NCBI GenBank assembly: GCA_037305845.1
Contig: CP147778.1
Location: forward strand, 736,001 to 800,000
DNA: 64,000 nucleotides
Source of the DNA: Candidatus Freyarchaeum deiterrae
GTDB lineage: Archaea > Asgardarchaeota > Jordiarchaeia > Jordiarchaeales > Jordiarchaeaceae
Direction of reading: 5' to 3'
Numbering within the stretch: the stretch's first letter is position 1; the number at the start of each line of letters is the position of its first letter. Shown one piece after another: positions 1 through 64,000 of the stretch. A model generated the notes under the pieces. It was not told the DNA's origin. It did not search any database and was given only the letters and a program-made list of their open reading frames with translations. A program made the translations under genes and the position numbers.

Positions 1-2
1 TT

Positions 3-569
3 CTCTACGTGCTCTACGATAACGAGGCGTACATGAACACGGGTGTTCAAAGGAGCGGAGGAACGCCCCGCGGAGCCGCAACAACCACGACGCCAGCGGG
101 CATAGTTGCACCTGGGAAAATTCAGTGCAAGAAGCCTATTGCAGACATAATCGTCGCCCACAGAGCACCCTATGTTGCCACAGCCTCACCATACTACTGG
201 GAAGACCTTATCACAAAAGCCAGAAGAGGAATGGAGGTGAAAGGACCAGCATTTCTGCACACACTCGCACCATGTCCGAGGGGATGGCAACACGACACGA
301 GCAAAACCATGGAAATCGCGCACCTGGCTGTGGAAACATGCATATTTCCATTGTGGGAAGCGATAAACGGCGAATATAGGCTGTCAGAACCGAGCAAGGC
401 CATAGCTCTAAACCCCGAGAAAAAGAAGCCAGTGAGAGACTATCTCAAAATGCAGGGACGCTTCAGTCACTTATTCACACCAAAATTCGAAGAGGTAATC
501 GACGAAATCCAAATGTCGACAGACGAAGAATGGGAGCGTTTACTCAAGAAATGTGAAAAGACTATTTAG
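3..569 (+). CDS. porB: Pyruvate/2-oxoacid:ferredoxin oxidoreductase beta subunit (5'-truncated by window edge)
   Basis: TPP-binding motif YDNEAYMNTGVQRS, APCPRGW and YLKMQGRFSHL; frame is open from base 3. Confidence 0.9.
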   Translation, partial: LYVLYDNEAYMNTGVQRSGGTPRGAATTTTPAGIVAPGKIQCKKPIADIIVAHRAPYVATASPYYWEDLITKARRGMEVKGPAFLHTLAPCPRGWQHDTSKTMEIAHLAVETCIFPLWEAINGEYRLSEPSKAIALNPEKKKPVRDYLKMQGRFSHLFTPKFEEVIDEIQMSTDEEWERLLKKCEKTI

Positions 570-743
570 AGTGGTACCGTTGATATCATTGCTCAGGTCA
601 CTCAACACAACCTTGATAAATTTTTAAAAACGGTTTCAGAAATTGATTTAGGGTGTCGAGGAAACTAGCGCCCATATTGTTGGGCTCGAAACCATAATAA
701 CCTGATTTGAAAAAGATTTTAGGGAATTTCATCTGCTTTGCAA

Positions 744-1616
744 TTAGAATCCGTGCTCGTTTATTATCCTAGCGATATCGGATGGTTTTTCGGCTATGTG
801 AATTCCTGCCTTTTTGAAGGCGTTTATTTTGCTTGATGCTGTGCCTTTTCCGCCTGATATTATGGCACCTGCGTGTCCCATTTTTTTTCCGGGAGGGGCT
901 GTTCTGCCGGCGATAAAGGCGATTATTGGTTTTTCGTATTTTGTTCTGGTGACATATTCTGCGGCTTCTTCTTCCATGGTGCCTCCTATTTCGCAAATAA
1001 GTGCTATCGCTCTGGTTTCTGAATCCTGCCTGAACATCTCGAGAACATCGATGTAATTTAGTCCGGTGACCTTATCCCCGCCTATTCCTAAACATGTTGA
1101 CTGGCCCTGTTTTGAAACTGTTAATTTAGACGCTATCTCGTAGCTAAGTGTGCCAGACCTGCTAATTAAACCTATATTTCCTCTACTGAATACATGGGTG
1201 GGCATGATTCCTAGTTTGAATTCGTTTGGGGTAATTATGCCGGGAGTGTTCGGTCCTATGATTTTGATGTTTTTCTTTCTGGCTTCTTCTAATACTATCA
1301 TTGAATCAAGCACCGGGATGCCTTCGGTAATTACCACTATGGGGCTGAGAGACTGTTCTATGGCCTCTAGAACCGCTTCCTTACAGAATCTTGCTGGAAC
1401 AAATATTATCGATGCTTCTGCATCATGGTTGGACAAAGCATCCTTAATCGAATCATAAACAGGTACGCCGTGAATTTCTTCCCCACCCTTGCCGGGAGTT
1501 ACGCCCGCAACAATTCTTGTTCCGTACTCTAGCATGAGTTTTGTGTGGAAACTTCCCTGGTTTCCGGTTATACCCTGGACGATCACTTTGGTGTTTTTAG
1601 CTGTCAGTATTGGCAT
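744..1616 (-). CDS. sucD: Succinyl-CoA synthetase alpha subunit
   Basis: QGITG, GVTPGKGG, IIGPNTPG, SRSGTL and phospho-His motif MGHAGA. Confidence 0.95.
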   Translation of the reverse strand: MPILTAKNTKVIVQGITGNQGSFHTKLMLEYGTRIVAGVTPGKGGEEIHGVPVYDSIKDALSNHDAEASIIFVPARFCKEAVLEAIEQSLSPIVVITEGIPVLDSMIVLEEARKKNIKIIGPNTPGIITPNEFKLGIMPTHVFSRGNIGLISRSGTLSYEIASKLTVSKQGQSTCLGIGGDKVTGLNYIDVLEMFRQDSETRAIALICEIGGTMEEEAAEYVTRTKYEKPIIAFIAGRTAPPGKKMGHAGAIISGGKGTASSKINAFKKAGIHIAEKPSDIARIINEHGF

Positions 1617-2750
1617 TTAATTCCTCCTTGATGTTTCCACAGCTTTTTGAGCCGCTTCCTCCATACTGTCGTATGTTTTTATTCCTATGTCTTCAAGAAG
1701 TTTCTTTCCTTCTTCTTCGTTGGTTCCTACCATTCTAACTACTAGTGGTTTCCTCGAGGGGCATTCATTAAGTGTATTAATTATCCCCATTGCTACCTCA
1801 TCGCAGCGTGTTATGCCTCCTAGGATATTTATGAAAACCATTTTTATTTTTTGATTTATGAGAAGAATTCTTAACGCCGCTGAGACATTATCTCTTGTGG
1901 CGCCTCCACCCAGATCAAGGAAATCAGCGGGTTTTCCACCGTAGAGAGAGATAATATCCATGGTAGCCATGATAAGACCCGCCCCGTTTCCCACTATCCC
2001 AATATCGCCATCCAATTCAACATAGTTTAGTCCTGCTTGGAGTGCCATGGACTCTGATTCAGAGCTGCACGCCAAAATGTCTTTTTTAAATTCAGGGTGT
2101 CTGAAGAGCGCGTTATCATCTATTATGATCTTAGCATCAAGGGCCACGAGTTCACCACTCTTTGTTTTGGCCAGAGGGTTCAACTCTACAAGTTCTGCAT
2201 CATAATTAACCATAATTTCCCATAATTTTTTTAGATATGATGAAACCTGTAAAAGTTCTCTTCCTTTAAGTCCTATCTGTTCAATCAGGTTTTTCGACTC
2301 TAAATCGCTTAGTCCAATTATAGGATAGATGTATTTTTTATGTATTCTTTCTGGATTTTTAATTGCGACCTCCGAAATGTCTACTCCGCCATATTTACTG
2401 GCTATGGCGACTGGCTTCTTAGCAGAACTGTCTACCGTTATTCCAATATATAATTCGTCTTCAGAATCGATCTTCTCCTCTATTAGTAGCTTTTCAATTT
2501 TACAGTTTTCTAGTTGTGTGTTAAGGAGCTCAGCTGCCTTATTACCGGCTTCTTGAGGGGCTTCGGCAAACTTTATTCCCCCCAATTTTCCTCTGCTCCC
2601 AATAGGAATTTGTGCTTTAACCACAACCGGACCGCCTAAACTCTTCGCGATTTTAACTGCTTCTTTAGGCGAACCTGCAACTGAACCCCTAGGCGTGGGG
2701 ATGCCGTATTCTCGTATTATTTTTTTACATTCGTACTCAACAAGTCGCAA
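1617..2750 (-). CDS. sucC: Succinyl-CoA synthetase beta subunit
   Basis: KAQIPIGSRGKLGGI, ELNPL, ALDAK, DDNALFRH, GNGAGL, FLDLGGGA, NILGGITRCD; abuts sucD. Confidence 0.95.
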   Translation of the reverse strand: MRLVEYECKKIIREYGIPTPRGSVAGSPKEAVKIAKSLGGPVVVKAQIPIGSRGKLGGIKFAEAPQEAGNKAAELLNTQLENCKIEKLLIEEKIDSEDELYIGITVDSSAKKPVAIASKYGGVDISEVAIKNPERIHKKYIYPIIGLSDLESKNLIEQIGLKGRELLQVSSYLKKLWEIMVNYDAELVELNPLAKTKSGELVALDAKIIIDDNALFRHPEFKKDILACSSESESMALQAGLNYVELDGDIGIVGNGAGLIMATMDIISLYGGKPADFLDLGGGATRDNVSAALRILLINQKIKMVFINILGGITRCDEVAMGIINTLNECPSRKPLVVRMVGTNEEEGKKLLEDIGIKTYDSMEEAAQKAVETSRRN

Positions 2751-2958
2751 CTATTACCATCTGCCAAAACTGTTTTTTAAAAATTAAAAACGGGTACAGA
2801 ATTCTTCAATCTCAAATCTCCTCTCCACATGAATATTCCTAGCAACGCCAGTATTTCAATTTTGTCAACATGTGGTGGTATTGTCTACTTGAAATCGTCA
2901 GGAGACGCGAAGCTTTTTATGTTTGGTCTTCCAGCTTTATTCGAGGTTTGGATACACC

Positions 2959-3243
2959 ATGGTTGAAAAGAAGTTCAAATTATCTGCACATATAAGTAGT
3001 GATAATCCGTCAGCAATCAAACCAGTACTTGAACGAGTTATAGGAAGTAAGGGAACCGTTAAGCCTACGAGTGATGGTTTCGAAGTCAACGCGGATCTCG
3101 TTGGAGAGAACGCCAGAGACCTGAACCGCTCGCTACTTTCGGAGCTGCGTAAGGTTGTGAAGAAGACCAGACTCCGCGCAGAATGGACTTCGGGCAATAC
3201 AACTGAGAGGTTCTTCGATTATAGTGCGCGCTCTAAAAAATAG
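2959..3243 (+). CDS. Small conserved hypothetical protein
   Basis: Globular-looking ~94 aa ORF (ARDLNRSLLSELRK, TRLRAEWT, RFFDY); ATG at 2959 preferred over the upstream TTG. Confidence 0.7.
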   Translation: MVEKKFKLSAHISSDNPSAIKPVLERVIGSKGTVKPTSDGFEVNADLVGENARDLNRSLLSELRKVVKKTRLRAEWTSGNTTERFFDYSARSKK

Positions 3244-3379
3244 ATAGTGTCAATTTATGGTTAATGTTGGCAGTAATAATATTTACTATGAGATTCGTGG
3301 AGAGGATTTCCTCTTGTTACTATAAGCGGGGCAGCTGCCGATGTGGATTGAGAGCTTTTACACCCTATTTTGGATTTTT

Positions 3380-3718
3380 TTATAGTAGTGGTAGTAGGTG
3401 GACGAGTGATGTAGTGTATGTTGTGGGGTTTTGGGTTAACCATTGGTTTATGAGTTGGTATAAGTATAGTGCGACGTAGTCACTTATTCCGCCCATGATG
3501 TCTGTTATTAGGGGGATTATGGTTTGCCATTCTGCTGATACTCCGATTAATATTAGGCTGACTGCTATTCCTATCAGGTTTCCTGTGCGGTGGTGGGAGA
3601 GGGTAATCATCACCAGGTTTAGGATGAGGAGTCCTATTCCTGCGACTAGTGTTAGTCCGAAGAGCAGGCTGAGCAGGCTCTGCACGATGGGGTTGAACAG
3701 AATCCAGTATGTGCTCAT
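3380..3718 (-). CDS. Small membrane protein (2-3 hydrophobic helices)
   Basis: Purine-rich SD (GGAGGGAGAGG) upstream; hydrophobic helical hairpin. Confidence 0.7.
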   Translation of the reverse strand: MSTYWILFNPIVQSLLSLLFGLTLVAGIGLLILNLVMITLSHHRTGNLIGIAVSLILIGVSAEWQTIIPLITDIMGGISDYVALYLYQLINQWLTQNPTTYTTSLVHLLPLL

Positions 3719-3922
3719 AACAAAAGCCTCTCCCTCCTATTCCAAGCTTGGGTATATGAACACCACGAAGTTTAAAACTCGAAAGAACCGAGAACCGAAG
3801 CTCACTCCCCGCTAAACGATGGGCATCTTGGGTGATTTAAAAATAGAGGATGTTGTGAGTTGGGAGAGAGAGAAGAAGATTTTTGGGGAGAGTTTAGGTT
3901 TGGGTTGTTGTGGCGGGGATTC

Positions 3923-4135
3923 TCATTTTTCTGGTTTGACTATTAGGTATCCTTGGTCTATGAGCCAGTGGTGGAATTGGTAGGTTGTGTATTTGCATTT
4001 GTTTTTACAAGTGTCTCTGATTTTTTCGTATTCTTTGGTGCCTTCTTTCTTGGTTTCGAGTTCTAATTGAGTGGGACATTTTACGTCTTTGCAGAACTCT
4101 CTTCTTTTATAATCCGCGTAACCCGGAATTGACAT
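3923..4135 (-). CDS. Small Cys/His-rich putative metal-binding protein
   Basis: CKDVKC...CKNKC...FHHWL; 70 aa. Confidence 0.75.
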   Translation of the reverse strand: MSIPGYADYKRREFCKDVKCPTQLELETKKEGTKEYEKIRDTCKNKCKYTTYQFHHWLIDQGYLIVKPEK

Positions 4136-4266
4136 ATTAAATTCACTTCACGCCTGTTCTGGATGCTGGTTGTTTATCGTTCACTATTTTGTGTTTTGTT
4201 ATAAAAGTTTCTGTGGATGGTGATTGTTATCTGGTCTAATTGATGTATGCTGTATTCTTTGGGGAT

Positions 4267-5511
4267 TCATGTTTTTTGGTAGCATAGTAGGTGGACTAGC
4301 TCTTTTGCGTATTTGACCATGTCTTCCGTGTTTATGCTTTCGTCTGCTCCGTGGAAGTTGGATAGTAGGTCGCCTACTCCCATGATTGCTATGTCGTGTC
4401 CTTTTTGGGCTACGTATCCCATGTCTGATGCGCCGGATCCGCCTATGAAGAGGGCGTCTTTGCCGGTTACGTGTTTTACGGCTTCTGCGAGTTTTTTTAC
4501 TATGGGTTTGTCGGGTGTGGTTTTGTAGGGTTTGTATATTTTTATGACGTTGGGCTCTATTGCGAGTGCTTTGGTTTTGGCTTTTGCTGCTTGGACTGTT
4601 TCTAGGAATTCGGCTACTACTTCTTCTTCGTTTTCTTCTGGGATGTATCTTCGGTCTATGGTGATTTTGCATTCGCTGGGGATGATGTTGTCTTTGATTC
4701 CGCCGTGTATCACGTTTATGGAGAATAGGGGCATCATTCTGTCTCCGAGTGGTGTGGGTATGCCGGGCACTTTTGATCTTCTGGGCATGATTTTTTCTTT
4801 GAGTTTTAGGAGTTCCTCTAGGACGGGTACTGTGTTTTCTATGGCGTTTACAGCGTTGAAGAACATCATGGTGTGTGCGGATTTTCCCTTTACTGTGACG
4901 TCGAACTGCATTGCCCCGGCGGTTCCTATGCTTATTACTTGGTGGACTCCTTCGCCGCATATTACGTCGCCTTTGATGTAGTCTTTGTCTGCTAGGTAGT
5001 AGACTCCGGGGTAGACTCCGATTTCTTCGTCTGTGCACATTACGCAGATTATGTTATAGTTGGGTTTTAGTCCGAGTTCTTGTATCACTTTGAGGGCGAG
5101 GAGGAGTGTGGCTATGAATCCTTTCATGTCGCTGGTGCCCCTTCCGTAAATTCTGCCTTCCTTAACTATTCCCTCGAAGGGTGGGGCATTCCACTTTTCC
5201 TCTACGGGTACAACGTCTGTGTGAGCATAGAAGGTTAGGAAGGGCTTGTTACCAGCGCTTTTTTTGCTGGCTACGAGATTTACGCGGGGACCCTCCAGGG
5301 GTATGGGAATTTCCTTAACCTTGTTTTCCGGTACGGTTACCCTCTCGGTTTTGAAGCCGAGCTCAGAAAATTGGGGTTCGAGAAAGCTAACAATTTCCCC
5401 ATAGTTATTACCGGGAGGTACAACTGTCTTAATCTTGACTAAATCTTGTAGAATGTGTATTCCTTCATCCGTAAGTTTTTCAACAAGCTTAAAGGCCTCG
5501 TTCTCGCTCAA
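4267..5511 (-). CDS. M20 family metallopeptidase/deacylase (ArgE/DapE-like)
   Basis: HTDVVP, GRGTSDMKG, DEEIG, GKSAH, FHGADE. Confidence 0.92.
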   Translation of the reverse strand: MSENEAFKLVEKLTDEGIHILQDLVKIKTVVPPGNNYGEIVSFLEPQFSELGFKTERVTVPENKVKEIPIPLEGPRVNLVASKKSAGNKPFLTFYAHTDVVPVEEKWNAPPFEGIVKEGRIYGRGTSDMKGFIATLLLALKVIQELGLKPNYNIICVMCTDEEIGVYPGVYYLADKDYIKGDVICGEGVHQVISIGTAGAMQFDVTVKGKSAHTMMFFNAVNAIENTVPVLEELLKLKEKIMPRRSKVPGIPTPLGDRMMPLFSINVIHGGIKDNIIPSECKITIDRRYIPEENEEEVVAEFLETVQAAKAKTKALAIEPNVIKIYKPYKTTPDKPIVKKLAEAVKHVTGKDALFIGGSGASDMGYVAQKGHDIAIMGVGDLLSNFHGADESINTEDMVKYAKELVHLLCYQKT

Positions 5512-5821
5512 AATAGTTACACCCCATTACAAAATTCTTCGAATCAGATTGAATTATAATATCCCATTTATAACACTTCTTAAATAAAACTTTTTAAAGA
5601 AAAATGTTTGCCTCAAAATTATTGTGTGAACCATTGATTATTTATAATTCTGAAAACGAAAAAGTTTCATAAAATTTTTGGGAATCGAATCATGTCTATT
5701 TCTACGCACCATGAATTTGCCCACAATAAGTGACGCTAGGTTAATTATGCCTTGAGATTGATGCAGTTTACACACACCAAAATCTTTTTAGCCCAAAAAA
5801 AAGATAATATTAAGCCGGGAG

Positions 5822-6229
5822 ATGAAATTGACAATGTCTAAAAAGCAACCAGTAACCCCGCAAGCTTGGACGTACAATGCGAAGTATCTCGGGGGGCACG
5901 CTGCATTTGCCAAGGACGCTGTAGGTATACTTTACCTGTACCCAGGACCAGATTTCAAGGTTGTCTTTGAATCAAAGACAGTCAATATACAAATTCCCTT
6001 GAGCAGTGTAACAGATTCCAAGATCGTTACGGAGAAAGAACTCAGCGCAGCTCGAGTTTTTCTGGTGGGAATATTAGCTTTTGCCTGGAAAAAGAAGAAT
6101 AGGATGTTACTTGTCGAATTCAAAGATAACCTAGGCAGTACTCAAACCCCCGTCTTTGAACCACAAAAAGTAGATGAGGTTGCAAGCAAGCTATACGAGA
6201 TGAGACAACAGTTGAAAATGAAGTCCTAG
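5822..6229 (+). CDS. Hypothetical protein, probable PH-like fold
   Basis: KYLGGH start, beta-strand pattern, short hydrophobic hairpin (VFLVGILAFAWKKK), C-terminal helix. Confidence 0.65.
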   Translation: MKLTMSKKQPVTPQAWTYNAKYLGGHAAFAKDAVGILYLYPGPDFKVVFESKTVNIQIPLSSVTDSKIVTEKELSAARVFLVGILAFAWKKKNRMLLVEFKDNLGSTQTPVFEPQKVDEVASKLYEMRQQLKMKS

Positions 6230-6676
6230 GCGTTTCTGTGAATTGTTACTGACAGACAGAATTTTTACTTTAGCAATTAGGATAAAGAGATGTTTACGTA
6301 TAGCTACCTCATTTCTTTCAATTTTTTTCCTCTTTACGGCACCGTTTAGTATTGCTATCGCAGGAGGATTACTCTTTATCTCAATTCTGAGAGTGGATCT
6401 CATATCTGATTTAGGGTTTTAAACTTGAAACAGGAATAAGTTGAAGATTTTAATTATGTGGCTTTCCTCCGTCGATTTGAAGTTACTGGGTTTTGTTTCT
6501 TTTTTGGGGTTTAAATCGTGAAAGAAGCTAAGCCTCCTCTTTTGCGGAAAACAAACAATTACACATATCATATTGAGAAACTACATATTCACTACATTTT
6601 TATGATGAGGCTTAATTTTTGTTTGGGGAAATATATTTAAAAAATTATTGGCAGATATTACTCAGAGGCGGGAAAA

Positions 6677-7147
6677 TTGAGTACTAAAGACCCAAGAAAA
6701 ATTGACATTGAAAGGCTGATTCATCTCGTTGAGGCGAATCTAGGTAACTGGAAGCCGAGTTCTATTGTTATAGTGGATATTAATTTTAAAATCTGGGGTG
6801 AAAAGGGGGAGTTCCCCGAGAGCGCATTGAAATTCTACCGCAAATTCCCTTTCACGGAAATGCATGTGGGAGACACGGTGCACAACGAGAGTAGCTTCAT
6901 GATGAAGGTTACTGATAAAACGGCTGTACTAATCGGTATGCGGGATTCTCACATTGCGAGACTTTCTGCAACTAACCTGAGGGGTAGGATAAACGCCCTA
7001 TCAGAGTTCGTGATCCTGGAAGACTACATAGAAGAAAAAGGAAGTACTGAAGCAAGCGGAAAAAAAGAAAAGTTTAAAAAGATGGAAGATTCGTTGGACA
7101 AAATGGATGAAATGTTTAAGAACGCCGACAGACTTTTCCAAGATTGA
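6677..7147 (+). CDS. Hypothetical protein, paralog of the ORF at 63683-64000
   Basis: SD GAGG and TTG start; shares KIWGEKG, DSHI and NL.GR.NALS with the terminal ORF. Confidence 0.8.
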   Translation: MSTKDPRKIDIERLIHLVEANLGNWKPSSIVIVDINFKIWGEKGEFPESALKFYRKFPFTEMHVGDTVHNESSFMMKVTDKTAVLIGMRDSHIARLSATNLRGRINALSEFVILEDYIEEKGSTEASGKKEKFKKMEDSLDKMDEMFKNADRLFQD

Positions 7148-7216
7148 CAACAACAACTCGTATTATAGTGCAGTTTGGAAGAAAGCGGCAGAGGTTGAGG
7201 TTCTTTTTTGCTTTGA

Positions 7217-7909
7217 TTAGCGTGAGTATTGTATGAGGTAGCCTTCTATGTATTTTTTTACTTTGTCTGCGGGTTGGTAGACTCCGAAGTGTCCTTCGCA
7301 GAGTATGTCTGCTTTTAGGTTGATTAGCTTCTCCATGGATTCCCTGTACTGTTCGAGGTCTGCTCCCCATTCGGGTATGAGGGGTCCGTGAATGTCCTGT
7401 CCGAATAGGACGCGTTTTCCCTTTGTGTCCAGGACTATGGATATGCCGCCGGGGGTGTGTCCCGGGGTGTGTATTAGGTTGAATTCGAGGTTGCCGAATG
7501 TGAGTCTGGTTTCGGGCTGGGTTAGTTTTAGGTCAACGGTACATGGCTCTAGTTTTATGCCGTAGGATTTGGCTCCCGTTAGGAATTGTTCTCCTTTTTC
7601 TATGTCTTGGGCGTCTAACTCGTGGGCTATGACCTCACAGCCGTAGTTTCTTCTGAATTTTGCAGCAGCGCCTATGTGGTCTATGTGTTTGTGGGTGAGG
7701 ATTAGGGCTTGGAGGTTGGTGAGTTTGAAGCCGAGTGTTTCAGCGTTCTTAACGAGAAGGTTGAAGCTTGCTCCCGCTCCCGAGTCTATTAGAACGAGTT
7801 CTTCTCCTTTTCCGCAGTCTACTAGGTAAATGCTGCAGTCGGCGCTGTTTGTAAGGGACGAGCTTCCTAGAAGGTATACTCCGCCGTATATTTCGTAGGG
7901 TTTTTCCAA
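7217..7909 (-). CDS. MBL-fold metallo-hydrolase
   Basis: THKHIDHIG, TPGHTPG, LCEGH. Confidence 0.92.
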   Translation of the reverse strand: MEKPYEIYGGVYLLGSSSLTNSADCSIYLVDCGKGEELVLIDSGAGASFNLLVKNAETLGFKLTNLQALILTHKHIDHIGAAAKFRRNYGCEVIAHELDAQDIEKGEQFLTGAKSYGIKLEPCTVDLKLTQPETRLTFGNLEFNLIHTPGHTPGGISIVLDTKGKRVLFGQDIHGPLIPEWGADLEQYRESMEKLINLKADILCEGHFGVYQPADKVKKYIEGYLIQYSR

Positions 7910-8038
7910 TTTCGAAACCTCAAATACTAATATTAAGTTAAGTAAAAAAATACTTTAATTTTATTGAGTTTAAGAAAGGGGGAGAATAGTTTTTGTTAGT
8001 TTTATGGTTCGCTTTGTATATTGTTTTTTGGTGTTAGA

Positions 8039-8767
8039 TTATTTTTTGGATTTGGGTGAGATTTGTTTTACTGGTACTCCGGCCCATATGGTGTTCGGTG
8101 GGATTTTGGTGTCTCTTGGTACGAAGGAATATGCGGCGATAATTGCGCCTTCTCCTATCTCTGCTCCGGGGAATACGAGGGAGTTGACTCCTATTACTGC
8201 TCCGTCGCCGATTTTTATTTTTTTGAGGTACAGGTTGTCTTCTTCCGAAATGTGAGGTAATATTAATGAACCTGCTCCTCCTACTGAGCTTTTGCCCATT
8301 TCTACTAGGTAGGGGTCGGAAATCAGGTTTGCAGTGGCGCCTGGTCCCATTTTGCATTTTAAGAATTTGTAGACGCGTGTGTTGAAGAGGTATTGTCCTA
8401 GTGGGGGGTCTCCCATAAATTTTCTTGCGGAGCTGGTTAGCATCGCGTTTATCATCCAGTTTCTCACATTCTTGTTTTTCATATCAACCGGGTGAGTTCC
8501 CTCCTCGAGGGGTTTTAGCTGGGCTCTGGCTACAGCTAGAAATGTTAGGTTGAAAACCCATTTTGCTAGAATATAATAGAGCGGGGTTAACCCAAGCAGT
8601 AACCACATTGGTACTGGTAGATTAAAATAGTTAATAATGAAGTATGAAGCATACGAAAGTAGTACCGGGGGTATTAGGCTGATTACCCCAGAAAGTATAA
8701 TTGAACCAGCCAGTCTTCCCACCAGCCTGGGGGGCTTCCTCAATTTCTCTTTTTCAATCTTGTGCAT
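8039..8767 (-). CDS. Membrane-anchored hexapeptide-repeat (left-handed beta-helix) acyltransferase-like protein
   Basis: Two N-terminal TM helices; IKIGDGAVIGVNSLVFPGAEIGEGAIIAA...WAGVP. Confidence 0.8.
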   Translation of the reverse strand: MHKIEKEKLRKPPRLVGRLAGSIILSGVISLIPPVLLSYASYFIINYFNLPVPMWLLLGLTPLYYILAKWVFNLTFLAVARAQLKPLEEGTHPVDMKNKNVRNWMINAMLTSSARKFMGDPPLGQYLFNTRVYKFLKCKMGPGATANLISDPYLVEMGKSSVGGAGSLILPHISEEDNLYLKKIKIGDGAVIGVNSLVFPGAEIGEGAIIAAYSFVPRDTKIPPNTIWAGVPVKQISPKSKK

Positions 8768-8819
8768 TGATACTTACACCTCCAATAACTTCAGAAACAT
8801 TCACTCATTCACTACTAAC

Positions 8820-8843
8820 TAATTAATTAATTAATTAATTAAT
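8820..8843. repeat. (TAAT)6 self-complementary microsatellite
   Basis: taattaattaattaattaattaat read directly. Confidence 0.9.
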
Positions 8844-9053
8844 GGTTGGATAAGGTTCTCTTTCAAGCAATTGTAGTTAAATTTTTACATTGTGAAAGAT
8901 AGTTTCACCTTTAATATAAATAATACGCTATCACAAAAATAGAAAGAACTTGTAGACGATTGATTTTCCTGTTTTTTCCACGAATGTTTTTCAATTATTT
9001 GAGAAATAGAAGTTAATAGAAAAATAGTTTCCAGAAGTTATTTTTTAGAAGGT

Positions 9054-9482
9054 TTAATCGGATAGGGTTCGGAGTACTTCTTCAACATCGGATTCTAATG
9101 GTCCGCGTTTTTTGTGCATCTTCTCAACTTCGGGTACGAATTCTCTAAAGATTCTAATATTGCCATCCCAATTCTCAAAAACCTGGCCGAACTTTTTGTC
9201 AAACGCTTCTTCTACTTCCTTTCCGAATCTTTTAGCCTCCTCCTCCGTGTCACCTGCAGCAACCACTATCACGTCTTTAGAAAAGGCGAAGACAATTTTC
9301 ATTTCGCCAATAATTATGCTGATAGTGGTAAGTTCACCGACATTCTGTTTCGCCATCTCAGAAACCGCTGAGAATAGCCCTCCCAAGAGTACTGGATCAC
9401 TCTCAGATATTTTCAGTTTTTGGAAAGCAATGTTCAGGAGGGGTTCCCCCGTGATTTTGAGAATCCAAACAGCGTAAATCAT
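9054..9482 (-). CDS. Stand-alone longin-like domain protein
   Basis: MIYAVWILKITGEPL, DPVLLGGLFSAV, AFDKKF..WDGNIRIFREF; pattern of adaptin sigma/TRAPP-type longins. Confidence 0.75.
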   Translation of the reverse strand: MIYAVWILKITGEPLLNIAFQKLKISESDPVLLGGLFSAVSEMAKQNVGELTTISIIIGEMKIVFAFSKDVIVVAAGDTEEEAKRFGKEVEEAFDKKFGQVFENWDGNIRIFREFVPEVEKMHKKRGPLESDVEEVLRTLSD

Positions 9483-9724
9483 TATTCATTTCCTCGTTCA
9501 CTATTATGAGAAGTTGATGGATGAGGCTTCCATCCAGATAAAGTTATTCATAGCACCATGTAGTAGCTTGCTACACTCACCGTCATCCACAATATTTTAC
9601 CAGTTAATGTTTATTAAACTTTTTGCAATATTTTTTTATAGAAGCTACAAGGAACCTATTCTGTTGTTCAGAATAATAATTAGTTTTTAGGCGATATAAA
9701 GTTTAATTCTTGTAAAAGTTGTCC

Positions 9725-9804
9725 GGATGCGCCGAGTAGGGTGGTAAAATTAGTTTGGGGGAGAAGAGAGGTGTGGAGAAAAACTATATCTTCTCAGCGC
9801 ATCC
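9725..9804. ncRNA. Candidate small RNA closed by a 12-bp terminal stem
   Basis: GGATGCGCCGAG (9725-36) / CTCAGCGCATCC (9793-9804); TTTATATA on the minus strand at 9829-36. Confidence 0.4.
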
Positions 9805-10149
9805 TTCGCATTAACGGAAAAGAGGCAATATATAAACACATTGTGGTAAAACTCTCCGCTATAATTATTTTGTGTAAGTAATTTTGGGAATATTTGCAAT
9901 TGAAATTCTGATTTTATCTTTATTTCCTAGTTAAAAGATTGCAGAAATTGAAGATAATGGGGCATCAGGGGTTCTCTGAGATTGTTTCTTAGATTCCGAG
10001 CAAGTTTAATATTTTCAAAATGATAGGATTTCAGCAGGTAGCTGCATTAATAAAAAAGATAATAAGAATTCAATCTCTTAGATTACATATGGAAAGCGTG
10101 CTTCGGAACAAATATTGCCTATGTTTGCCAGTATGTGGAGGTAGTGTAT

Positions 10150-11718
10150 TTGAGTGAATCTGAACTTCTGGAAAGCGCTGAGAAAGCGGAGAAAGCGGCT
10201 GATTATGCTCTCGCTAGTGAACTCTATCTGAAAGCAGGAAATGCTTTTCAAGAAGCGGGAAATTATAACAAGTCTCGTGAATGCTATCTAAAGGCGGCAA
10301 TAAACGGTGCCGAGGGAGTTGCTGAAAAAGGCAAAACCGATAAACCCGGACTATGCTATTACAATGCGGGTTTAGCTTTTAGCAAGCTTGACCGTCCGGA
10401 GAAGGCGGCTGACTGTTTTGAGAATGCCATAAAAAACGGTAAAGACGAGCCCTGGATAGGGATGGCTTATTTCCAGTTGGGTGTTGCCTACGACCTTCTG
10501 GGGGAAAGAGAGAAGTCTGTGGACAGGCATGAAAAGGCGGTATCTTACTTTTTAAAGGCTGATAACACAAAGATGGTGGGTTTATCTTACCTAACCATCG
10601 CCATGCGGTATTTCCTCCTCAAAAAGTATAGAGAGACCATCAAGTCCTGCGAGAGAGCAGTTCCTCCTCTTGAGAGAGTCCAAGCGGAAAGTTATGTTGG
10701 GGACTGCTACTACTATATGGGTTACGCTAATCAGAAATTGGACAAGAACATCGCGGCGATTGATTGGTTTAGGAGAGCGGTTACTTACTATGAAAAGGCT
10801 GATCGTCAAGACAGGGTTGCGGCGTGTTATTCTCAGATAGGGTTCTGCTATGGAGAATTAGAGGATTATCAAAAAATGCTTGAGTACTCTCAGACGGCGA
10901 TTAAACTTTTAGAACAAAAGGGTGATAAAGCTACTCTAGCGAGCAGTTACGTGAACGCTGCCCGGGCCCAGCTGAAGCTTGGTGACAAAGAAGGTGCAGC
11001 GGAGCATCTAAAGAAAGCGATACCCATTTTGGAAGGTTTGAAAAATCGGGAGAGCTTGGTCTACTCTTATGTTCAGTTGGTAAATATTTATGACGAGCAG
11101 GGAAAGTACCGGGAGATGTTGGAACCGTTAGAGAAGAGTATTCCCTTGATGGAGGGGGAACCGCCCCAAACACTTGGAAACTGGTATTATAAAATGGGCA
11201 GAGCCTACAATGAAATCAAAATTCACGATCAGGCGCTCGAGGCTTACACGAGAGCTCTAGAAGTTTACAAGAAAATCGGCGATGAGGAGAGCATGGGAAA
11301 CGCTGAGATGAACATCGGAGGACAAATGCTTCACCTAGAAAGCGCCAGGGAAGCAATCAATCATCTCAACGAGGCTATAAAGCACTTTGAGAAAATAGAT
11401 GAAAACCTTAAAATCGGGCGATGCTACTACAACATTTCACAAGCCTACATAAGAATGGAAAAGTATAAAGAGTCTCTAGAGCCCTCAGAGGAATCACAAA
11501 AGTATGCGAAAAAAGCAAAAGACTACGAAACCGCCGCCCTAACACTATACAACATGGGAAACATCTACATCAAACTTAAAGACTCAAAGAACGCGATGAA
11601 ATACCTGGAAGAAGCAGCGAAACTTTACCAGCAGCTCGGAAATCGAGAACAAGTGATGAAATGCTCAGAAAAAATAAAGAGGCTAAAAACGGGAGCCTTT
11701 TTACCAGACACGACATAA
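10150..11718 (+). CDS. Long TPR-repeat protein with alpha-SNAP-like N-terminus
   Basis: About 12 TPR-like repeats (A..Y..LG..Y...G....A.....KA); SD GGAGGT before TTG 10150 (ORF track starts at 10135). Confidence 0.85.
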   Translation: MSESELLESAEKAEKAADYALASELYLKAGNAFQEAGNYNKSRECYLKAAINGAEGVAEKGKTDKPGLCYYNAGLAFSKLDRPEKAADCFENAIKNGKDEPWIGMAYFQLGVAYDLLGEREKSVDRHEKAVSYFLKADNTKMVGLSYLTIAMRYFLLKKYRETIKSCERAVPPLERVQAESYVGDCYYYMGYANQKLDKNIAAIDWFRRAVTYYEKADRQDRVAACYSQIGFCYGELEDYQKMLEYSQTAIKLLEQKGDKATLASSYVNAARAQLKLGDKEGAAEHLKKAIPILEGLKNRESLVYSYVQLVNIYDEQGKYREMLEPLEKSIPLMEGEPPQTLGNWYYKMGRAYNEIKIHDQALEAYTRALEVYKKIGDEESMGNAEMNIGGQMLHLESAREAINHLNEAIKHFEKIDENLKIGRCYYNISQAYIRMEKYKESLEPSEESQKYAKKAKDYETAALTLYNMGNIYIKLKDSKNAMKYLEEAAKLYQQLGNREQVMKCSEKIKRLKTGAFLPDTT

Positions 11719-11749
11719 GAGTGCGAAAGGAAAAATACATCCAACCCCA

Positions 11750-12037
11750 TTATCGAGTTTGTCCGCCTCCTACTGGGGGAAATATGGCTACAACATCCTC
11801 ACTCTCAAGTTTTGTTTCAAGCCCCTGCTCAAAATCGATATCGCGACCGTTGTGCAGAATTTTGATAAATTTTCTTATTTTTCCATCATCGAAAATAGCT
11901 TCCCTAAAAGGATCCCCGTATATTTCAACCAGTTTGTTGAGAAGCAATTCAATATTTTGGGCTTCTATTTCTGTCTCTTTGACCTTTGTTACTTCTCTTA
12001 GATTAGCGAAAAATTTTACCAGCAAATCTGATTCCAC
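11750..12037 (-). CDS. MoaD/ThiS-family ubiquitin-like protein (SAMP-like) with C-terminal extension
   Basis: VKFFANLRE...ILHNGRDI...DVVAIFPPVGGG followed by QTR. Confidence 0.88.
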   Translation of the reverse strand: MESDLLVKFFANLREVTKVKETEIEAQNIELLLNKLVEIYGDPFREAIFDDGKIRKFIKILHNGRDIDFEQGLETKLESEDVVAIFPPVGGGQTR

Positions 12038-12183
12038 CTATCAAAATCATTCTGGGTGCAAGTATCTGAATGTACTACTTTATCATGGCAACAATTTAGT
12101 GGTTGGGATATCAGCAAACGACTTCTTACCTGTATCTTCTAATACTTACTTACTTTGACTGTTTTTCGCTTCAATAAATCTTT

Positions 12184-12792
12184 TTATTTCACAGAGTGGA
12201 AGGTTCTTTTGTGTAACTTTTTTCTGGTTCTTCCAGATTTTTCCAATTTGTTCATTTTTCCCTTTTTAGAATTTTCACTTGTCAATCCGGTCCAGGGTTT
12301 TAAGCGGGGAACCCAACGGGGCACGTTTTTTATGTAAAGGAGGTATTCTTGTTTGAACCTTTGGGTTAGGGCTGGCTCTTCAGATTTAATGATGTAGACA
12401 TGGTTTACAATCAGAAATAGAGTAAACCATAGAAATAGAAAAATTGAACCGAATACTACAGCTTGGCCAAGAAGGATGATTGATACTCCGAATATCATTG
12501 GATTCCGCGTGTGGCGATAGATACCGCTAACTACAAGGTTCTTAGGCGGATCCCATGGGGCTAGTGTGCCTTTCCCGATTTTTGCAAAAAGCTGGATAGT
12601 CTTAGCCAAAAGTAACAGACCGCCGCCGATGAGCGTACATCCTGCAACTATTGGGATTACACTGAGTGGAAATGATAAGAAGAACCATCCGAGCTGAATT
12701 TCTCTCGTAATCACTATAATAATGGTTGGAATAATTATAGTAACCGTGGCGGGAAGCAGTATGATTGCTCTGAGCTGTTTCCATTTTCCCAT
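12184..12792 (-). CDS. ICMT/PEMT-family membrane methyltransferase
   Basis: GKGTLAPWDPP, LVVSGIYRHTRNPM, EEPAL..RF...Y..Y...VPRW. Confidence 0.88.
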   Translation of the reverse strand: MGKWKQLRAIILLPATVTIIIPTIIIVITREIQLGWFFLSFPLSVIPIVAGCTLIGGGLLLLAKTIQLFAKIGKGTLAPWDPPKNLVVSGIYRHTRNPMIFGVSIILLGQAVVFGSIFLFLWFTLFLIVNHVYIIKSEEPALTQRFKQEYLLYIKNVPRWVPRLKPWTGLTSENSKKGKMNKLEKSGRTRKKLHKRTFHSVK

Positions 12793-12993
12793 AATGATTC
12801 AATAATTGAGCCATTAAATAGATAAACATTTTTTCCCAAAGAAATCTACAATGGTTCGCAACATTTTACTCTCCTAAACACAGAAATTCAAAAAATATTG
12901 CAATTAGCCTCAAAAAACTTGTGTATACGGGTCAACGGTTTAAAAATGGTGTCACTAGATTTTTCTGAAAATGAAGGGATGGAGTATTTATTT

Positions 12994-14796
12994 TCACTCG
13001 AATTTTTTGAGCCTGGATATTCCTATCCGTAGTGAGATATAGGCGGCTGTAATTCCGATTGCTGCGGACGCTGCTATTCCCAGAATTGAAAACGTGGTGT
13101 TTACGTTAAGTTGCGCAAGGGTTATTATGACTATCGGAATCTGAAATATCAAAATTGATGATTGGCTTGGCAAACTTAGCAATATGCTCAGGGTCGGTAT
13201 TGAGAAAATTACGTTCAGTATCCAGGGGAAGATGGCGAATAGGACCATTATTCCTTCTATGAAGAAGGTTATCACGGCGAATATTAGGAAGTTTATCAGG
13301 TTGCCGGCGCTCTGTTCTTTGAACACTGGGCGGGCGCAGTATATTCCTAGCGCAATGGCGGAGCCTATAGTGGTCATAAAGAGCATCACCGGTGCTATTG
13401 TTAGTATCTGAGAAAGTGCAGACCCCAGTGCAATTTGGAAGAACACAGCCAAAATTAAACTTAGCGGTAGACCAATTATGAGCATCTCCAAAAGTTTCGA
13501 GTAAACCAGATTTTCCACTCCTCGGGGTGCTTTTTTATAGTTCCAGAATACGTCTCTTTGCTTAACCGTCATTTGGCTTGCTTCTACTATTGATAGGAAT
13601 GCAGCCGTCAGGATTAGGTAGAGGGAAGCGAAACCGGGCAACACTAGAATTCCAGCTGTACTGGTTGTCGGTTGATAGTTGTTACTGAATCCTAGAAAAT
13701 TGAAGAAATAGACTATAAGAGGAAATACCAAGATGCTGGCCACTCTGACCACGCTCTCCATACTTCTCAAGAACTCTTTCAACTGCACCGCGGTTATCGC
13801 GCCTAGAGGCGAGGGAATCGCCCGTCTTACAAACTTGAAGAACCTGCTCTCTTTTTCAATGGTCTTTACTTCACCCATGGATATTTCAAATCTAAAAATT
13901 CTAGTTGAGAGAAGTATTCCGATCAAGAAAATCAAAAACACGAATGCTGAAAGCAGAACTAGGCTGATCTCGAGACCGGGTTGAAGAGGCAGATAATAAG
14001 GAAAAGAGTAGGGTCCAAAGGTATTAGTTATTTTGACCCAGTTGGTGCCTGTTACTGCAATAAATATTATGTTAGTCACCCATGTCGTTGGTGAAAAGGT
14101 CCAATAAAGGGATGAAGCCTGGGAGGAAAAAAGAATAAAGTACGAAAGACCAAGAAACATTCCCGCTAATCCGAGTATAGCTCTTCCTATATCTCTAATG
14201 TGATGGGAACCCTCGCTTTTCGCCTGTATGTAGGAGGATAGTAAGACTCCAACCCAAACACCTACCAGTGACGGAAGCGTGGCTGCAAAGATTATGATTA
14301 AAGGCGTAACCGTGCTTATTATGCCGTGTATTATAAAAACCGGGAAGAACAATGCAGCAACGATTATGAGGTATAAAGGTATGAAAAAGAGATTTGCTAC
14401 AAAACGGCCGAATAAGAGGTCCCTCGATCTCAGTGGGCTTGACAAGACTACATCCTGGCTCAAGACCTCTGTTTCTCTGAACACAGCTCCAACCGAGCCC
14501 ATGATGGGCGTCAAGAATCCTAGGATTCCCATAAGTTGACTCATAAGAAGCGTTAAATCAACCTGATTAAACGAGTATTGATATTGGCTGGTATACCCGT
14601 AAACAATGTAAAGATAATTTTGTACCGCGCTCATTAAAGAATTGTTCAAGTATATGGGATTTGAGAGATAAATAACGATGGCGAAGGCTGTTGTAGGAAG
14701 TGCAACCAGTATTATGGGAATTGCTCTTCTTATTACTCTGATTCGAGAGGTCATGAGGCGGTACTCATTCTTGGCTACCGCGTACCATTTTTGCAT
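12994..14796 (-). CDS. ABC exporter permease (about 12-14 TM)
   Basis: Highly hydrophobic; LSSPLRSRDLLFGRF motif; directly downstream of an ABC ATPase. Confidence 0.8.
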   Translation of the reverse strand: MQKWYAVAKNEYRLMTSRIRVIRRAIPIILVALPTTAFAIVIYLSNPIYLNNSLMSAVQNYLYIVYGYTSQYQYSFNQVDLTLLMSQLMGILGFLTPIMGSVGAVFRETEVLSQDVVLSSPLRSRDLLFGRFVANLFFIPLYLIIVAALFFPVFIIHGIISTVTPLIIIFAATLPSLVGVWVGVLLSSYIQAKSEGSHHIRDIGRAILGLAGMFLGLSYFILFSSQASSLYWTFSPTTWVTNIIFIAVTGTNWVKITNTFGPYSFPYYLPLQPGLEISLVLLSAFVFLIFLIGILLSTRIFRFEISMGEVKTIEKESRFFKFVRRAIPSPLGAITAVQLKEFLRSMESVVRVASILVFPLIVYFFNFLGFSNNYQPTTSTAGILVLPGFASLYLILTAAFLSIVEASQMTVKQRDVFWNYKKAPRGVENLVYSKLLEMLIIGLPLSLILAVFFQIALGSALSQILTIAPVMLFMTTIGSAIALGIYCARPVFKEQSAGNLINFLIFAVITFFIEGIMVLFAIFPWILNVIFSIPTLSILLSLPSQSSILIFQIPIVIITLAQLNVNTTFSILGIAASAAIGITAAYISLRIGISRLKKFE

Positions 14797-14814
14797 ACTC
14801 CTCCCCCATTTATG

Positions 14815-15579
14815 CTATGTTCTCCATTCCAAGAGGTCCTCTTTCACGGCTTCTTTTCCAATAACTTTGAGATAAGCTTTCTCCAGGGTTTTTGTTTTGG
14901 TTTCCTTAAGGATTTCTTCCAGGCTACCCTCTATTTTCATTGAGCCTTGGTCAATAATCGCGATTCTTTCACACATCTCTTCGGCAAACGACAGCATGTG
15001 TGTACATATGAAGAAGGTTTTCTTAGCTTCGGAGACCAGATCTTTAATCATGTCTTTTACCATGCGCGCCGAGGCGGGATCTAACCCTGAGATGGGTTCA
15101 TCGAGGAAGATTATTTGGGGGTCAGTAATCAGCGTGGATGCCAGTAGTACCTTTTGCTTCATACCCTTGCTGAAGCCTTCGAGTAAGTCGTTTTCACGGT
15201 TCTTAAGTTCAAAGAGTTGAAGAATCTCGTCGATGCTGTTGTAGAGTTTCTTGTGAGGGACATCGTAGAGGTCGCCCATGAATTCCAGGAACTCTTTGGC
15301 GGTTAACTTCTCATAAACTCCGGGGGTTTCAGGAAGTAGACCGGTAATTCTTTTCACTTTGTCCGATTCTTTCAGTATGTCGAAGCCTCCTACTTTAGCT
15401 GTGCCCTCGGTGGGTCTCAGTATACAGTTCAGCATTCGAACCGTCGTCGTTTTACCCGCACCGTTAGGTCCCAGTATTCCGAAAGTTTCCCCATTCTCTA
15501 CTTTCAGGTTTAACTTGTTAACCGCAACTATTTCCCCAAATTTCTTGGATAAATCCGTTGCCTCTATTGCTAACTTCAT
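14815..15579 (-). CDS. ABC transporter ATP-binding protein
   Basis: Walker A GPNGAGKTT, signature FSKGMKQK, Walker B IIFLDEP. Confidence 0.95.
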   Translation of the reverse strand: MKLAIEATDLSKKFGEIVAVNKLNLKVENGETFGILGPNGAGKTTTVRMLNCILRPTEGTAKVGGFDILKESDKVKRITGLLPETPGVYEKLTAKEFLEFMGDLYDVPHKKLYNSIDEILQLFELKNRENDLLEGFSKGMKQKVLLASTLITDPQIIFLDEPISGLDPASARMVKDMIKDLVSEAKKTFFICTHMLSFAEEMCERIAIIDQGSMKIEGSLEEILKETKTKTLEKAYLKVIGKEAVKEDLLEWRT

Positions 15580-16024
15580 AACCTTTTACCTCTATAATCT
15601 TGAAGATTCATTGGAATTAATACCGTGAATTCTTAAAAATCATTTGGTTAAGTATCATTTTCTATAATATTTAATGAGTTCAGGTTTTTCCAATTTATTA
15701 GGTCAAAAACCTACTCAATAAGAGACGTAGGTATTGAATTAAGCAGATTTATATAAATTTATCTAAAGAAGTAGATGAAAACCAAGCTTAAAAAATTTCC
15801 AATATACGAGCTTGTTCTCTATTTTCTAAAAACCTGCTTTCTTTTAATTCAGTATATTTTCAAAATAATAGAGCGGAATTTAGTCGAAATTTGTTTATGT
15901 TAAAGGATTCTACGATATTGGTTCTAGAGTGGCACATGATTAGAATTTATTAAAGGCAATTACTAAGCCATTTGGTTTGCTTTTCTTTACCTATGATACC
16001 ATTTTGCAAGTTCAAGTATTTTAT

Positions 16025-17269
16025 CTATTTTGCTAGCCAAACTGAGTCGAACGTGTATCCATTAATGTCTTTAGCTTCGAGATGAATTGTCTGATTTTGA
16101 AAAACACTTATCAGAGTAAAGTGTAGGGTCTTATTGCCATAGGCACTGTACGACTGAGGGACATAATTCTCCAGAGGAGCCCCCCAACCACCAGTAGTTA
16201 AATACATCGTACCATTCTGATAAGAAGACACGTTATTGTTGCTGTACATTGGTAAAGTTCTATGATAATGATGCGTGTGGCCCTGAATAACTATGTTCAC
16301 ATGGTACTGGTCGAATAAGGGTACCCAATATTGCTGAAGATCTATAGCGTTCCCGTGCCCGCCGCTCCCGCTGCTGTTGTAAACGTTTCGATGAAACATA
16401 ACAATTTTCCACATATTTGATGGAGTGTTGTTCAAAACGCCATCAAGCCAGTTTCTCTCGTCTGTTGAAATCTGAGACGGGTACGCTTCGCTGTTGAGAA
16501 CGATGATTCGTAGATCTGGTCCCCAGTCTACATAGTACCATTGTCCGTTTCCGGGTAGCGCGAACTGTCCATAATAGTTGGTTGCGTTGTTTTCGTGGTT
16601 GCCTAAACATGGGATGACGGGGATGGTGAGACCGTTGTCACCTATCCAGTTGTCATTTACATCGATAAACCAAGAATCCCATTGGCTCTGATCCAAGCCG
16701 TTCTCAACCATGTCGCCACAGTGCATTACGAAGGAAGGATTAGTATGGCGCATCGCTTGTGAGACTAGGGTTCGATCCGCCGGATTAGTCCGCGAGTCAC
16801 CCCCAGCTACAAACTCAAAGTCAGAAGCCGAGCTGGGTGCGGTTTTAAAGGCTCGCTCCCCGCTATAATTTCCTGACCCGCCGCAAATGAAGTAGTATAT
16901 AGTATCGGGTATTAAATTAGTGAGCTCCGCTTGATGAATGTATCCCGAAGCGCCGGAATAGGTGTGATGAGAACCTATAGTTGAGTTAGGGTATAGCGAA
17001 TAATTCCCGCCATGAGATACCGTATCGTATAAAACGGTGTCACCTGATGTAGAATTTTGTGTCTGCCAGATGACAGTTACATTATGTGCAGGATCGTTTT
17101 GGTAAGTCAAATGTATGTTTTTGGGGGTGTCTACAGTCGGACTTACTTCTACAGGCAAGAATAGAAACGGGACCTGTGTAGGACGTTGCAGCTGAACGAG
17201 CAGGAAGGGTAGAGGTATCGCGATAAGCGCGATTACCAGCAACACGATAATAAGTTTTCTTTGTTTCAT
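16025..17269 (-). CDS. Membrane-anchored purple acid phosphatase-family metallophosphoesterase with FN3-like domain
   Basis: N-terminal TM; GDSR, GDMV, GNHE, GHTHHY. Confidence 0.9.
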   Translation of the reverse strand: MKQRKLIIVLLVIALIAIPLPFLLVQLQRPTQVPFLFLPVEVSPTVDTPKNIHLTYQNDPAHNVTVIWQTQNSTSGDTVLYDTVSHGGNYSLYPNSTIGSHHTYSGASGYIHQAELTNLIPDTIYYFICGGSGNYSGERAFKTAPSSASDFEFVAGGDSRTNPADRTLVSQAMRHTNPSFVMHCGDMVENGLDQSQWDSWFIDVNDNWIGDNGLTIPVIPCLGNHENNATNYYGQFALPGNGQWYYVDWGPDLRIIVLNSEAYPSQISTDERNWLDGVLNNTPSNMWKIVMFHRNVYNSSGSGGHGNAIDLQQYWVPLFDQYHVNIVIQGHTHHYHRTLPMYSNNNVSSYQNGTMYLTTGGWGAPLENYVPQSYSAYGNKTLHFTLISVFQNQTIHLEAKDINGYTFDSVWLAK

Positions 17270-17461
17270 CTGCTCTCATTTCCTAGAAATTTTCATCCCG
17301 TAATTTAACGAAGTTATAAGGAACATTAAAAGTTTGTGTAGCCGGCAGGGTTCCATAGCAGTTTCCACAAATGGTGAGAGAAATGTTTTGGAAACGATTC
17401 AATAACTAAATTGTGAGGTGTTTAGCTTTTTACGGATGAGTTGTTTTAATCGGCGAAAAAT

Positions 17462-18241
17462 TTAGTCTTGGTTCGTGTTTTTCACAGTCCAATCAGTTAC
17501 AGTTTTCATGGCTTCTTGATTGTTTCTAATGTGGTGGTTTACGTTTTTGAGGATTAGAATTTTTTTGGGTTCCCTAGCTTTCTCATACAGGTCGTAGGCG
17601 CTCTTAACGGGAACGACGTCGTCTTGGTCTCCGTGGATGATGAGAACGGGTCTGGGTGAAATCTTTCCCGCCCAGTCGAGAGGGTTTAGTTTCTTCAGAT
17701 CGGTTCTTAATTCTTTGAAGGTTTTCTCAGTATTGGTTATCTTGAGGATTCCGAATTGTGTTGCGTATTTGATTCCTTCTTTTATCACTGGAATTTTTGT
17801 TAAATCTGAAGGACTTGAACAGCTTGCAAAAGCCTTAACTCTTGAATCATTAGCCACAACCGACCAAGAAACAAACGCGCCGGCGCTGAAACTCACAAGT
17901 CCTAACCTTCCAGGATCGATGCGTGGTGAGGATGCCAGATAGGATATTGCATCAGAGACGTTGCGAGACCAGCCGGAAAAACTGAACTCGCCTTCACTTC
18001 CGCTAGTTCCTTGGAAGTTGAAAATCAGGGCGGCGTATCCTCTCTCACAAAACTTCTCGGCTAGAGTGGGGTAGCCCTTTTCCTCAACGGGTCTGTTTTC
18101 CCGGGGTATTCCGTGGCAGATGCAAACTCCAGGAATTCGCTCGGAAGCGGAAGTATCGAGAAAGAACAGAGTGCCGCCTAGGCGTACTCCGCTGCTTATT
18201 ATAGAAACCCTTTCGCTCTTAATCATACCAACACCAGACAT
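17462..18241 (-). CDS. Alpha/beta-fold hydrolase
   Basis: CHGIP, nucleophile elbow SFSAG, IHGDQDDVVP, C-terminal NH. Confidence 0.88.
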   Translation of the reverse strand: MSGVGMIKSERVSIISSGVRLGGTLFFLDTSASERIPGVCICHGIPRENRPVEEKGYPTLAEKFCERGYAALIFNFQGTSGSEGEFSFSGWSRNVSDAISYLASSPRIDPGRLGLVSFSAGAFVSWSVVANDSRVKAFASCSSPSDLTKIPVIKEGIKYATQFGILKITNTEKTFKELRTDLKKLNPLDWAGKISPRPVLIIHGDQDDVVPVKSAYDLYEKAREPKKILILKNVNHHIRNNQEAMKTVTDWTVKNTNQD

Positions 18242-18381
18242 ATGTCCTATAGAATAATTTTATAATTTTGGACATCTTAAATTAATACAGGGTATATGGA
18301 ATAGGGAGTGTATTAATACTCCTTTTTAAGGAGAGGAGAAAAATTTCATCCATTTATGTTGAGGAGGCGCCTTTCTCAAGG

Positions 18382-18876
18382 GTGTTTGCCTATCGGATAA
18401 TTTTCATAATTTTTCTCAGCGTATTAGTATTCTTAGTTATGGTAGGATGGCTGAGCGGATACTCTTTGGGGCAGTTTTATAACACATCCCTAAGCACTGT
18501 GCAAATACTAGCTCTAATATACTTAGCATTGGCGATTTTTCTAATTTACATAGGAATCGTTTACTATAAGCTTAGATACGTGGTTAGAATAGATGGATTG
18601 CAGATCATGTTATTCCCATTCACTCTAACCATTCACTATGATACAATATACGAAATCGATTTAAGACCACCAAAAAAGGTAGAAGGCCCCCCGGGTTGGG
18701 GTCTTAGAATCTGGGGAAATTCCATGTTTGCTATTTCTGGTACGAAACCCTGTTTATACATAAAAAGATTGGAAGGCATTGTAAAAGAATTCTACCTGTC
18801 CTCAGGAGACCCAGAAAATCTAGCATCAAGAATCAAAATTAACATGAGAAGGTACTTCGCTCCCCGAAACGCATAA
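18382..18876 (+). CDS. Two-TM membrane protein with PH-like C-terminal domain
   Basis: Two TM helices, GWGLR motif; start uncertain because the frame is open upstream. Confidence 0.7.
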   Translation: MFAYRIIFIIFLSVLVFLVMVGWLSGYSLGQFYNTSLSTVQILALIYLALAIFLIYIGIVYYKLRYVVRIDGLQIMLFPFTLTIHYDTIYEIDLRPPKKVEGPPGWGLRIWGNSMFAISGTKPCLYIKRLEGIVKEFYLSSGDPENLASRIKINMRRYFAPRNA

Positions 18877-18998
18877 AAAAAATAGCAGAATAAGTCAAAA
18901 ATCAGAAACACCACGCTATAATACGATACATGCTAATAGAGAAGTTATCAGAAATCTGCTTATCCCTTTTAATTAATGTTTGAAGGAGTTGAAAAGCC

Positions 18999-19508
18999 TT
19001 GAAGGATATTATATCCTCTTCGCATGGAAGAATCTCGGAGCTTAAGCGTAATGAGATGGTGGAATTGGTTTTAAGAAATAAGTCTGGCAGATTGGGTTTA
19101 TCGGTTAATGATGAGCCCTACGTCGTTCCTGTCTCTTATGCGTACCATGAGGGTAAGATTTACATTCATTCGGGGAGAGGTAAAAAGACTGAATACCTGG
19201 CCAAGAATCCCCGAGTTTGTTTTCAGGTAGATGAGGTTTATGATAACGGTTCATGGAAAAGCGTGATAATTTACGGAAAAGCCAAGTTTGTTGAAGACTT
19301 TCAACGGGGTCTAAGAATTCTTTTTGAAAAATTTTCGGAGCCATTTATGCGGGACGAGGATGCAGCTATTGCCCGTCAGAGAATGGAGAATTTTCTGAGC
19401 ACAGTTTCTGGGATTAGAGCTCCACCCAGTGAAGGTGGTGGTGGAATGCAGTTCTACGTGTACGAAATTGAGGTTGAAGAAATGACCGGGAGACAGGAAA
19501 TTAGATGA
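18999..19508 (+). CDS. Pyridoxamine 5'-phosphate oxidase-like flavin-binding protein (NimA-like)
   Basis: GRLG...PYVVPVSY, G.K...L.KNPRVCFQVD, WKSVIIYG, MTGR. Confidence 0.88.
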   Translation: MKDIISSSHGRISELKRNEMVELVLRNKSGRLGLSVNDEPYVVPVSYAYHEGKIYIHSGRGKKTEYLAKNPRVCFQVDEVYDNGSWKSVIIYGKAKFVEDFQRGLRILFEKFSEPFMRDEDAAIARQRMENFLSTVSGIRAPPSEGGGGMQFYVYEIEVEEMTGRQEIR

Positions 19509-19632
19509 GATGAACGTGTTTTTGTTTTTAATTTCTATTATATGTATTGTGCGATTTCAATTTGCAACCATAATGAAAAAGTGCCCTTGCGGTTTTCCTT
19601 TTTGTTGGGCTGTGCATTTAATAATTAAAAAA

Positions 19633-20526
19633 TTAGGGTTTCCAAGTTTTTTCTATTGAAACCTCTTCGAGTTCAATTCTTAAAAGAGCATTTCTAAGGG
19701 TTTCTTCTTCATCTTTCTCGGAGTTTTTAGTTGCTTCTAAGAGTTTTTGAACCAGATAATTTCTTTTTACTCCTCTTCTGGCGTAAGTTCCGAGCGCGAA
19801 AATGGCATTAATGCGGACTGCGGAATTATCATCTTTTAATAGGTTGAGGAGAGGGTTCAGAATTTTTTCGTCTGTTAGTTTTTCATCAGCGTTTTGTGCT
19901 ATTATGAAAGCGGTTCCTTCCCTAATTCTGGGGTCTCTGTAGTTTAAAAGCTGGATGAGTGTTTCCAGAATTCTCTCTTTTATGAGCCCATTCTCCCACA
20001 TTTGTTCTCCCGCAGCAATGGAGAGGCCAATGTTAACATTGTAGTCTTGTGTTCTTAGTATTCTTTCAATAAGATTTGAATCATTTTTTTCTAGAACATC
20101 TCTTATAGCGTACATCCCTATAGTCCACCCCGAATTTGCTCGGAGTTCCTTATCATCGTCTGTGAGAAATTTGATGAGAGGCTTAATGATTCTATCATCA
20201 TAAAAACCAAGCTTAGCATACTCACCAAGAGCGGTGGTAGCCCGGCAGCGGACTTTACTGCTCCAATCTCTTAATAGTTTTATTAACAGTTTTAGAGCAG
20301 CTTTATCAAAAATTCCATGAGAGGCATATTCTCCCACGGCAAACGCTGAATTCATCCGATCCTCCCTGTCCACCTCACTCAAGAGTTTTACAAGAGGCTC
20401 TAAAGCCCTCCTATCAGTCTGCCCCCGCATCGCGTATCTTCCTATGTTGAAAGCCGCACGGCTCCTCTTCATCCTGTCCGAATCCGTTAATAAGGAGATT
20501 TGCTTCTCCAGATTCTGCGTATCCAA
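19633..20526 (-). CDS. HEAT-repeat protein
   Basis: Repeated L..LL.D....VR..AA.ALG units. Confidence 0.85.
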   Translation of the reverse strand: MDTQNLEKQISLLTDSDRMKRSRAAFNIGRYAMRGQTDRRALEPLVKLLSEVDREDRMNSAFAVGEYASHGIFDKAALKLLIKLLRDWSSKVRCRATTALGEYAKLGFYDDRIIKPLIKFLTDDDKELRANSGWTIGMYAIRDVLEKNDSNLIERILRTQDYNVNIGLSIAAGEQMWENGLIKERILETLIQLLNYRDPRIREGTAFIIAQNADEKLTDEKILNPLLNLLKDDNSAVRINAIFALGTYARRGVKRNYLVQKLLEATKNSEKDEEETLRNALLRIELEEVSIEKTWKP

Positions 20527-20552
20527 TACCTGATACTCCCTCTTGCTTTGTA

Positions 20553-21026
20553 TTATTTTTCTTTCTCATTTTTTTGAGGACTAAAAATTGCACTTAGAAG
20601 TATTATCAGAGTCCCGGTTATTTCTGTAGCAGCAGGCACGAGGCGTGCCCAAAGTGGGGGCGTAGAAATCTGGCTTACAAAAATCAAGGGAATGGCCTGT
20701 GGATAGAGAAAGATAATTGAAATCTGGCTTACAAAATCCAAGGCAATCACCTGAGGATAAAGAAAGCTAATTATAAAGGGCATAACCCAATAGCCCACTA
20801 ACAAAATCACTACACCTACAGGTACGATTTTTTTCCAATAAGTTTGGAATTCAAATTCGAGAAGCAGACCACCAATAAGTAAAGTTATACCAGCCAATTC
20901 GACAAATGAGAGCACCAGTATGATGTTGTTGATATCACTCGTACTGGGCAGAAAGAGTAAACCGTTTGCAAAAGCCCATGAAGGAATGAAAATTAAAATT
21001 CCCGACCAAAAAAGTGTTCTAACCAA
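20553..21026 (-). CDS. Membrane protein with internal 18-aa tandem duplication
   Basis: Four hydrophobic segments; FLYPQ...FVSQIS occurs twice. Confidence 0.7.
   Translation of the reverse strand: MVRTLFWSGILIFIPSWAFANGLLFLPSTSDINNIILVLSFVELAGITLLIGGLLLEFEFQTYWKKIVPVGVVILLVGYWVMPFIISFLYPQVIALDFVSQISIIFLYPQAIPLIFVSQISTPPLWARLVPAATEITGTLIILLSAIFSPQKNEKEK
20665..20772. repeat. Imperfect 54-bp in-frame tandem duplication
   Basis: gaaatctggcttacaaaa at 20665 and 20719. Confidence 0.85.
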
Positions 21027-21096
21027 TTTCGTTCCCTTACACTTCTTCTGAGTTTTTTGAAGAAAACAGTATTGTGGATGGTATTTTTCTGTCTTT

Positions 21097-21933
21097 CTAC
21101 CTTAAAAATTGCAACAGCTCAAGTGACGCCTTCATTTCTGCTTGAGAAGCGGTTAATTCTACTGTGATTATTTCCGTTCTTTTTTTCAATTTTTCGGCAG
21201 CTTTAAGTATCTGTCGGTTTACCTCTGTTTCCGAGTAGGGGTAGTGGTCCCAGAATAATAGATTTCTATCCAGGTAATTTACAGAAAATTCTTTTATTTC
21301 TGGTCTTAGGAAACTTAGGTGAATTTCTTTTATGGGTAGATTGTTGAAACCCATCCGCTCAAGTTTAATGTTTTGAAATGCACAGTTTACAGCCATATGT
21401 CCTAGGTCAAGCAGAATGTCTATGTGTTTCGCAATTTCACCCAACTCAGTTTCATTCATTCCAATTGCGGGGGACTCTATGTCTGAACCATAAATGTTTT
21501 CCAATGCTACCTGAGATAGAAGATTATCCCTTTTTAGGATCTGACTGAGTTTTGAAATGTTACTGATACTCTCCTGAGTTGAGAGTTTTCGACCCTTTAT
21601 CACGAAGTCGTTAGGACCCTTTATTTTTCCCCGGAGGCCTCCGTGAAACCCGTACAGTTTCCAATCGGGCAGAAAGCGGTTCACACGCTCTATAGTTTTT
21701 TTAACCATGAGAGCTGCCCCTCTAGGGTTGACGGCGGGATTCATCATAAAATTCTTATCATAGTCCGTCCTTATCGCCGGAAGGTTATGTATAGTAACAA
21801 TCTTTTCTCCTAGTTCTTCACATATTATCCGGTTCTTCTCCTCTAGGCCTATACCCAATTCAAAACCGTCAACATAATCCTCTAATTCCTTCAGTTCTTG
21901 CACATTATGCTTGGCAGTTGAAATTAATAGCAA
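21097..21933 (-). CDS. Xylose-isomerase/AP-endonuclease-2-like TIM-barrel metalloprotein
   Basis: FHGG, ALEN, LLDLGH, EIHLS, DH, TVE. Confidence 0.7.
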   Translation of the reverse strand: MLLISTAKHNVQELKELEDYVDGFELGIGLEEKNRIICEELGEKIVTIHNLPAIRTDYDKNFMMNPAVNPRGAALMVKKTIERVNRFLPDWKLYGFHGGLRGKIKGPNDFVIKGRKLSTQESISNISKLSQILKRDNLLSQVALENIYGSDIESPAIGMNETELGEIAKHIDILLDLGHMAVNCAFQNIKLERMGFNNLPIKEIHLSFLRPEIKEFSVNYLDRNLLFWDHYPYSETEVNRQILKAAEKLKKRTEIITVELTASQAEMKASLELLQFLR

Positions 21934-22152
21934 CGGAAGTCATCCCAGAAAAAGTTAAGCCAAATGGTATAAGAACTTTCCTAGAGAATAGAAAGCTCTT
22001 CCCCATCCTATAAAACGCGTTTCACTTATTGTAAGAAAATCACAATCTATCAGATTCCTTTTCCCTATAAAAAGAGGGTGGATAAAAAAAGAGAGAATAT
22101 TTGTATTATTTATTTTTTAGTCTCTTTTTCCTGTTCCGCTGTCAGACTCTTA

Positions 22153-22575
22153 TTAATCTACTTCAACGCTTTTTTCAGGTTCCTTTTTTAGTACAACTCT
22201 CAGTACGCCGTTAGTGTAAGTCGCCTTTACTTCGTCCACTTTGGCTTTGGAGGGTAGGTCGATGTTTGCCTTGAATGTTTTCTTCTCTGTTCCTCTTAGT
22301 TTGGTTTCCTCCTCGCTGTGTTCACGCTCTGCATTAACTTCAAGGTAGTAGTCTCCAGCCTTCAAGTCAATATTGTCCTTATCAAAGCCCGGCATATCAA
22401 TCTCTACGATGATGTTTTCCTCGTCCTCGGTAACATAGGTTGACGCGAAAGCCTTTATTTTATCAAACCATTCTGGGAATCTCTGCGCCATCATTTTTCC
22501 CATATGTTTAAAGCGGTGTCCAAATTGGGGACCGAATGGGGGGAAACCTTGTCCGCAGCCTTTATTCCATTCCAT
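22153..22575 (-). CDS. Small heat-shock protein (Hsp20)
   Basis: DMPGFDKDNI, ATYTNGVLRV, C-terminal VEVD. Confidence 0.92.
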   Translation of the reverse strand: MEWNKGCGQGFPPFGPQFGHRFKHMGKMMAQRFPEWFDKIKAFASTYVTEDEENIIVEIDMPGFDKDNIDLKAGDYYLEVNAEREHSEEETKLRGTEKKTFKANIDLPSKAKVDEVKATYTNGVLRVVLKKEPEKSVEVD

Positions 22576-22588
22576 ACCTTTTCACCTC

Positions 22589-23197
22589 CTATTCAACCTT
22601 TATTCTCTTTGGTGGTTCTCTGGAGGACTCCTGCTCCAGTTTCTTGATCGCCGCATCGATGGATTTCAACTCGGATTCTAGTTGTGCCTTCAATCCTAAT
22701 AGCAGGGGGAGAATTTCCTCCGGTGGTAGAGGAGAGGTTGTGTAGTCTCTAGCTAGCTTGGTTAGTTGGTCGATTTTTTTGGCTATGATGTGAGTCCTCT
22801 TTTGAGCGTGATTCTCTAAATCAGAGGAAAGATGATCGCCCACGAAGCCCACGAAATGCTGGAAGAAGTCTATTTCCTTGTCAAATTTATCAGCAATGTT
22901 TTTCAGGGTTTCTTCTCCCAGCTGTGTTATCTCATATCTCTTTCTGCTGGGTCCTCTATCACTCTCTTCCCTCGTTCCTTGAATTAATCCTCTATCTTCG
23001 AGTCGGGAGAGTACTGGGTAGACTACGCCTGCCTTGGCGTCCCAGAATCCCTGGAATTTTTCGTTGAGGCTGTTTATGATTTCGTAACCGTAGCGTGGCT
23101 TCTCCTTTATCATTACCATGATGAGAAACTCTACTGGGCTCATTTTCTGAAGCCTGTCCCAGATGTTTCTGCCGAAGCCTCTTCCTTCCCATATCAT
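22589..23197 (-). CDS. PadR-family transcriptional regulator (upstream of hsp20)
   Basis: YGYEII, GVVYPVLSRLEDRGLI, RKRYEIT..G. Confidence 0.92.
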   Translation of the reverse strand: MIWEGRGFGRNIWDRLQKMSPVEFLIMVMIKEKPRYGYEIINSLNEKFQGFWDAKAGVVYPVLSRLEDRGLIQGTREESDRGPSRKRYEITQLGEETLKNIADKFDKEIDFFQHFVGFVGDHLSSDLENHAQKRTHIIAKKIDQLTKLARDYTTSPLPPEEILPLLLGLKAQLESELKSIDAAIKKLEQESSREPPKRIKVE

Positions 23198-23379
23198 GCC
23201 GATACACCATTCTTGATGACTCTACATATTAATGCATTACCTTATTGTTAACTCTATATAGAGTTGTGATATTTAAACCTTTTCATACCAGCAACACTTG
23301 ACAAAGACAGCTTAACATTAAGGTAGTTAACTAAAATCAACTTTCGTTAATAAAAAAAGTGAATCTGCAATTTTTAAGT

Positions 23380-23406
23380 AAATTAAAAAGAAAAAAGAAA
23401 AAATAA
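23380..23406 (-). terminator. Oligo-T terminator, identical to 25686-25712
   Basis: 27-nt A-rich tract on + (U-rich on coding strand) about 20 nt after the stop. Confidence 0.65.
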
Positions 23407-23426
23407 GAAGTTAAGTCAAACTAAGC

Positions 23427-24881
23427 CTATTTAAAAGGCCAGTGCTCGAAGCCTTCGTAAACTAGGAGATAGAAGATCACGACAGTAACAGTCCATGTGT
23501 ACATTATGCTATAGCCCGTAGCGGTACCAATTCCCTCAAAGTAAACTGCGAGAACCCAGTAGTTCCAAATAAGAATTGGAGCAACGATTGGAGGCTGGAA
23601 AAGTATGTTAAACAATGACCATAGGTACAGGCTTTGTAGTCCGCTTGCTGAAGTTATTAGATTGGCGCCGGTTAATGGTGCTGCAAATCCTGGATTAATC
23701 ATCAGGAGGTAGTAAAGTATGGCACCTATTATGAATGCAAGAATCACGAAAGTTAAGTGTCCCTTCATGCCCCATCTTGACCAGGGCCACATTGCGAAGG
23801 TGAGCTGTCCGAATAGCAGAACTACTAATGGGAAGGTTAAGAAAGCCGTAACGTTGGCGTGAGCGACAACTGGAACTGGAAGTATATAATCGTATGGTAT
23901 AAGTGGAGTAATGGATGGCCAATTGGCTAGTACTGGTGCTGTTGTTGTGCCTACGACTGCGGTGACAATGCCCCATATGATTAATCCAGTTATGATAGCT
24001 AGGAAGAAGTTTATGAGACCCCTCTTGGGTTGGGTCATGTTCGGGAATGGAGCGATTATAGACATCAATGTGTTTGCAACGATTAAAGCGAAGAACAGTG
24101 AGGTCACAAAGTCAAAGGGTTCGGTAGGCTGTATAGCGGTTATAGGATATACGAAATAGAACAATCCACCGGTCCCTGCAGCTGCAAATTGTTGGCCGTA
24201 GACAGTGCTCATTGAACCTGTTGCCATTCTAGCTAGTGCAACGTATCGTATAAGGAAGGCTATTACCCAGGCTATTACTACATATATTGCTCCTCTGATT
24301 ATTGCGTGTGTTTGTGGTCTTCTGGGAATGAATGGCCAGTACATGAATAAGGTGGCCCATATTGGGAATACGAAGAATGCAATGGTGCCCAGAAGAATGA
24401 TGTCAAGAGCGATCCATTTCAACACGATAGCGAATATATACCACATTATGAATGCGAGAACCATGGATAGCACTAGTGTTATGAGTCCAGCCCACGGTTG
24501 CTTACCTATCCTACTTTTTGAAGGTGTGAATGGGCGGGCTAGAACAGCGATTGAGATAAACCACACGATACAGAGGATGAAGTAAGATGCCCAATTAACG
24601 AGGTATCCAAGTGGATAAAGCGATATTTCCTGGGGGTTGTTTAGAGAGAATATGATACCAAAAGTGCCTAGATTGCCAAGTGGTGTTAGTGCGTGATAAA
24701 ATTCGTATGCAACAAAGGCGTTCGCTTGAACCATTTTTGTGAAGAATCCCCAAACGGGGTTGAAGAACCACTGGTATGCTACGTATGCAATTATGAGAAC
24801 TGCACTCATTGATAGGAATCCTTGCCAGGGCTGTGCGAATTTCGGTTCGGCTTCTACTACTTCTTTTGCTTTCTTTGACAT
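23427..24881 (-). CDS. Multi-pass membrane protein, putative transporter (paralog 1)
   Basis: About 12 TM; recurring QPxxG and WP(F/W) motifs. Confidence 0.8.
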   Translation of the reverse strand: MSKKAKEVVEAEPKFAQPWQGFLSMSAVLIIAYVAYQWFFNPVWGFFTKMVQANAFVAYEFYHALTPLGNLGTFGIIFSLNNPQEISLYPLGYLVNWASYFILCIVWFISIAVLARPFTPSKSRIGKQPWAGLITLVLSMVLAFIMWYIFAIVLKWIALDIILLGTIAFFVFPIWATLFMYWPFIPRRPQTHAIIRGAIYVVIAWVIAFLIRYVALARMATGSMSTVYGQQFAAAGTGGLFYFVYPITAIQPTEPFDFVTSLFFALIVANTLMSIIAPFPNMTQPKRGLINFFLAIITGLIIWGIVTAVVGTTTAPVLANWPSITPLIPYDYILPVPVVAHANVTAFLTFPLVVLLFGQLTFAMWPWSRWGMKGHLTFVILAFIIGAILYYLLMINPGFAAPLTGANLITSASGLQSLYLWSLFNILFQPPIVAPILIWNYWVLAVYFEGIGTATGYSIMYTWTVTVVIFYLLVYEGFEHWPFK

Positions 24882-24970
24882 TTTCCTCTCAGACCTTTAA
24901 TTTTTTTAAAGCTCCACTTATGGGAAGCTTTAGTGAGTTATCGTGTTCTTAATATATATACTTTTTGGGA
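24882..24970 (-). promoter_or_regulatory. Promoter/leader with inverted repeat, near-identical to 27107-27197
   Basis: TATA 24953-60; TAAAGCT/AGCTTTA inverted repeat at 24907-32; SD GAGG. Confidence 0.7.
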
Positions 24971-25186
24971 AAATACTTTGGCATAATGTAAGGAGCGTGT
25001 ATTTTTATTCCCCAGTATCTAAGGTTAATTTGTTTAAAAACCATTTTATATGGCAGGAAATCTAAAAAGAAACCTTATGAATCCTTATTATCTCAAGACA
25101 CCAATAAACAAAAACATGTGTAACACTACTTTATGTCAAACGCTTCGTTTCATAGCAGTTCTATCCCCCCGCTTGTGCCCTTATGA

Positions 25187-25667
25187 AGAGGTATAAAAAT
25201 TCCCTTTTATGAAATATTCCCTCTGAAAAACCACATACTACTTGAACCAAGGTTCTTGAAGCGGTATTATTATGACTTAGCGAGAATTGATGAAGTGCTG
25301 GCGGATTCTATTCCTGGGGCAAGGTGAGAATCGAGAGGAAGACTTGAAGAATTAATGAGAACAAGGCGGAGCCCACTCTCTCACATAAATTAGTAACTTC
25401 GTAAAGCTGTTAAGTTCGGATGAAGGCTAATCCGAAGGAAATTCCCTTCAAGTACACTGGCAGTATCAACTGAACCCGTAAGCGCTTGAAGAACTATCCC
25501 ACAGAGGAGGGTGACAAGATACCAAGCCAGTCAGCGGTAAGAAAATTAGGGGTGCTGTCTACAACAGGCTCTTTTAAAATGCCATTCAGAAAACACTTGG
25601 GGAAGCAGAGGAAGAATTCTTCCAAAATGAAGTAGAAACAATTACGAAATATGGCGAGGAAAGGTAA
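25187..25667 (+). pseudogene. Possible decayed coding remnant
   Basis: Coding-like purine-rich composition; protein-like fragments broken by several stops and frameshifts. Confidence 0.3.
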
Positions 25668-25685
25668 TCAGTAATATTTTTACAG

Positions 25686-25712
25686 AAATTAAAAAGAAAA
25701 AAGAAAAAATAA
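25686..25712 (-). terminator. Oligo-T terminator, identical to 23380-23406
   Basis: Same 27-nt tract about 20 nt after the stop. Confidence 0.65.
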
Positions 25713-25732
25713 AAGATTGATTAAAACCAAGC

Positions 25733-27106
25733 TTATGCCCAAGGCCAATGACCCATTGCTTCGTAAGCCAAGATATAGAAGATCAGCACGGTTACCATCC
25801 ATGAAAACATTATAGTGTAACCTACACTCTGGGCAACACCCTGGAAAGCTATTAGAAAGACCATGAACGCTGTATAGCCACCAAAAGCGCCAGGTGCGAA
25901 ATAGAAGACCATGTACATTGTTTGCATTCCGCTCATTGAGGGTATCAGATTGGTACCAGTTATTGCGGCGGCATAGCCCGGATTAACCATTATAATGTAG
26001 TAGAGTATACTACCGATTATGAATGCCATTATTATGAAGATTAGGTGTGACCACTTGCCAAATCTTGTCCAAGGCCAATTAGCGAAGGTAAGCTCTCCCG
26101 CTAGCAGAATCACTAATGGGAAGGTCAGATAAGCCGTCACGTTTCCGTAGTTTGAGTATGGAGTCGTCAATAGCCAGGTACTCGGTGTGCTCATTACTAC
26201 TCCTGCCGATGATTTAGTTACTATTGCTCCTAGGATAATCCACATGATGACTCCTATGATAATTCCTATTATGGCGTTGATGAGTCCTCTCCATGGTTGA
26301 CTCATGTTCGGGAAGAACGCGAGTTGACTCATGATATTGAATCCAACGATGACAGCGAAAAGCCCTGAGACTATGAAATCATAGGGATAAGTGGCGAACA
26401 GAGGTTGCGTAAGATTACCGCCAAGATACTGTTCGAAGAAAACACCAATTGGATTCGCATAGATTATCTTCATAACGGCCCAGCGTACTATGAAGGTAAT
26501 TATCCATGATATGGTAACGAAGACTGCTCCTCTCCAAACTGGATGGGCTTGCGCATGCTTGGGAACGAATGGCCAGTACATGAACAGTGTACCCCATATA
26601 GGGAATACAACGAATCCAGTTGTGCCTAGGACGATCATGTCATAGCCTGTCCAGCCTAACTTGAATCCTAGGATGAACCAAGTCACGAAGGCGAGAATCA
26701 TGGATAACGCTGTTACGTATATACCGAACCATGGTTGCTTTGGGGGTGTGGGCGAGAATGAACGACATAGTACGATAATTGCTACTATCCACACGATACA
26801 GAATATGAAGTATGATACCCAGTCAACGATGTACCCCATCGGATACAGTGCCATCTCTTGTGCGTTGTTAATAGCTAGTGTCAGACCAATTTCTCCGCCT
26901 AGAGAACCACCAAAGTGCTCTCCTAGCCAAAAGGCTGTAAAAACGTTCGTTTGAATCATGTGTGTTAATAGTCCCCAAACGGGGTGTAGTAAAAACTCGT
27001 ATGTGAGGTATGCTATGATGAATATCGACATGAATGATAGGAATCCTTGCCAAGGCTGCTTGAATTTTGGTGCGGCCTCTACTACTTCAGCTGCTTTCTT
27101 TGACAT
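25733..27106 (-). CDS. Multi-pass membrane protein, putative transporter (paralog 2)
   Basis: Colinear with 23427-24881 (QPWQGFLS, TLFMYWPF, LTFPLV, HWP). Confidence 0.8.
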   Translation of the reverse strand: MSKKAAEVVEAAPKFKQPWQGFLSFMSIFIIAYLTYEFLLHPVWGLLTHMIQTNVFTAFWLGEHFGGSLGGEIGLTLAINNAQEMALYPMGYIVDWVSYFIFCIVWIVAIIVLCRSFSPTPPKQPWFGIYVTALSMILAFVTWFILGFKLGWTGYDMIVLGTTGFVVFPIWGTLFMYWPFVPKHAQAHPVWRGAVFVTISWIITFIVRWAVMKIIYANPIGVFFEQYLGGNLTQPLFATYPYDFIVSGLFAVIVGFNIMSQLAFFPNMSQPWRGLINAIIGIIIGVIMWIILGAIVTKSSAGVVMSTPSTWLLTTPYSNYGNVTAYLTFPLVILLAGELTFANWPWTRFGKWSHLIFIIMAFIIGSILYYIIMVNPGYAAAITGTNLIPSMSGMQTMYMVFYFAPGAFGGYTAFMVFLIAFQGVAQSVGYTIMFSWMVTVLIFYILAYEAMGHWPWA

Positions 27107-27197
27107 TTTCCTCTCAGACCTTTAATTTTTTTTTAAAGCTCCACTTATGGGAAGCTTTAGTGAGTTATTGTGTTTTTAGTATATATACTTTTTGGGA
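27107..27197 (-). promoter_or_regulatory. Promoter/leader copy 2
   Basis: Differs from copy 1 by 3 substitutions and 2 extra T. Confidence 0.7.
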
Positions 27198-27775
27198 TAA
27201 AATGGTGGAATTATTAAATTTTTTTTGGGAGTAAAGTGTATTTTGTTGTATTTGTTTGGATTAGAGGCTTTTTCGACCAGCTATATTTAGTTTCTGAACG
27301 CTTCAGTTTCTTCCAAAAAGAAGGCTTAATAAGACTCTTTTAAGTAAAAGTAGCAAGGATATGGCAGATAGAGGAAAAATAGTAAGAAATAGCCGCCTAA
27401 AAGATAGAGATCTTTAGTCATCGTGATTTTACTAGAGTTTTTTACTAATATTTTTTATAAAAAAAATAATTACCTATTGCTCTTATTGAAGTATATTATA
27501 AAATTAGAATTTTGAGATATGTAAAATGTATTACATGGGATATTTTAATTTTGCATATGTTATTAGTCCTTCTTTTGTTAGATATTGATAAGGTTCCACG
27601 GCGATAGATGAGAGATAGTTTATTTTTTAAAGTGATAATTATTAACAGGCGAATAGAAAAAAGTTCTATGTTTGATTTTAATGTTGATAATTGAAATTTT
27701 AATTCGTTAGGAACTTTAGGTGTCTAAGCTTCTTCAAAGTTCTTGGTATTTTTTTTGTTTTTATTAGTGTTCTTT

Positions 27776-29038
27776 TTAGTAGTATTGGAGTGTGTGTTTC
27801 ATGGGGGGCATTCTTCTGTCTTTTGAGGCTTTTCTTTTTTCCTGTCCTTCCATGGCTTTTCTTTTTGCTTCCTCGTTTAGGCATTGGTCTATGAACATTT
27901 TGTAGAAATCCTGTCCGTTTGGCGGGCAGCCGGGAAGGAATTCACCTTTTTCTTTATTTTTTGCTTGGCAGTTTCCCACGATGTAGACTTTTCCAGGGGC
28001 GTTTTTGGGAACCTCACCGTCTGTTCCCATGACTAGTGTGAAGGGTTTGGTTTCTCCCTCGGTGTGGTTGGTTATGACCCATACAACTCCCACGGTTGCG
28101 TTTAAGCAGCCGGAGCAATAATCGGTGCCTTGTATATCCATTTTGCCGTCTATTCCTAAGGCGTGGGAGTAGTGCTCACTCGCCTCTTCTATTCTGCAGC
28201 AGGGTTTAAAATTAGAGATTATAACGTTCTTCAATTTTTCTCCTTTGATTTCGATTTCTTTAGTATTAATTTTGCCGAAGCCGTTTTCGCTTGCAATTTT
28301 TAGGTGTTCAACCTCTTTTGGGTTTATGTTCATGATGGTTGCGGTTACGCTGTCTGTGGATATCACGTTGTCGCCCGCGATTAAAAGGTTGGTTTTTCGG
28401 GGAAGTCCGAAGGTTGGTCCGAGGTACTCGTGGCCAACTATGCCGCTGATGATTGTGAGTCCGGGGTTTAGTTTTTCTGCCAGAAGTGCTATGTATTTGT
28501 GTATTCCCTCCTTGTGTATTTTAGATTTGGACTCGAAGTCTATTGAGCCTAAAGCTATGTTTTTCGCTCCCAAGGATACGCTGCAGAGTATATGGGTTTT
28601 CATGGCGGGGATGTTGATGAGGAAGTCGCAGTCACTAAAAATCTTGCTCAAATTCACTTGGATTTTATCTATTTTTACCTTTTCAAATTCTCCCTGGTCA
28701 ATGTTGTATAGCTCTCCGCCGGCCTCGGGAATGCTTTTTGTTAGCCCTAATCCCTCGTATGCCTTATCAATTTTGACCCCGTACATTCCGCTCTCAGCGA
28801 CGATCACTCTTCCCACTCCATTATCCTTTAAGAGCTTAACGAGAGCTACTATAAGTTTCGGGTCGGTTGCGATGCTATCTATAATCTGCTGGGGGTAGCC
28901 GAGGTGGAGACAGCCAAAATTAGGTTTTACAACTATGGTATCATAACCGAAGATTTTGCCTTCCAGAGTAAGAGCCTTGAGAATCTTCCATACGGATTCA
29001 TCGTAGTTGTCTTTGAATTTGAGTATGGTAACCGCCAA
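27776..29038 (-). CDS. DUF362-family Fe-S protein
   Basis: VVKPN, TDPKL, MKTH...SLGAKN; C-terminal CSGC, GNC, PGCPP. Confidence 0.85.
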   Translation of the reverse strand: MAVTILKFKDNYDESVWKILKALTLEGKIFGYDTIVVKPNFGCLHLGYPQQIIDSIATDPKLIVALVKLLKDNGVGRVIVAESGMYGVKIDKAYEGLGLTKSIPEAGGELYNIDQGEFEKVKIDKIQVNLSKIFSDCDFLINIPAMKTHILCSVSLGAKNIALGSIDFESKSKIHKEGIHKYIALLAEKLNPGLTIISGIVGHEYLGPTFGLPRKTNLLIAGDNVISTDSVTATIMNINPKEVEHLKIASENGFGKINTKEIEIKGEKLKNVIISNFKPCCRIEEASEHYSHALGIDGKMDIQGTDYCSGCLNATVGVVWVITNHTEGETKPFTLVMGTDGEVPKNAPGKVYIVGNCQAKNKEKGEFLPGCPPNGQDFYKMFIDQCLNEEAKRKAMEGQEKRKASKDRRMPPMKHTLQYY

Positions 29039-29578
29039 ACCGCTTCCTCCGTTGGAGGGAATTTCAGTCTTACAATTTATAGGGGATTATATAAACCTTT
29101 ACGCAACTAGAATACCAAAAAACTACAACTTATTGGAAGGGCGGTTCCCTTATCTAAAGTGGGTATGCGTGGCTTTGATTTGCTTTTCACCATAATTCTG
29201 CGGATAAAAATTTTCTGTGTAGAAATTGCTCTTCTCCACCTTTATTATCCACATAACTCCTTTTTCAGAAGATATTTTAATCGCCCCACTTTTCTTCAAG
29301 AGTTGCTTCTAGCGTACAGTCATCTATTATGGGGATGATAGTGGGTTTTTTAGCGGTAATCTTCATTATATATTCTATTTTCGTTCGCTCTGGTGTTAAT
29401 GTTTCTGCTATATGCAAGCAGCCAGACCAAACGTCACCATAAAACTTGTCTGATGCTTCCAATAATTTTGGTTTATATTTTTTTTTGATTTTGATACTAG
29501 ATATATTTGAGGTGTATTTATATACTTATAATTTGATAATTTATTCAAATTGTAGTATGATTACCATAAAAACAAGGG

Positions 29579-30625
29579 ATGGTTATGGCTCAAAAATCAG
29601 GTTTAGTAAGGAAAAGTGTTAAGCGTCTTTATGAGCTTAGGGATAAGCCTATGGATGGGAAAGACAAACTTGATTATACTTATCGTATCATTCTACTTCT
29701 ATTAAGATCGCCTAATCATAGATTGACATTATCCCAAGCTTCGGATAGTCTTCCTGAGGGGTCAACGCCTGATTATTTGGATACTATTTATACTTTTGGT
29801 ATTCCCTTCATAAGGAGCGAATTGTCTCTACACCAAGAAAACTTATGGCTAGTAAGAATTGACCCTCAAAAAATAAGAGAAAAACCACCACTGAAGGAAA
29901 TTATAATACCTGAAGAGCATCTGATTGAGGTGGCAGAGGCTGTGGAAGAAATAGAGGGAATCCAATATTTGATTCCGAAAGATTTTACGGCTCTCAACGA
30001 GAGGGGGGAGAGGTATACAATATCATTAGAGGATATTCTTATAACTGCTATGGACAGCAAAAAGTGTTCCGATTTTGCCGATTATATATTTGATTCATTT
30101 AGAGCTTCGCTTGGTTTTGAGCATAAGGAGGAACTTAATCTTAAGGATTTTGAACGGCCGGAGTCGCTGGAGAATTTGAAAACGAGTAGAAAGGAGGCAG
30201 GTAGAGATCGGAAGACCCCAACAAATAAGTTCGCCAGCCCCGGAGGCAAGGTGGTCTTCGTAACTTGCAAATCGTCTTCGTCGGGTAAAGTGTGGGAAGA
30301 GGTAATACATAGGGCGAATGATTATTATCAAAAACTTAAGCCTGAAGGGAAAAAAATGGGCACATTTGATGATCTTATTATTGTTGTGGCTCCGGGTTTC
30401 GCTAAGGAAGCGATAGAGTGTGCTAAAAATTTGGATGTCCTGTGTATCGAGGCAAGAGACATGCTTAGACTGATAGGCTTCTTATATAATTTACCGGAAG
30501 AAGAAAAGGGTATTGCGCTCAAACATATAAAAAAATTATTCAACCCTCAAAATTATTCAACAGCAGTTGACGATTTTATGAAATTTCTAAGTCAAATGTT
30601 CAGGGAAAAAAATTCAGAGGCGTAA
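29579..30625 (+). CDS. Protein with C-terminal Mrr-like restriction-endonuclease fold, catalytic residues apparently degenerate
   Basis: DFADYIFDSFRASLGFE...VVFVTCKS...LIIVVAPGFAKEAIECAK.LDVLCI. Confidence 0.55.
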   Translation: MVMAQKSGLVRKSVKRLYELRDKPMDGKDKLDYTYRIILLLLRSPNHRLTLSQASDSLPEGSTPDYLDTIYTFGIPFIRSELSLHQENLWLVRIDPQKIREKPPLKEIIIPEEHLIEVAEAVEEIEGIQYLIPKDFTALNERGERYTISLEDILITAMDSKKCSDFADYIFDSFRASLGFEHKEELNLKDFERPESLENLKTSRKEAGRDRKTPTNKFASPGGKVVFVTCKSSSSGKVWEEVIHRANDYYQKLKPEGKKMGTFDDLIIVVAPGFAKEAIECAKNLDVLCIEARDMLRLIGFLYNLPEEEKGIALKHIKKLFNPQNYSTAVDDFMKFLSQMFREKNSEA

Positions 30626-30631
30626 TGTAAA

Positions 30632-31636
30632 ATGCCGAGGAGAGAAATTTTGGAGAAGTGTTTTCTTCCCACAAGCCATGTTGGTAGTATGCCCGCAGAA
30701 AATATTTCAAAAAATGTTGAAACTCAAATAGAGGGAAGTACTCCTAAAGCTGTTAGAACTCAAATAGAGGCGGGACTCGACATTCCCACCACTGGGCAGA
30801 TGTCTATGTATTTTTACAATGATATGGTTTTGCCTTACATCCTTTCTATCGAAGGTCTTGGAAGAAGAAAAGATGAAGAAAACGAGGTTGAAAATGAAAT
30901 AAGTTCGCATCCAAAAAGGAGAATTGTAGTCGAAGAAGTAATTGCGGCTATTAATGAGCTCAGAAAGTTCCCGAAAACGCAAACTCTAGGTCTTAGAGTA
31001 CCTATTACAGGACCTACTACGATAGCTTACTCCATTCCCCGTTATAATAGAGGAGGCTATAAAACACCCAATAAACTAATAGAAGATGTTGCGGAGAAGG
31101 GGCTCAAGCCGATGTTAGAGGAAATTGTAAAATATCCCGAAGTGAGTGTGATTTCTTTCAATGAACCTGCTTGGACTGATTATTACGGTTCTGAAGATGG
31201 GGGAATCTCGGTAATTAAAGATCTTTCTGACTTCGTATACGAAAAGGGAAAAAAGGAAAAAGTAGTGATCCTTCATGTTTGCGGCCTTATACGTTCAAAG
31301 CTTTTTGAGAAAATCGTAAAAATAGACGGAATTGACTTTTTAGATCTCGAATTCACCGAGTTCCCAGGAAACCTAAAAGTCATTGATCCAGACCTGTTAG
31401 AGGATAATCGCAAAAGGTTAGCGGTGGGATGCATTAATCCATACACACCTTACACGGAAAGCGAAGACTCGGTTATAAAAACTTTGGATAGTATCAGGAA
31501 AATTGGAGTTCCGCTGGAGAAAATAATGGCCAAACCGGATTGTGGATTGCGTAAGCGAACAATGGATGAAGCTAAAGCGAAATTACAAGTAATGACAGGT
31601 GCAGTAAAAAAGTTGAGGGAACAGTACAAATCGTGA
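30632..31636 (+). CDS. Divergent core (single-barrel) cobalamin-independent methionine synthase-like protein
   Basis: VGSMP, ITGPTT, NEP; Zn ligands LHVCG, DLEF, KPDCGL. Confidence 0.78.
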   Translation: MPRREILEKCFLPTSHVGSMPAENISKNVETQIEGSTPKAVRTQIEAGLDIPTTGQMSMYFYNDMVLPYILSIEGLGRRKDEENEVENEISSHPKRRIVVEEVIAAINELRKFPKTQTLGLRVPITGPTTIAYSIPRYNRGGYKTPNKLIEDVAEKGLKPMLEEIVKYPEVSVISFNEPAWTDYYGSEDGGISVIKDLSDFVYEKGKKEKVVILHVCGLIRSKLFEKIVKIDGIDFLDLEFTEFPGNLKVIDPDLLEDNRKRLAVGCINPYTPYTESEDSVIKTLDSIRKIGVPLEKIMAKPDCGLRKRTMDEAKAKLQVMTGAVKKLREQYKS

Positions 31637-31920
31637 TTACTATGCAAGAAAAAGAAACAAGTTCCAATGAGAGTATTTTGTTGACAAATAAATCAAGAAG
31701 AGAAATCCTATTAATTCTGGGGAAGGGCGGCGATTTCCCATCGGAAATTGCTAGAAAATTGAGCAAACATAAAAGTACAATAATTTTTCACCTAGAAAAG
31801 TTAAAAAATGCGGGTTTAATTAGAGAACTGCCTGCCGAGCAGACAGACTCTGGTTATAAAAAAATTTTTGAAATTACAGAGAGTGGTAAAAAGCAATTAG
31901 AGAAACTAACTTTCAAATAA
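31633..31920 (+). CDS. ArsR-family winged-helix regulator
   Basis: RREILLIL...SEIARKL...STIIFHLEKLKNAGLI; overlaps the upstream stop. Confidence 0.88.
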   Translation: MITMQEKETSSNESILLTNKSRREILLILGKGGDFPSEIARKLSKHKSTIIFHLEKLKNAGLIRELPAEQTDSGYKKIFEITESGKKQLEKLTFK

Positions 31921-32124
31921 AAAAACACAATTTTTGCAACGACACGATGCTTCACTTTTTAGGTTTTATGATATTAGAACCTTTGGCTCCCTTCTTAGAT
32001 TTCAAAACATTCTCACCCTTTTTTCTTTTTCAAGATTAAGCTGGCATAAACAGTTTTCCTCAAAAACTTGGAAAGAAGTATGTTAGGCATCTTCCCACTT
32101 GGATGTTTTGTGTGGGGTAACTTC

Positions 32125-33165
32125 TCAGTAGTATGAGGTTTCCGTGGAATCGGTTATGTCTTCGAGGAATTTTTGATATTGAGGTATAATTTTTCCTTTA
32201 AGTTCCACCGCTAGGATGAGGTTTACTTTCGCAATTTTTCTAAGGAAGGATTCAACGAGTGTTTCGTTTGTTTCTCCGTTTACTTTTAGGGCTAGTTTTT
32301 CGGGGGTCATGCACTCCAGGAGTACGCTCATGATTTCTTCTCGGTCATAGGTTTTATCGAGGGAGAAGATTTTGAGAACCTCATTTCCCCCGATTCTTGT
32401 GAAGAAAAGTTTTATTTCTTGTAAGTCTTTTCTGAGGAGGTTTGATACTCCTGCTCTAATTGCGTTCCAGACAAAGTCATACGCAACTCCTTCTCCTCTT
32501 ATAGCAAAAATGGAGAGAAGAATGTCCTCCAACTGTTTTTGATCCTTTAATTCTTCAATGACTTTAATGAATTTTTCAGTGGCGATATTTTTTATAAATT
32601 CTTCAACAAGTAGTGGATCTATCGCGACTAAGCACCGCAGACACAGGGCTAAAGAAGATAGGTCTTCTGAGCCGCTCAACTTTATAATGATCTGGTTCCA
32701 ATTCAGTTTTAGGGCTAATTCTTTCGCCAGTATTTGGTTTACCGAACTCATGGAATCCAAAAAATAGACAGGAGTCATTATATCCCCCGCTGACTTGTTA
32801 AGTTTGTCTATGAGAACCTCTTTGTTCATATTCTCGGCTAACCACTCTGGTACCCAACTGGATTGCGTTTCGCTAGAAGCTTGTCCGGTATAACTGAAAA
32901 ACTTTCTAATCACTTCTAAATTGTTTTCGCTGTCCAGCTTTACAACCAAATCTGTTAAATCTAAACCGTTAAGTATCTCTTCAACAAGGTTCTTGCTCTC
33001 ATAACTCATTTGAAGAACCACGAGAGCTACCTTACTTAAATCAATGTTTCTGTTAAGCTCGTCTACCACCGTCTTAAGCTCATCCACCGACTGCAGAGCT
33101 CGACGGATTAGCTCTCTACTCTCGTTCAAAAGCCTGTTATATTCCGAAGGGTTTTCGTGAATCAT
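32125..33165 (-). CDS. Hypothetical alpha-helical protein
   Basis: 346-aa ORF with SD GAGG; no recognised motif. Confidence 0.75.
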   Translation of the reverse strand: MIHENPSEYNRLLNESRELIRRALQSVDELKTVVDELNRNIDLSKVALVVLQMSYESKNLVEEILNGLDLTDLVVKLDSENNLEVIRKFFSYTGQASSETQSSWVPEWLAENMNKEVLIDKLNKSAGDIMTPVYFLDSMSSVNQILAKELALKLNWNQIIIKLSGSEDLSSLALCLRCLVAIDPLLVEEFIKNIATEKFIKVIEELKDQKQLEDILLSIFAIRGEGVAYDFVWNAIRAGVSNLLRKDLQEIKLFFTRIGGNEVLKIFSLDKTYDREEIMSVLLECMTPEKLALKVNGETNETLVESFLRKIAKVNLILAVELKGKIIPQYQKFLEDITDSTETSYY

Positions 33166-33607
33166 TTACCCTCAAATCCTCCTATCCGTTTTATAGACAA
33201 TACTCGATAACTGGCGATGAGTCCTGTATTTTATATGGAAATTTAAAATTATTAACGTTTTGATTATCTCTGATTATAAAGCTAAATCACATTCTTTTTT
33301 TAGTGAAAAAAGCCAATCAGAAGGCTTAAATATTATTTTTTGTCTCATTCCTAATGCTAGGGAGGTTAAACGGAAGTGTATCGCTGCCAAATTTGTTAGT
33401 TAAAACGCAGAACTACTTCTCAGTTGAAAGAGGGCAAAGTCTTCCGTTGAAAACTTTTAATAATACCCTTAAAATTAGTTTAAGGGAATTAGCCTTTAAA
33501 ATAGCCTCTCTAATTGAAACATATTCTAAGAAAACTTTTAGAGCGGCAACCGTTTATTTACAATTCTTAATCAAAGCTAAATCAAATCAGTGTTGGAAGT
33601 GACGATT

Positions 33608-36600
33608 ATGACACTCTACAAAGAGGTGGAAACCAACCCCGATTACCCCAAACTCGAAGAAGAAATCCTACAATCCTGGAAGAAAAACAACATATTCCAA
33701 AAAACCCAAAAAAACCGGGAGAACAGCGAAAAAAGATTCGTTTTCCTCGAGGGCCCACCCACAGCCAATGGTTTACCCCATGTGGGCCATGTACTAACCA
33801 GGTCAGTTAAAGACGTCGTCCTGAGATATAGGACAATGAAGGGTGAATATGTAAACCCCCGTCGTGCGGGTTGGGACACCCATGGGCTTCCTGTGGAGCT
33901 CGAGGTTGAGAAGGAGCTTGGATTGAATAGTAAAAAAGAGATTGAGGAGTACGGAGTTGCGAAGTTTAACGCCAAGTGTAGGGAGAGTGTTTTTCGCTAC
34001 GAGAAGGAGTGGGTTCGGATGACGGAGAGGGTGGCCGCCTGGCTGGATATGGATAATCCTTACGTTACTCTAACCCCGGATTATATTGAGTCCGTGTGGT
34101 GGTCCTTGAAACAGATATGGAATAAGGGGAAACTGTTCCAAGATTACTATGTGGTTTTGTATTGTCCTCGTTGCGGGACTCCTCTGAGTGCTCATGAGGT
34201 GGCGCTCGGCGGCTATAAGGATGTTAAAGACCCCTCGATTCACATCAAGTTCAAATTGTTGGGTGAGGCGGATACTTATTTTCTGGCTTGGACGACTACT
34301 CCTTGGACACTGCTTTCTAATGTAGCTTTGGCGGTTCACCCCGATTATGATTATATTCTTGCGGAGAAAGATGGTGAGCACCTGATTCTGGCTAAGGATC
34401 TTCAGATGGTTCTTGAGGGCGATTATAAGATTATTAGACAGTTTAAAGGCAAGGACTTAGAGGGAATGGAGTATGAGCCATTATTCGATTTTGTGAAGCC
34501 GGAGAAAAAAGCTTATGTCGTGGTTTTGGGAGATTTCGTAACCCTCACTGAGGGTACTGGAATCGTGCACATGGCTCCAGCTTTTGGTGCCGAAGACTTT
34601 GAGATGGCTAAAAAGTACGACTTAGCAGTAATTCAACTAGTTGACGAAGCGGGACGCATAACAAAGGAAGCCCAACCCTTTGCAGGGATGAAAGTTAAGG
34701 AAGCAGATAAGCACATTATTGAGGCTCTGAGAGAGAAAGGACTCCTCTTTCGTCAGGGTACTCTGGAGCACGCTTATCCCTTCTGCTGGCGATGCAGCAC
34801 ACCTCTTCTCTACTATGCGATAGAGACATGGTATATTAATCTGAATTCGGTACGAGAGGATTTGATCAAGAATAATGAGAAAATAAACTGGTACCCGCGC
34901 CATCTTAAGCATGGTCGTTTCGGCAACTTTCTCGAGGAAGAAAAGAACTGGGCTCTCAGCCGCAACCGGTTCTGGGGAACCCCCCTCCCGATATGGAAGT
35001 GTGAGAATAAACACTGCGTCTGTGTGGGAAGTTTTGAAGAACTGGAGAAATATGCTGGAAAGCTTCCTGAGGGTTTTGATCCTCACAGGCCGTTTGTGGA
35101 TGAGCTCACTTTTCCCTGTCCTGAGTGTAGTGAGGTTATGCACAGGGAGCCTTATGTTATTGACTGCTGGTATGATTCCGGGGCAGCATCTTTCGCGGAG
35201 CATCACTACCCCTTTGAGAATAGGGAAATCTTTGAGAAGAATTTCCCAGTGACTTTCATCACAGAAGCCATAGACCAGACTCGGGGCTGGTTTTTCACAC
35301 TCCACGCAGTGGCGACGACAGTTTTTGGCAGCAACGCTTATCAGAACGTAGTCTCTTTGGGCCATGTTTTGGACGAGAACGGTGTCAAAATGAGTAAATC
35401 CAAGGGTAACGTAGTTGATCCGAATCTGGTATTTAAGAATGAGGGTGCGGATGCGATGCGTTGGCACTTATTCGTGTCCAGTCCGCCTTGGATTCCCAAG
35501 CGTTTCAGTGAACGGATGGTCATCGAGACTAGGAACCATTTCGTGAACACCCTCTGGAACACCTACTACTTCTACCTGACCAACGCAAACATTGACAGCT
35601 TTAACCCCTACGATGAGAAATTCAAGAAGAGGGATTCCCAAAACATTTTGGACAGATGGCTGCGAAGCAAGCTAAATCGAGTTATTAAAATTGTGGACAC
35701 CAGTATGCGTAATTATATGATTCATGTGGCTGCGAGAACCATTGACAAATTTGTAGTAGATGATCTGAGCAACTGGTATATTAGACGGTCAAGGCGTAGA
35801 TTCTGGAGAGCGGAAGTGGACGACGACAAAATCACAGCCTACCACACTGTGTTTGAAACCCTGGAAACCCTTGACAGACTCCTGGCTCCCTTTATCCCTC
35901 TGATAACGGAGGCTGTGTATCAAAATCTCTCCAAGGGAAATGGAGAAGCCCCTGAAAGCGTTCATATGACAGACTTTCCAGAATTCAAGGAAGAATTTTT
36001 TGACGACGAACTGGAGAAGAGTATGGGCTTAGTGATTGAAATTTCAAGTGCCGGACGCGCTGTTAGGGCGAGCAAAAATATCAAGCTGAGACACCCCCTC
36101 AATGAACTGATAGTTGTAGCCCAACAAGAAAAACTGGACTGCATAAAACCCTTGGAAGACATACTGAGAGACGAACTCAACGTAAAAGAAGTAATTTACG
36201 AAACGGAAGATTCCAAATATGTCACATACAAACTTAAACCTAACTTCAAAGAGATGGGCCCCAAATACAAGAATCTCGCACCAAAAATAGTACAAGAAGT
36301 AGGGAGACTTGACCCCAAAGAAGCCGCTCAGAAACTAGCGGAGCAGGGAAAACTCACAGTATACACCGGTGGAAACCAGATAGATTTAACGAAAGAAGAA
36401 GTGGAAGTGGAAACCCTGGAGAAAGAAAATTATGCGATGGGCCAAACGTCTCAAGTAAAGCTGTTCCTAAACACCGAGGTCACATTGGATCTCGCGAAAG
36501 AAGCCTTAGCCAGAGAGATGGTCAGAAGAATACAAACCATGAGAAAAGAAATGAACCTCGACTACATGCAGAGAATCAAAGTCTACATCGAATGCAGCGA

Positions 36601-36757
36601 TAAAATGTTCCAGGAACTAGAAGCAAACAGCGATTACATAAAAGAAGAAACACTCGCAACACTCCTAAGACAGGGAAAAATCAAAGGATACCAAAAGGAG
36701 TGGAAACTAAACGATGAACAGATAAATATTACCATAGTCAAAGCCACTCAAAAATAG
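33608..36757 (+). CDS. ileS: Isoleucyl-tRNA synthetase (archaeal/eukaryal type)
   Basis: EGPPTANGLPHVGH, GWDTHGLP, WTTTPWTL, DQTRGWF, KMSKSKGN, SNWYIRRSR. Confidence 0.97.
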   Translation: MTLYKEVETNPDYPKLEEEILQSWKKNNIFQKTQKNRENSEKRFVFLEGPPTANGLPHVGHVLTRSVKDVVLRYRTMKGEYVNPRRAGWDTHGLPVELEVEKELGLNSKKEIEEYGVAKFNAKCRESVFRYEKEWVRMTERVAAWLDMDNPYVTLTPDYIESVWWSLKQIWNKGKLFQDYYVVLYCPRCGTPLSAHEVALGGYKDVKDPSIHIKFKLLGEADTYFLAWTTTPWTLLSNVALAVHPDYDYILAEKDGEHLILAKDLQMVLEGDYKIIRQFKGKDLEGMEYEPLFDFVKPEKKAYVVVLGDFVTLTEGTGIVHMAPAFGAEDFEMAKKYDLAVIQLVDEAGRITKEAQPFAGMKVKEADKHIIEALREKGLLFRQGTLEHAYPFCWRCSTPLLYYAIETWYINLNSVREDLIKNNEKINWYPRHLKHGRFGNFLEEEKNWALSRNRFWGTPLPIWKCENKHCVCVGSFEELEKYAGKLPEGFDPHRPFVDELTFPCPECSEVMHREPYVIDCWYDSGAASFAEHHYPFENREIFEKNFPVTFITEAIDQTRGWFFTLHAVATTVFGSNAYQNVVSLGHVLDENGVKMSKSKGNVVDPNLVFKNEGADAMRWHLFVSSPPWIPKRFSERMVIETRNHFVNTLWNTYYFYLTNANIDSFNPYDEKFKKRDSQNILDRWLRSKLNRVIKIVDTSMRNYMIHVAARTIDKFVVDDLSNWYIRRSRRRFWRAEVDDDKITAYHTVFETLETLDRLLAPFIPLITEAVYQNLSKGNGEAPESVHMTDFPEFKEEFFDDELEKSMGLVIEISSAGRAVRASKNIKLRHPLNELIVVAQQEKLDCIKPLEDILRDELNVKEVIYETEDSKYVTYKLKPNFKEMGPKYKNLAPKIVQEVGRLDPKEAAQKLAEQGKLTVYTGGNQIDLTKEEVEVETLEKENYAMGQTSQVKLFLNTEVTLDLAKEALAREMVRRIQTMRKEMNLDYMQRIKVYIECSDKMFQELEANSDYIKEETLATLLRQGKIKGYQKEWKLNDEQINITIVKATQK

Positions 36758-37081
36758 AAACCAACGCATTCAACTATTCTCTTCCTATTTTTCAGGTTTA
36801 AGGGACGATTAAGCCACAATTATCACAGCTTATAATCAAGAAGAAAAACAACAATACATCCCACAAATTTCTTGTGAAAACTTGCAACTTGTTTTTAGTA
36901 TTCTTACCATTAATTTAAATTCTGTTTCTATGATAGGTTTCACTTAAAACAATTTGAGAATTGATTAATCCAAAAATCAACAGGGAAGACTGCCGTTTCT
37001 ACGAATAGCAAGTTTAGGTATAGTTTTTATAATTGAAAGCTATAAATCATTGTGATTACAAAATTTTTAGGAGGAATATAA

Positions 37082-37726
37082 TTGGTAAGGGTAAAATGGT
37101 GGGGTCATTCTACTTTCGAGATCAGAGGCAGCAAAGTAACTGTAATTACAGACCCTCACGGCGGATCGGTGGGTCTGCCGGAGCCTAAAAGTTCTAGTGA
37201 CATTGTCCTAGTTTCACATGACCACTTTGACCACTATTCTAAAGTTGATCAAGTTAGCAAGAAGGACGCTGAAAAAGTTCTTTGGACAGAGGGTACTAAA
37301 ACGGTTAAGGGAATCCCGGTAAAGGGGATACCTGCTTATCATGACGGAAGTAAAGGAAAACAGAGAGGCAAAAACATAATCTACACCTTTAACATGGATG
37401 GAATAAACTTCTGCCATTTAGGAGATTTAGGACATGTACCATCAGAATCGCAGACAAAGGAGATAGGCAAAGTAGACGTACTGTTTATTCCCGTTGGAGG
37501 AGTCTTCACTATCGACGCTAAAGGAGCCACAGAGGTAACGAATCTAATAAAACCAAAAATAATTATTCCAATGCATTATAAAGTTCCCAATTTGCAGCTT
37601 GGTCTGGCTGAAGTTAAAGAATTCACCAGCGGAAAACCGAAGGTAAAGGAAATCAAGTCCTCGGAAGTAGAAGTATCCAAAGATACCTTACCAAAGGAAA
37701 CCGAGGTTTGGGTTCTAAGAATTTAA
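37082..37726 (+). CDS. MBL-fold metallo-hydrolase
   Basis: SHDHFDH, HLGDLGH, IPMHY. Confidence 0.9.
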   Translation: MVRVKWWGHSTFEIRGSKVTVITDPHGGSVGLPEPKSSSDIVLVSHDHFDHYSKVDQVSKKDAEKVLWTEGTKTVKGIPVKGIPAYHDGSKGKQRGKNIIYTFNMDGINFCHLGDLGHVPSESQTKEIGKVDVLFIPVGGVFTIDAKGATEVTNLIKPKIIIPMHYKVPNLQLGLAEVKEFTSGKPKVKEIKSSEVEVSKDTLPKETEVWVLRI

Positions 37727-37862
37727 AAAACCATTTCATCTTCTTTCCTTTTTAAAAAGCAATTTGAACCCTTTGATTTTTTAATACAAAGCTGTGCAAG
37801 AAATTAAAATTTTACCATCAATAAAAATACTAAAACGAGTTAAATTTTTGTAACTCGGTTTT

Positions 37863-38156
37863 TTATACATAAATAGGGGCGCTGTCAATAAACTTTTTAA
37901 TAGCACTCACAACGGATACTGTGTTTGGCGGAACGCCTATAAAAGCTACCACACCATTTATCGTAATTGTGGGAACCCCCTGAATCTGATACAAACCCGC
38001 TTTATCCCGACCACCCTTTGTCTCTACATTTACTTCATTTACTACAATACACTCTTTGAACGATCTTTCTACTTCCCTAACTGAATCCTCAACCATCTTT
38101 TTTGCTGTCGGGCAATATGGGCAGTTTTTCGAATAGAATAATTCTATTACTATCAT
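37863..38156 (-). CDS. Thioredoxin-family protein
   Basis: CPYC active site, GVPTI; ATG 38156 follows SD GAGG. Confidence 0.9.
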   Translation of the reverse strand: MIVIELFYSKNCPYCPTAKKMVEDSVREVERSFKECIVVNEVNVETKGGRDKAGLYQIQGVPTITINGVVAFIGVPPNTVSVVSAIKKFIDSAPIYV

Positions 38157-38454
38157 TTTATTACCTCTTCTCATTTGCAGTTCTGCACGGGTATTGCACA
38201 ACTAAACGAATGGGTTACCTTATTTAAGGTTTATGATTGTTAACTTCGCCGAACAACTGAGTATAAAAAGCCCAAAGAAAATAAAGATTTAAACAAATTA
38301 TACTGACTTTTGGGGGATTTAACAAATCCATATGCTTATTTCTCCTACTTCCAGTAAGAGTTTCGATTTTCGAGTAATTAACTGAATTACTAATCCTTAT
38401 ATAAAACTGGAAGATAAGAATTATGAGTAAATAATTATTAGGATGTGTTTCGCG

Positions 38455-39723
38455 ATGGCAGAGGAAAACTCGTTCCAAAATGTGTTGAATCAATTGGAAA
38501 AAACGGCTGAAATAATTAAACTTGATCCCAATATTCATAACTTTCTCAAAAGACCAGCGCGCTCATTGGAAGTATCCATACCAGTTAGGATGGATGATGG
38601 AAGCATTCAAGTTTTCGAAGGATACCGAGTACAATATAATTATGCACGTGGACCCTGTAAAGGAGGAATAAGATACCATCCCTCTGTGACTTTCGATGAG
38701 GTCAAAGCCTTAGCGGCACTAATGACTTGGAAATGCGCGGTTGTGGACATACCTTACGGCGGAGCCAAAGGAGGAGTTAAATGTGAAACCAAGGGGATGT
38801 CCGAGAGAGAATTGGAAAGACTAACTCGAAGATACACTTACATGATTATGCCAATTATAGGACCTGAAAAGGATATACCTGCGCCCGATATGTATACCGA
38901 CGAAAAGACCATGGCTTGGATGATGGACACTTATTCCATGATAACCGGGTACTCCGTGCCTGGAGTGGTGACAGGTAAACCTGTGGAACTGGGTGGGACT
39001 AAGGGTAGATCATATTCAACAGGTAAGGGAGTGATGTTCATAACCCGGAGAGCACTCGAATGCTACAATATACCTATAGAAGGTGCTACGATTGCTATCC
39101 AAGGTTTTGGAAAAGTAGGCTCATACGCAGCAGAGTTTCTGGCTGAAAAGGGATGTAAAATAGTCGGCGTCACAACTATGGATGGGGGCCTATTCAATCC
39201 AGATGGTTTGGACATACCTAAACTGTCAGAACATTATAGATTGGGGAAACCTTTTTCCGAATTTGATTATAAAAACACTGAATACGTATCAGATGTTGAT
39301 AAGGCGAATAAGCAGCTTATTAGTATGAACGTGGATGTACTGATCCCCGCTGCTATGGAGAATCAAATAACCCCTGAAAACGCAGGCGACATAGAAGCGA
39401 AGGTGATAGTGGAAGGCGCCAACGGTCCCACGACACCCAAAGCAGATGAAATCTTGATAGACCGCGGTATACCGGTGGTACCAGATATTCTAGCGAATGC
39501 CGGAGGCGTCATGGTCTCCTACTTCGAGTGGGTACAAGATCTACAAGCCTTCCTATGGACCGAGAAGGAAGTCAATGAAAGACTTAAAGATCTAATGCTC
39601 AAATCTTACGACGACGTGCTCGAGATTCAACAGAAAGAAAAAGTGGATCTACGAACCGCAGCGTACATCCTAGCAGTTAAACGAATAGCGAAGGCGATAG
39701 AGCTAAGAGGATTATTCCCGTAA
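38455..39723 (+). CDS. gdhA: Glutamate dehydrogenase
   Basis: GPCKGGIRYHP, PYGGAKGG, DIPAPD, QGFGKVG, EGANGP, NAGGV.VSYFEW. Confidence 0.95.
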   Translation: MAEENSFQNVLNQLEKTAEIIKLDPNIHNFLKRPARSLEVSIPVRMDDGSIQVFEGYRVQYNYARGPCKGGIRYHPSVTFDEVKALAALMTWKCAVVDIPYGGAKGGVKCETKGMSERELERLTRRYTYMIMPIIGPEKDIPAPDMYTDEKTMAWMMDTYSMITGYSVPGVVTGKPVELGGTKGRSYSTGKGVMFITRRALECYNIPIEGATIAIQGFGKVGSYAAEFLAEKGCKIVGVTTMDGGLFNPDGLDIPKLSEHYRLGKPFSEFDYKNTEYVSDVDKANKQLISMNVDVLIPAAMENQITPENAGDIEAKVIVEGANGPTTPKADEILIDRGIPVVPDILANAGGVMVSYFEWVQDLQAFLWTEKEVNERLKDLMLKSYDDVLEIQQKEKVDLRTAAYILAVKRIAKAIELRGLFP

Positions 39724-39979
39724 CCAATAATGAAAAAATTATTTTTCTAAATTTTTCTAATTTTTGGATTTGAAACGAATCCGAGTTTCGATAATGTCTA
39801 ACTGTAGAAATTCTATGAGGATGTTGTTCTAGGGTATACTTTCGATTTTTGTTTTTTCCTGAAGAGCTTTTATCTTTTTTATTTTTTTTATAGAAAAGGT
39901 TATATGTGGGAAGCTATTTGTATTGTTAGCGTTGGTGTACTTACTGCGAACAAGCGAAGTAACATAGAAATCAAAAGTA

Positions 39980-40336
39980 GTGATTAATGTGGACGTAACA
40001 GTAACAGAAAAAGCAAGAGAGTACATCGCCAAAGCGTCGGAATTAATTGCGAAGAATAACGGTAAACCAGCTATAGCCATATGGGCAGAAAGAATACACG
40101 CCTGAGGCGGAAGCAGAGTAGAGATAAACGTTGATGTATACACTGAAAAGGAAATTCTGGAAGCTGAAGGATTCGAAAGCAAAGGCAACCTAAATGGTAC
40201 CAATGTGCCACTCTACATTCAAAAAGCTGCTTACCCATTCCTTCCCGAAAAACTGAACGTCGAACAATCAGGGTCTATGTACAAAAGACTCTACCTAACC
40301 GATGTTTTTCCTGAACGCTGTGAAGGGCGATGTTAA
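39980..40336 (+). CDS. Probable HesB-like selenoprotein with in-frame UGA at 40103-40105
   Basis: Hand translation: (MIN)VDVTVTEKAREYIAKASELIAKNNGKPAIAIWAERIHA-U-GGSRVEINVDVY...VPLYIQK...FPERCEGRC-TAA; start GTG 39980 or 39989. Confidence 0.72.
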
Positions 40337-40341
40337 AACAC

Positions 40342-40415
40342 GGGGGTTGGAGATGACTCACATTCCAAAAAGTAGAGAATGTGGTAATCCGACGGAAAAG
40401 CGCCGTTAAATCCCC
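40342..40415 (+). promoter_or_regulatory. 3'-UTR structured element, candidate SECIS
   Basis: GGA-GAT-GA-C-TCACATTC-CAAAAAGTAGA-GAATGTGG-T-AA-TCC kink-turn hairpin; second hairpin GACGG/CCGTT; closing stem GGGGGTT/AATCCCC. Confidence 0.5.
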
Positions 40416-40471
40416 CTTAACCATTTCTCATGTAGGCATTCTATGTTAAATTGTAATGTTTAATGCTGTTT

Positions 40472-41266
40472 TTAGAGTATTAATTTTAGTGAGTCGTATC
40501 CAATTAGAATTTTTTCTCTGCTCGGATCCACTTTTTCCTGTAGCTTTTCATGGGGAGGATTCAAGTGTGCGAGATGAACCAGTACCGTCTTCTTGGCTTT
40601 CAGGTTATTTGATAGTTCTATTGCCTCGTTTACAGTCATATGGTGATTCAGAAAGTGAGACGGCCGGTCTATGAAAGCGTCGGTTATCAGGAGGTCGGGA
40701 TTTTTCATGATTCGAATGGATTCCTCTGGAATTCCTATTCCGGTGTCACTGGTAATTACCAACTTTTTGCCATTGATATTGAAACTATAGCCAATTGGCT
40801 GTATGGGTTTTTCCTCGTTCCAGCTGGGGTGATAGACCGGAAAGCCTTGAAACTGAATATTATGGTAGTCGACGGGTTCGAAGAGTTTTATCTCTGTGCG
40901 CTTCGCGTTAATTATTTTGAATCCCATTCTTTCCAGTACAAAATCCAGCGTTTCCTTTAATCCGAATACATGAATAAAATTCTGAACACGGTAAAATTCA
41001 CTGAACCCCAGAATATGATCAAAATGGTGGTGCGTGTAAAGAACCGCTGCGATTCTAGTTATTCTCTCCCTAATTAGTTGAGCTCTGAGATCAGGCCCGG
41101 TATCAATGGCGATATTCCTATCTTTCTCTGGATCGCGTATAAGTATTCCAAAACGAGTTCGAGCATTGGGAATACCCTGCTCCCTCGCTAGGGTACATGT
41201 CTCGCAGAAGCAATTAAATGTGGGAGTCCCAACGGTATCGCCGCTTCCCAGAATTATGATTTCCAA
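40472..41266 (-). CDS. PhnP-like MBL-fold phosphodiesterase
   Basis: LGSG...P..NCFCETC, DTGPDLR, THHHFDH, SDT, HLAH. Confidence 0.9.
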   Translation of the reverse strand: MEIIILGSGDTVGTPTFNCFCETCTLAREQGIPNARTRFGILIRDPEKDRNIAIDTGPDLRAQLIRERITRIAAVLYTHHHFDHILGFSEFYRVQNFIHVFGLKETLDFVLERMGFKIINAKRTEIKLFEPVDYHNIQFQGFPVYHPSWNEEKPIQPIGYSFNINGKKLVITSDTGIGIPEESIRIMKNPDLLITDAFIDRPSHFLNHHMTVNEAIELSNNLKAKKTVLVHLAHLNPPHEKLQEKVDPSREKILIGYDSLKLIL

Positions 41267-41480
41267 TTCAAATCATCCCTTTTTGAGAAACAAGATAAAA
41301 CATGTATTGAACATTTTACCGTGATACTCAATTTGAAGATTTCAAATCTCGACTTTTCGGGAGAATAATAATTTTGTTATGTTTAAACTTCGCCTCGTAT
41401 TAATATAAACTATACTGGATTATTTTGCGAAATGGATATTGTTGGTTTAAAAAAGGCAAGGAAGTTCGGAAGTTTTTGGT

Positions 41481-42398
41481 TCATTTTTTAGGGCGGGTGG
41501 ACAAAAAGCCTTGTACAAGGGAATGCGCCAGGTCTATTGCATGGTTTGGGGCAAATTCATCGAGTTGCTTCCCATATGCTTTAACAATGAATTCGGTTAC
41601 GTATTCTGGGTCAGGCTTTTCTTTGTAAACTTTTTTTATTTCGTTGTTCCACTTGTAAGCCGTTTTAATAGTATCCTTTAGGGAGAGGTTACCGTCGCGT
41701 GCTGATTTAGCTCCGAAGTGGGCGAATCCTATTATTTCTGGTTGATAAGACTCGATTTTGTTTATTGTTGCTACAAAGGTTTCTAAATCGAACTCTGGAG
41801 GGAAAGCCGTGGGGGTTATTGTTTTCGTTTGGGGCATATGTATACCCGCCGCGTCTCCAACGAACATAAATCTATTTTTAGGTTCATAAAAACTCAGGTG
41901 GTCGTTCGAGTGTCCTACGGTCTCTAAAATTTGAATATCCACACCGTTACCCAGACCAACCGAGTCACCATCTTTGACGATGTCAAAATTCGTTATAGGC
42001 TTCATTTCGATTCCGGATATGCCGAAGCTTTGTCTTCCCCCCTCAATCAACTTCTCAATTATTGCGGGAACAGTGAGACGTTTTGAATCTTTCTCCGAAA
42101 CCAGAACTCTAGCTCTGGGAAACTCATCTTCCAGATAAGCTGCACCCCCTGCGTGGTCAAAGTGGCAGTGCGAGGGCATTATGTAAGCAATCTCGTCCCT
42201 CTTTATTCCCAGACTTAATACGCCATCAACTAGGTTTTTAACTGTGCTGTTTGAGCCAGTATCAAGAACCGCTGCTTTTTCTCCCTTCACTAAGAACACG
42301 GAAGTGGAGCCTAATTTCCCGTGCATATTTACGTCTACTAGATAAACGTTTTCACTTATCTTAGAAGTTTTAATAAACCACAAAAGAAACACCCACAA
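41481..42398 (-). CDS. MBL-fold metallo-hydrolase
   Basis: SHCHFDHAGG, GHSNDH, GDAAG, FAHFG; exact start uncertain. Confidence 0.88.
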   Translation of the reverse strand: MWVFLLWFIKTSKISENVYLVDVNMHGKLGSTSVFLVKGEKAAVLDTGSNSTVKNLVDGVLSLGIKRDEIAYIMPSHCHFDHAGGAAYLEDEFPRARVLVSEKDSKRLTVPAIIEKLIEGGRQSFGISGIEMKPITNFDIVKDGDSVGLGNGVDIQILETVGHSNDHLSFYEPKNRFMFVGDAAGIHMPQTKTITPTAFPPEFDLETFVATINKIESYQPEIIGFAHFGAKSARDGNLSLKDTIKTAYKWNNEIKKVYKEKPDPEYVTEFIVKAYGKQLDEFAPNHAIDLAHSLVQGFLSTRPKK

Positions 42399-42461
42399 AA
42401 CATTTTTTATACACCCACAACTTGCCCAAACTACTTAACATTTACTATATCATATAATACA

Positions 42462-42591
42462 CCACAGGCTGAAGACAAAATCAGGAAGTTACACCTAGTG
42501 AAGGTGTGAACATGTGATGGCGGTCAGAAACGCTTTTCTAATCGTTGTCTGTTTTAGGATGCCTTTGAAAGTCTGCTTCAATAGCCTTTGG
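42462..42591 (+). ncRNA. Candidate structured RNA between divergent promoters
   Basis: Closing stems AGGCT/AGCCT and GAAG/CTTC; hairpins TTACACCT/AGGTGTGA and GATGGCGGT.AGAAA/TTTCT.ATCGTTGTC; G-U pairs favour +. Confidence 0.4.
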
Positions 42592-42703
42592 CTTCCACCA
42601 CCAGTTTTTATATATCCTTTATTACATAGATAGTTTATGTGGGTAAATTCCTTACCTTTATAGAAGGCGAGCTTCCTTTGCGCCGGCAGGAGTTGGTGAA
42701 TAA

Positions 42704-43180
42704 TTGTTCAAGTTGGATGAGATTGATTTTAAGATACTAAGTATACTTCAGGAGGATGGAAGAACACCAGTAGCCGAAATAGCAAGACAGGTTAAATTAG
42801 CGTCTCCCTCCATTCATGAGAGGATCTCCAAGCTGGAGCAAGTGGGAATAATAAAAGGATACACCGTTATACTTGATAGTAAAAAACTTGGTAAGGATGT
42901 TACTGCTTTTATTGGGATAAGGGTGAATCATGCGCTTTCCAGTGGTGACACTGTTGTGAGCGAACTCATGAAAATTGAAAGCATCCTCGAGACTCACACA
43001 GTTACGGGAGATGATGATATCCTCATAAAAGTAAAAACCGAGAACACAACCACTTTAGAAAAACTACTAAAGAAAATAGATTCAATAAAGGGCATACTAA
43101 ACACCAAAACCACAGTAGTTTTGTCAAGCCCAGCGGAAACCATCAAAATTAAAATTGAGCAAAGACCAGAAAAAGGCTAG
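42704..43180 (+). CDS. Lrp/AsnC-family transcriptional regulator
   Basis: LDEIDFKILSILQEDGR, RI.KLEQ.GIIKGY, VTGDDDILIK. Confidence 0.93.
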   Translation: MFKLDEIDFKILSILQEDGRTPVAEIARQVKLASPSIHERISKLEQVGIIKGYTVILDSKKLGKDVTAFIGIRVNHALSSGDTVVSELMKIESILETHTVTGDDDILIKVKTENTTTLEKLLKKIDSIKGILNTKTTVVLSSPAETIKIKIEQRPEKG

Positions 43181-43256
43181 TAATTGGAACCAAAATTTAA
43201 AGAACCAGTTAACTGGCCTGACGTGTTCAGGGGCAATTTTTCAGGAAATTTATTCT

Positions 43257-44657
43257 TTACAGGCGGATTCTTTTGAAAATTTTTTCCAAGAAAGCTGATG
43301 TCTGGAACAGAGAGGGACCCGCAGTGAGCCCTGCTCTGGCTTTGGGATAATTAATATTCTTGTATGGGTTCATGATGTTTTGTGGGTCAATCTGCTCCTT
43401 AATCTTCCTCATTAACTTTAAGGTGTCAGCGTCGAACACATCCTCCATCCAGAAGCTGTTCCAAACACCAGAGCCATATGGTCTGCCGCCCCAATCGATA
43501 GCCGCCTTTACGAACTCCCCGATAAGTGCTATTCTCTTTAAACCACTTTCTTCCTCACCACAAATGAGGCGTAGTATAATTGAATCGGCATCCGCCAAAA
43601 ATCCAACCAGCCCCCGTACTTGATAACTCTCTTTCAGCTTTCGAACCACTTCAAAAATCTTAGGCATACTATCTAAAGGTAGGAACACCTCGCCACCAAA
43701 ACCATCAGGGTGGTAAATCTTTCGGAGCTGAGCCCATAGATTAAAATCTTCTTCGAACATAGAAATAGCTCCGTGCGCCTTTTCCAAGGACACGTCCTCC
43801 CTGCCATCTTCAGATAAGAGCAGTATTACTCCTCTATCCGCTTCGATTCCCAGTTTAGTCTTAGATAATTCACCATCAAAAAATACTGCGGATATCAAAT
43901 TGCCTGACTGAGCTAATTCACTCAATCCTTGAAAAAGGGGTTCGTCTTTTATGATTCTGTACACAGTTACTTTCAGATTGTTTTGATGGTAGATTTTGAG
44001 TGTAGCCTCTGTTATTACTCCTAGTGTTCCCTCAGCTCCTGAGAACAGCCAGCTGTTATTATATCCAAATCCGTAAGAAAGACTGGTTTTAGAATAACCG
44101 GTATTGATTCTAAGACCGACTGGCAGCACGACTTCCAGATTAACTATTCGGTTTCCAATCGAACCGTGCATGAGGGAGCCTATTCCATAGCCACCTGTAC
44201 TGATAAATCCTCCCAGAGTTGAATCTTCATTAAGGGGACTTACACCAATGGTAAACCCTTTCTTCTTTAGCTGAGCATTCATTTTGCTCCAAGAAATGCC
44301 CGCCCCCGCGGTCAATGTTTTTTTATCCTCATCAATTTCAATCTTATTTACCCGTTTCATTTCCAGGACTACTCCCCCTTTTATGGGCAAAGCCTCACCG
44401 AGAGCGGATGTACCTCCTCCCCTGGGAATCAAGGGAATCTTTCTGTCAAAGGCGTAGTTGACTATGTCCACAATCTCTCTAGCATTGTGTGGTTTCACTA
44501 TGGCATCTGGCTCAATTTTGAATCCTAGGCTCAAAATGGTAGAGCCCCATGCTGAATCTTTCAAATTCTTCTTTTCTTTTTCACCTATAACCACATTCTC
44601 GTTTCCTACGATGCTGCCTAGGTCATTTTCCAACTTGGATTTTTTCATCCTTATCAC
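43257..44657 (-). CDS. FAD-binding oxidoreductase (GlcD/D-lactate dehydrogenase-like)
   Basis: PRGGGTS, STLGGFI, GAEGTLGVITE, DPQNIMNP. Confidence 0.88.
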   Translation of the reverse strand: MIRMKKSKLENDLGSIVGNENVVIGEKEKKNLKDSAWGSTILSLGFKIEPDAIVKPHNAREIVDIVNYAFDRKIPLIPRGGGTSALGEALPIKGGVVLEMKRVNKIEIDEDKKTLTAGAGISWSKMNAQLKKKGFTIGVSPLNEDSTLGGFISTGGYGIGSLMHGSIGNRIVNLEVVLPVGLRINTGYSKTSLSYGFGYNNSWLFSGAEGTLGVITEATLKIYHQNNLKVTVYRIIKDEPLFQGLSELAQSGNLISAVFFDGELSKTKLGIEADRGVILLLSEDGREDVSLEKAHGAISMFEEDFNLWAQLRKIYHPDGFGGEVFLPLDSMPKIFEVVRKLKESYQVRGLVGFLADADSIILRLICGEEESGLKRIALIGEFVKAAIDWGGRPYGSGVWNSFWMEDVFDADTLKLMRKIKEQIDPQNIMNPYKNINYPKARAGLTAGPSLFQTSAFLEKIFKRIRL

Positions 44658-44958
44658 TTGACACCAAGTAAAAGATTGTGAACCTATTAAGTTTCGTGGT
44701 TAAGTTTTCTTTTTAATTAGTTAAATAAAATAATATAATAAAATGGTTTAAACTATGAATAATGGTTTAACATTCAAGTGTATTCAAATACTCATTTAAA
44801 AACTTAGCAATAATTATCTGGGCTTAGATTAATTCGTCTTGAAGTCGAAGTCGTCTTAATTTGAATATGAATTTATCGTAAGAATAAGTAAGTTGAATCT
44901 TTAATTGAGGGCAAAAAATATAATAACGAAATACATTTTACAATTGGGGATGTAGAGC

Positions 44959-45528
44959 GTGATTATTCATAATATTTACATTATTAACTCTGACGGAATT
45001 TGTCCCTTAGACCTAACTCTGGGTTCTGTTAAGGTTGACCCAGAATTGGTGGCGGGTATTTTCTCGGCTTCTCAGAAGTTCTGGGGAGAGGTCACGGGAG
45101 AGACGCCGAAATCCATTTCCTTTCAAAATATGAATGCTTATATTAAGCCTTTTTCTACAGGAGAGAAGAACTGGTATTTGATTTTGATATCCGAGGCGGA
45201 GGAACCGGGGCTTGTGAAAAAGGTTGAAGATTGTGTGTTGAAAGTTGTGGAAGAAAATAATGGGTTGTTTGAAAAGTTTTTTGCGGACACCACGGCTATC
45301 AGTACCACTGTGGGTGACTCCATAATTAATGAATTAAAGAAAATCCCCTGCCCTAACATAACTAAAAGAATGCTAAAACAGGTATGTGAGATTGACGGTA
45401 AGCCGGTAAAGGAAACCAGTTGTAACCTATTTTCCATGGCAAGATGTAAAACAAAAATCAAAAATTACGACAAAAAGGACTCATCAGTTGCGGGGCTGAT
45501 TGACGAGTTTCTGAACAGCCTAAGGTAA
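44959..45528 (+). CDS. Longin-like domain protein with Cys-rich C-terminal extension
   Basis: IHNIYIINSDGIC, DPELVAGIFSA; tail CP..C..C..C. Confidence 0.7.
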   Translation: MIIHNIYIINSDGICPLDLTLGSVKVDPELVAGIFSASQKFWGEVTGETPKSISFQNMNAYIKPFSTGEKNWYLILISEAEEPGLVKKVEDCVLKVVEENNGLFEKFFADTTAISTTVGDSIINELKKIPCPNITKRMLKQVCEIDGKPVKETSCNLFSMARCKTKIKNYDKKDSSVAGLIDEFLNSLR

Positions 45529-45644
45529 AAAACTCGCTTTTCGAATCGTAAAAATAATTATAGTTTTTGCTTTTTTGGAATAATCTTTTTTAGCATGTTG
45601 TATTCCAATATTTACATTATGAATTGCAATATAAGTAGGAAAAG

Positions 45645-46466
45645 GTGTTACTTGTGGTAAGTTTGGGAGAGTTTATTATCTATGCGTACTTCTTTAGCGA
45701 TTATTACCGCCTTTCAGCTGTTTTCGGTGTCTCTATTGGAATGTATATCAGGCTTTGCTTTTCAGCCATTGCCTCAATCGCCGGTTTTTCGGTAGCAATT
45801 ATAGCTTCGGTCAGAACTCGAAAAAAAATCGCTAATAAACTATTAGTTACCAGTATTATCATCGCAACTCTTGCAGGAGGCATCGCGGCACTATCTGTTG
45901 CTATTGCTTCATATTTCTACATTACTTATCCCAGCTTTTTCACCTTCATTCCAGAAACAACGCTAATACTCAACCGTGTCAGTTTTGTTTCAATCCCTAT
46001 AATTGGGCTTTTCTTTTGGATTTTCTTCTCACAGCTAATTGGAATAAGAAGAGCGGTCATCTATGGCGCTGTCGTAATCTCTTCAGTAATTCTATTTTTG
46101 AACTCGATTGCCACCATAACTGCGGAAGAAGTTCAGTTAATGCTTTACGTTAACATGGGCTTGATTTTCTCTTTTGTCACATTGAGTTACTGGCTTGTTA
46201 CTTTCATAATTATCTCGATCTCATTCTTCTACTACGCTTCCAAACAGAAAGGTGAACGTCGAATAATGGGAGCCATATTAGGAACCGCGGGAATTGCAGC
46301 AGTCATGATTTTGGTGTCCCAAGCGTTGGCATTTCTTTTCAGCAACGCAATTCTAAGTGAAAGCGTATGGATCTTTGCAGCAGCCGCCTTCACGCTAATG
46401 CACCTTGGATCGCTACCTCTAAGAAGCCTATTAACAAAAGAACCAAAACGAACCAAACGAAAATAG
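45645..46466 (+). CDS. Stand-alone 7-8 TM membrane protein (7TM sensor-like)
   Basis: Seven evenly spaced TM helices plus an N-terminal hydrophobic segment; no cytoplasmic domain. Confidence 0.7.
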   Translation: MLLVVSLGEFIIYAYFFSDYYRLSAVFGVSIGMYIRLCFSAIASIAGFSVAIIASVRTRKKIANKLLVTSIIIATLAGGIAALSVAIASYFYITYPSFFTFIPETTLILNRVSFVSIPIIGLFFWIFFSQLIGIRRAVIYGAVVISSVILFLNSIATITAEEVQLMLYVNMGLIFSFVTLSYWLVTFIIISISFFYYASKQKGERRIMGAILGTAGIAAVMILVSQALAFLFSNAILSESVWIFAAAAFTLMHLGSLPLRSLLTKEPKRTKRK

Positions 46467-46632
46467 AACTCCAATACAAGTATATCCAATCGAGTCCTGC
46501 AACCCCTTTTTTTATTTTCTAAATAAGATGCAATAGTTATTAATGAGAAGTCCATTCAAAGATATATATATGGATAGTTAGGGTGTTATAATACTCTATG
46601 ACAGTAGTTATGGAAACTCTCGGTGATTCTCG

Positions 46633-47763
46633 ATGTATTATTTGGAGTGTGCTGTTTGCAAAAAGCGGATAGAAAATGAGTCGATTCTATGCCCGGACTG
46701 CGGAGGGCCCATCCAAGTATACTATGATTATGACTCGATGCGGCTGAGCCGTGAAGATTTTCAAGGCAGAACCATCTGGAGATACCGCCAACTGCTTCCT
46801 TTCGAAAAAATTACACGTCTCGTAACCCTCAATGAAGGGTACACGCCTCTACAGAGAAGCGATATCATCGGAGACGACTTGGCTCTAGACCTGTGGTATA
46901 AGCTTGAAATACATAACCCCACAGGTAGTTTCAAGGATAGGGGAAGCGCCGTGGAACTCACTAAGGCTCTGGAAAGAGAAGCAAAATCAATTGTGTGTGC
47001 TTCGACGGGAAACATGGCCTCCAGTGTGTCCGCCTATTCTGCAAAGGCGGGGCTAAAGTGTAAAATAGTTGTTCCTAGGAACGCGCCTGTAACCAAGATA
47101 ACCATGATGGAACTCTATGGTGCCGAAGTAGAGTTTGTAGACGGCGGATTCGACGAAGCGGTAGACACGGCCATGGAGTACGCAAAGGATCCGAGTGTAC
47201 TTTTTGCGGGTGACTATTACTGGAGACGAGAAGGTCAGAAAACCATAGCCTTCGAGATATTTGAAGAATTAGCTAATGTGGATTGGGTTGTGGTTCCTGT
47301 TGGTTCTGGGGTGCTTCTTTCAGCTCTCTACAAAGGATTTTGGGAACTGAAAAAATTGAAGCTCATGGACAGAATTCCCCGCATGGTTGGTGTTCAGGCT
47401 GAGGGATGTAGCCCGGTGACCCAAGCGTGGAAAGGGGATAGATTTCAGAAGTGGAAAGAATCACATACCCTAGCAAGCGCAATAGAGGTTTTGAACGCCT
47501 TTGACGCACCCCTAGCTTTGGAAGCGGCGAGAGAAAGTGGGGGTGAAATTATTTCTGTCTCTGATAAAGAAATTATGGAATCCCTAGTGGATCTCGCCCG
47601 CAGGGAAGGAGTTTTTGTTGAACCTGGCGCTGCGGCTTCAATAGCGGGGGTGCTAAAGGAATGGAAAAAGTTTGATGGAAGAGTCGTATGTGTATTGACA
47701 GGCTATGGGCTCAATGATTTCCAGACGGTTAAAGACTACCTTGAAGGAAAACTCAAATTGTAG
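46633..47763 (+). CDS. thrC: Threonine synthase
   Basis: N-terminal CxxC...CxxC, IWRY, EGYTPL, NPTGSFKDRG, ASTGN, PVGSG, LTG.GL. Confidence 0.9.
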   Translation: MYYLECAVCKKRIENESILCPDCGGPIQVYYDYDSMRLSREDFQGRTIWRYRQLLPFEKITRLVTLNEGYTPLQRSDIIGDDLALDLWYKLEIHNPTGSFKDRGSAVELTKALEREAKSIVCASTGNMASSVSAYSAKAGLKCKIVVPRNAPVTKITMMELYGAEVEFVDGGFDEAVDTAMEYAKDPSVLFAGDYYWRREGQKTIAFEIFEELANVDWVVVPVGSGVLLSALYKGFWELKKLKLMDRIPRMVGVQAEGCSPVTQAWKGDRFQKWKESHTLASAIEVLNAFDAPLALEAARESGGEIISVSDKEIMESLVDLARREGVFVEPGAAASIAGVLKEWKKFDGRVVCVLTGYGLNDFQTVKDYLEGKLKL

Positions 47764-47913
47764 TCTTACCCAACTTTTTTGATTGAACTATTTTGGAAGA
47801 TTTTGAAGTAGATATCTTTTTAGGAAACTATACAACCGTTATTTGAAATTCAATATCTATAAGTTGTTTATACTTCCATAATTTTATGGAAAAAAGGTAC
47901 AGAAACATTTTGA

Positions 47914-48612
47914 GTGATGGCAATGAGCGACTCTAATATTCTCGAGCTAGAGAATGTTGGTAAAGTCTACAAGACTGGAGACGTAGCCTTCGAAGCTTTG
48001 CATGAGGTTTCATTGGTGATTGAAAGAGGACGATGGGTAGCTATCCAGGGCCCCAGCGGTTCTGGAAAAAGTACGCTTCTTAACTTGATTGGTTGCCTTG
48101 ACAGACCGACTAGTGGTAGAGTACTCCTTGAAGGAATCGACATATCAAAACTAAGTGAAAACAAGCTTGCACAAATGCGAGGCGAAAAAATCGGTTTTAT
48201 TTTTCAAACGTTCAACCTGATACCCAGTCTAACAGTGACTGAGAATATTCTTCTTCCCACATCTTTTACAAGGAAACTCAAAAAAGCGGATGCCAAGCAA
48301 AGAGTTAAGGAATTAATGAACAGATTGGGAATCAATAGTTTGAAGAATCGTTTTCCAAGTAGACTCAGTGGTGGAGAAACCCAGAGAGTTGCCATTGGAA
48401 GAGCTCTCATAAACGAACCCTCACTAATATTAGCAGATGAACCAACAGGCAATTTAGACACCACAACAGGCTCAGAAATCGCGAACCTTTTCAAAGAGAT
48501 GCATGAGGAAGGCGAAACAATCATTCTAGTAACGCATGATAATGACCTGGCACGAAGGGCGGAGAAAATCTACGTTCTTCGGGACGGTAAACTGAACGTG
48601 AAAGGAGAGTGA
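47914..48612 (+). CDS. LolD/MacB-type ABC ATP-binding protein
   Basis: GPSGSGKSTL, LSGGETQRVAIGRAL, LADEPTGNLD. Confidence 0.95.
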   Translation: MMAMSDSNILELENVGKVYKTGDVAFEALHEVSLVIERGRWVAIQGPSGSGKSTLLNLIGCLDRPTSGRVLLEGIDISKLSENKLAQMRGEKIGFIFQTFNLIPSLTVTENILLPTSFTRKLKKADAKQRVKELMNRLGINSLKNRFPSRLSGGETQRVAIGRALINEPSLILADEPTGNLDTTTGSEIANLFKEMHEEGETIILVTHDNDLARRAEKIYVLRDGKLNVKGE

Positions 48613-48616
48613 AACA

Positions 48617-49774
48617 GTGTCTTCGATTAAAATAGCTTTTCGAAATTTAGGAAGACGCAAAAGCCGGAACACTCTAACCATCATCGGTATAACAGTAGGA
48701 ATAGCAGCGCTAATAGCACTAATATCTCTCACTTTAGGACTAAGCGCACACATCAATAGCCAGTTCCAAAACCTCGGAGTAGATGTTTTAGTTTATCCAA
48801 CTTCTGGCAGAATTCCAAATTCCGCAGTTGGAACAATACAAGCCGACGCGGGAGTATACGCCGTAGCACCAAGAATCGACTTTGGAATGATTGCGCAGCA
48901 ACAGAATATTTCAGTTGCCTTTAATACGATTGATCCCGATGCTGAGGCTAAAATCGGATATCTAAAGCCGTTGTTGGGCGGCCTAAGTATGGGCGAGAAT
49001 GAAACAGTTTTGGGATTATCAATAGCCCAAAAACTTGGAGCAGGAATAAATAGTAACATAACATTTTTAGACCCATACCCAAACCCACTTAATCCCTCCG
49101 CTTTCAGTTTGAAGGTTGTTGGTATACTGAATCGAAGCCAAGAGTTCATTTCTTTCTCGGATAGCTTTGGATTTGTCAATGTTGCGTACGCTGGAAATAT
49201 GACCGATGTAAATGCTGGACTTTCGGCGATTTTGGTGAAATGCTGGACTAGTGATTTGTCAGCATATGTGGCCTATGAGATTCAGCAGCAGTTTCCCGAT
49301 GTTTCAGTTGTTTCTCAGTCACAAATTAGAACAGTGGTGAACGGTGTTACTGGAACCGTAAACTTCTTTCTGTATATAGCAACGGGATTAGCTCTAATAG
49401 TCAGCTGTTTGGGAACCGCGAACACTATGGCAGTGGCGGTTATTGAAAGAAGACGCGAAATAGGTATAATGAAAGCCGTTGGAGCTAAAGGCAGAAATGT
49501 AATGGGAGTATTCGTAATAGAATCTGCGCTACTCGGATTCATTGGAGGCGTTTTAGGATTAGTCATAGGATACGCTGCTGGCTATGCTGTTCAGTGGTAT
49601 GTTAATAGTGTTTTATGGTACATATCGTTTATCGCGGGATACCAGCCGGTATACGATTGGTGGATATGGCCACTCGGACTCGGAATCGCAGTTGTTATCT
49701 CACTTATCGCAGGAGCTTACCCCGCTTGGAGAGCTTCAAGACTAAAACCAGTAGAAACTCTAAGATACGAGTAA
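48617..49774 (+). CDS. MacB/FtsX-type ABC permease
   Basis: ERRREIGIMKAVGA, YPAWRASRLKPVETLRYE. Confidence 0.93.
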   Translation: MSSIKIAFRNLGRRKSRNTLTIIGITVGIAALIALISLTLGLSAHINSQFQNLGVDVLVYPTSGRIPNSAVGTIQADAGVYAVAPRIDFGMIAQQQNISVAFNTIDPDAEAKIGYLKPLLGGLSMGENETVLGLSIAQKLGAGINSNITFLDPYPNPLNPSAFSLKVVGILNRSQEFISFSDSFGFVNVAYAGNMTDVNAGLSAILVKCWTSDLSAYVAYEIQQQFPDVSVVSQSQIRTVVNGVTGTVNFFLYIATGLALIVSCLGTANTMAVAVIERRREIGIMKAVGAKGRNVMGVFVIESALLGFIGGVLGLVIGYAAGYAVQWYVNSVLWYISFIAGYQPVYDWWIWPLGLGIAVVISLIAGAYPAWRASRLKPVETLRYE

Positions 49775-49883
49775 CCAGCGGAATTCATCAGAAAATAAGA
49801 ACGGGTGAATTCTCACAATTTTCTCTTTTTTTTGTTCTGCCTCAATTTTAAGCACATTTTTCAACTTCATTTTAAAAACAAAA

Positions 49884-49891
49884 TTTATATA
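49884..49891 (+). promoter_or_regulatory. TATA box for the downstream RNA candidate
   Basis: A-rich BRE-like run then TTTATATA; first base 33 nt before the stem start; no + strand ORF follows. Confidence 0.55.
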
Positions 49892-49916
49892 TTCTAATAT
49901 CTAATCTATATAGTAA

Positions 49917-50057
49917 GCTGGGTCGGTGGAGTAAACCGAACATTGTTTCTAAAAGGTTATGCTTAATTTTTATATTAGGCTGAGGATTAGGGGAAACTCT
50001 GTGCCTCATTTTCAGAACCTTTTTGACATGTTCAGGCTTAAAGCTGACCTAGCACCA
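49917..50057 (+). ncRNA. Candidate ~140-nt highly structured non-coding RNA
   Basis: Five to six nested helices with G-U pairs on +; own TATA box; stem followed by ACCA. Confidence 0.6.
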
Positions 50058-50076
50058 AAATCAGATTTCTTACAGT

Positions 50077-50652
50077 TTAAGTCTTTGTGAAGTGATCCAG
50101 CGTTAATTCTGGTTTGTTCTCTTTGGTTTTCTGCTTTTTTGCGGTTTTTGTTTTTGGCTTGGGTTTTTCTTCTTTAGCTTCTTTTTTTGGTTTTGTTTCT
50201 ATCTGTTTCTCTTTTCTTGGTTTCTCTTCTTTAACTTCTTTAGGAATCCGACTAGGTTTTTTGGTTTTTAAGTGTTCTATTAGTGGCTCTTTTTCTTTTT
50301 TAATTGGCTTTTCTTGTATTTGTAACTCTACCTCGTTGTATTCTATTTTGCTTCTTATTGGATATGGTTTCACGTTTGCTAGCTCCTCGTTGCCGATTTT
50401 TTTATCAAATTTGTAAAGAGGGGGAAAATTACTTTTCTCTTTGAGGGTTAGGGTTTCATTTTGTTTTTCTAAAATTTTTTCTTCAAGAGCCAGGGTGAGT
50501 ATTTTCTGAGCTGTTGATGGTGGCAGTTCCTTATGTATTCCCCAGTTGAAGGAGAGGTAGAAGCACCATCTGCTCGGACTGAGGTATTTTTCACAAGATA
50601 ATTGGAAAGGAATCTGTGAGAGAAAGAGCAGGTCTTTTTTAACTATCGGCAT
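50077..50652 (-). CDS. DUF2240-like protein with Lys-rich tail and PIP-box-like C-terminus
   Basis: FYLSFNW...PSTAQKILTLALEEKIL; ends ELTLDHFTKT. Confidence 0.65.
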   Translation of the reverse strand: MPIVKKDLLFLSQIPFQLSCEKYLSPSRWCFYLSFNWGIHKELPPSTAQKILTLALEEKILEKQNETLTLKEKSNFPPLYKFDKKIGNEELANVKPYPIRSKIEYNEVELQIQEKPIKKEKEPLIEHLKTKKPSRIPKEVKEEKPRKEKQIETKPKKEAKEEKPKPKTKTAKKQKTKENKPELTLDHFTKT

Positions 50653-50802
50653 TTCTCATGCATCCATTTTATTTGTTTGAATAGTTTAACCGAGGGAATG
50701 AAGAATAAATACTGTAATCATCTTCTTGGTTTCATTATTTCTTATTTAAAGACTTCTACTAACCTTTAAGAATGTTTTAGGAATAATCAGTTTTTTGTAT
50801 TT

Positions 50803-51849
50803 CTATGGTTTTTTGCCGAGAGTTGCCACCATTAATGCTATAGCATACGCTGGAGACATGTCCGCTCCCTTCCCGCCAATAATCTGCCCCAAATCAATTA
50901 TATCTCCAAATCCAGCTTTCGTTGCGGCTTTACTGGCCAAAAAATTTCTTCCAGTCCCAGTTACAACTACTCTCTTAATAGCAGTGTTCTTAGCGGCAAC
51001 CTGGATTAGAGCTTCTCTTATCTGGCTCAACTGGCATTGATAAATGTACTGGGCGATCTCATAAATCTCATTTCTCTGAAGCATGTCCGTATCCGCACAC
51101 ACTACTCGAGCCAAGCGTGCCAAACTGTACTCGACAGTTTTTTCTCTGCCATCCGCGGTTTCACAAGAATACTCTTCTTCACTGATATTATTAAGAATCA
51201 AGTGCACATCGGCTGAAAGAGCGAACTTCTCTGATGAAACTCTACAATTCTTGCCCCAAACTGGAATACTACTCACAATCGCGGGTATCGTTGTTCTTAG
51301 TGCACCCGTGTAAACAAGTTCTCCCGATATTAGTCTCTCAGTATCTGTTTTTCCAATGGTCTTCGGTTTCCCGTTCACTATTGGTATAATGTCTGTGGTG
51401 GTGCTTCCTGCATCTACTAGAAAACAGTCCTTAATGCGGCGACCCACCATCCAAGATGTCGCAGCCCAATTAGCCGCAGCCACTCTCAGAGGGTTTTTCC
51501 TAGCTTCACCAAGGTTTATGAGATTAGCGTCGACGTCAACTACCCAGATACTGGTTTCGGGAAATGTCCCTTCTATGGAGTCGAGAATATGGTTTACTCC
51601 CTCACGCTTGGTTTGATAGGCGTCAGAAAGCTCCGCGGTCATTGTGACTCCTACAGAGTGGGGGCTTCTATCTTTACACAGGTCATCTCGAACTTTGGCT
51701 AAGAGTTGAGGTAGTTCCGAAAGGGAATGTTGCCAAATAGGGAAATATACCGAACGAGCCTCGTAACTATCCACAGTATCTCCAGGGCCTATGTACAATG
51801 CCACGGCCTTCGTGTTTACGCCCCCTATGTCCCATCCTAAAAATAACAA
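50803..51849 (-). CDS. mfnF: Hydantoinase A-like methanofuran biosynthesis protein MfnF
   Basis: GWDIGGVNTK, TMTAELSD, AAANWAAT, DAGSTTTDIIP, ELVYTGALRT, RLARVVCAD. Confidence 0.85.
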   Translation of the reverse strand: MLFLGWDIGGVNTKAVALYIGPGDTVDSYEARSVYFPIWQHSLSELPQLLAKVRDDLCKDRSPHSVGVTMTAELSDAYQTKREGVNHILDSIEGTFPETSIWVVDVDANLINLGEARKNPLRVAAANWAATSWMVGRRIKDCFLVDAGSTTTDIIPIVNGKPKTIGKTDTERLISGELVYTGALRTTIPAIVSSIPVWGKNCRVSSEKFALSADVHLILNNISEEEYSCETADGREKTVEYSLARLARVVCADTDMLQRNEIYEIAQYIYQCQLSQIREALIQVAAKNTAIKRVVVTGTGRNFLASKAATKAGFGDIIDLGQIIGGKGADMSPAYAIALMVATLGKKP

Positions 51850-51927
51850 GACAAAACCATCCTTCAGTTTAGCTTTATTTTATTAATTCTCATTTCTCCG
51901 CCATTTCGATTAAACCAGTTGGTGCTG

Positions 51928-53175
51928 TTAGCTCTTTTTTGTTAACTCTTTTATTATTTTCTTTTTTATTTCTACTATCTTCAACTTTGCAAGCTCTTCG
52001 TTTTCGGAGTACGCCACCAGAATTGCTTGCTTTTTTCCCTTAACTGGAAAAGGCGGTGCCGCGACACCATCGAGCCCCGCAATTATTCTCAATTTATCCT
52101 TATCCATTTTTATAGTATCCGGAAGCTCTACTTTTTTGAAGTAAGCGCACCCCTCGAGGTTAACTTTTGACGGTAAAATTTTACTAGTAACCGCTTCAGA
52201 TATCATCCTCGCAACGTTTTGCTTAAGAACTCTTCTCAAACCCAAATAAGAGGTTGTGAGACGCGGATTAACTTCCAGAATCGTTACCTCATCCTCGGAA
52301 AGTATGAGATCCACTCCCGCGTATCCCTGTAGCCCTTCGATATTTTCGACAAGGGTTTTCACAGCCTCAAAGGCCTTCTCCCTTAATCTGTGTTTTAGAG
52401 GAAGGTATCCTCCCTCGTACTTGGATTCCTCTAATGGGGATTTCATTCTCATGAACTGGAAATTTAGAGACAGGGGAAAGCCGGTTTCTCCATTCGAGAT
52501 TAAGCTAACGCTCCCATCCAAGCCCTTTACGAATTCTTCTAAGAGGAACACATCACATTTACTTACGCTACGAATCTTTTCTACGGCTGGTGGGATTTCA
52601 TTGCTTTTTGTTACGAGACTCATTCCCTCGCTTCCAGCGCCGTCTAAAACCTTAAAGACCACAGGATATCCTATGTCGCTAGCCATTTTTTCGATGTTGG
52701 AAATGGAAGCTTTGATTTTTGGAAGTCTGTGTTTCGGTACTTTTAATCCCAGTTTTTTCGCTATTTCAAGAAGTTTGTTCTTATCGGTGGTTAGTTCTAT
52801 TGACTTGGGTAAAGGGCTAAAAAGTTCAACCCCAGAGTTAACAACTTCTGAGGCTAACGAGTAAAGCACACCGCCTGTTTCGGGTGCGATTAAAAACGCG
52901 GCGTCAACCCCGCTTAGAATTTCCCGAAGAAACATTGAATCTGAACCATGCACCACTTTGACATGATTAGCTTGCAGAGGCGGATCGAATTCAGCTATCC
53001 GGTGGTCGAGCGTAGTGTACACCTCAAAACCTGCTTTTCTGAAATCCTCAACGGCGCAGCGCAGCATAGCATAAGCTTCACCAATCAGGCTCGAAAGCTC
53101 TCCCTCAACAAAACCTCCACCAGAAAAAAATTCAAAAACCAATAATTTCAACTCAACCACCAGAACATATTTCAA
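51928..53175 (-). CDS. mfnD: ATP-grasp tyramine--L-glutamate ligase MfnD-like
   Basis: EAYAML, IAPETGGVL, DGAGSEG, PLSLN.Q, EVNPRLTTSY; adjacent to mfnF. Confidence 0.8.
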   Translation of the reverse strand: MKYVLVVELKLLVFEFFSGGGFVEGELSSLIGEAYAMLRCAVEDFRKAGFEVYTTLDHRIAEFDPPLQANHVKVVHGSDSMFLREILSGVDAAFLIAPETGGVLYSLASEVVNSGVELFSPLPKSIELTTDKNKLLEIAKKLGLKVPKHRLPKIKASISNIEKMASDIGYPVVFKVLDGAGSEGMSLVTKSNEIPPAVEKIRSVSKCDVFLLEEFVKGLDGSVSLISNGETGFPLSLNFQFMRMKSPLEESKYEGGYLPLKHRLREKAFEAVKTLVENIEGLQGYAGVDLILSEDEVTILEVNPRLTTSYLGLRRVLKQNVARMISEAVTSKILPSKVNLEGCAYFKKVELPDTIKMDKDKLRIIAGLDGVAAPPFPVKGKKQAILVAYSENEELAKLKIVEIKKKIIKELTKKS

Positions 53176-53334
53176 GCTAAGCTACGAAGAAATCTAAAAC
53201 AATTCCCATTCTCTTAACTATCAACAAGTTTTTTAAATCAGATACACGACTCCAGCTTAAAAAAATTTACAACTCTTTTAAACTTTTAAAGAAAAAGTTT
53301 ATCTGTCTGAAGTATTTACGCTCTTTCAATCCGA

Positions 53335-54075
53335 ATGGTGTTTGGTATGAGAGTAATACCAGTAATAGATATGTTAAAGGGAGAAGCTGTTCAGGCCATA
53401 AGGGGAGAGCGGCAGAAATATCAGCCCTTAAAAACAGTTCTAGCTCCCTCTTCGGATCCCACGGATATTGCAATAGCTTTTCAAGAGTCTTTTGGTTTCA
53501 ATGAGCTTTATATAGCGGATTTGGATGCAATAATGGGCACCGTATCAAACCTTGAGGTAATCAAAAAAATTTCTGATACCACCGATTTGAAACTTATTGT
53601 GGATGCAGGGGTAAACAATCCCAGAGATGCGAGGCGAATTTTGAAGGCGGGCGCAGAAAAAGTGATTATTGCCACTGAAACATTGAGTTCAATTAAACAG
53701 CTGGGAGAGTGCGTGAAAGCGGTTGGGAAACAGAAAATTGTGGGAAGCCTTGATTATAAGGAGGAACGAATTCTCACAAAGTCAGAAGAAATAATGAAAC
53801 TAAATGTTGCTAGAGCCGCAGAAATGTTTGAGAAGAATGGAGTTAGTGAAATCATTTTCCTACAACTCTCCCGTGTGGGCACCCTACAAGGGTTAGAAAC
53901 AAAAAACCTGAAAGAAATAATTCAAACAGTCAAAATACCAGTTTTAACCGGCGGAGGAATAGAAAGCGTAAGCGAAATAATTGCTTTGCGAAATCTGGGA
54001 GTAGCCGGTGTGTTGGTTGCAACCGCGCTGCATAAGGGAAATATTCGCCCTGAAGACCTTCAAAATTTCGTATAA
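53335..54075 (+). CDS. HisA/HisF-related TIM-barrel protein (H4MPT-linked C1 cluster type)
   Basis: IPVIDMLKGEAVQAIRGERQKYQP, LYIADLDAI, RVGT..G, LVATALH; divergent from mfnD. Confidence 0.85.
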   Translation: MVFGMRVIPVIDMLKGEAVQAIRGERQKYQPLKTVLAPSSDPTDIAIAFQESFGFNELYIADLDAIMGTVSNLEVIKKISDTTDLKLIVDAGVNNPRDARRILKAGAEKVIIATETLSSIKQLGECVKAVGKQKIVGSLDYKEERILTKSEEIMKLNVARAAEMFEKNGVSEIIFLQLSRVGTLQGLETKNLKEIIQTVKIPVLTGGGIESVSEIIALRNLGVAGVLVATALHKGNIRPEDLQNFV

Positions 54076-54172
54076 AAACTAAATTAGAATAGTCTAAAGG
54101 GCTTCTTGCTTGTTTGATGTATTATGGCTTTGTGCGGCATGCTTATTATAATGTGTACAAGTGATATAAGTT

Positions 54173-54496
54173 GTGGACAAAATGAATGAAAAGACAATGT
54201 CTGCAAGGTTTGACCCTGAGCTGTATAAGGAAATTCTTGAATATGCCCGAGAGAAAGGCATACCTAAGACTAGGGCCCTGCGGGAATTGACGAAAGAGGG
54301 TGTGGAGAAATGGAAGCTGACGAGGGCTTTGTCCCTTTATAGAGATGGAAAAGCGACAATTTGGAAAGCATCACGTATAGCGGGGATCCCCCTCTCAAGG
54401 ATGATTGAGATCGCTTCATCCGAAAAGATCCCTATACATTTTTCAGAGGAGGATTTGGAGAGGGACTTCAAAGCCGTCTTTGGTGAAACCACTTGA
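54173..54496 (+). CDS. UPF0175-family antitoxin-like protein
   Basis: RHH-like N-terminus; ALSLYRDGKATIWKASRIAG...EEDLERD. Confidence 0.8.
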   Translation: MDKMNEKTMSARFDPELYKEILEYAREKGIPKTRALRELTKEGVEKWKLTRALSLYRDGKATIWKASRIAGIPLSRMIEIASSEKIPIHFSEEDLERDFKAVFGETT

Positions 54497-55002
54497 AGAT
54501 TATCTTCAACGCTAGCCCTCTTATTTATCTGGGAAAGAAGAGAAGAATTGATCTTCTAAAAACAATGTTCGAAAAAATCATCATTCCATCGGAGGTAGAG
54601 AAAGAAATAATGAAACTCCCCGAGAGCCCTGAGGCTGTACAGTTGCGAGAAGCTATTGAAGAGGGTTGGATATTGGTGAAACAGACTTCAGAAGACGAAA
54701 CACATAAGATTGCAAAACTGTTCCCAGAGATAGATGAGGGAGAAGCCTCTGTTATAGCTTTGGCAATTGAACAGAAAACGGAAAACATCATAATTGATGA
54801 TGCTGAAGCGAGGATAGCCGCTGAATACTTTAAGCTGAAGGTTCATGTCACTTTATACATTATATTAGAGGCGTTTAAACGCAACATTCTAAAATCCAAA
54901 GCCGAAGTGAGAAGCATGGTGGATAATATGCTGAGAAGAGGCTTCTACCTTTCTACAGAGATCTACGCGAAATTTTTATATCTTTTAGACAAAAGCAATT
55001 GA
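54493..55002 (+). CDS. PIN-domain (DUF3368-like) toxin
   Basis: FNASPLIYL, IP.EV..EI, DEGEASVIALA, IDDAEAR; overlaps the antitoxin stop. Confidence 0.85.
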   Translation: MKIIFNASPLIYLGKKRRIDLLKTMFEKIIIPSEVEKEIMKLPESPEAVQLREAIEEGWILVKQTSEDETHKIAKLFPEIDEGEASVIALAIEQKTENIIIDDAEARIAAEYFKLKVHVTLYIILEAFKRNILKSKAEVRSMVDNMLRRGFYLSTEIYAKFLYLLDKSN

Positions 55003-55084
55003 GCCCAAGCATATGCAACCCCCATCTGGTAGTTTCCCAAATTTAAAGAAAATTATTTTAGAGGGGAGGAACATTTAGACGATT

Positions 55085-55507
55085 ATGTCTGAGTGCTTAT
55101 TCTGTAAAATAGTCAGAGGAGAAGTAGAGTCGAAGAAGGTCTACGAAGACGATAACAACATAGCCATTCTCGATATAAATCCAAGGTTGCACGAGTGCCA
55201 AGTTTTGGTTATCTCCAGAACACACGTTAGACAGTTCTACGAGTTGAATGACGAAGAACTTGCCAGCCTCTTTAAAGCCGTCAAGGAAGTGTCGTTAATG
55301 ATTGAAAAGGCTTACAAACCGGAGTTCGTTTCAATCTTCAGTCGAGGACAGGGTGTAGCCCACGCCCACATTTTAGTGAGTCCGGCTTGGCACACCGACA
55401 TTATGCTGACGGGATTTATGTTGAATCGCATGAGTATTTTCTTCAATGCGGGAGTTTCACCGCAAGCTCTTGGTATAATAGCCGAAAAACTAAAGAACGC
55501 TAAATAG
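55085..55507 (+). CDS. HIT-family hydrolase
   Basis: CLFCKI, LDINP, HAHILV (third His of HxHxH not present). Confidence 0.85.
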   Translation: MSECLFCKIVRGEVESKKVYEDDNNIAILDINPRLHECQVLVISRTHVRQFYELNDEELASLFKAVKEVSLMIEKAYKPEFVSIFSRGQGVAHAHILVSPAWHTDIMLTGFMLNRMSIFFNAGVSPQALGIIAEKLKNAK

Positions 55508-55590
55508 TGCCTTGAAAAAACAAGTTTATGCAACCCTGGCTCTTCACCTGAAAAAAAGTGTGCAGTTTATCTTTTTGATTACCTGTACTT

Positions 55591-56355
55591 TCATATCATA
55601 GAATAACCGCCACTGACGCTTATGGTTTGACCTGTTATCCAACTTGAAACGTCGGATGCTAGGAAAGCCACCACGTTTGCTATGTCATCAGGCTCTCCCA
55701 ATCTGCGTATCACGTAAGCCTTTAACATTTTTTTAACCACTTCCTCACTGGAGGTCAAAGGTCCAGCTGATGGTGTTTTCGTTGTCCCGGGGCTTACGAC
55801 ATTAACGTTTATCATGTATCGTCCCAGCTCCTTGGCTAGTGCTTTCGAGAACCCTATTATGAATGCTTTAGTTCCGGAGTAGACTGCGAAGTAGGGCTCC
55901 CCAACTCTGCCCGCGTCGGAGGAGATATTTACTATTTTTCCGTATCTTCTCTCAATCATGTTTTGGATTACTGCCTTGCAACAGTTCAGGACACCATAAA
56001 CATTCACTTTTATGTCCGAATCCCAGCTTTTTACGTCCATATTAGAAAACATTCCAAAGGAACCGACCCCGGCATTATTAACAAGAATGTCGATATTCTC
56101 AAACTTCTCTAGTACATCATCCACCATGCTATTAACCGAGTCCCAATCAGTAACGTCCGCCCTAGCCTCAAGAGTTTCAACCCCGTAAGACCTCACTTCT
56201 TCAGCAACTCCTTTAATCTTTTCTTCGTCAATATCGTTTACCACAATGTTGGCGCCCTGTTTTGCAAGAGTAAGAGCAATAGACTTTCCGATTCCGCTAC
56301 CAGAACCAGTAACTATAGCTACTTTTCCCTTCAGCCCCAAATCCAAATTCATCAC
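55591..56355 (-). CDS. Short-chain dehydrogenase/reductase
   Basis: TGSGSGIG, LVNNAG, SSDAGRVG, YSGTK. Confidence 0.92.
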   Translation of the reverse strand: MMNLDLGLKGKVAIVTGSGSGIGKSIALTLAKQGANIVVNDIDEEKIKGVAEEVRSYGVETLEARADVTDWDSVNSMVDDVLEKFENIDILVNNAGVGSFGMFSNMDVKSWDSDIKVNVYGVLNCCKAVIQNMIERRYGKIVNISSDAGRVGEPYFAVYSGTKAFIIGFSKALAKELGRYMINVNVVSPGTTKTPSAGPLTSSEEVVKKMLKAYVIRRLGEPDDIANVVAFLASDVSSWITGQTISVSGGYSMI

Positions 56356-56495
56356 ATCCAATTTCTTCTTTAAACTCAAATTACCAATGGGATTGCTTGA
56401 AATATATTAACTTAATGCCAGCAATTATCCTACGTCTCATTGTAAAGGCTAACTTTAATAAGATTAATCGCAGCGTTGTGTCTAATGGTGATTAC

Positions 56496-57374
56496 TTGAA
56501 GATACTGGGGTTAGTTGGCAGTTACCGTAAACTCGGAAATACTGATGTACTCGTTAGAGAAGCCTTGATGAGTGCACAGGAGATGGGTGCAGATGTGGAA
56601 ATGCTCAGACTCACAGACCTTAACATTAAACCATGTAGGGGCTGTATGGCTTGCGTTTTTAAAAACGCTGATTGTAGAATAGAGGATGATGCTAACTTCT
56701 TTTTCTCAAAATTCTTTGAAGCAGATGGAATAATTCTAGGCTCTCCCATCTACATATTTGGCCCCGTTGGAATAGTTAAGATGATTATAGACCGATTCTT
56801 GCAGATCTCAACAAAATCCCAAAAGCTCGCGAATAAGGTGGGAGCAATAATCGCGATTGGAGGAGCCCCCGGAGCCGAAGGAACCATAATGCCGGGACTT
56901 GCCAGTTTCTTCACCTTCCTCGGAATCCCCATCGTGGATCAAATGCTGGCATACTCCCACGGTCCAGGCGAGATTCTACTCAACGAAGATGCAGTTGAAA
57001 AGGCGAACCAGATAGGAAGAGAGCTGGTGGAAGCCCTTGGAGATAATAGAGCCAAAACAAAATACATAAAAAATTCATCTGTGTGCCCAATATGCCACCA
57101 AAACTTTCTAGTCTTAAAGAATGGAACCCTAGAATGCGGTCTCTGCCACACCAAAGCAACCCCAAAAATAGAGCTAGGCAAACTCATTTTGGAATTCGGA
57201 AAAGCAGAATTGAAAAAGGATGAAGAGATACAGGAAGAAATAACGGGCCACATTGAAAATCTCTCCAAAACCGGTGTAAAATACCTTAAGCTCAGAGACG
57301 AAATCGATAAAAGAAAAGAAAAGTACAAAAACTTCGCAATAAAAGAGGCAAAGCCCCCTTCTTCAAATGAATAA
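56496..57374 (+). CDS. Iron-sulfur flavoprotein/flavodoxin-family protein with C-terminal CxxC...CxxC
   Basis: GSYRKLGNT, CRGCMAC....C..EDD, GSPIY; SD GGTGA before TTG 56496. Confidence 0.88.
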   Translation: MKILGLVGSYRKLGNTDVLVREALMSAQEMGADVEMLRLTDLNIKPCRGCMACVFKNADCRIEDDANFFFSKFFEADGIILGSPIYIFGPVGIVKMIIDRFLQISTKSQKLANKVGAIIAIGGAPGAEGTIMPGLASFFTFLGIPIVDQMLAYSHGPGEILLNEDAVEKANQIGRELVEALGDNRAKTKYIKNSSVCPICHQNFLVLKNGTLECGLCHTKATPKIELGKLILEFGKAELKKDEEIQEEITGHIENLSKTGVKYLKLRDEIDKRKEKYKNFAIKEAKPPSSNE

Positions 57375-57744
57375 TGCCGACTTAATGGTCTTTAAAGCTC
57401 CTTCCATTTCTCCAACTAACATAATTAAATGCCACCAAATTAAGATAAGAAGAAGGATAAAAAGAAGCAAATTGTGAAGTTTAGTAAGTTTGCCTCTGCA
57501 ATAAGGCTTTTAATAAAGTTAAATCGTAATATTTTACGATGTTTTATTCTCCAAATTGGAAATATGATTTCTTTTGGTGGATATATTGGATGAAACTGAA
57601 TCTATTAACCCTATTCAAATGTCTCTTGTTACTAGAAGTTTTCTTAATTCCAGCAATGCAGAATACCTCATCAATCCCAGTAAAGAGGAATACTATGCTT
57701 TCACCAGTGGTTGCTTGTGGCTCCAAGGAGGGTTAGAACACTGA

Positions 57745-58644
57745 TTGGTAGGAGGGTTGAAGATGTCTAAGGAAAGAAATACGAAGGGTATAATTGGAGG
57801 CGCGCTGGGAATCGTAACATCGGTTGCGGGTTTCGTATGGGTTGCGACTCTTTTGATTTTTATGTCTGATCTGATGAGCTATGCAGCCATTGTAAACTTT
57901 ATAGCTGGTTTTCCTATACCTGTCTTTGGCTTATCTGTCTTTAACGGCATCGTCGTCAGCTTAATAGTGCCCTACCCTGCTTCAGTCAACCTGACCATTA
58001 TGGCATCAATTATATTTGTGGGGTTCCTAATAGTCTTCGGTGTGATGGCCGGTCTGGGTTTTCGGTTCTACAGTGGGTCTAGTTTTTCAGCCTTCAATGC
58101 TACAGTCATCCTGAAGAGAAATTTTAGAGGGTCACTGTACTTTGCATGCAGCTTAATTGGAGCATTGATTGCTGGGACTCTAATCTTTATGGGCGGAATA
58201 TTACAGACAACAATTGTGTATAACTTTTTGATAATATATGGCTCGACGATATTCACACCGATACGTATTCCCGAGTTCCTGTACACTTGGATGGGACTGG
58301 TAGTTCTAGGCGTGGTGTTAATCATACTGGGTATGGCGACCATACGCATAAGTGGTTTGGTTAAATGGAGAGATTTCGCTATGGTTGCGGGGGTTCTGAG
58401 CATAGTCTGTGGGGCGATCTTTGGTCTACTCGTTCTCGTGGGTATAATTTACTCTACGCAGTTAGCCTATTTTGGGAATCAGCTATTAATAGCCTTCAGT
58501 TATCCAACGAATGCCAGCATGGCTGACGCAGTTAACTTTAGTTTCGAGTTCTCCGTCATGCTTTCGCTAGTGGGCTTTGGACTGCTATTCGTGGTGTCGA
58601 TCCTTTGGACAAGGATTCTCCTAGCCACCGGTTCGCCTGAATAA
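57745..58644 (+). CDS. Multi-pass membrane protein
   Basis: About 7 hydrophobic segments. Confidence 0.75.
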   Translation: MVGGLKMSKERNTKGIIGGALGIVTSVAGFVWVATLLIFMSDLMSYAAIVNFIAGFPIPVFGLSVFNGIVVSLIVPYPASVNLTIMASIIFVGFLIVFGVMAGLGFRFYSGSSFSAFNATVILKRNFRGSLYFACSLIGALIAGTLIFMGGILQTTIVYNFLIIYGSTIFTPIRIPEFLYTWMGLVVLGVVLIILGMATIRISGLVKWRDFAMVAGVLSIVCGAIFGLLVLVGIIYSTQLAYFGNQLLIAFSYPTNASMADAVNFSFEFSVMLSLVGFGLLFVVSILWTRILLATGSPE

Positions 58645-58861
58645 TATTCTTTAATTCCCTCCTTTTTTGTAAAGACATTTTTCAAAGGTTTTGATCGAAG
58701 TACTTGTTATAATCACTGAAAAACTTGTGAGAATAAATAAAGCTGCTTTAATTAAGGGTTGCCTCTATCATTAGGCTTTTAATTAAAATCTGCGAGCTTA
58801 AGTTAAGCGTGCTTTATTTCTTCAAAATGAAACACGACTTATTTTGGGAGAAGGAACTAGA

Positions 58862-60382
58862 ATGAAAAAGAAATTACTAACATTATTCATATTGGTTGCG
58901 CTATTGACAGTTTTCTCAATCCCAGCATTAAAATCTAGCAATTCGGCGCCTTTAATCCAGAATACAATATTCTCACAAATCGCTACTACCGCATCTAAAG
59001 GAGGCTCTGTGGAATTGAACGTACAAATCAATCATGCTATGGGGCTTTCTGTTGCGGTAACATTAAATGAAAGCTATATTTTCGTGGGAGGAGCCAATAT
59101 TACTAATACCTCCAGTGGGGCAACCCAACCTATGCTTTGGAAGTTCAATAATCTAGGAGGGCAAGAATGGAACACCACCGTAAACGTTACGGGAAGTATT
59201 TATAATGGCGGTTTCAATAAAGTTGCCATATCTCCTGATAATAGCTCAGTGTACGTGGTAGGGGTAAACAGCCAGCATGAGCCCATTTTGGTAAAATTTG
59301 ACGCCTCAAACGGCGGGTCCCCAATCTGGAACTACACACTCAGCGGAGAAGATTTTGGCCTATTTTTCACAGTTAAGGTTTCACCGGACAGTAATACTGT
59401 TTACGTAGCTGGAAGTAATTCTGATATATCATACCCAAGCATGTTCTATGTTAGTGCAATAAATGCCACCAACGGCATAGTTAAACCCGGTTGGCCGTAT
59501 GAGATATTCTTGAATGGTACTTACGACATTGGTTTAGCAAACGACTTGGCTTTATCACCGAGTGGTGACAAGCTATACGTGTCGGGTTATTACTCGGTTG
59601 TCAATGGAACAAGTGCCATGAAACTCGTAGCACTTGACACTTCTACCGGTTCCCAGTTATGGAATGTGACTTCTGGTGCGATGAGTAAGTTTAGTGCGAT
59701 TGACATATCTAAAGACGGAGAAAAAATTTATGCACTAGAAGACGCCCCATTATATCCACTTCCCTTTTATTATCCAACTTTTCCGGCGCAGTACACACAT
59801 TTAATCAGTATTAACACTACAGACGGAGCAGTTATAGAGGAATTACCTTTGAGCTATGAGCCCTATTTGCTTTCAGTATTTCTATGGACATCTTCAGGAT
59901 CTTTGGCTTTATCCTTTAATGAAAGCAAGCTAGACGCTGTGGCGAATAATCTTCCAGTGTTTTTGTATAATTATAATACACTTATGGTTGAAATGGACTT
60001 TTCAGGAACAGTTACTGGAGCAATTCTGGCTCCAAATAGCGAAATGATTCCTTCCGGTCTAGCACCAGCCAATGATAATAAGAGCGTATATATTGTCGGT
60101 TACCAGTACAATCTAGGGAATGGTCTAATTCCTACTATCGATTTTTCCATGTTTCTCCTGAAGGGAAGCCCTGAACCCGTTCCCTTGTCACCGTTTTTAT
60201 TGGTTCTCGAATTATCCTTTGTGAGTGCAGTATCCCAGAGTTTGGCAAATCGACTGAGCAATCCCTACGTCTTAGTCGGATTCGGAGTTGCTTTTGTTGC
60301 AATAGTGGCTATAAGTGTGATAATTCTCAGAAAAAAAAGGCAAATGATTGAGGATGTTAAAAAGGGGCCTTCTCGCTGGTAA
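58862..60382 (+). CDS. Secreted beta-propeller surface protein with C-terminal TM anchor
   Basis: Signal peptide MKKKLL; repeats SPD...VYV.G and G...W; many N-x-S/T sequons; TM followed by RKKR. Confidence 0.8.
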   Translation: MKKKLLTLFILVALLTVFSIPALKSSNSAPLIQNTIFSQIATTASKGGSVELNVQINHAMGLSVAVTLNESYIFVGGANITNTSSGATQPMLWKFNNLGGQEWNTTVNVTGSIYNGGFNKVAISPDNSSVYVVGVNSQHEPILVKFDASNGGSPIWNYTLSGEDFGLFFTVKVSPDSNTVYVAGSNSDISYPSMFYVSAINATNGIVKPGWPYEIFLNGTYDIGLANDLALSPSGDKLYVSGYYSVVNGTSAMKLVALDTSTGSQLWNVTSGAMSKFSAIDISKDGEKIYALEDAPLYPLPFYYPTFPAQYTHLISINTTDGAVIEELPLSYEPYLLSVFLWTSSGSLALSFNESKLDAVANNLPVFLYNYNTLMVEMDFSGTVTGAILAPNSEMIPSGLAPANDNKSVYIVGYQYNLGNGLIPTIDFSMFLLKGSPEPVPLSPFLLVLELSFVSAVSQSLANRLSNPYVLVGFGVAFVAIVAISVIILRKKRQMIEDVKKGPSRW

Positions 60383-60431
60383 AACCACGTAAAGCTGGCT
60401 ATCCTCAGTGTCTGAAAACGGCTTTACCAGC
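60375..60431 (+). terminator. 3' hairpin preceding T-rich tract
   Basis: GCTGGTAAA/TTTACCAGC inverted repeat spanning the stop codon. Confidence 0.35.
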
Positions 60432-60579
60432 CTCCATTTCAGTTAAATAATAGCCTTTCATTTCCCTCTTCTTTTTTTTAACACTACTTTTCTATAACTT
60501 GTAAAAACATTGGTAAATATTATTAAAAACGCTTTATATTCCAATAGTATAATACCCTGAGATTAGATTTAATTTAGGA

Positions 60580-62580
60580 TTATTCTTGGAAGAATTCTTG
60601 TATCATCTTTTCTATGGCTATGAATGGTGAGTGGTAGCTTATGGGCATTGTTCTTTGTGCTAGCCATGAGGCTAGTCTGCTTTGGTTTGCGCGGTATGTG
60701 TATCTGCTGTCGAGGAGTATTCCTATGGCGTAATCGTTCTTATGTCTCCAGACTCTTCCCAGCGCTTGGTTTACTGCATTGAAAGCCTGGTCTAGATACC
60801 AGATGCTTCCCATTCCTTTTTGCTTTTTTTCATAGTACTCTCTCTGAGCTTTTACGCGGGGGTCCTTTACATTTGAGTAGGGTATTCCGACCAGAATGGC
60901 TGCGCGTCCTGTTTCATCGGGGAAATTCTGTCCCTCGCTGAGTTTCCCTCTTATGACGGCGAAGAGCGCTGCTTTGTTTTTTGCAGCCTCTTTTGAATAC
61001 ATGTCTGCCAGAACGGGTTTGCTTCCCCGTGTTTCGTAGAATGCTTGTGCTTGCAGGTTGTTCAGTATTCCGTGTTTTTCCCACAGGTCAAGCATGTCGT
61101 TCATGAGTTCGTATGATGGAAAAAAGACTATGGTTCCGTTTGGGATGTTTTTTATGAGTTCGACTATGGTGTTTCCGTAGTCCAGTAGGGTTTCTATGTC
61201 TTTGCGTTGCTCGAATTTTGTGGTGAGTGGTTTTTTGTTCAGTCCTTGGCTTATACTTAGTATCAGAATATTTTCCTCAGGGATTATTGTGGGATAACTC
61301 TGGAGGAAGGAGTCTCCCAGTCCCAGCCTTTGCGCTGTTCCTTCAAGGGGTGAAAGTGTGCCGCTGGTTAGTATGACCGCCCTGGGTTTTTCGTTTAAAA
61401 TCTGGTCGAAGCCTATTTTCGGCTCCAAGCAGAGCCACTCCAGTTGGGGATTGTTCTTGCTTCTCAGATTCAACACACCGACGTAGAACTTCTCGCTGGA
61501 CTGGAAGAAGTTTTCGAAGAAATGGTATACCCAGTAGACCCGCAGCCTATCAAGTATAATTATTTTGCCGCTTGCCGCCATTAGTTCACGCTGTATGTTT
61601 AGGATGACCGGCCAGTTGTCTAGGAAGTTTTTTATTCTTTCTTTTGTTACTCCGTGTTCATTCATCTCGGAGAGGATCAGTTCCTTAGTCAGTAGTTCCT
61701 CATTCTTGAGGTGTGTGCGGTTGAAGAATCTTAGGAGGAAGGCTAGAAACTCCTCTATGTCAGAAGCCCAAGAACGTTTTACTTCTTTTATTTCGTCCAA
61801 GGCTTGCTCAATGTTGAGACGTGATAGGGTGAAAGAAACATTTTCCTTGAGGAAATCTTCCATGTTGTGTGCTTCATCCAAAACCACAATCTGGTTCTGA
61901 TAATTAGAATCAATAAATAAATAGTTATAGGCGCCTATGACCACCTTGTACATCTGAGAGAGCAGTCTAGCAAGGTAGTAGGGGCAGATTTTATGCTTAG
62001 ACCCGTATTGGAGCATGCTCTCCACATTAGCCAGTGTGGGAGCGTCCTTTGGAATGATTGAGGGGATTGCTAGTTCCCCCATTTCGGATTTACAGTATAG
62101 TTCCATCCCTGAGGGTAAGCGTTCATTGCTTGTCAGGCTGACCTCTGGCCTAGATGAGGCGATTTCTACAAGGCTCTTATCATCATCGAAACTTCTAATG
62201 CGAGATAAACAGGTTTCGTTAGTGTAAAGGTAATCGTTGGAACGTCTCAGATTCTCATCGAGACAGAGCTGCACTCGAGAACCTCTAACCACCCCGGTTA
62301 CCTTATGTCCCAGCTCGTTAATCTTTTCCAGTTCGTAGGCAACCTGCCTCATCTGAGCGTGGGTTCTCGAATAGTAAAAAACTCGGTAAGGCGTACCAAC
62401 AGTAGCCGCGAGTATTGCGACAGTTTTACCGAAACCTGTGGGGGCCTCCAGAAAACCTACTCCTCCCTTCTCAACCAGTGACACGATATCTCTCATATAC
62501 GTCTCCTGTTGAGGATAAGGCTCGTAGGGAAAATACGATTTAATCTGTTCGCTCAGGCTTTTGGCGGTGTCTTCCTTCAA
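60580..62580 (-). CDS. XPD/Rad3/DinG-family Fe-S DNA helicase
   Basis: APTGFGKT, SRTHAQ, four Fe-S Cys (RVQLC, TC, YC, CPY), DEAHN, SGTLSP, QALGRVWRH. Confidence 0.92.
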   Translation of the reverse strand: MKEDTAKSLSEQIKSYFPYEPYPQQETYMRDIVSLVEKGGVGFLEAPTGFGKTVAILAATVGTPYRVFYYSRTHAQMRQVAYELEKINELGHKVTGVVRGSRVQLCLDENLRRSNDYLYTNETCLSRIRSFDDDKSLVEIASSRPEVSLTSNERLPSGMELYCKSEMGELAIPSIIPKDAPTLANVESMLQYGSKHKICPYYLARLLSQMYKVVIGAYNYLFIDSNYQNQIVVLDEAHNMEDFLKENVSFTLSRLNIEQALDEIKEVKRSWASDIEEFLAFLLRFFNRTHLKNEELLTKELILSEMNEHGVTKERIKNFLDNWPVILNIQRELMAASGKIIILDRLRVYWVYHFFENFFQSSEKFYVGVLNLRSKNNPQLEWLCLEPKIGFDQILNEKPRAVILTSGTLSPLEGTAQRLGLGDSFLQSYPTIIPEENILILSISQGLNKKPLTTKFEQRKDIETLLDYGNTIVELIKNIPNGTIVFFPSYELMNDMLDLWEKHGILNNLQAQAFYETRGSKPVLADMYSKEAAKNKAALFAVIRGKLSEGQNFPDETGRAAILVGIPYSNVKDPRVKAQREYYEKKQKGMGSIWYLDQAFNAVNQALGRVWRHKNDYAIGILLDSRYTYRANQSRLASWLAQRTMPISYHSPFIAIEKMIQEFFQE

Positions 62581-62733
62581 GAGAAAACCTCAGAAGACAA
62601 ATCTAAATAGAACAAGATATAAGACTTCCTATGACCAAAATATAGCATCTGTATCTATGAAGTATACTTGAAATACGCAAATCGAGCTAAAAATTATTTT
62701 GTAGAACTCTTTCCGGGTTTGAGGGTGTTTGAG

Positions 62734-63672
62734 TTGGAGAAAGTTTGTGTAGCTCTGGGAGGTAATGCTATTCTCGGGTATAAGAATAGGGGTACCGCCG
62801 AGGAACAGTTTGAGAATGTTAGGAGAACCGCTGAGTACTTGGTTCGGATGATTAAGGGAGGATACAAAATTATAATAACTCATGGAAACGGCCCTCAGGT
62901 AGGTGATATCCTAATTAAAAACGAGAGGTGCTCAGATGTTCTGCCGCCCATGCCTTTAGATGTGCTTGGGGCTGAAAGTCAGGGCATGATTGGGTATATG
63001 ATTCAACTGACAATGTGTAACGAGTTGCGGATAGCCGGGTTAAGTATTCCAGTCATCACCATAGTGACACAGGTTGTAATTGATGAGGATGATCCAGCGT
63101 TCGAAAGCCCTGAAAAATTTGTGGGTTCATTTTACACTGTTTGGGAGGCTGAAAAAATGAAAAGGGAGAGAGGTTGGATTCTTAGAGATGACGCGGGTCG
63201 AGGATTTAGAAGAGTGGTTCCCTCTCCTAGACCCAAATCTATCGTGGAAATCGATACCATAAAAAGATTATACGATGGAGGCACCTTGGTCATCGCATCT
63301 GGAGGAGGGGGAATACCAGTTGTTCAAAAAGAGAATGGTTCGCTTCAAGGGGTTGAGGCAGTGATAGACAAGGATCTAACCGCGGAGAGGTTGGCTACGA
63401 GCATCGGGGCAGGCACTCTCCTAATTCTCACTGATATCGAGGGAGTTGCCATAAATTTTAGAAAACCGAATCAGAAATTTCTCAAAGAGATGAGTATAGT
63501 ACAAGCAAGAGAGTACTTGGAACAGGGACAATTCGAACGAGGAAGCATGAAACCGAAAATTGAAGCCGCTGTGAAATTTATCACCGAGGGAGGGAAAAGG
63601 GTAATAATCTCCTCATTAGAAATGGGGGAAAAGGCATTAAAAGGTGGGGCAGGAACTCTGATTCATGTCTAA
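62734..63672 (+). CDS. arcC: Carbamate kinase
   Basis: ALGGNA, THGNGPQVG, RRVVPSP, GGGGIPV, EAVIDKD, GSMKPK. Confidence 0.95.
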   Translation: MEKVCVALGGNAILGYKNRGTAEEQFENVRRTAEYLVRMIKGGYKIIITHGNGPQVGDILIKNERCSDVLPPMPLDVLGAESQGMIGYMIQLTMCNELRIAGLSIPVITIVTQVVIDEDDPAFESPEKFVGSFYTVWEAEKMKRERGWILRDDAGRGFRRVVPSPRPKSIVEIDTIKRLYDGGTLVIASGGGGIPVVQKENGSLQGVEAVIDKDLTAERLATSIGAGTLLILTDIEGVAINFRKPNQKFLKEMSIVQAREYLEQGQFERGSMKPKIEAAVKFITEGGKRVIISSLEMGEKALKGGAGTLIHV

Positions 63673-63682
63673 TTTACACTTT

Positions 63683-64000
63683 CTACTCTTTTCCTAAAAT
63701 TTTGTCAAGTATGGATTTTTTATCTTTCTCCTTGACGAATTTTTCGAGAGTGTTAAAGTCTGATAGGGCGTTAAGCCGGCCCTTGAGGTTTATCGCTGCA
63801 AGCTGGGATATGTGGGAGTCTCCCATAACAACTATTACTCCCATTTTCTCCGTTACTTTCAAGAGGAATGAGCTGCTATTGCTGATGCTGTCACCTGCAT
63901 GCATTCCCGATAGGGGGAAAGTTTCGTAGTATTTGATGTATTCTTTGGGGACGCTTCCTTTTTCGCCCCAAATCTTGTAGTTTACATCGATTATGGCTAC
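63683..64000 (-). CDS. Hypothetical protein, paralog of 6677-7147 (5'-truncated by window edge)
   Basis: Frame open to the edge: VAIIDVNYKIWGEKGSVP...MHAGD...DSHISQLAAINLKGRLNALS. Confidence 0.8.
   Translation of the reverse strand, partial: VAIIDVNYKIWGEKGSVPKEYIKYYETFPLSGMHAGDSISNSSSFLLKVTEKMGVIVVMGDSHISQLAAINLKGRLNALSDFNTLEKFVKEKDKKSILDKILGKE

Follow-up and report, generated by a model that had tools for sequence, protein, structure and literature searches.

A three-armed candidate SECIS element follows a predicted IscA/HesB-fold selenoprotein gene in the Asgard archaeon Candidatus Freyarchaeum deiterrae

The SECIS elements of Asgard archaea have been proposed as a bridge to the eukaryotic system. 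In the stretch of 64,000 nucleotides analysed here (Candidatus Freyarchaeum deiterrae, contig CP147778.1, positions 736,001 to 800,000; hereafter the window), a potential RNA structure begins five nucleotides (AACAC) past the TAA stop codon (40334-40336) of a small gene that carries an in-frame TGA. The locus raises the question of whether this RNA is a SECIS element that causes the TGA to be read as selenocysteine, and whether its branched shape belongs to this one gene or to Asgard SECIS elements more widely. From comparative sequence analysis and structure prediction, we consider it very probable that the element serves as SECIS for a gene encoding a selenoprotein of 118 aa with an IscA/HesB-like fold and that UGA 40103 is read as Sec. 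Positions without a prefix refer to the window, and those given as G000:C1 refer to the genome.

The open reading frame starts with GTG at position 39980, or alternatively with GTG at 39989, and is open to its TAA stop codon except for the single in-frame TGA. A homologue of this orphan gene, each with exactly one in-frame TGA, is present in all 11 genomes of the organism's class, Jordarchaeia. The TGA occupies the same alignment column in all ten intact orthologues (37-63% identity), and the eleventh copy is a decayed remnant. Both flanks of the column are conserved, the context in the intact orthologues being A-x-W-A-E-R-V-Y-S-U-[GR]-[GS]-S-R, and in nine of these ten proteins the terminal residue is Cys. 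Outside the class, one more homologue was found among 121 Asgard genomes sampled (G062:C97, L136:135-700). It belongs to another Asgard family and is distant (E 2e-9), carries Sec at the homologous place, and ends in ...GNC. Sec is encoded by every intact copy examined, those of Jordarchaeia as well as those of at least one further Asgard family. In public protein sets the gene is present only as translations in which TGA is rendered as W, or as fragments broken at the TGA.

Sequence comparisons give faint indications of what the protein might be. The sole match in an NCBIfam scan is NF041239, 'CC/Se motif family (seleno)protein', which scores 15 bits where the cut-off is 40, and PF01521 matches three of ten family members weakly (E 0.085). 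Several long database matches (P0006, P0007 and P0012) were rejected as spurious, as they are repeat proteins of the DUF285/LRR, TPR and YDG types. An AlphaFold model (pLDDT 86.5) predicts a confident single domain that runs across the TGA, and the best ten Foldseek matches in the PDB are IscA, SufA, DsrR, and related HesB-type proteins (probability 0.97-1.0, TM 0.45-0.63). The protein resembles the HesB-like selenoproteins (TIGR01911), which PMC13188914 lists and which have the motif UxGP, in being small, having a predicted IscA/HesB fold, and carrying one Sec. However, it differs from them in its own motif, U-[GR]-[GS]-S (here U-G-G-S), and in the conserved Cys as last residue, and neither the TIGR01911 model nor the UxGP motif finds a match in it in the NCBIfam scan. 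Taken together, the weak family signals, the fold matches in the PDB, and the missing TIGR01911 match indicate that the orphan gene represents a divergent, new selenoprotein family with a predicted IscA/HesB fold. This family is not among the seven Asgard selenoprotein families reported by Huang et al. 2024 (PMC11227280), which were found via homology to known selenoproteins. A search guided by SECIS elements can thus reveal selenoprotein families that homology-based surveys overlook.

The structure of the element consists of a closing stem (P1) that encloses two hairpins, one of K-turn type with a long upper stem (helix II) and a second, shorter one on its 3' side (P3). The coordinates of these parts are collected in Table 1. 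The 3-nt bulge GAU (40352-40354) overlaps the AUGA core, and the two following nucleotides, G40355 and A40356, are placed in G.A and A.A pairs with A40387 and A40386. Helix II begins with a C.U mismatch at its base (40357 with 40385), the only one in this stem, and continues as an 8-bp helix formed by TCACATTC (40358-40365) and GAATGTGG (40377-40384); one U.G pair is included. The three-way junction is both the minimum-energy and the centroid structure in RNAfold (-26 kcal/mol), and every structural part that the initial annotation had drawn is found in place, base for base. As a single sequence, the element folds modestly better than shuffled controls (z = -2.5, with 6 of 200 shuffles as stable). 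The element is the last part of its transcription unit and faces a convergent gene, which ends at 40472.

Table 1. Positions of the gene, the parts of the element, and the SECIS elements of other selenoprotein genes in the same genome
Feature	Position	Strand	Remarks
Selenoprotein gene, 118 aa, IscA/HesB-like fold (predicted)	39980-40336	+	Orthologues in class, predicted fold
Predicted Sec codon TGA, U42, motif IHA-U-GGSR	40103-40105	+	Column conserved across orthologues
P1 closing stem, 5' strand GGGGGUU	40342-40348	+	93.9% of cells paired; 2 of 5 modelled pairs changed on both sides
K-turn C-stem, 5' strand GGA	40349-40351	+	Pairs with UCC 40388-40390
SECIS core AUGA	40353-40356	+	T, G and A invariant; first base A or G
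Helix II, 5' strand, 9 positions	40357-40365	+	7 modelled pairs, 5 changed on both sides
Apical loop, 11 nt, A-rich, CAAAAAGTAGA (= CAAAAAGUAGA)	40366-40376	+	9 + 11 + 9 geometry as in published lokiSECIS
Helix II, 3' strand	40377-40385	+	Orthologue alignment
Core 3' half, AA in place of GA, with A at position 2n of the K-turn	40386-40387	+	Genus/family comparison
K-turn C-stem, 3' strand UCC	40388-40390	+	Orthologue alignment
P3 hairpin, GACGG 40391-40395 / CCGUU 40403-40407, 7-nt loop AAAAGCG	40391-40407	+	100% of cells paired, 2 pairs changed on both sides
P1 closing stem, 3' strand AAUCCCC	40409-40415	+	RNAfold and orthologue alignment
hdrA SECIS	G000:C1:1249442		Same architecture as element
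vhuD SECIS	G000:C1:1249971		vhuD stop UGA inside AUGA
hdrA-vhuD fusion SECIS	G000:C1 about 6000	minus	Four Sec codons in gene
selD SECIS	after G000:C1:2459003		Type II with apical ministem, same three-way junction

The orthologues provide stronger support for the fold than the single sequence. The 3' UTRs of the ten intact orthologues were aligned with MAFFT, unfitted to any structure (alignment A3). In this alignment 97.9% of the cells assigned to helices can pair, a share that drops to 48-58% once the 3' partners are shifted by 1-3 columns. Changes on both sides are seen in nine of the 19 pairs (five in helix II, two in P1, and two in P3), and RNAalifold predicts the same three-way junction from the orthologous 3' UTRs. 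The G-C and A-U pairs of the C-stem are invariant in the ten orthologues, and the P3 loop keeps the motif NNARGCR throughout. The core reads AUGA..AA in all six genomes of genus g1 and [AG]UGA..GA in all four intact copies from family f2; an A.A core is tolerated across a whole genus. P1 is the less constant arm, being weak or absent in one orthologue (genome G004) and in the vhuD SECIS of family f2. The distant homologue from outside the class is followed by a SECIS of its own, with 9 + 11 AUGA..GA geometry, the P3 loop AAUGCA, and a P1 of 8 bp.

The only decayed copy in the class, the remnant in genome G005 (G005:C56, L034:1411-1800), has lost the N-terminal half of the gene together with the Sec motif. 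In addition, a Trp codon has changed to a TGA stop, and the terminal Cys has gone. The RNA has suffered deletion of helix II and of the apical loop but retains AUGA, P3, and P1. By sequence comparison, gene and signal have decayed jointly in this genome. As P1 and P3 survive where the hairpin is lost, the arms and the hairpin are separable units, an observation that neither supports nor excludes a role of the arms in recoding.

A standard K-turn consists of a C-stem and a 3-nt bulge followed by a G.A pair (1b.1n) and an A.G pair (2b.2n). The element has the first three of these, with GGA/UCC as C-stem and GAU as bulge followed by the G.A pair, but the A at position 2n gives A.A in place of the second pair. 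By its sequence the element would thus be a non-standard K-turn, and its geometry is predicted to be kinked. A parallel exists in Kt-23 of Thelohania solenopsae, which also carries A at 2n, and hence A.A at 2b.2n, preceded by a bulge of 3 nt and a G.A pair; it is still kinked and is bound by archaeal L7Ae (Huang and Lilley 2014, PMC3985660). Kt-23 is a ribosomal K-turn without relation to recoding, unlike the element, and by analogy the A at 2n appears compatible with a kinked fold and with L7Ae binding. The branched shape further recalls the k-junction of the TPP riboswitch (Wang et al. 2014, PMC4005666), in which a K-turn has been elaborated to form a three-way helical junction. We note this as a likeness of form only; the third helix of the k-junction directly replaces or extends the C helix, whereas in the element a C-stem of 2-3 bp lies between the kink and the branch point.

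Among known SECIS elements, those of Lokiarchaeota are the closest in form. The lokiSECIS described by Mariotti et al. 2016 (PMC4989117) has AUGA, a stem of nine positions, an 11-nt A-rich loop, and GA, or AA in vhuU. The element likewise lies directly 3' of the stop codon of a gene with a conserved in-frame UGA, as lokiSECIS do, and has AUGA, an upper stem of nine positions, an A-rich loop of 11 nt, and the AA variant. Unlike the lokiSECIS, it serves a gene family outside the Asgard selenoproteome published so far. The loops also differ slightly. The rule given for lokiSECIS (PMC4989117) is that the first five nucleotides are A-rich and that the last position is G, usually preceded by A, so that the lokiSECIS loop ends in AG. 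Here loop positions 2-6 are A and the loop ends in AGA, with the AG one position early; counting C40366/A40376 as a closing non-pair gives AAAAAGUAG, which fits the rule.

The element also matches the type I eSECIS-like descriptor of PMC11227280 in all respects. It has the core 5'-GA ... [G/A]A-3' in the form of AUGA 40353-40356 and AA 40386-40387, an upper stem of nine positions with one mismatch where the descriptor allows 7-15 bp with at most two, and an apical loop of 11 nt without ministem where it allows 8-20 nt. Current Asgard models therefore catch the core of the element, and the element as a whole belongs to a family already known, that of the type I eSECIS-like elements (lokiSECIS) of Asgard archaea. 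The initial annotation had called AUGA..AA non-canonical. The core is nothing new, however; it has been published for Loki vhuU (PMC4989117) and, from Lokiarchaeia/Helarchaeales and Sifarchaeia/Borrarchaeales, for hdrA/frhD and frhA (PMC11227280). It occurs in ten of the 46 Asgard SECIS that we collected. Together with the precedent of Kt-23, these cases identify the AA core as a known natural variant.

The same annotation had suspected that current models might miss the architecture, and this is correct for the arms and for Rfam, if not for the core. No SECIS or other relevant Rfam family was detected at E <= 10 in positions 39700-40700, nor at gathering score in the whole window. P1 and P3 are absent from the main-text descriptions in PMC4989117, PMC11227280, and a 2026 review, which present a hairpin and, beyond it, no more than a lower stem and an internal loop; figures or supplements of these papers might show the arms. 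A full-text literature search for 'SECIS' with 'three-way junction' returned nothing relevant. Eukaryotic SECIS form 1 (RF00031) shares with the element the location in the 3' UTR, the AUGA, the K-turn-type core, the unpaired apical adenines, and a lower helix, which here would be P1. In contrast to RF00031, the element has a shorter helix II, AA in place of GA, and a hairpin inserted on the 3' side of the internal loop, and its genome has no SBP2 homologue. The hallmark of euryarchaeal (Methanococcales) SECIS, GC-rich stems split by an invariant GAA / A bulge, is missing from the fold.

The branched architecture is not restricted to the orphan gene. By inspection and folding, the SECIS of hdrA, vhuD, an hdrA-vhuD fusion, and selD in the same genome all have a closing stem, a K-turn hairpin with a helix of nine positions, and a 3' hairpin with a loop containing GCR. 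A closing stem and a second hairpin also lie behind vhuD in the other Asgard families sampled, including Loki-type elements with 9 + 11 geometry. P3 is found at a fixed short distance 3' of the core behind the orphan gene, hdrA, vhuD, and selD, and in several Asgard families; its stems vary in sequence, yet 97.8-100% of their cells are paired, and the loop recurrently contains GCR. The proposal that the same fold would recur at other selenoprotein genes of this genome is thus borne out, and the accompanying idea of a lineage-specific architecture is not, as the extra arm is shared with other genes and other Asgard families. The extra arms, seen in nearly all of the Asgard SECIS that we examined, are a conserved part of such elements generally, undescribed in the main texts of the key papers, and the published hairpin is just part of a conserved, covarying RNA with three arms.

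The hdrA-vhuD fusion gene (G000:C1:about 5923-8430, minus strand) is terminated by the UGA of its own SECIS AUGA motif, and the separate vhuD gene (1249558-1249974) ends in the same manner. Separate SECIS elements, some 530 nt from each other, belong to hdrA and to this adjacent vhuD. In Lokiarchaeota a single SECIS is reported to be shared by the pair (PMC4989117).

Searches for the architecture were conducted with covariance models. Our own descriptor scans (AUGA-stem-loop-[GA]A, either alone or combined with P3 and P1) returned between 844 and 5864 K-turn-like matches in the genome, and 22% of decoys passed a loose test for P3 and P1; because of this looseness the scans were dropped in favour of covariance models. 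In minimum-energy folds, the three-way junction is present in 28 of 47 real SECIS versus 58 of 800 K-turn-like decoys from this genome. A model built solely from the 3' UTRs of the orphan gene (R1) recognised vhuD SECIS over their full length, directly after Sec-type vhuD genes. Across 24 kb of such loci, eight matches reached 14 bits or more. In 98.8 kb around 30 Cys-type vhuD genes, the same model found nothing but one partial match of 10.6 bits. The fold therefore does not follow the Cys-type paralogues, an outcome that could have gone against the initial proposal.

A second model (R2) identified exactly one full-length element per locus in 40 of 41 Sec-type vhuD loci, which came from three Asgard families besides Jordarchaeia as well as from Jordarchaeia itself. 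In the closed genome of 3.58 Mb, R2 yielded four matches among the 150 first-look candidates scored, three of which adjoin intact Sec genes. The fourth (25.7 bits) was outside the training set and is a three-way-junction SECIS behind a broken vhuD remnant (G000:C1:2752892-2753245, minus strand), in which TGA, TAG, and TAA lie within the match. Genome-wide, R1 and R2 missed the SECIS of hdrA and selD, and since only these 150 candidates are scored, the list of SECIS for this genome is a lower bound. Across the Cys-type loci searched with R1 and the genome searched with R2, this type of element was seen solely behind UGA-containing genes.

A third model (R3) was built from the SECIS of 40 vhuD and hdrA-vhuD genes (alignment A8). 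This alignment holds no member of the orphan family, though it was made with R2, which had seen that family. R3 matches the element over its full length (model positions 1-93) at 42.7 bits with an E-value of 1.7e-11, which is rough owing to short calibration. The element is the sole significant match of R3 in the 64-kb window, the next best reaching 12.3 bits. In alignments A7 and A8, 95.9-97.1% of the cells are paired, a figure favoured by the fact that both alignments follow the structure of the model. Of the 40 SECIS aligned in this fitted manner, 17 have gaps in the outer P1 pairs.

These results bear on two readings under which the element would not be a SECIS. One is that the fold arises by chance, the TGA being a true stop between two small ORFs or the mark of a pseudogene. 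The modest single-sequence z score and the fact that gene callers split or miss the gene would agree with this. However, the TGA column and its flanks are conserved in the ten intact orthologues, with a distant relative carrying TGA at the same place, the helices show compensatory changes, the frame is kept open across the TGA in the orthologues, and the predicted fold is a confident single domain across it; we attach next to no weight to a chance fold. The other reading is that the element is a K-turn RNA of another kind, for instance a regulatory element bound by L7Ae or an sRNA similar to box C/D, whose position after the gene is fortuitous. Many archaeal RNAs contain K-turns of the L7Ae type, and apart from one mismatch AGAUGA looks like a C box (RUGAUGA). 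Yet no D box (CUGA) is seen on the 3' side, and neither a snoRNA nor another Rfam family was detected here. The restriction to UGA-containing genes and the full-length match to R3, a model made from the SECIS of other genes, likewise make this reading very improbable. What was first suggested, a SECIS that resembles those of eukaryotes, is of K-turn type, and lies in the 3' UTR of a gene with an in-frame UGA, is instead backed by the covariation, the matches of R1 and R3, and the conserved TGA.

If the element is a SECIS, the machinery to read it appears to be at hand. The Sec pathway in this genome is complete and of archaeal/eukaryotic type. PSTK, aSelB (PF21440), SepSecS, and tRNA-Sec(UCA) are encoded in a cluster at G000:C1:801760-811668, about 2-12 kb to the right of the window, which also contains a PurM-fold gene and three ORFs without a Pfam match. 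The PSTK, aSelB (G000:C1:806634-808031), and SepSecS genes lie 2-10 kb beyond the window's right edge, and selD, elsewhere in the genome, itself carries Sec. The tRNA-Sec gene (G000:C1:810418-810533, minus strand) has the anticodon UCA in the loop CUUCAAA and an insert of 34 nt in the D-arm, owing to which RF01852 detects it at 27 bits, below the gathering score. ARAGORN finds no tRNA-Sec in the complete 3.58-Mb genome and reports nine tRNA genes, or 17 with introns allowed; the majority of the tRNA genes must be arranged unusually or carry introns of an unusual kind. No SBP2 was found, and a search with PF01248 yields just two small genes of the L7Ae family, L7Ae and one further member, with open frames of 123 and 114 aa. 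The absence of SBP2 agrees with PMC4989117.

Recoding could then proceed as follows. After transcription, the 3' UTR would fold into a K-turn hairpin set in a three-way junction with P1 and P3, the latter exposing its GCR loop. The GGA/UCC stem, the GAU bulge, and the G.A and A.A pairs would form the K-turn. The folded element, about 250 nt 3' of UGA 40103, would recruit aSelB with Sec-tRNA(UCA) to the ribosome that has reached this codon, either directly or through a K-turn-binding protein, and the UGA would then be decoded as selenocysteine rather than as a stop. The junction may pre-organise the kink, and a specific contact, if there is one, would most obviously be sought in the conserved GCR loop of P3. 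The same loop is a well-defined site for mutations aimed at identifying the archaeal SECIS reader.

The role of P1 and P3 is less clear than the identity of the element. It is plausible that they participate in recoding beyond stabilising the fold, and a more specific arrangement can be envisaged in which the element is read in two parts. The K-turn hairpin would be a eukaryote-like core, the P3 hairpin with its G-Y-R loop would be a docking site for an archaeal SECIS reader (domain IV of aSelB or a dedicated factor), and the junction would pre-organise the kink so that even the A.A core works; separately, the gene would found a new selenoprotein family of IscA/HesB fold. As a joint proposal this is tentative, and we would sooner doubt it than rely on it. 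If true, eukaryotic SECIS would have derived from a branched ancestor whose arm was lost when SBP2 took over. Alternatively, the K-turn hairpin alone may be the SECIS, with P1 and P3 as passengers, either a scaffold or a structure related to 3'-end stabilisation or termination, without a specific role in Sec insertion. This would suit the position at the end of the transcription unit opposite the convergent gene, the weak, missing, or gapped P1 in some sequences noted above, and the recovery of Asgard SECIS by published descriptors without the arms. Against it, P3 is kept at a fixed distance, with pairing maintained and GCR recurring in the loop, in unrelated selenoprotein genes and several Asgard families, and nothing comparable lies behind the Cys-type vhuD paralogues; we regard passenger arms as unlikely, if worth serious consideration.

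The selD gene of this genome (G000:C1:2457992, 2458247, 2459003) has a further peculiarity, in that it contains a conserved in-frame UAA in addition to its Sec UGA. This UAA terminates an insert of roughly 27-30 nt with a covarying hairpin, which is seen in eight of the ten selD genes of the class.
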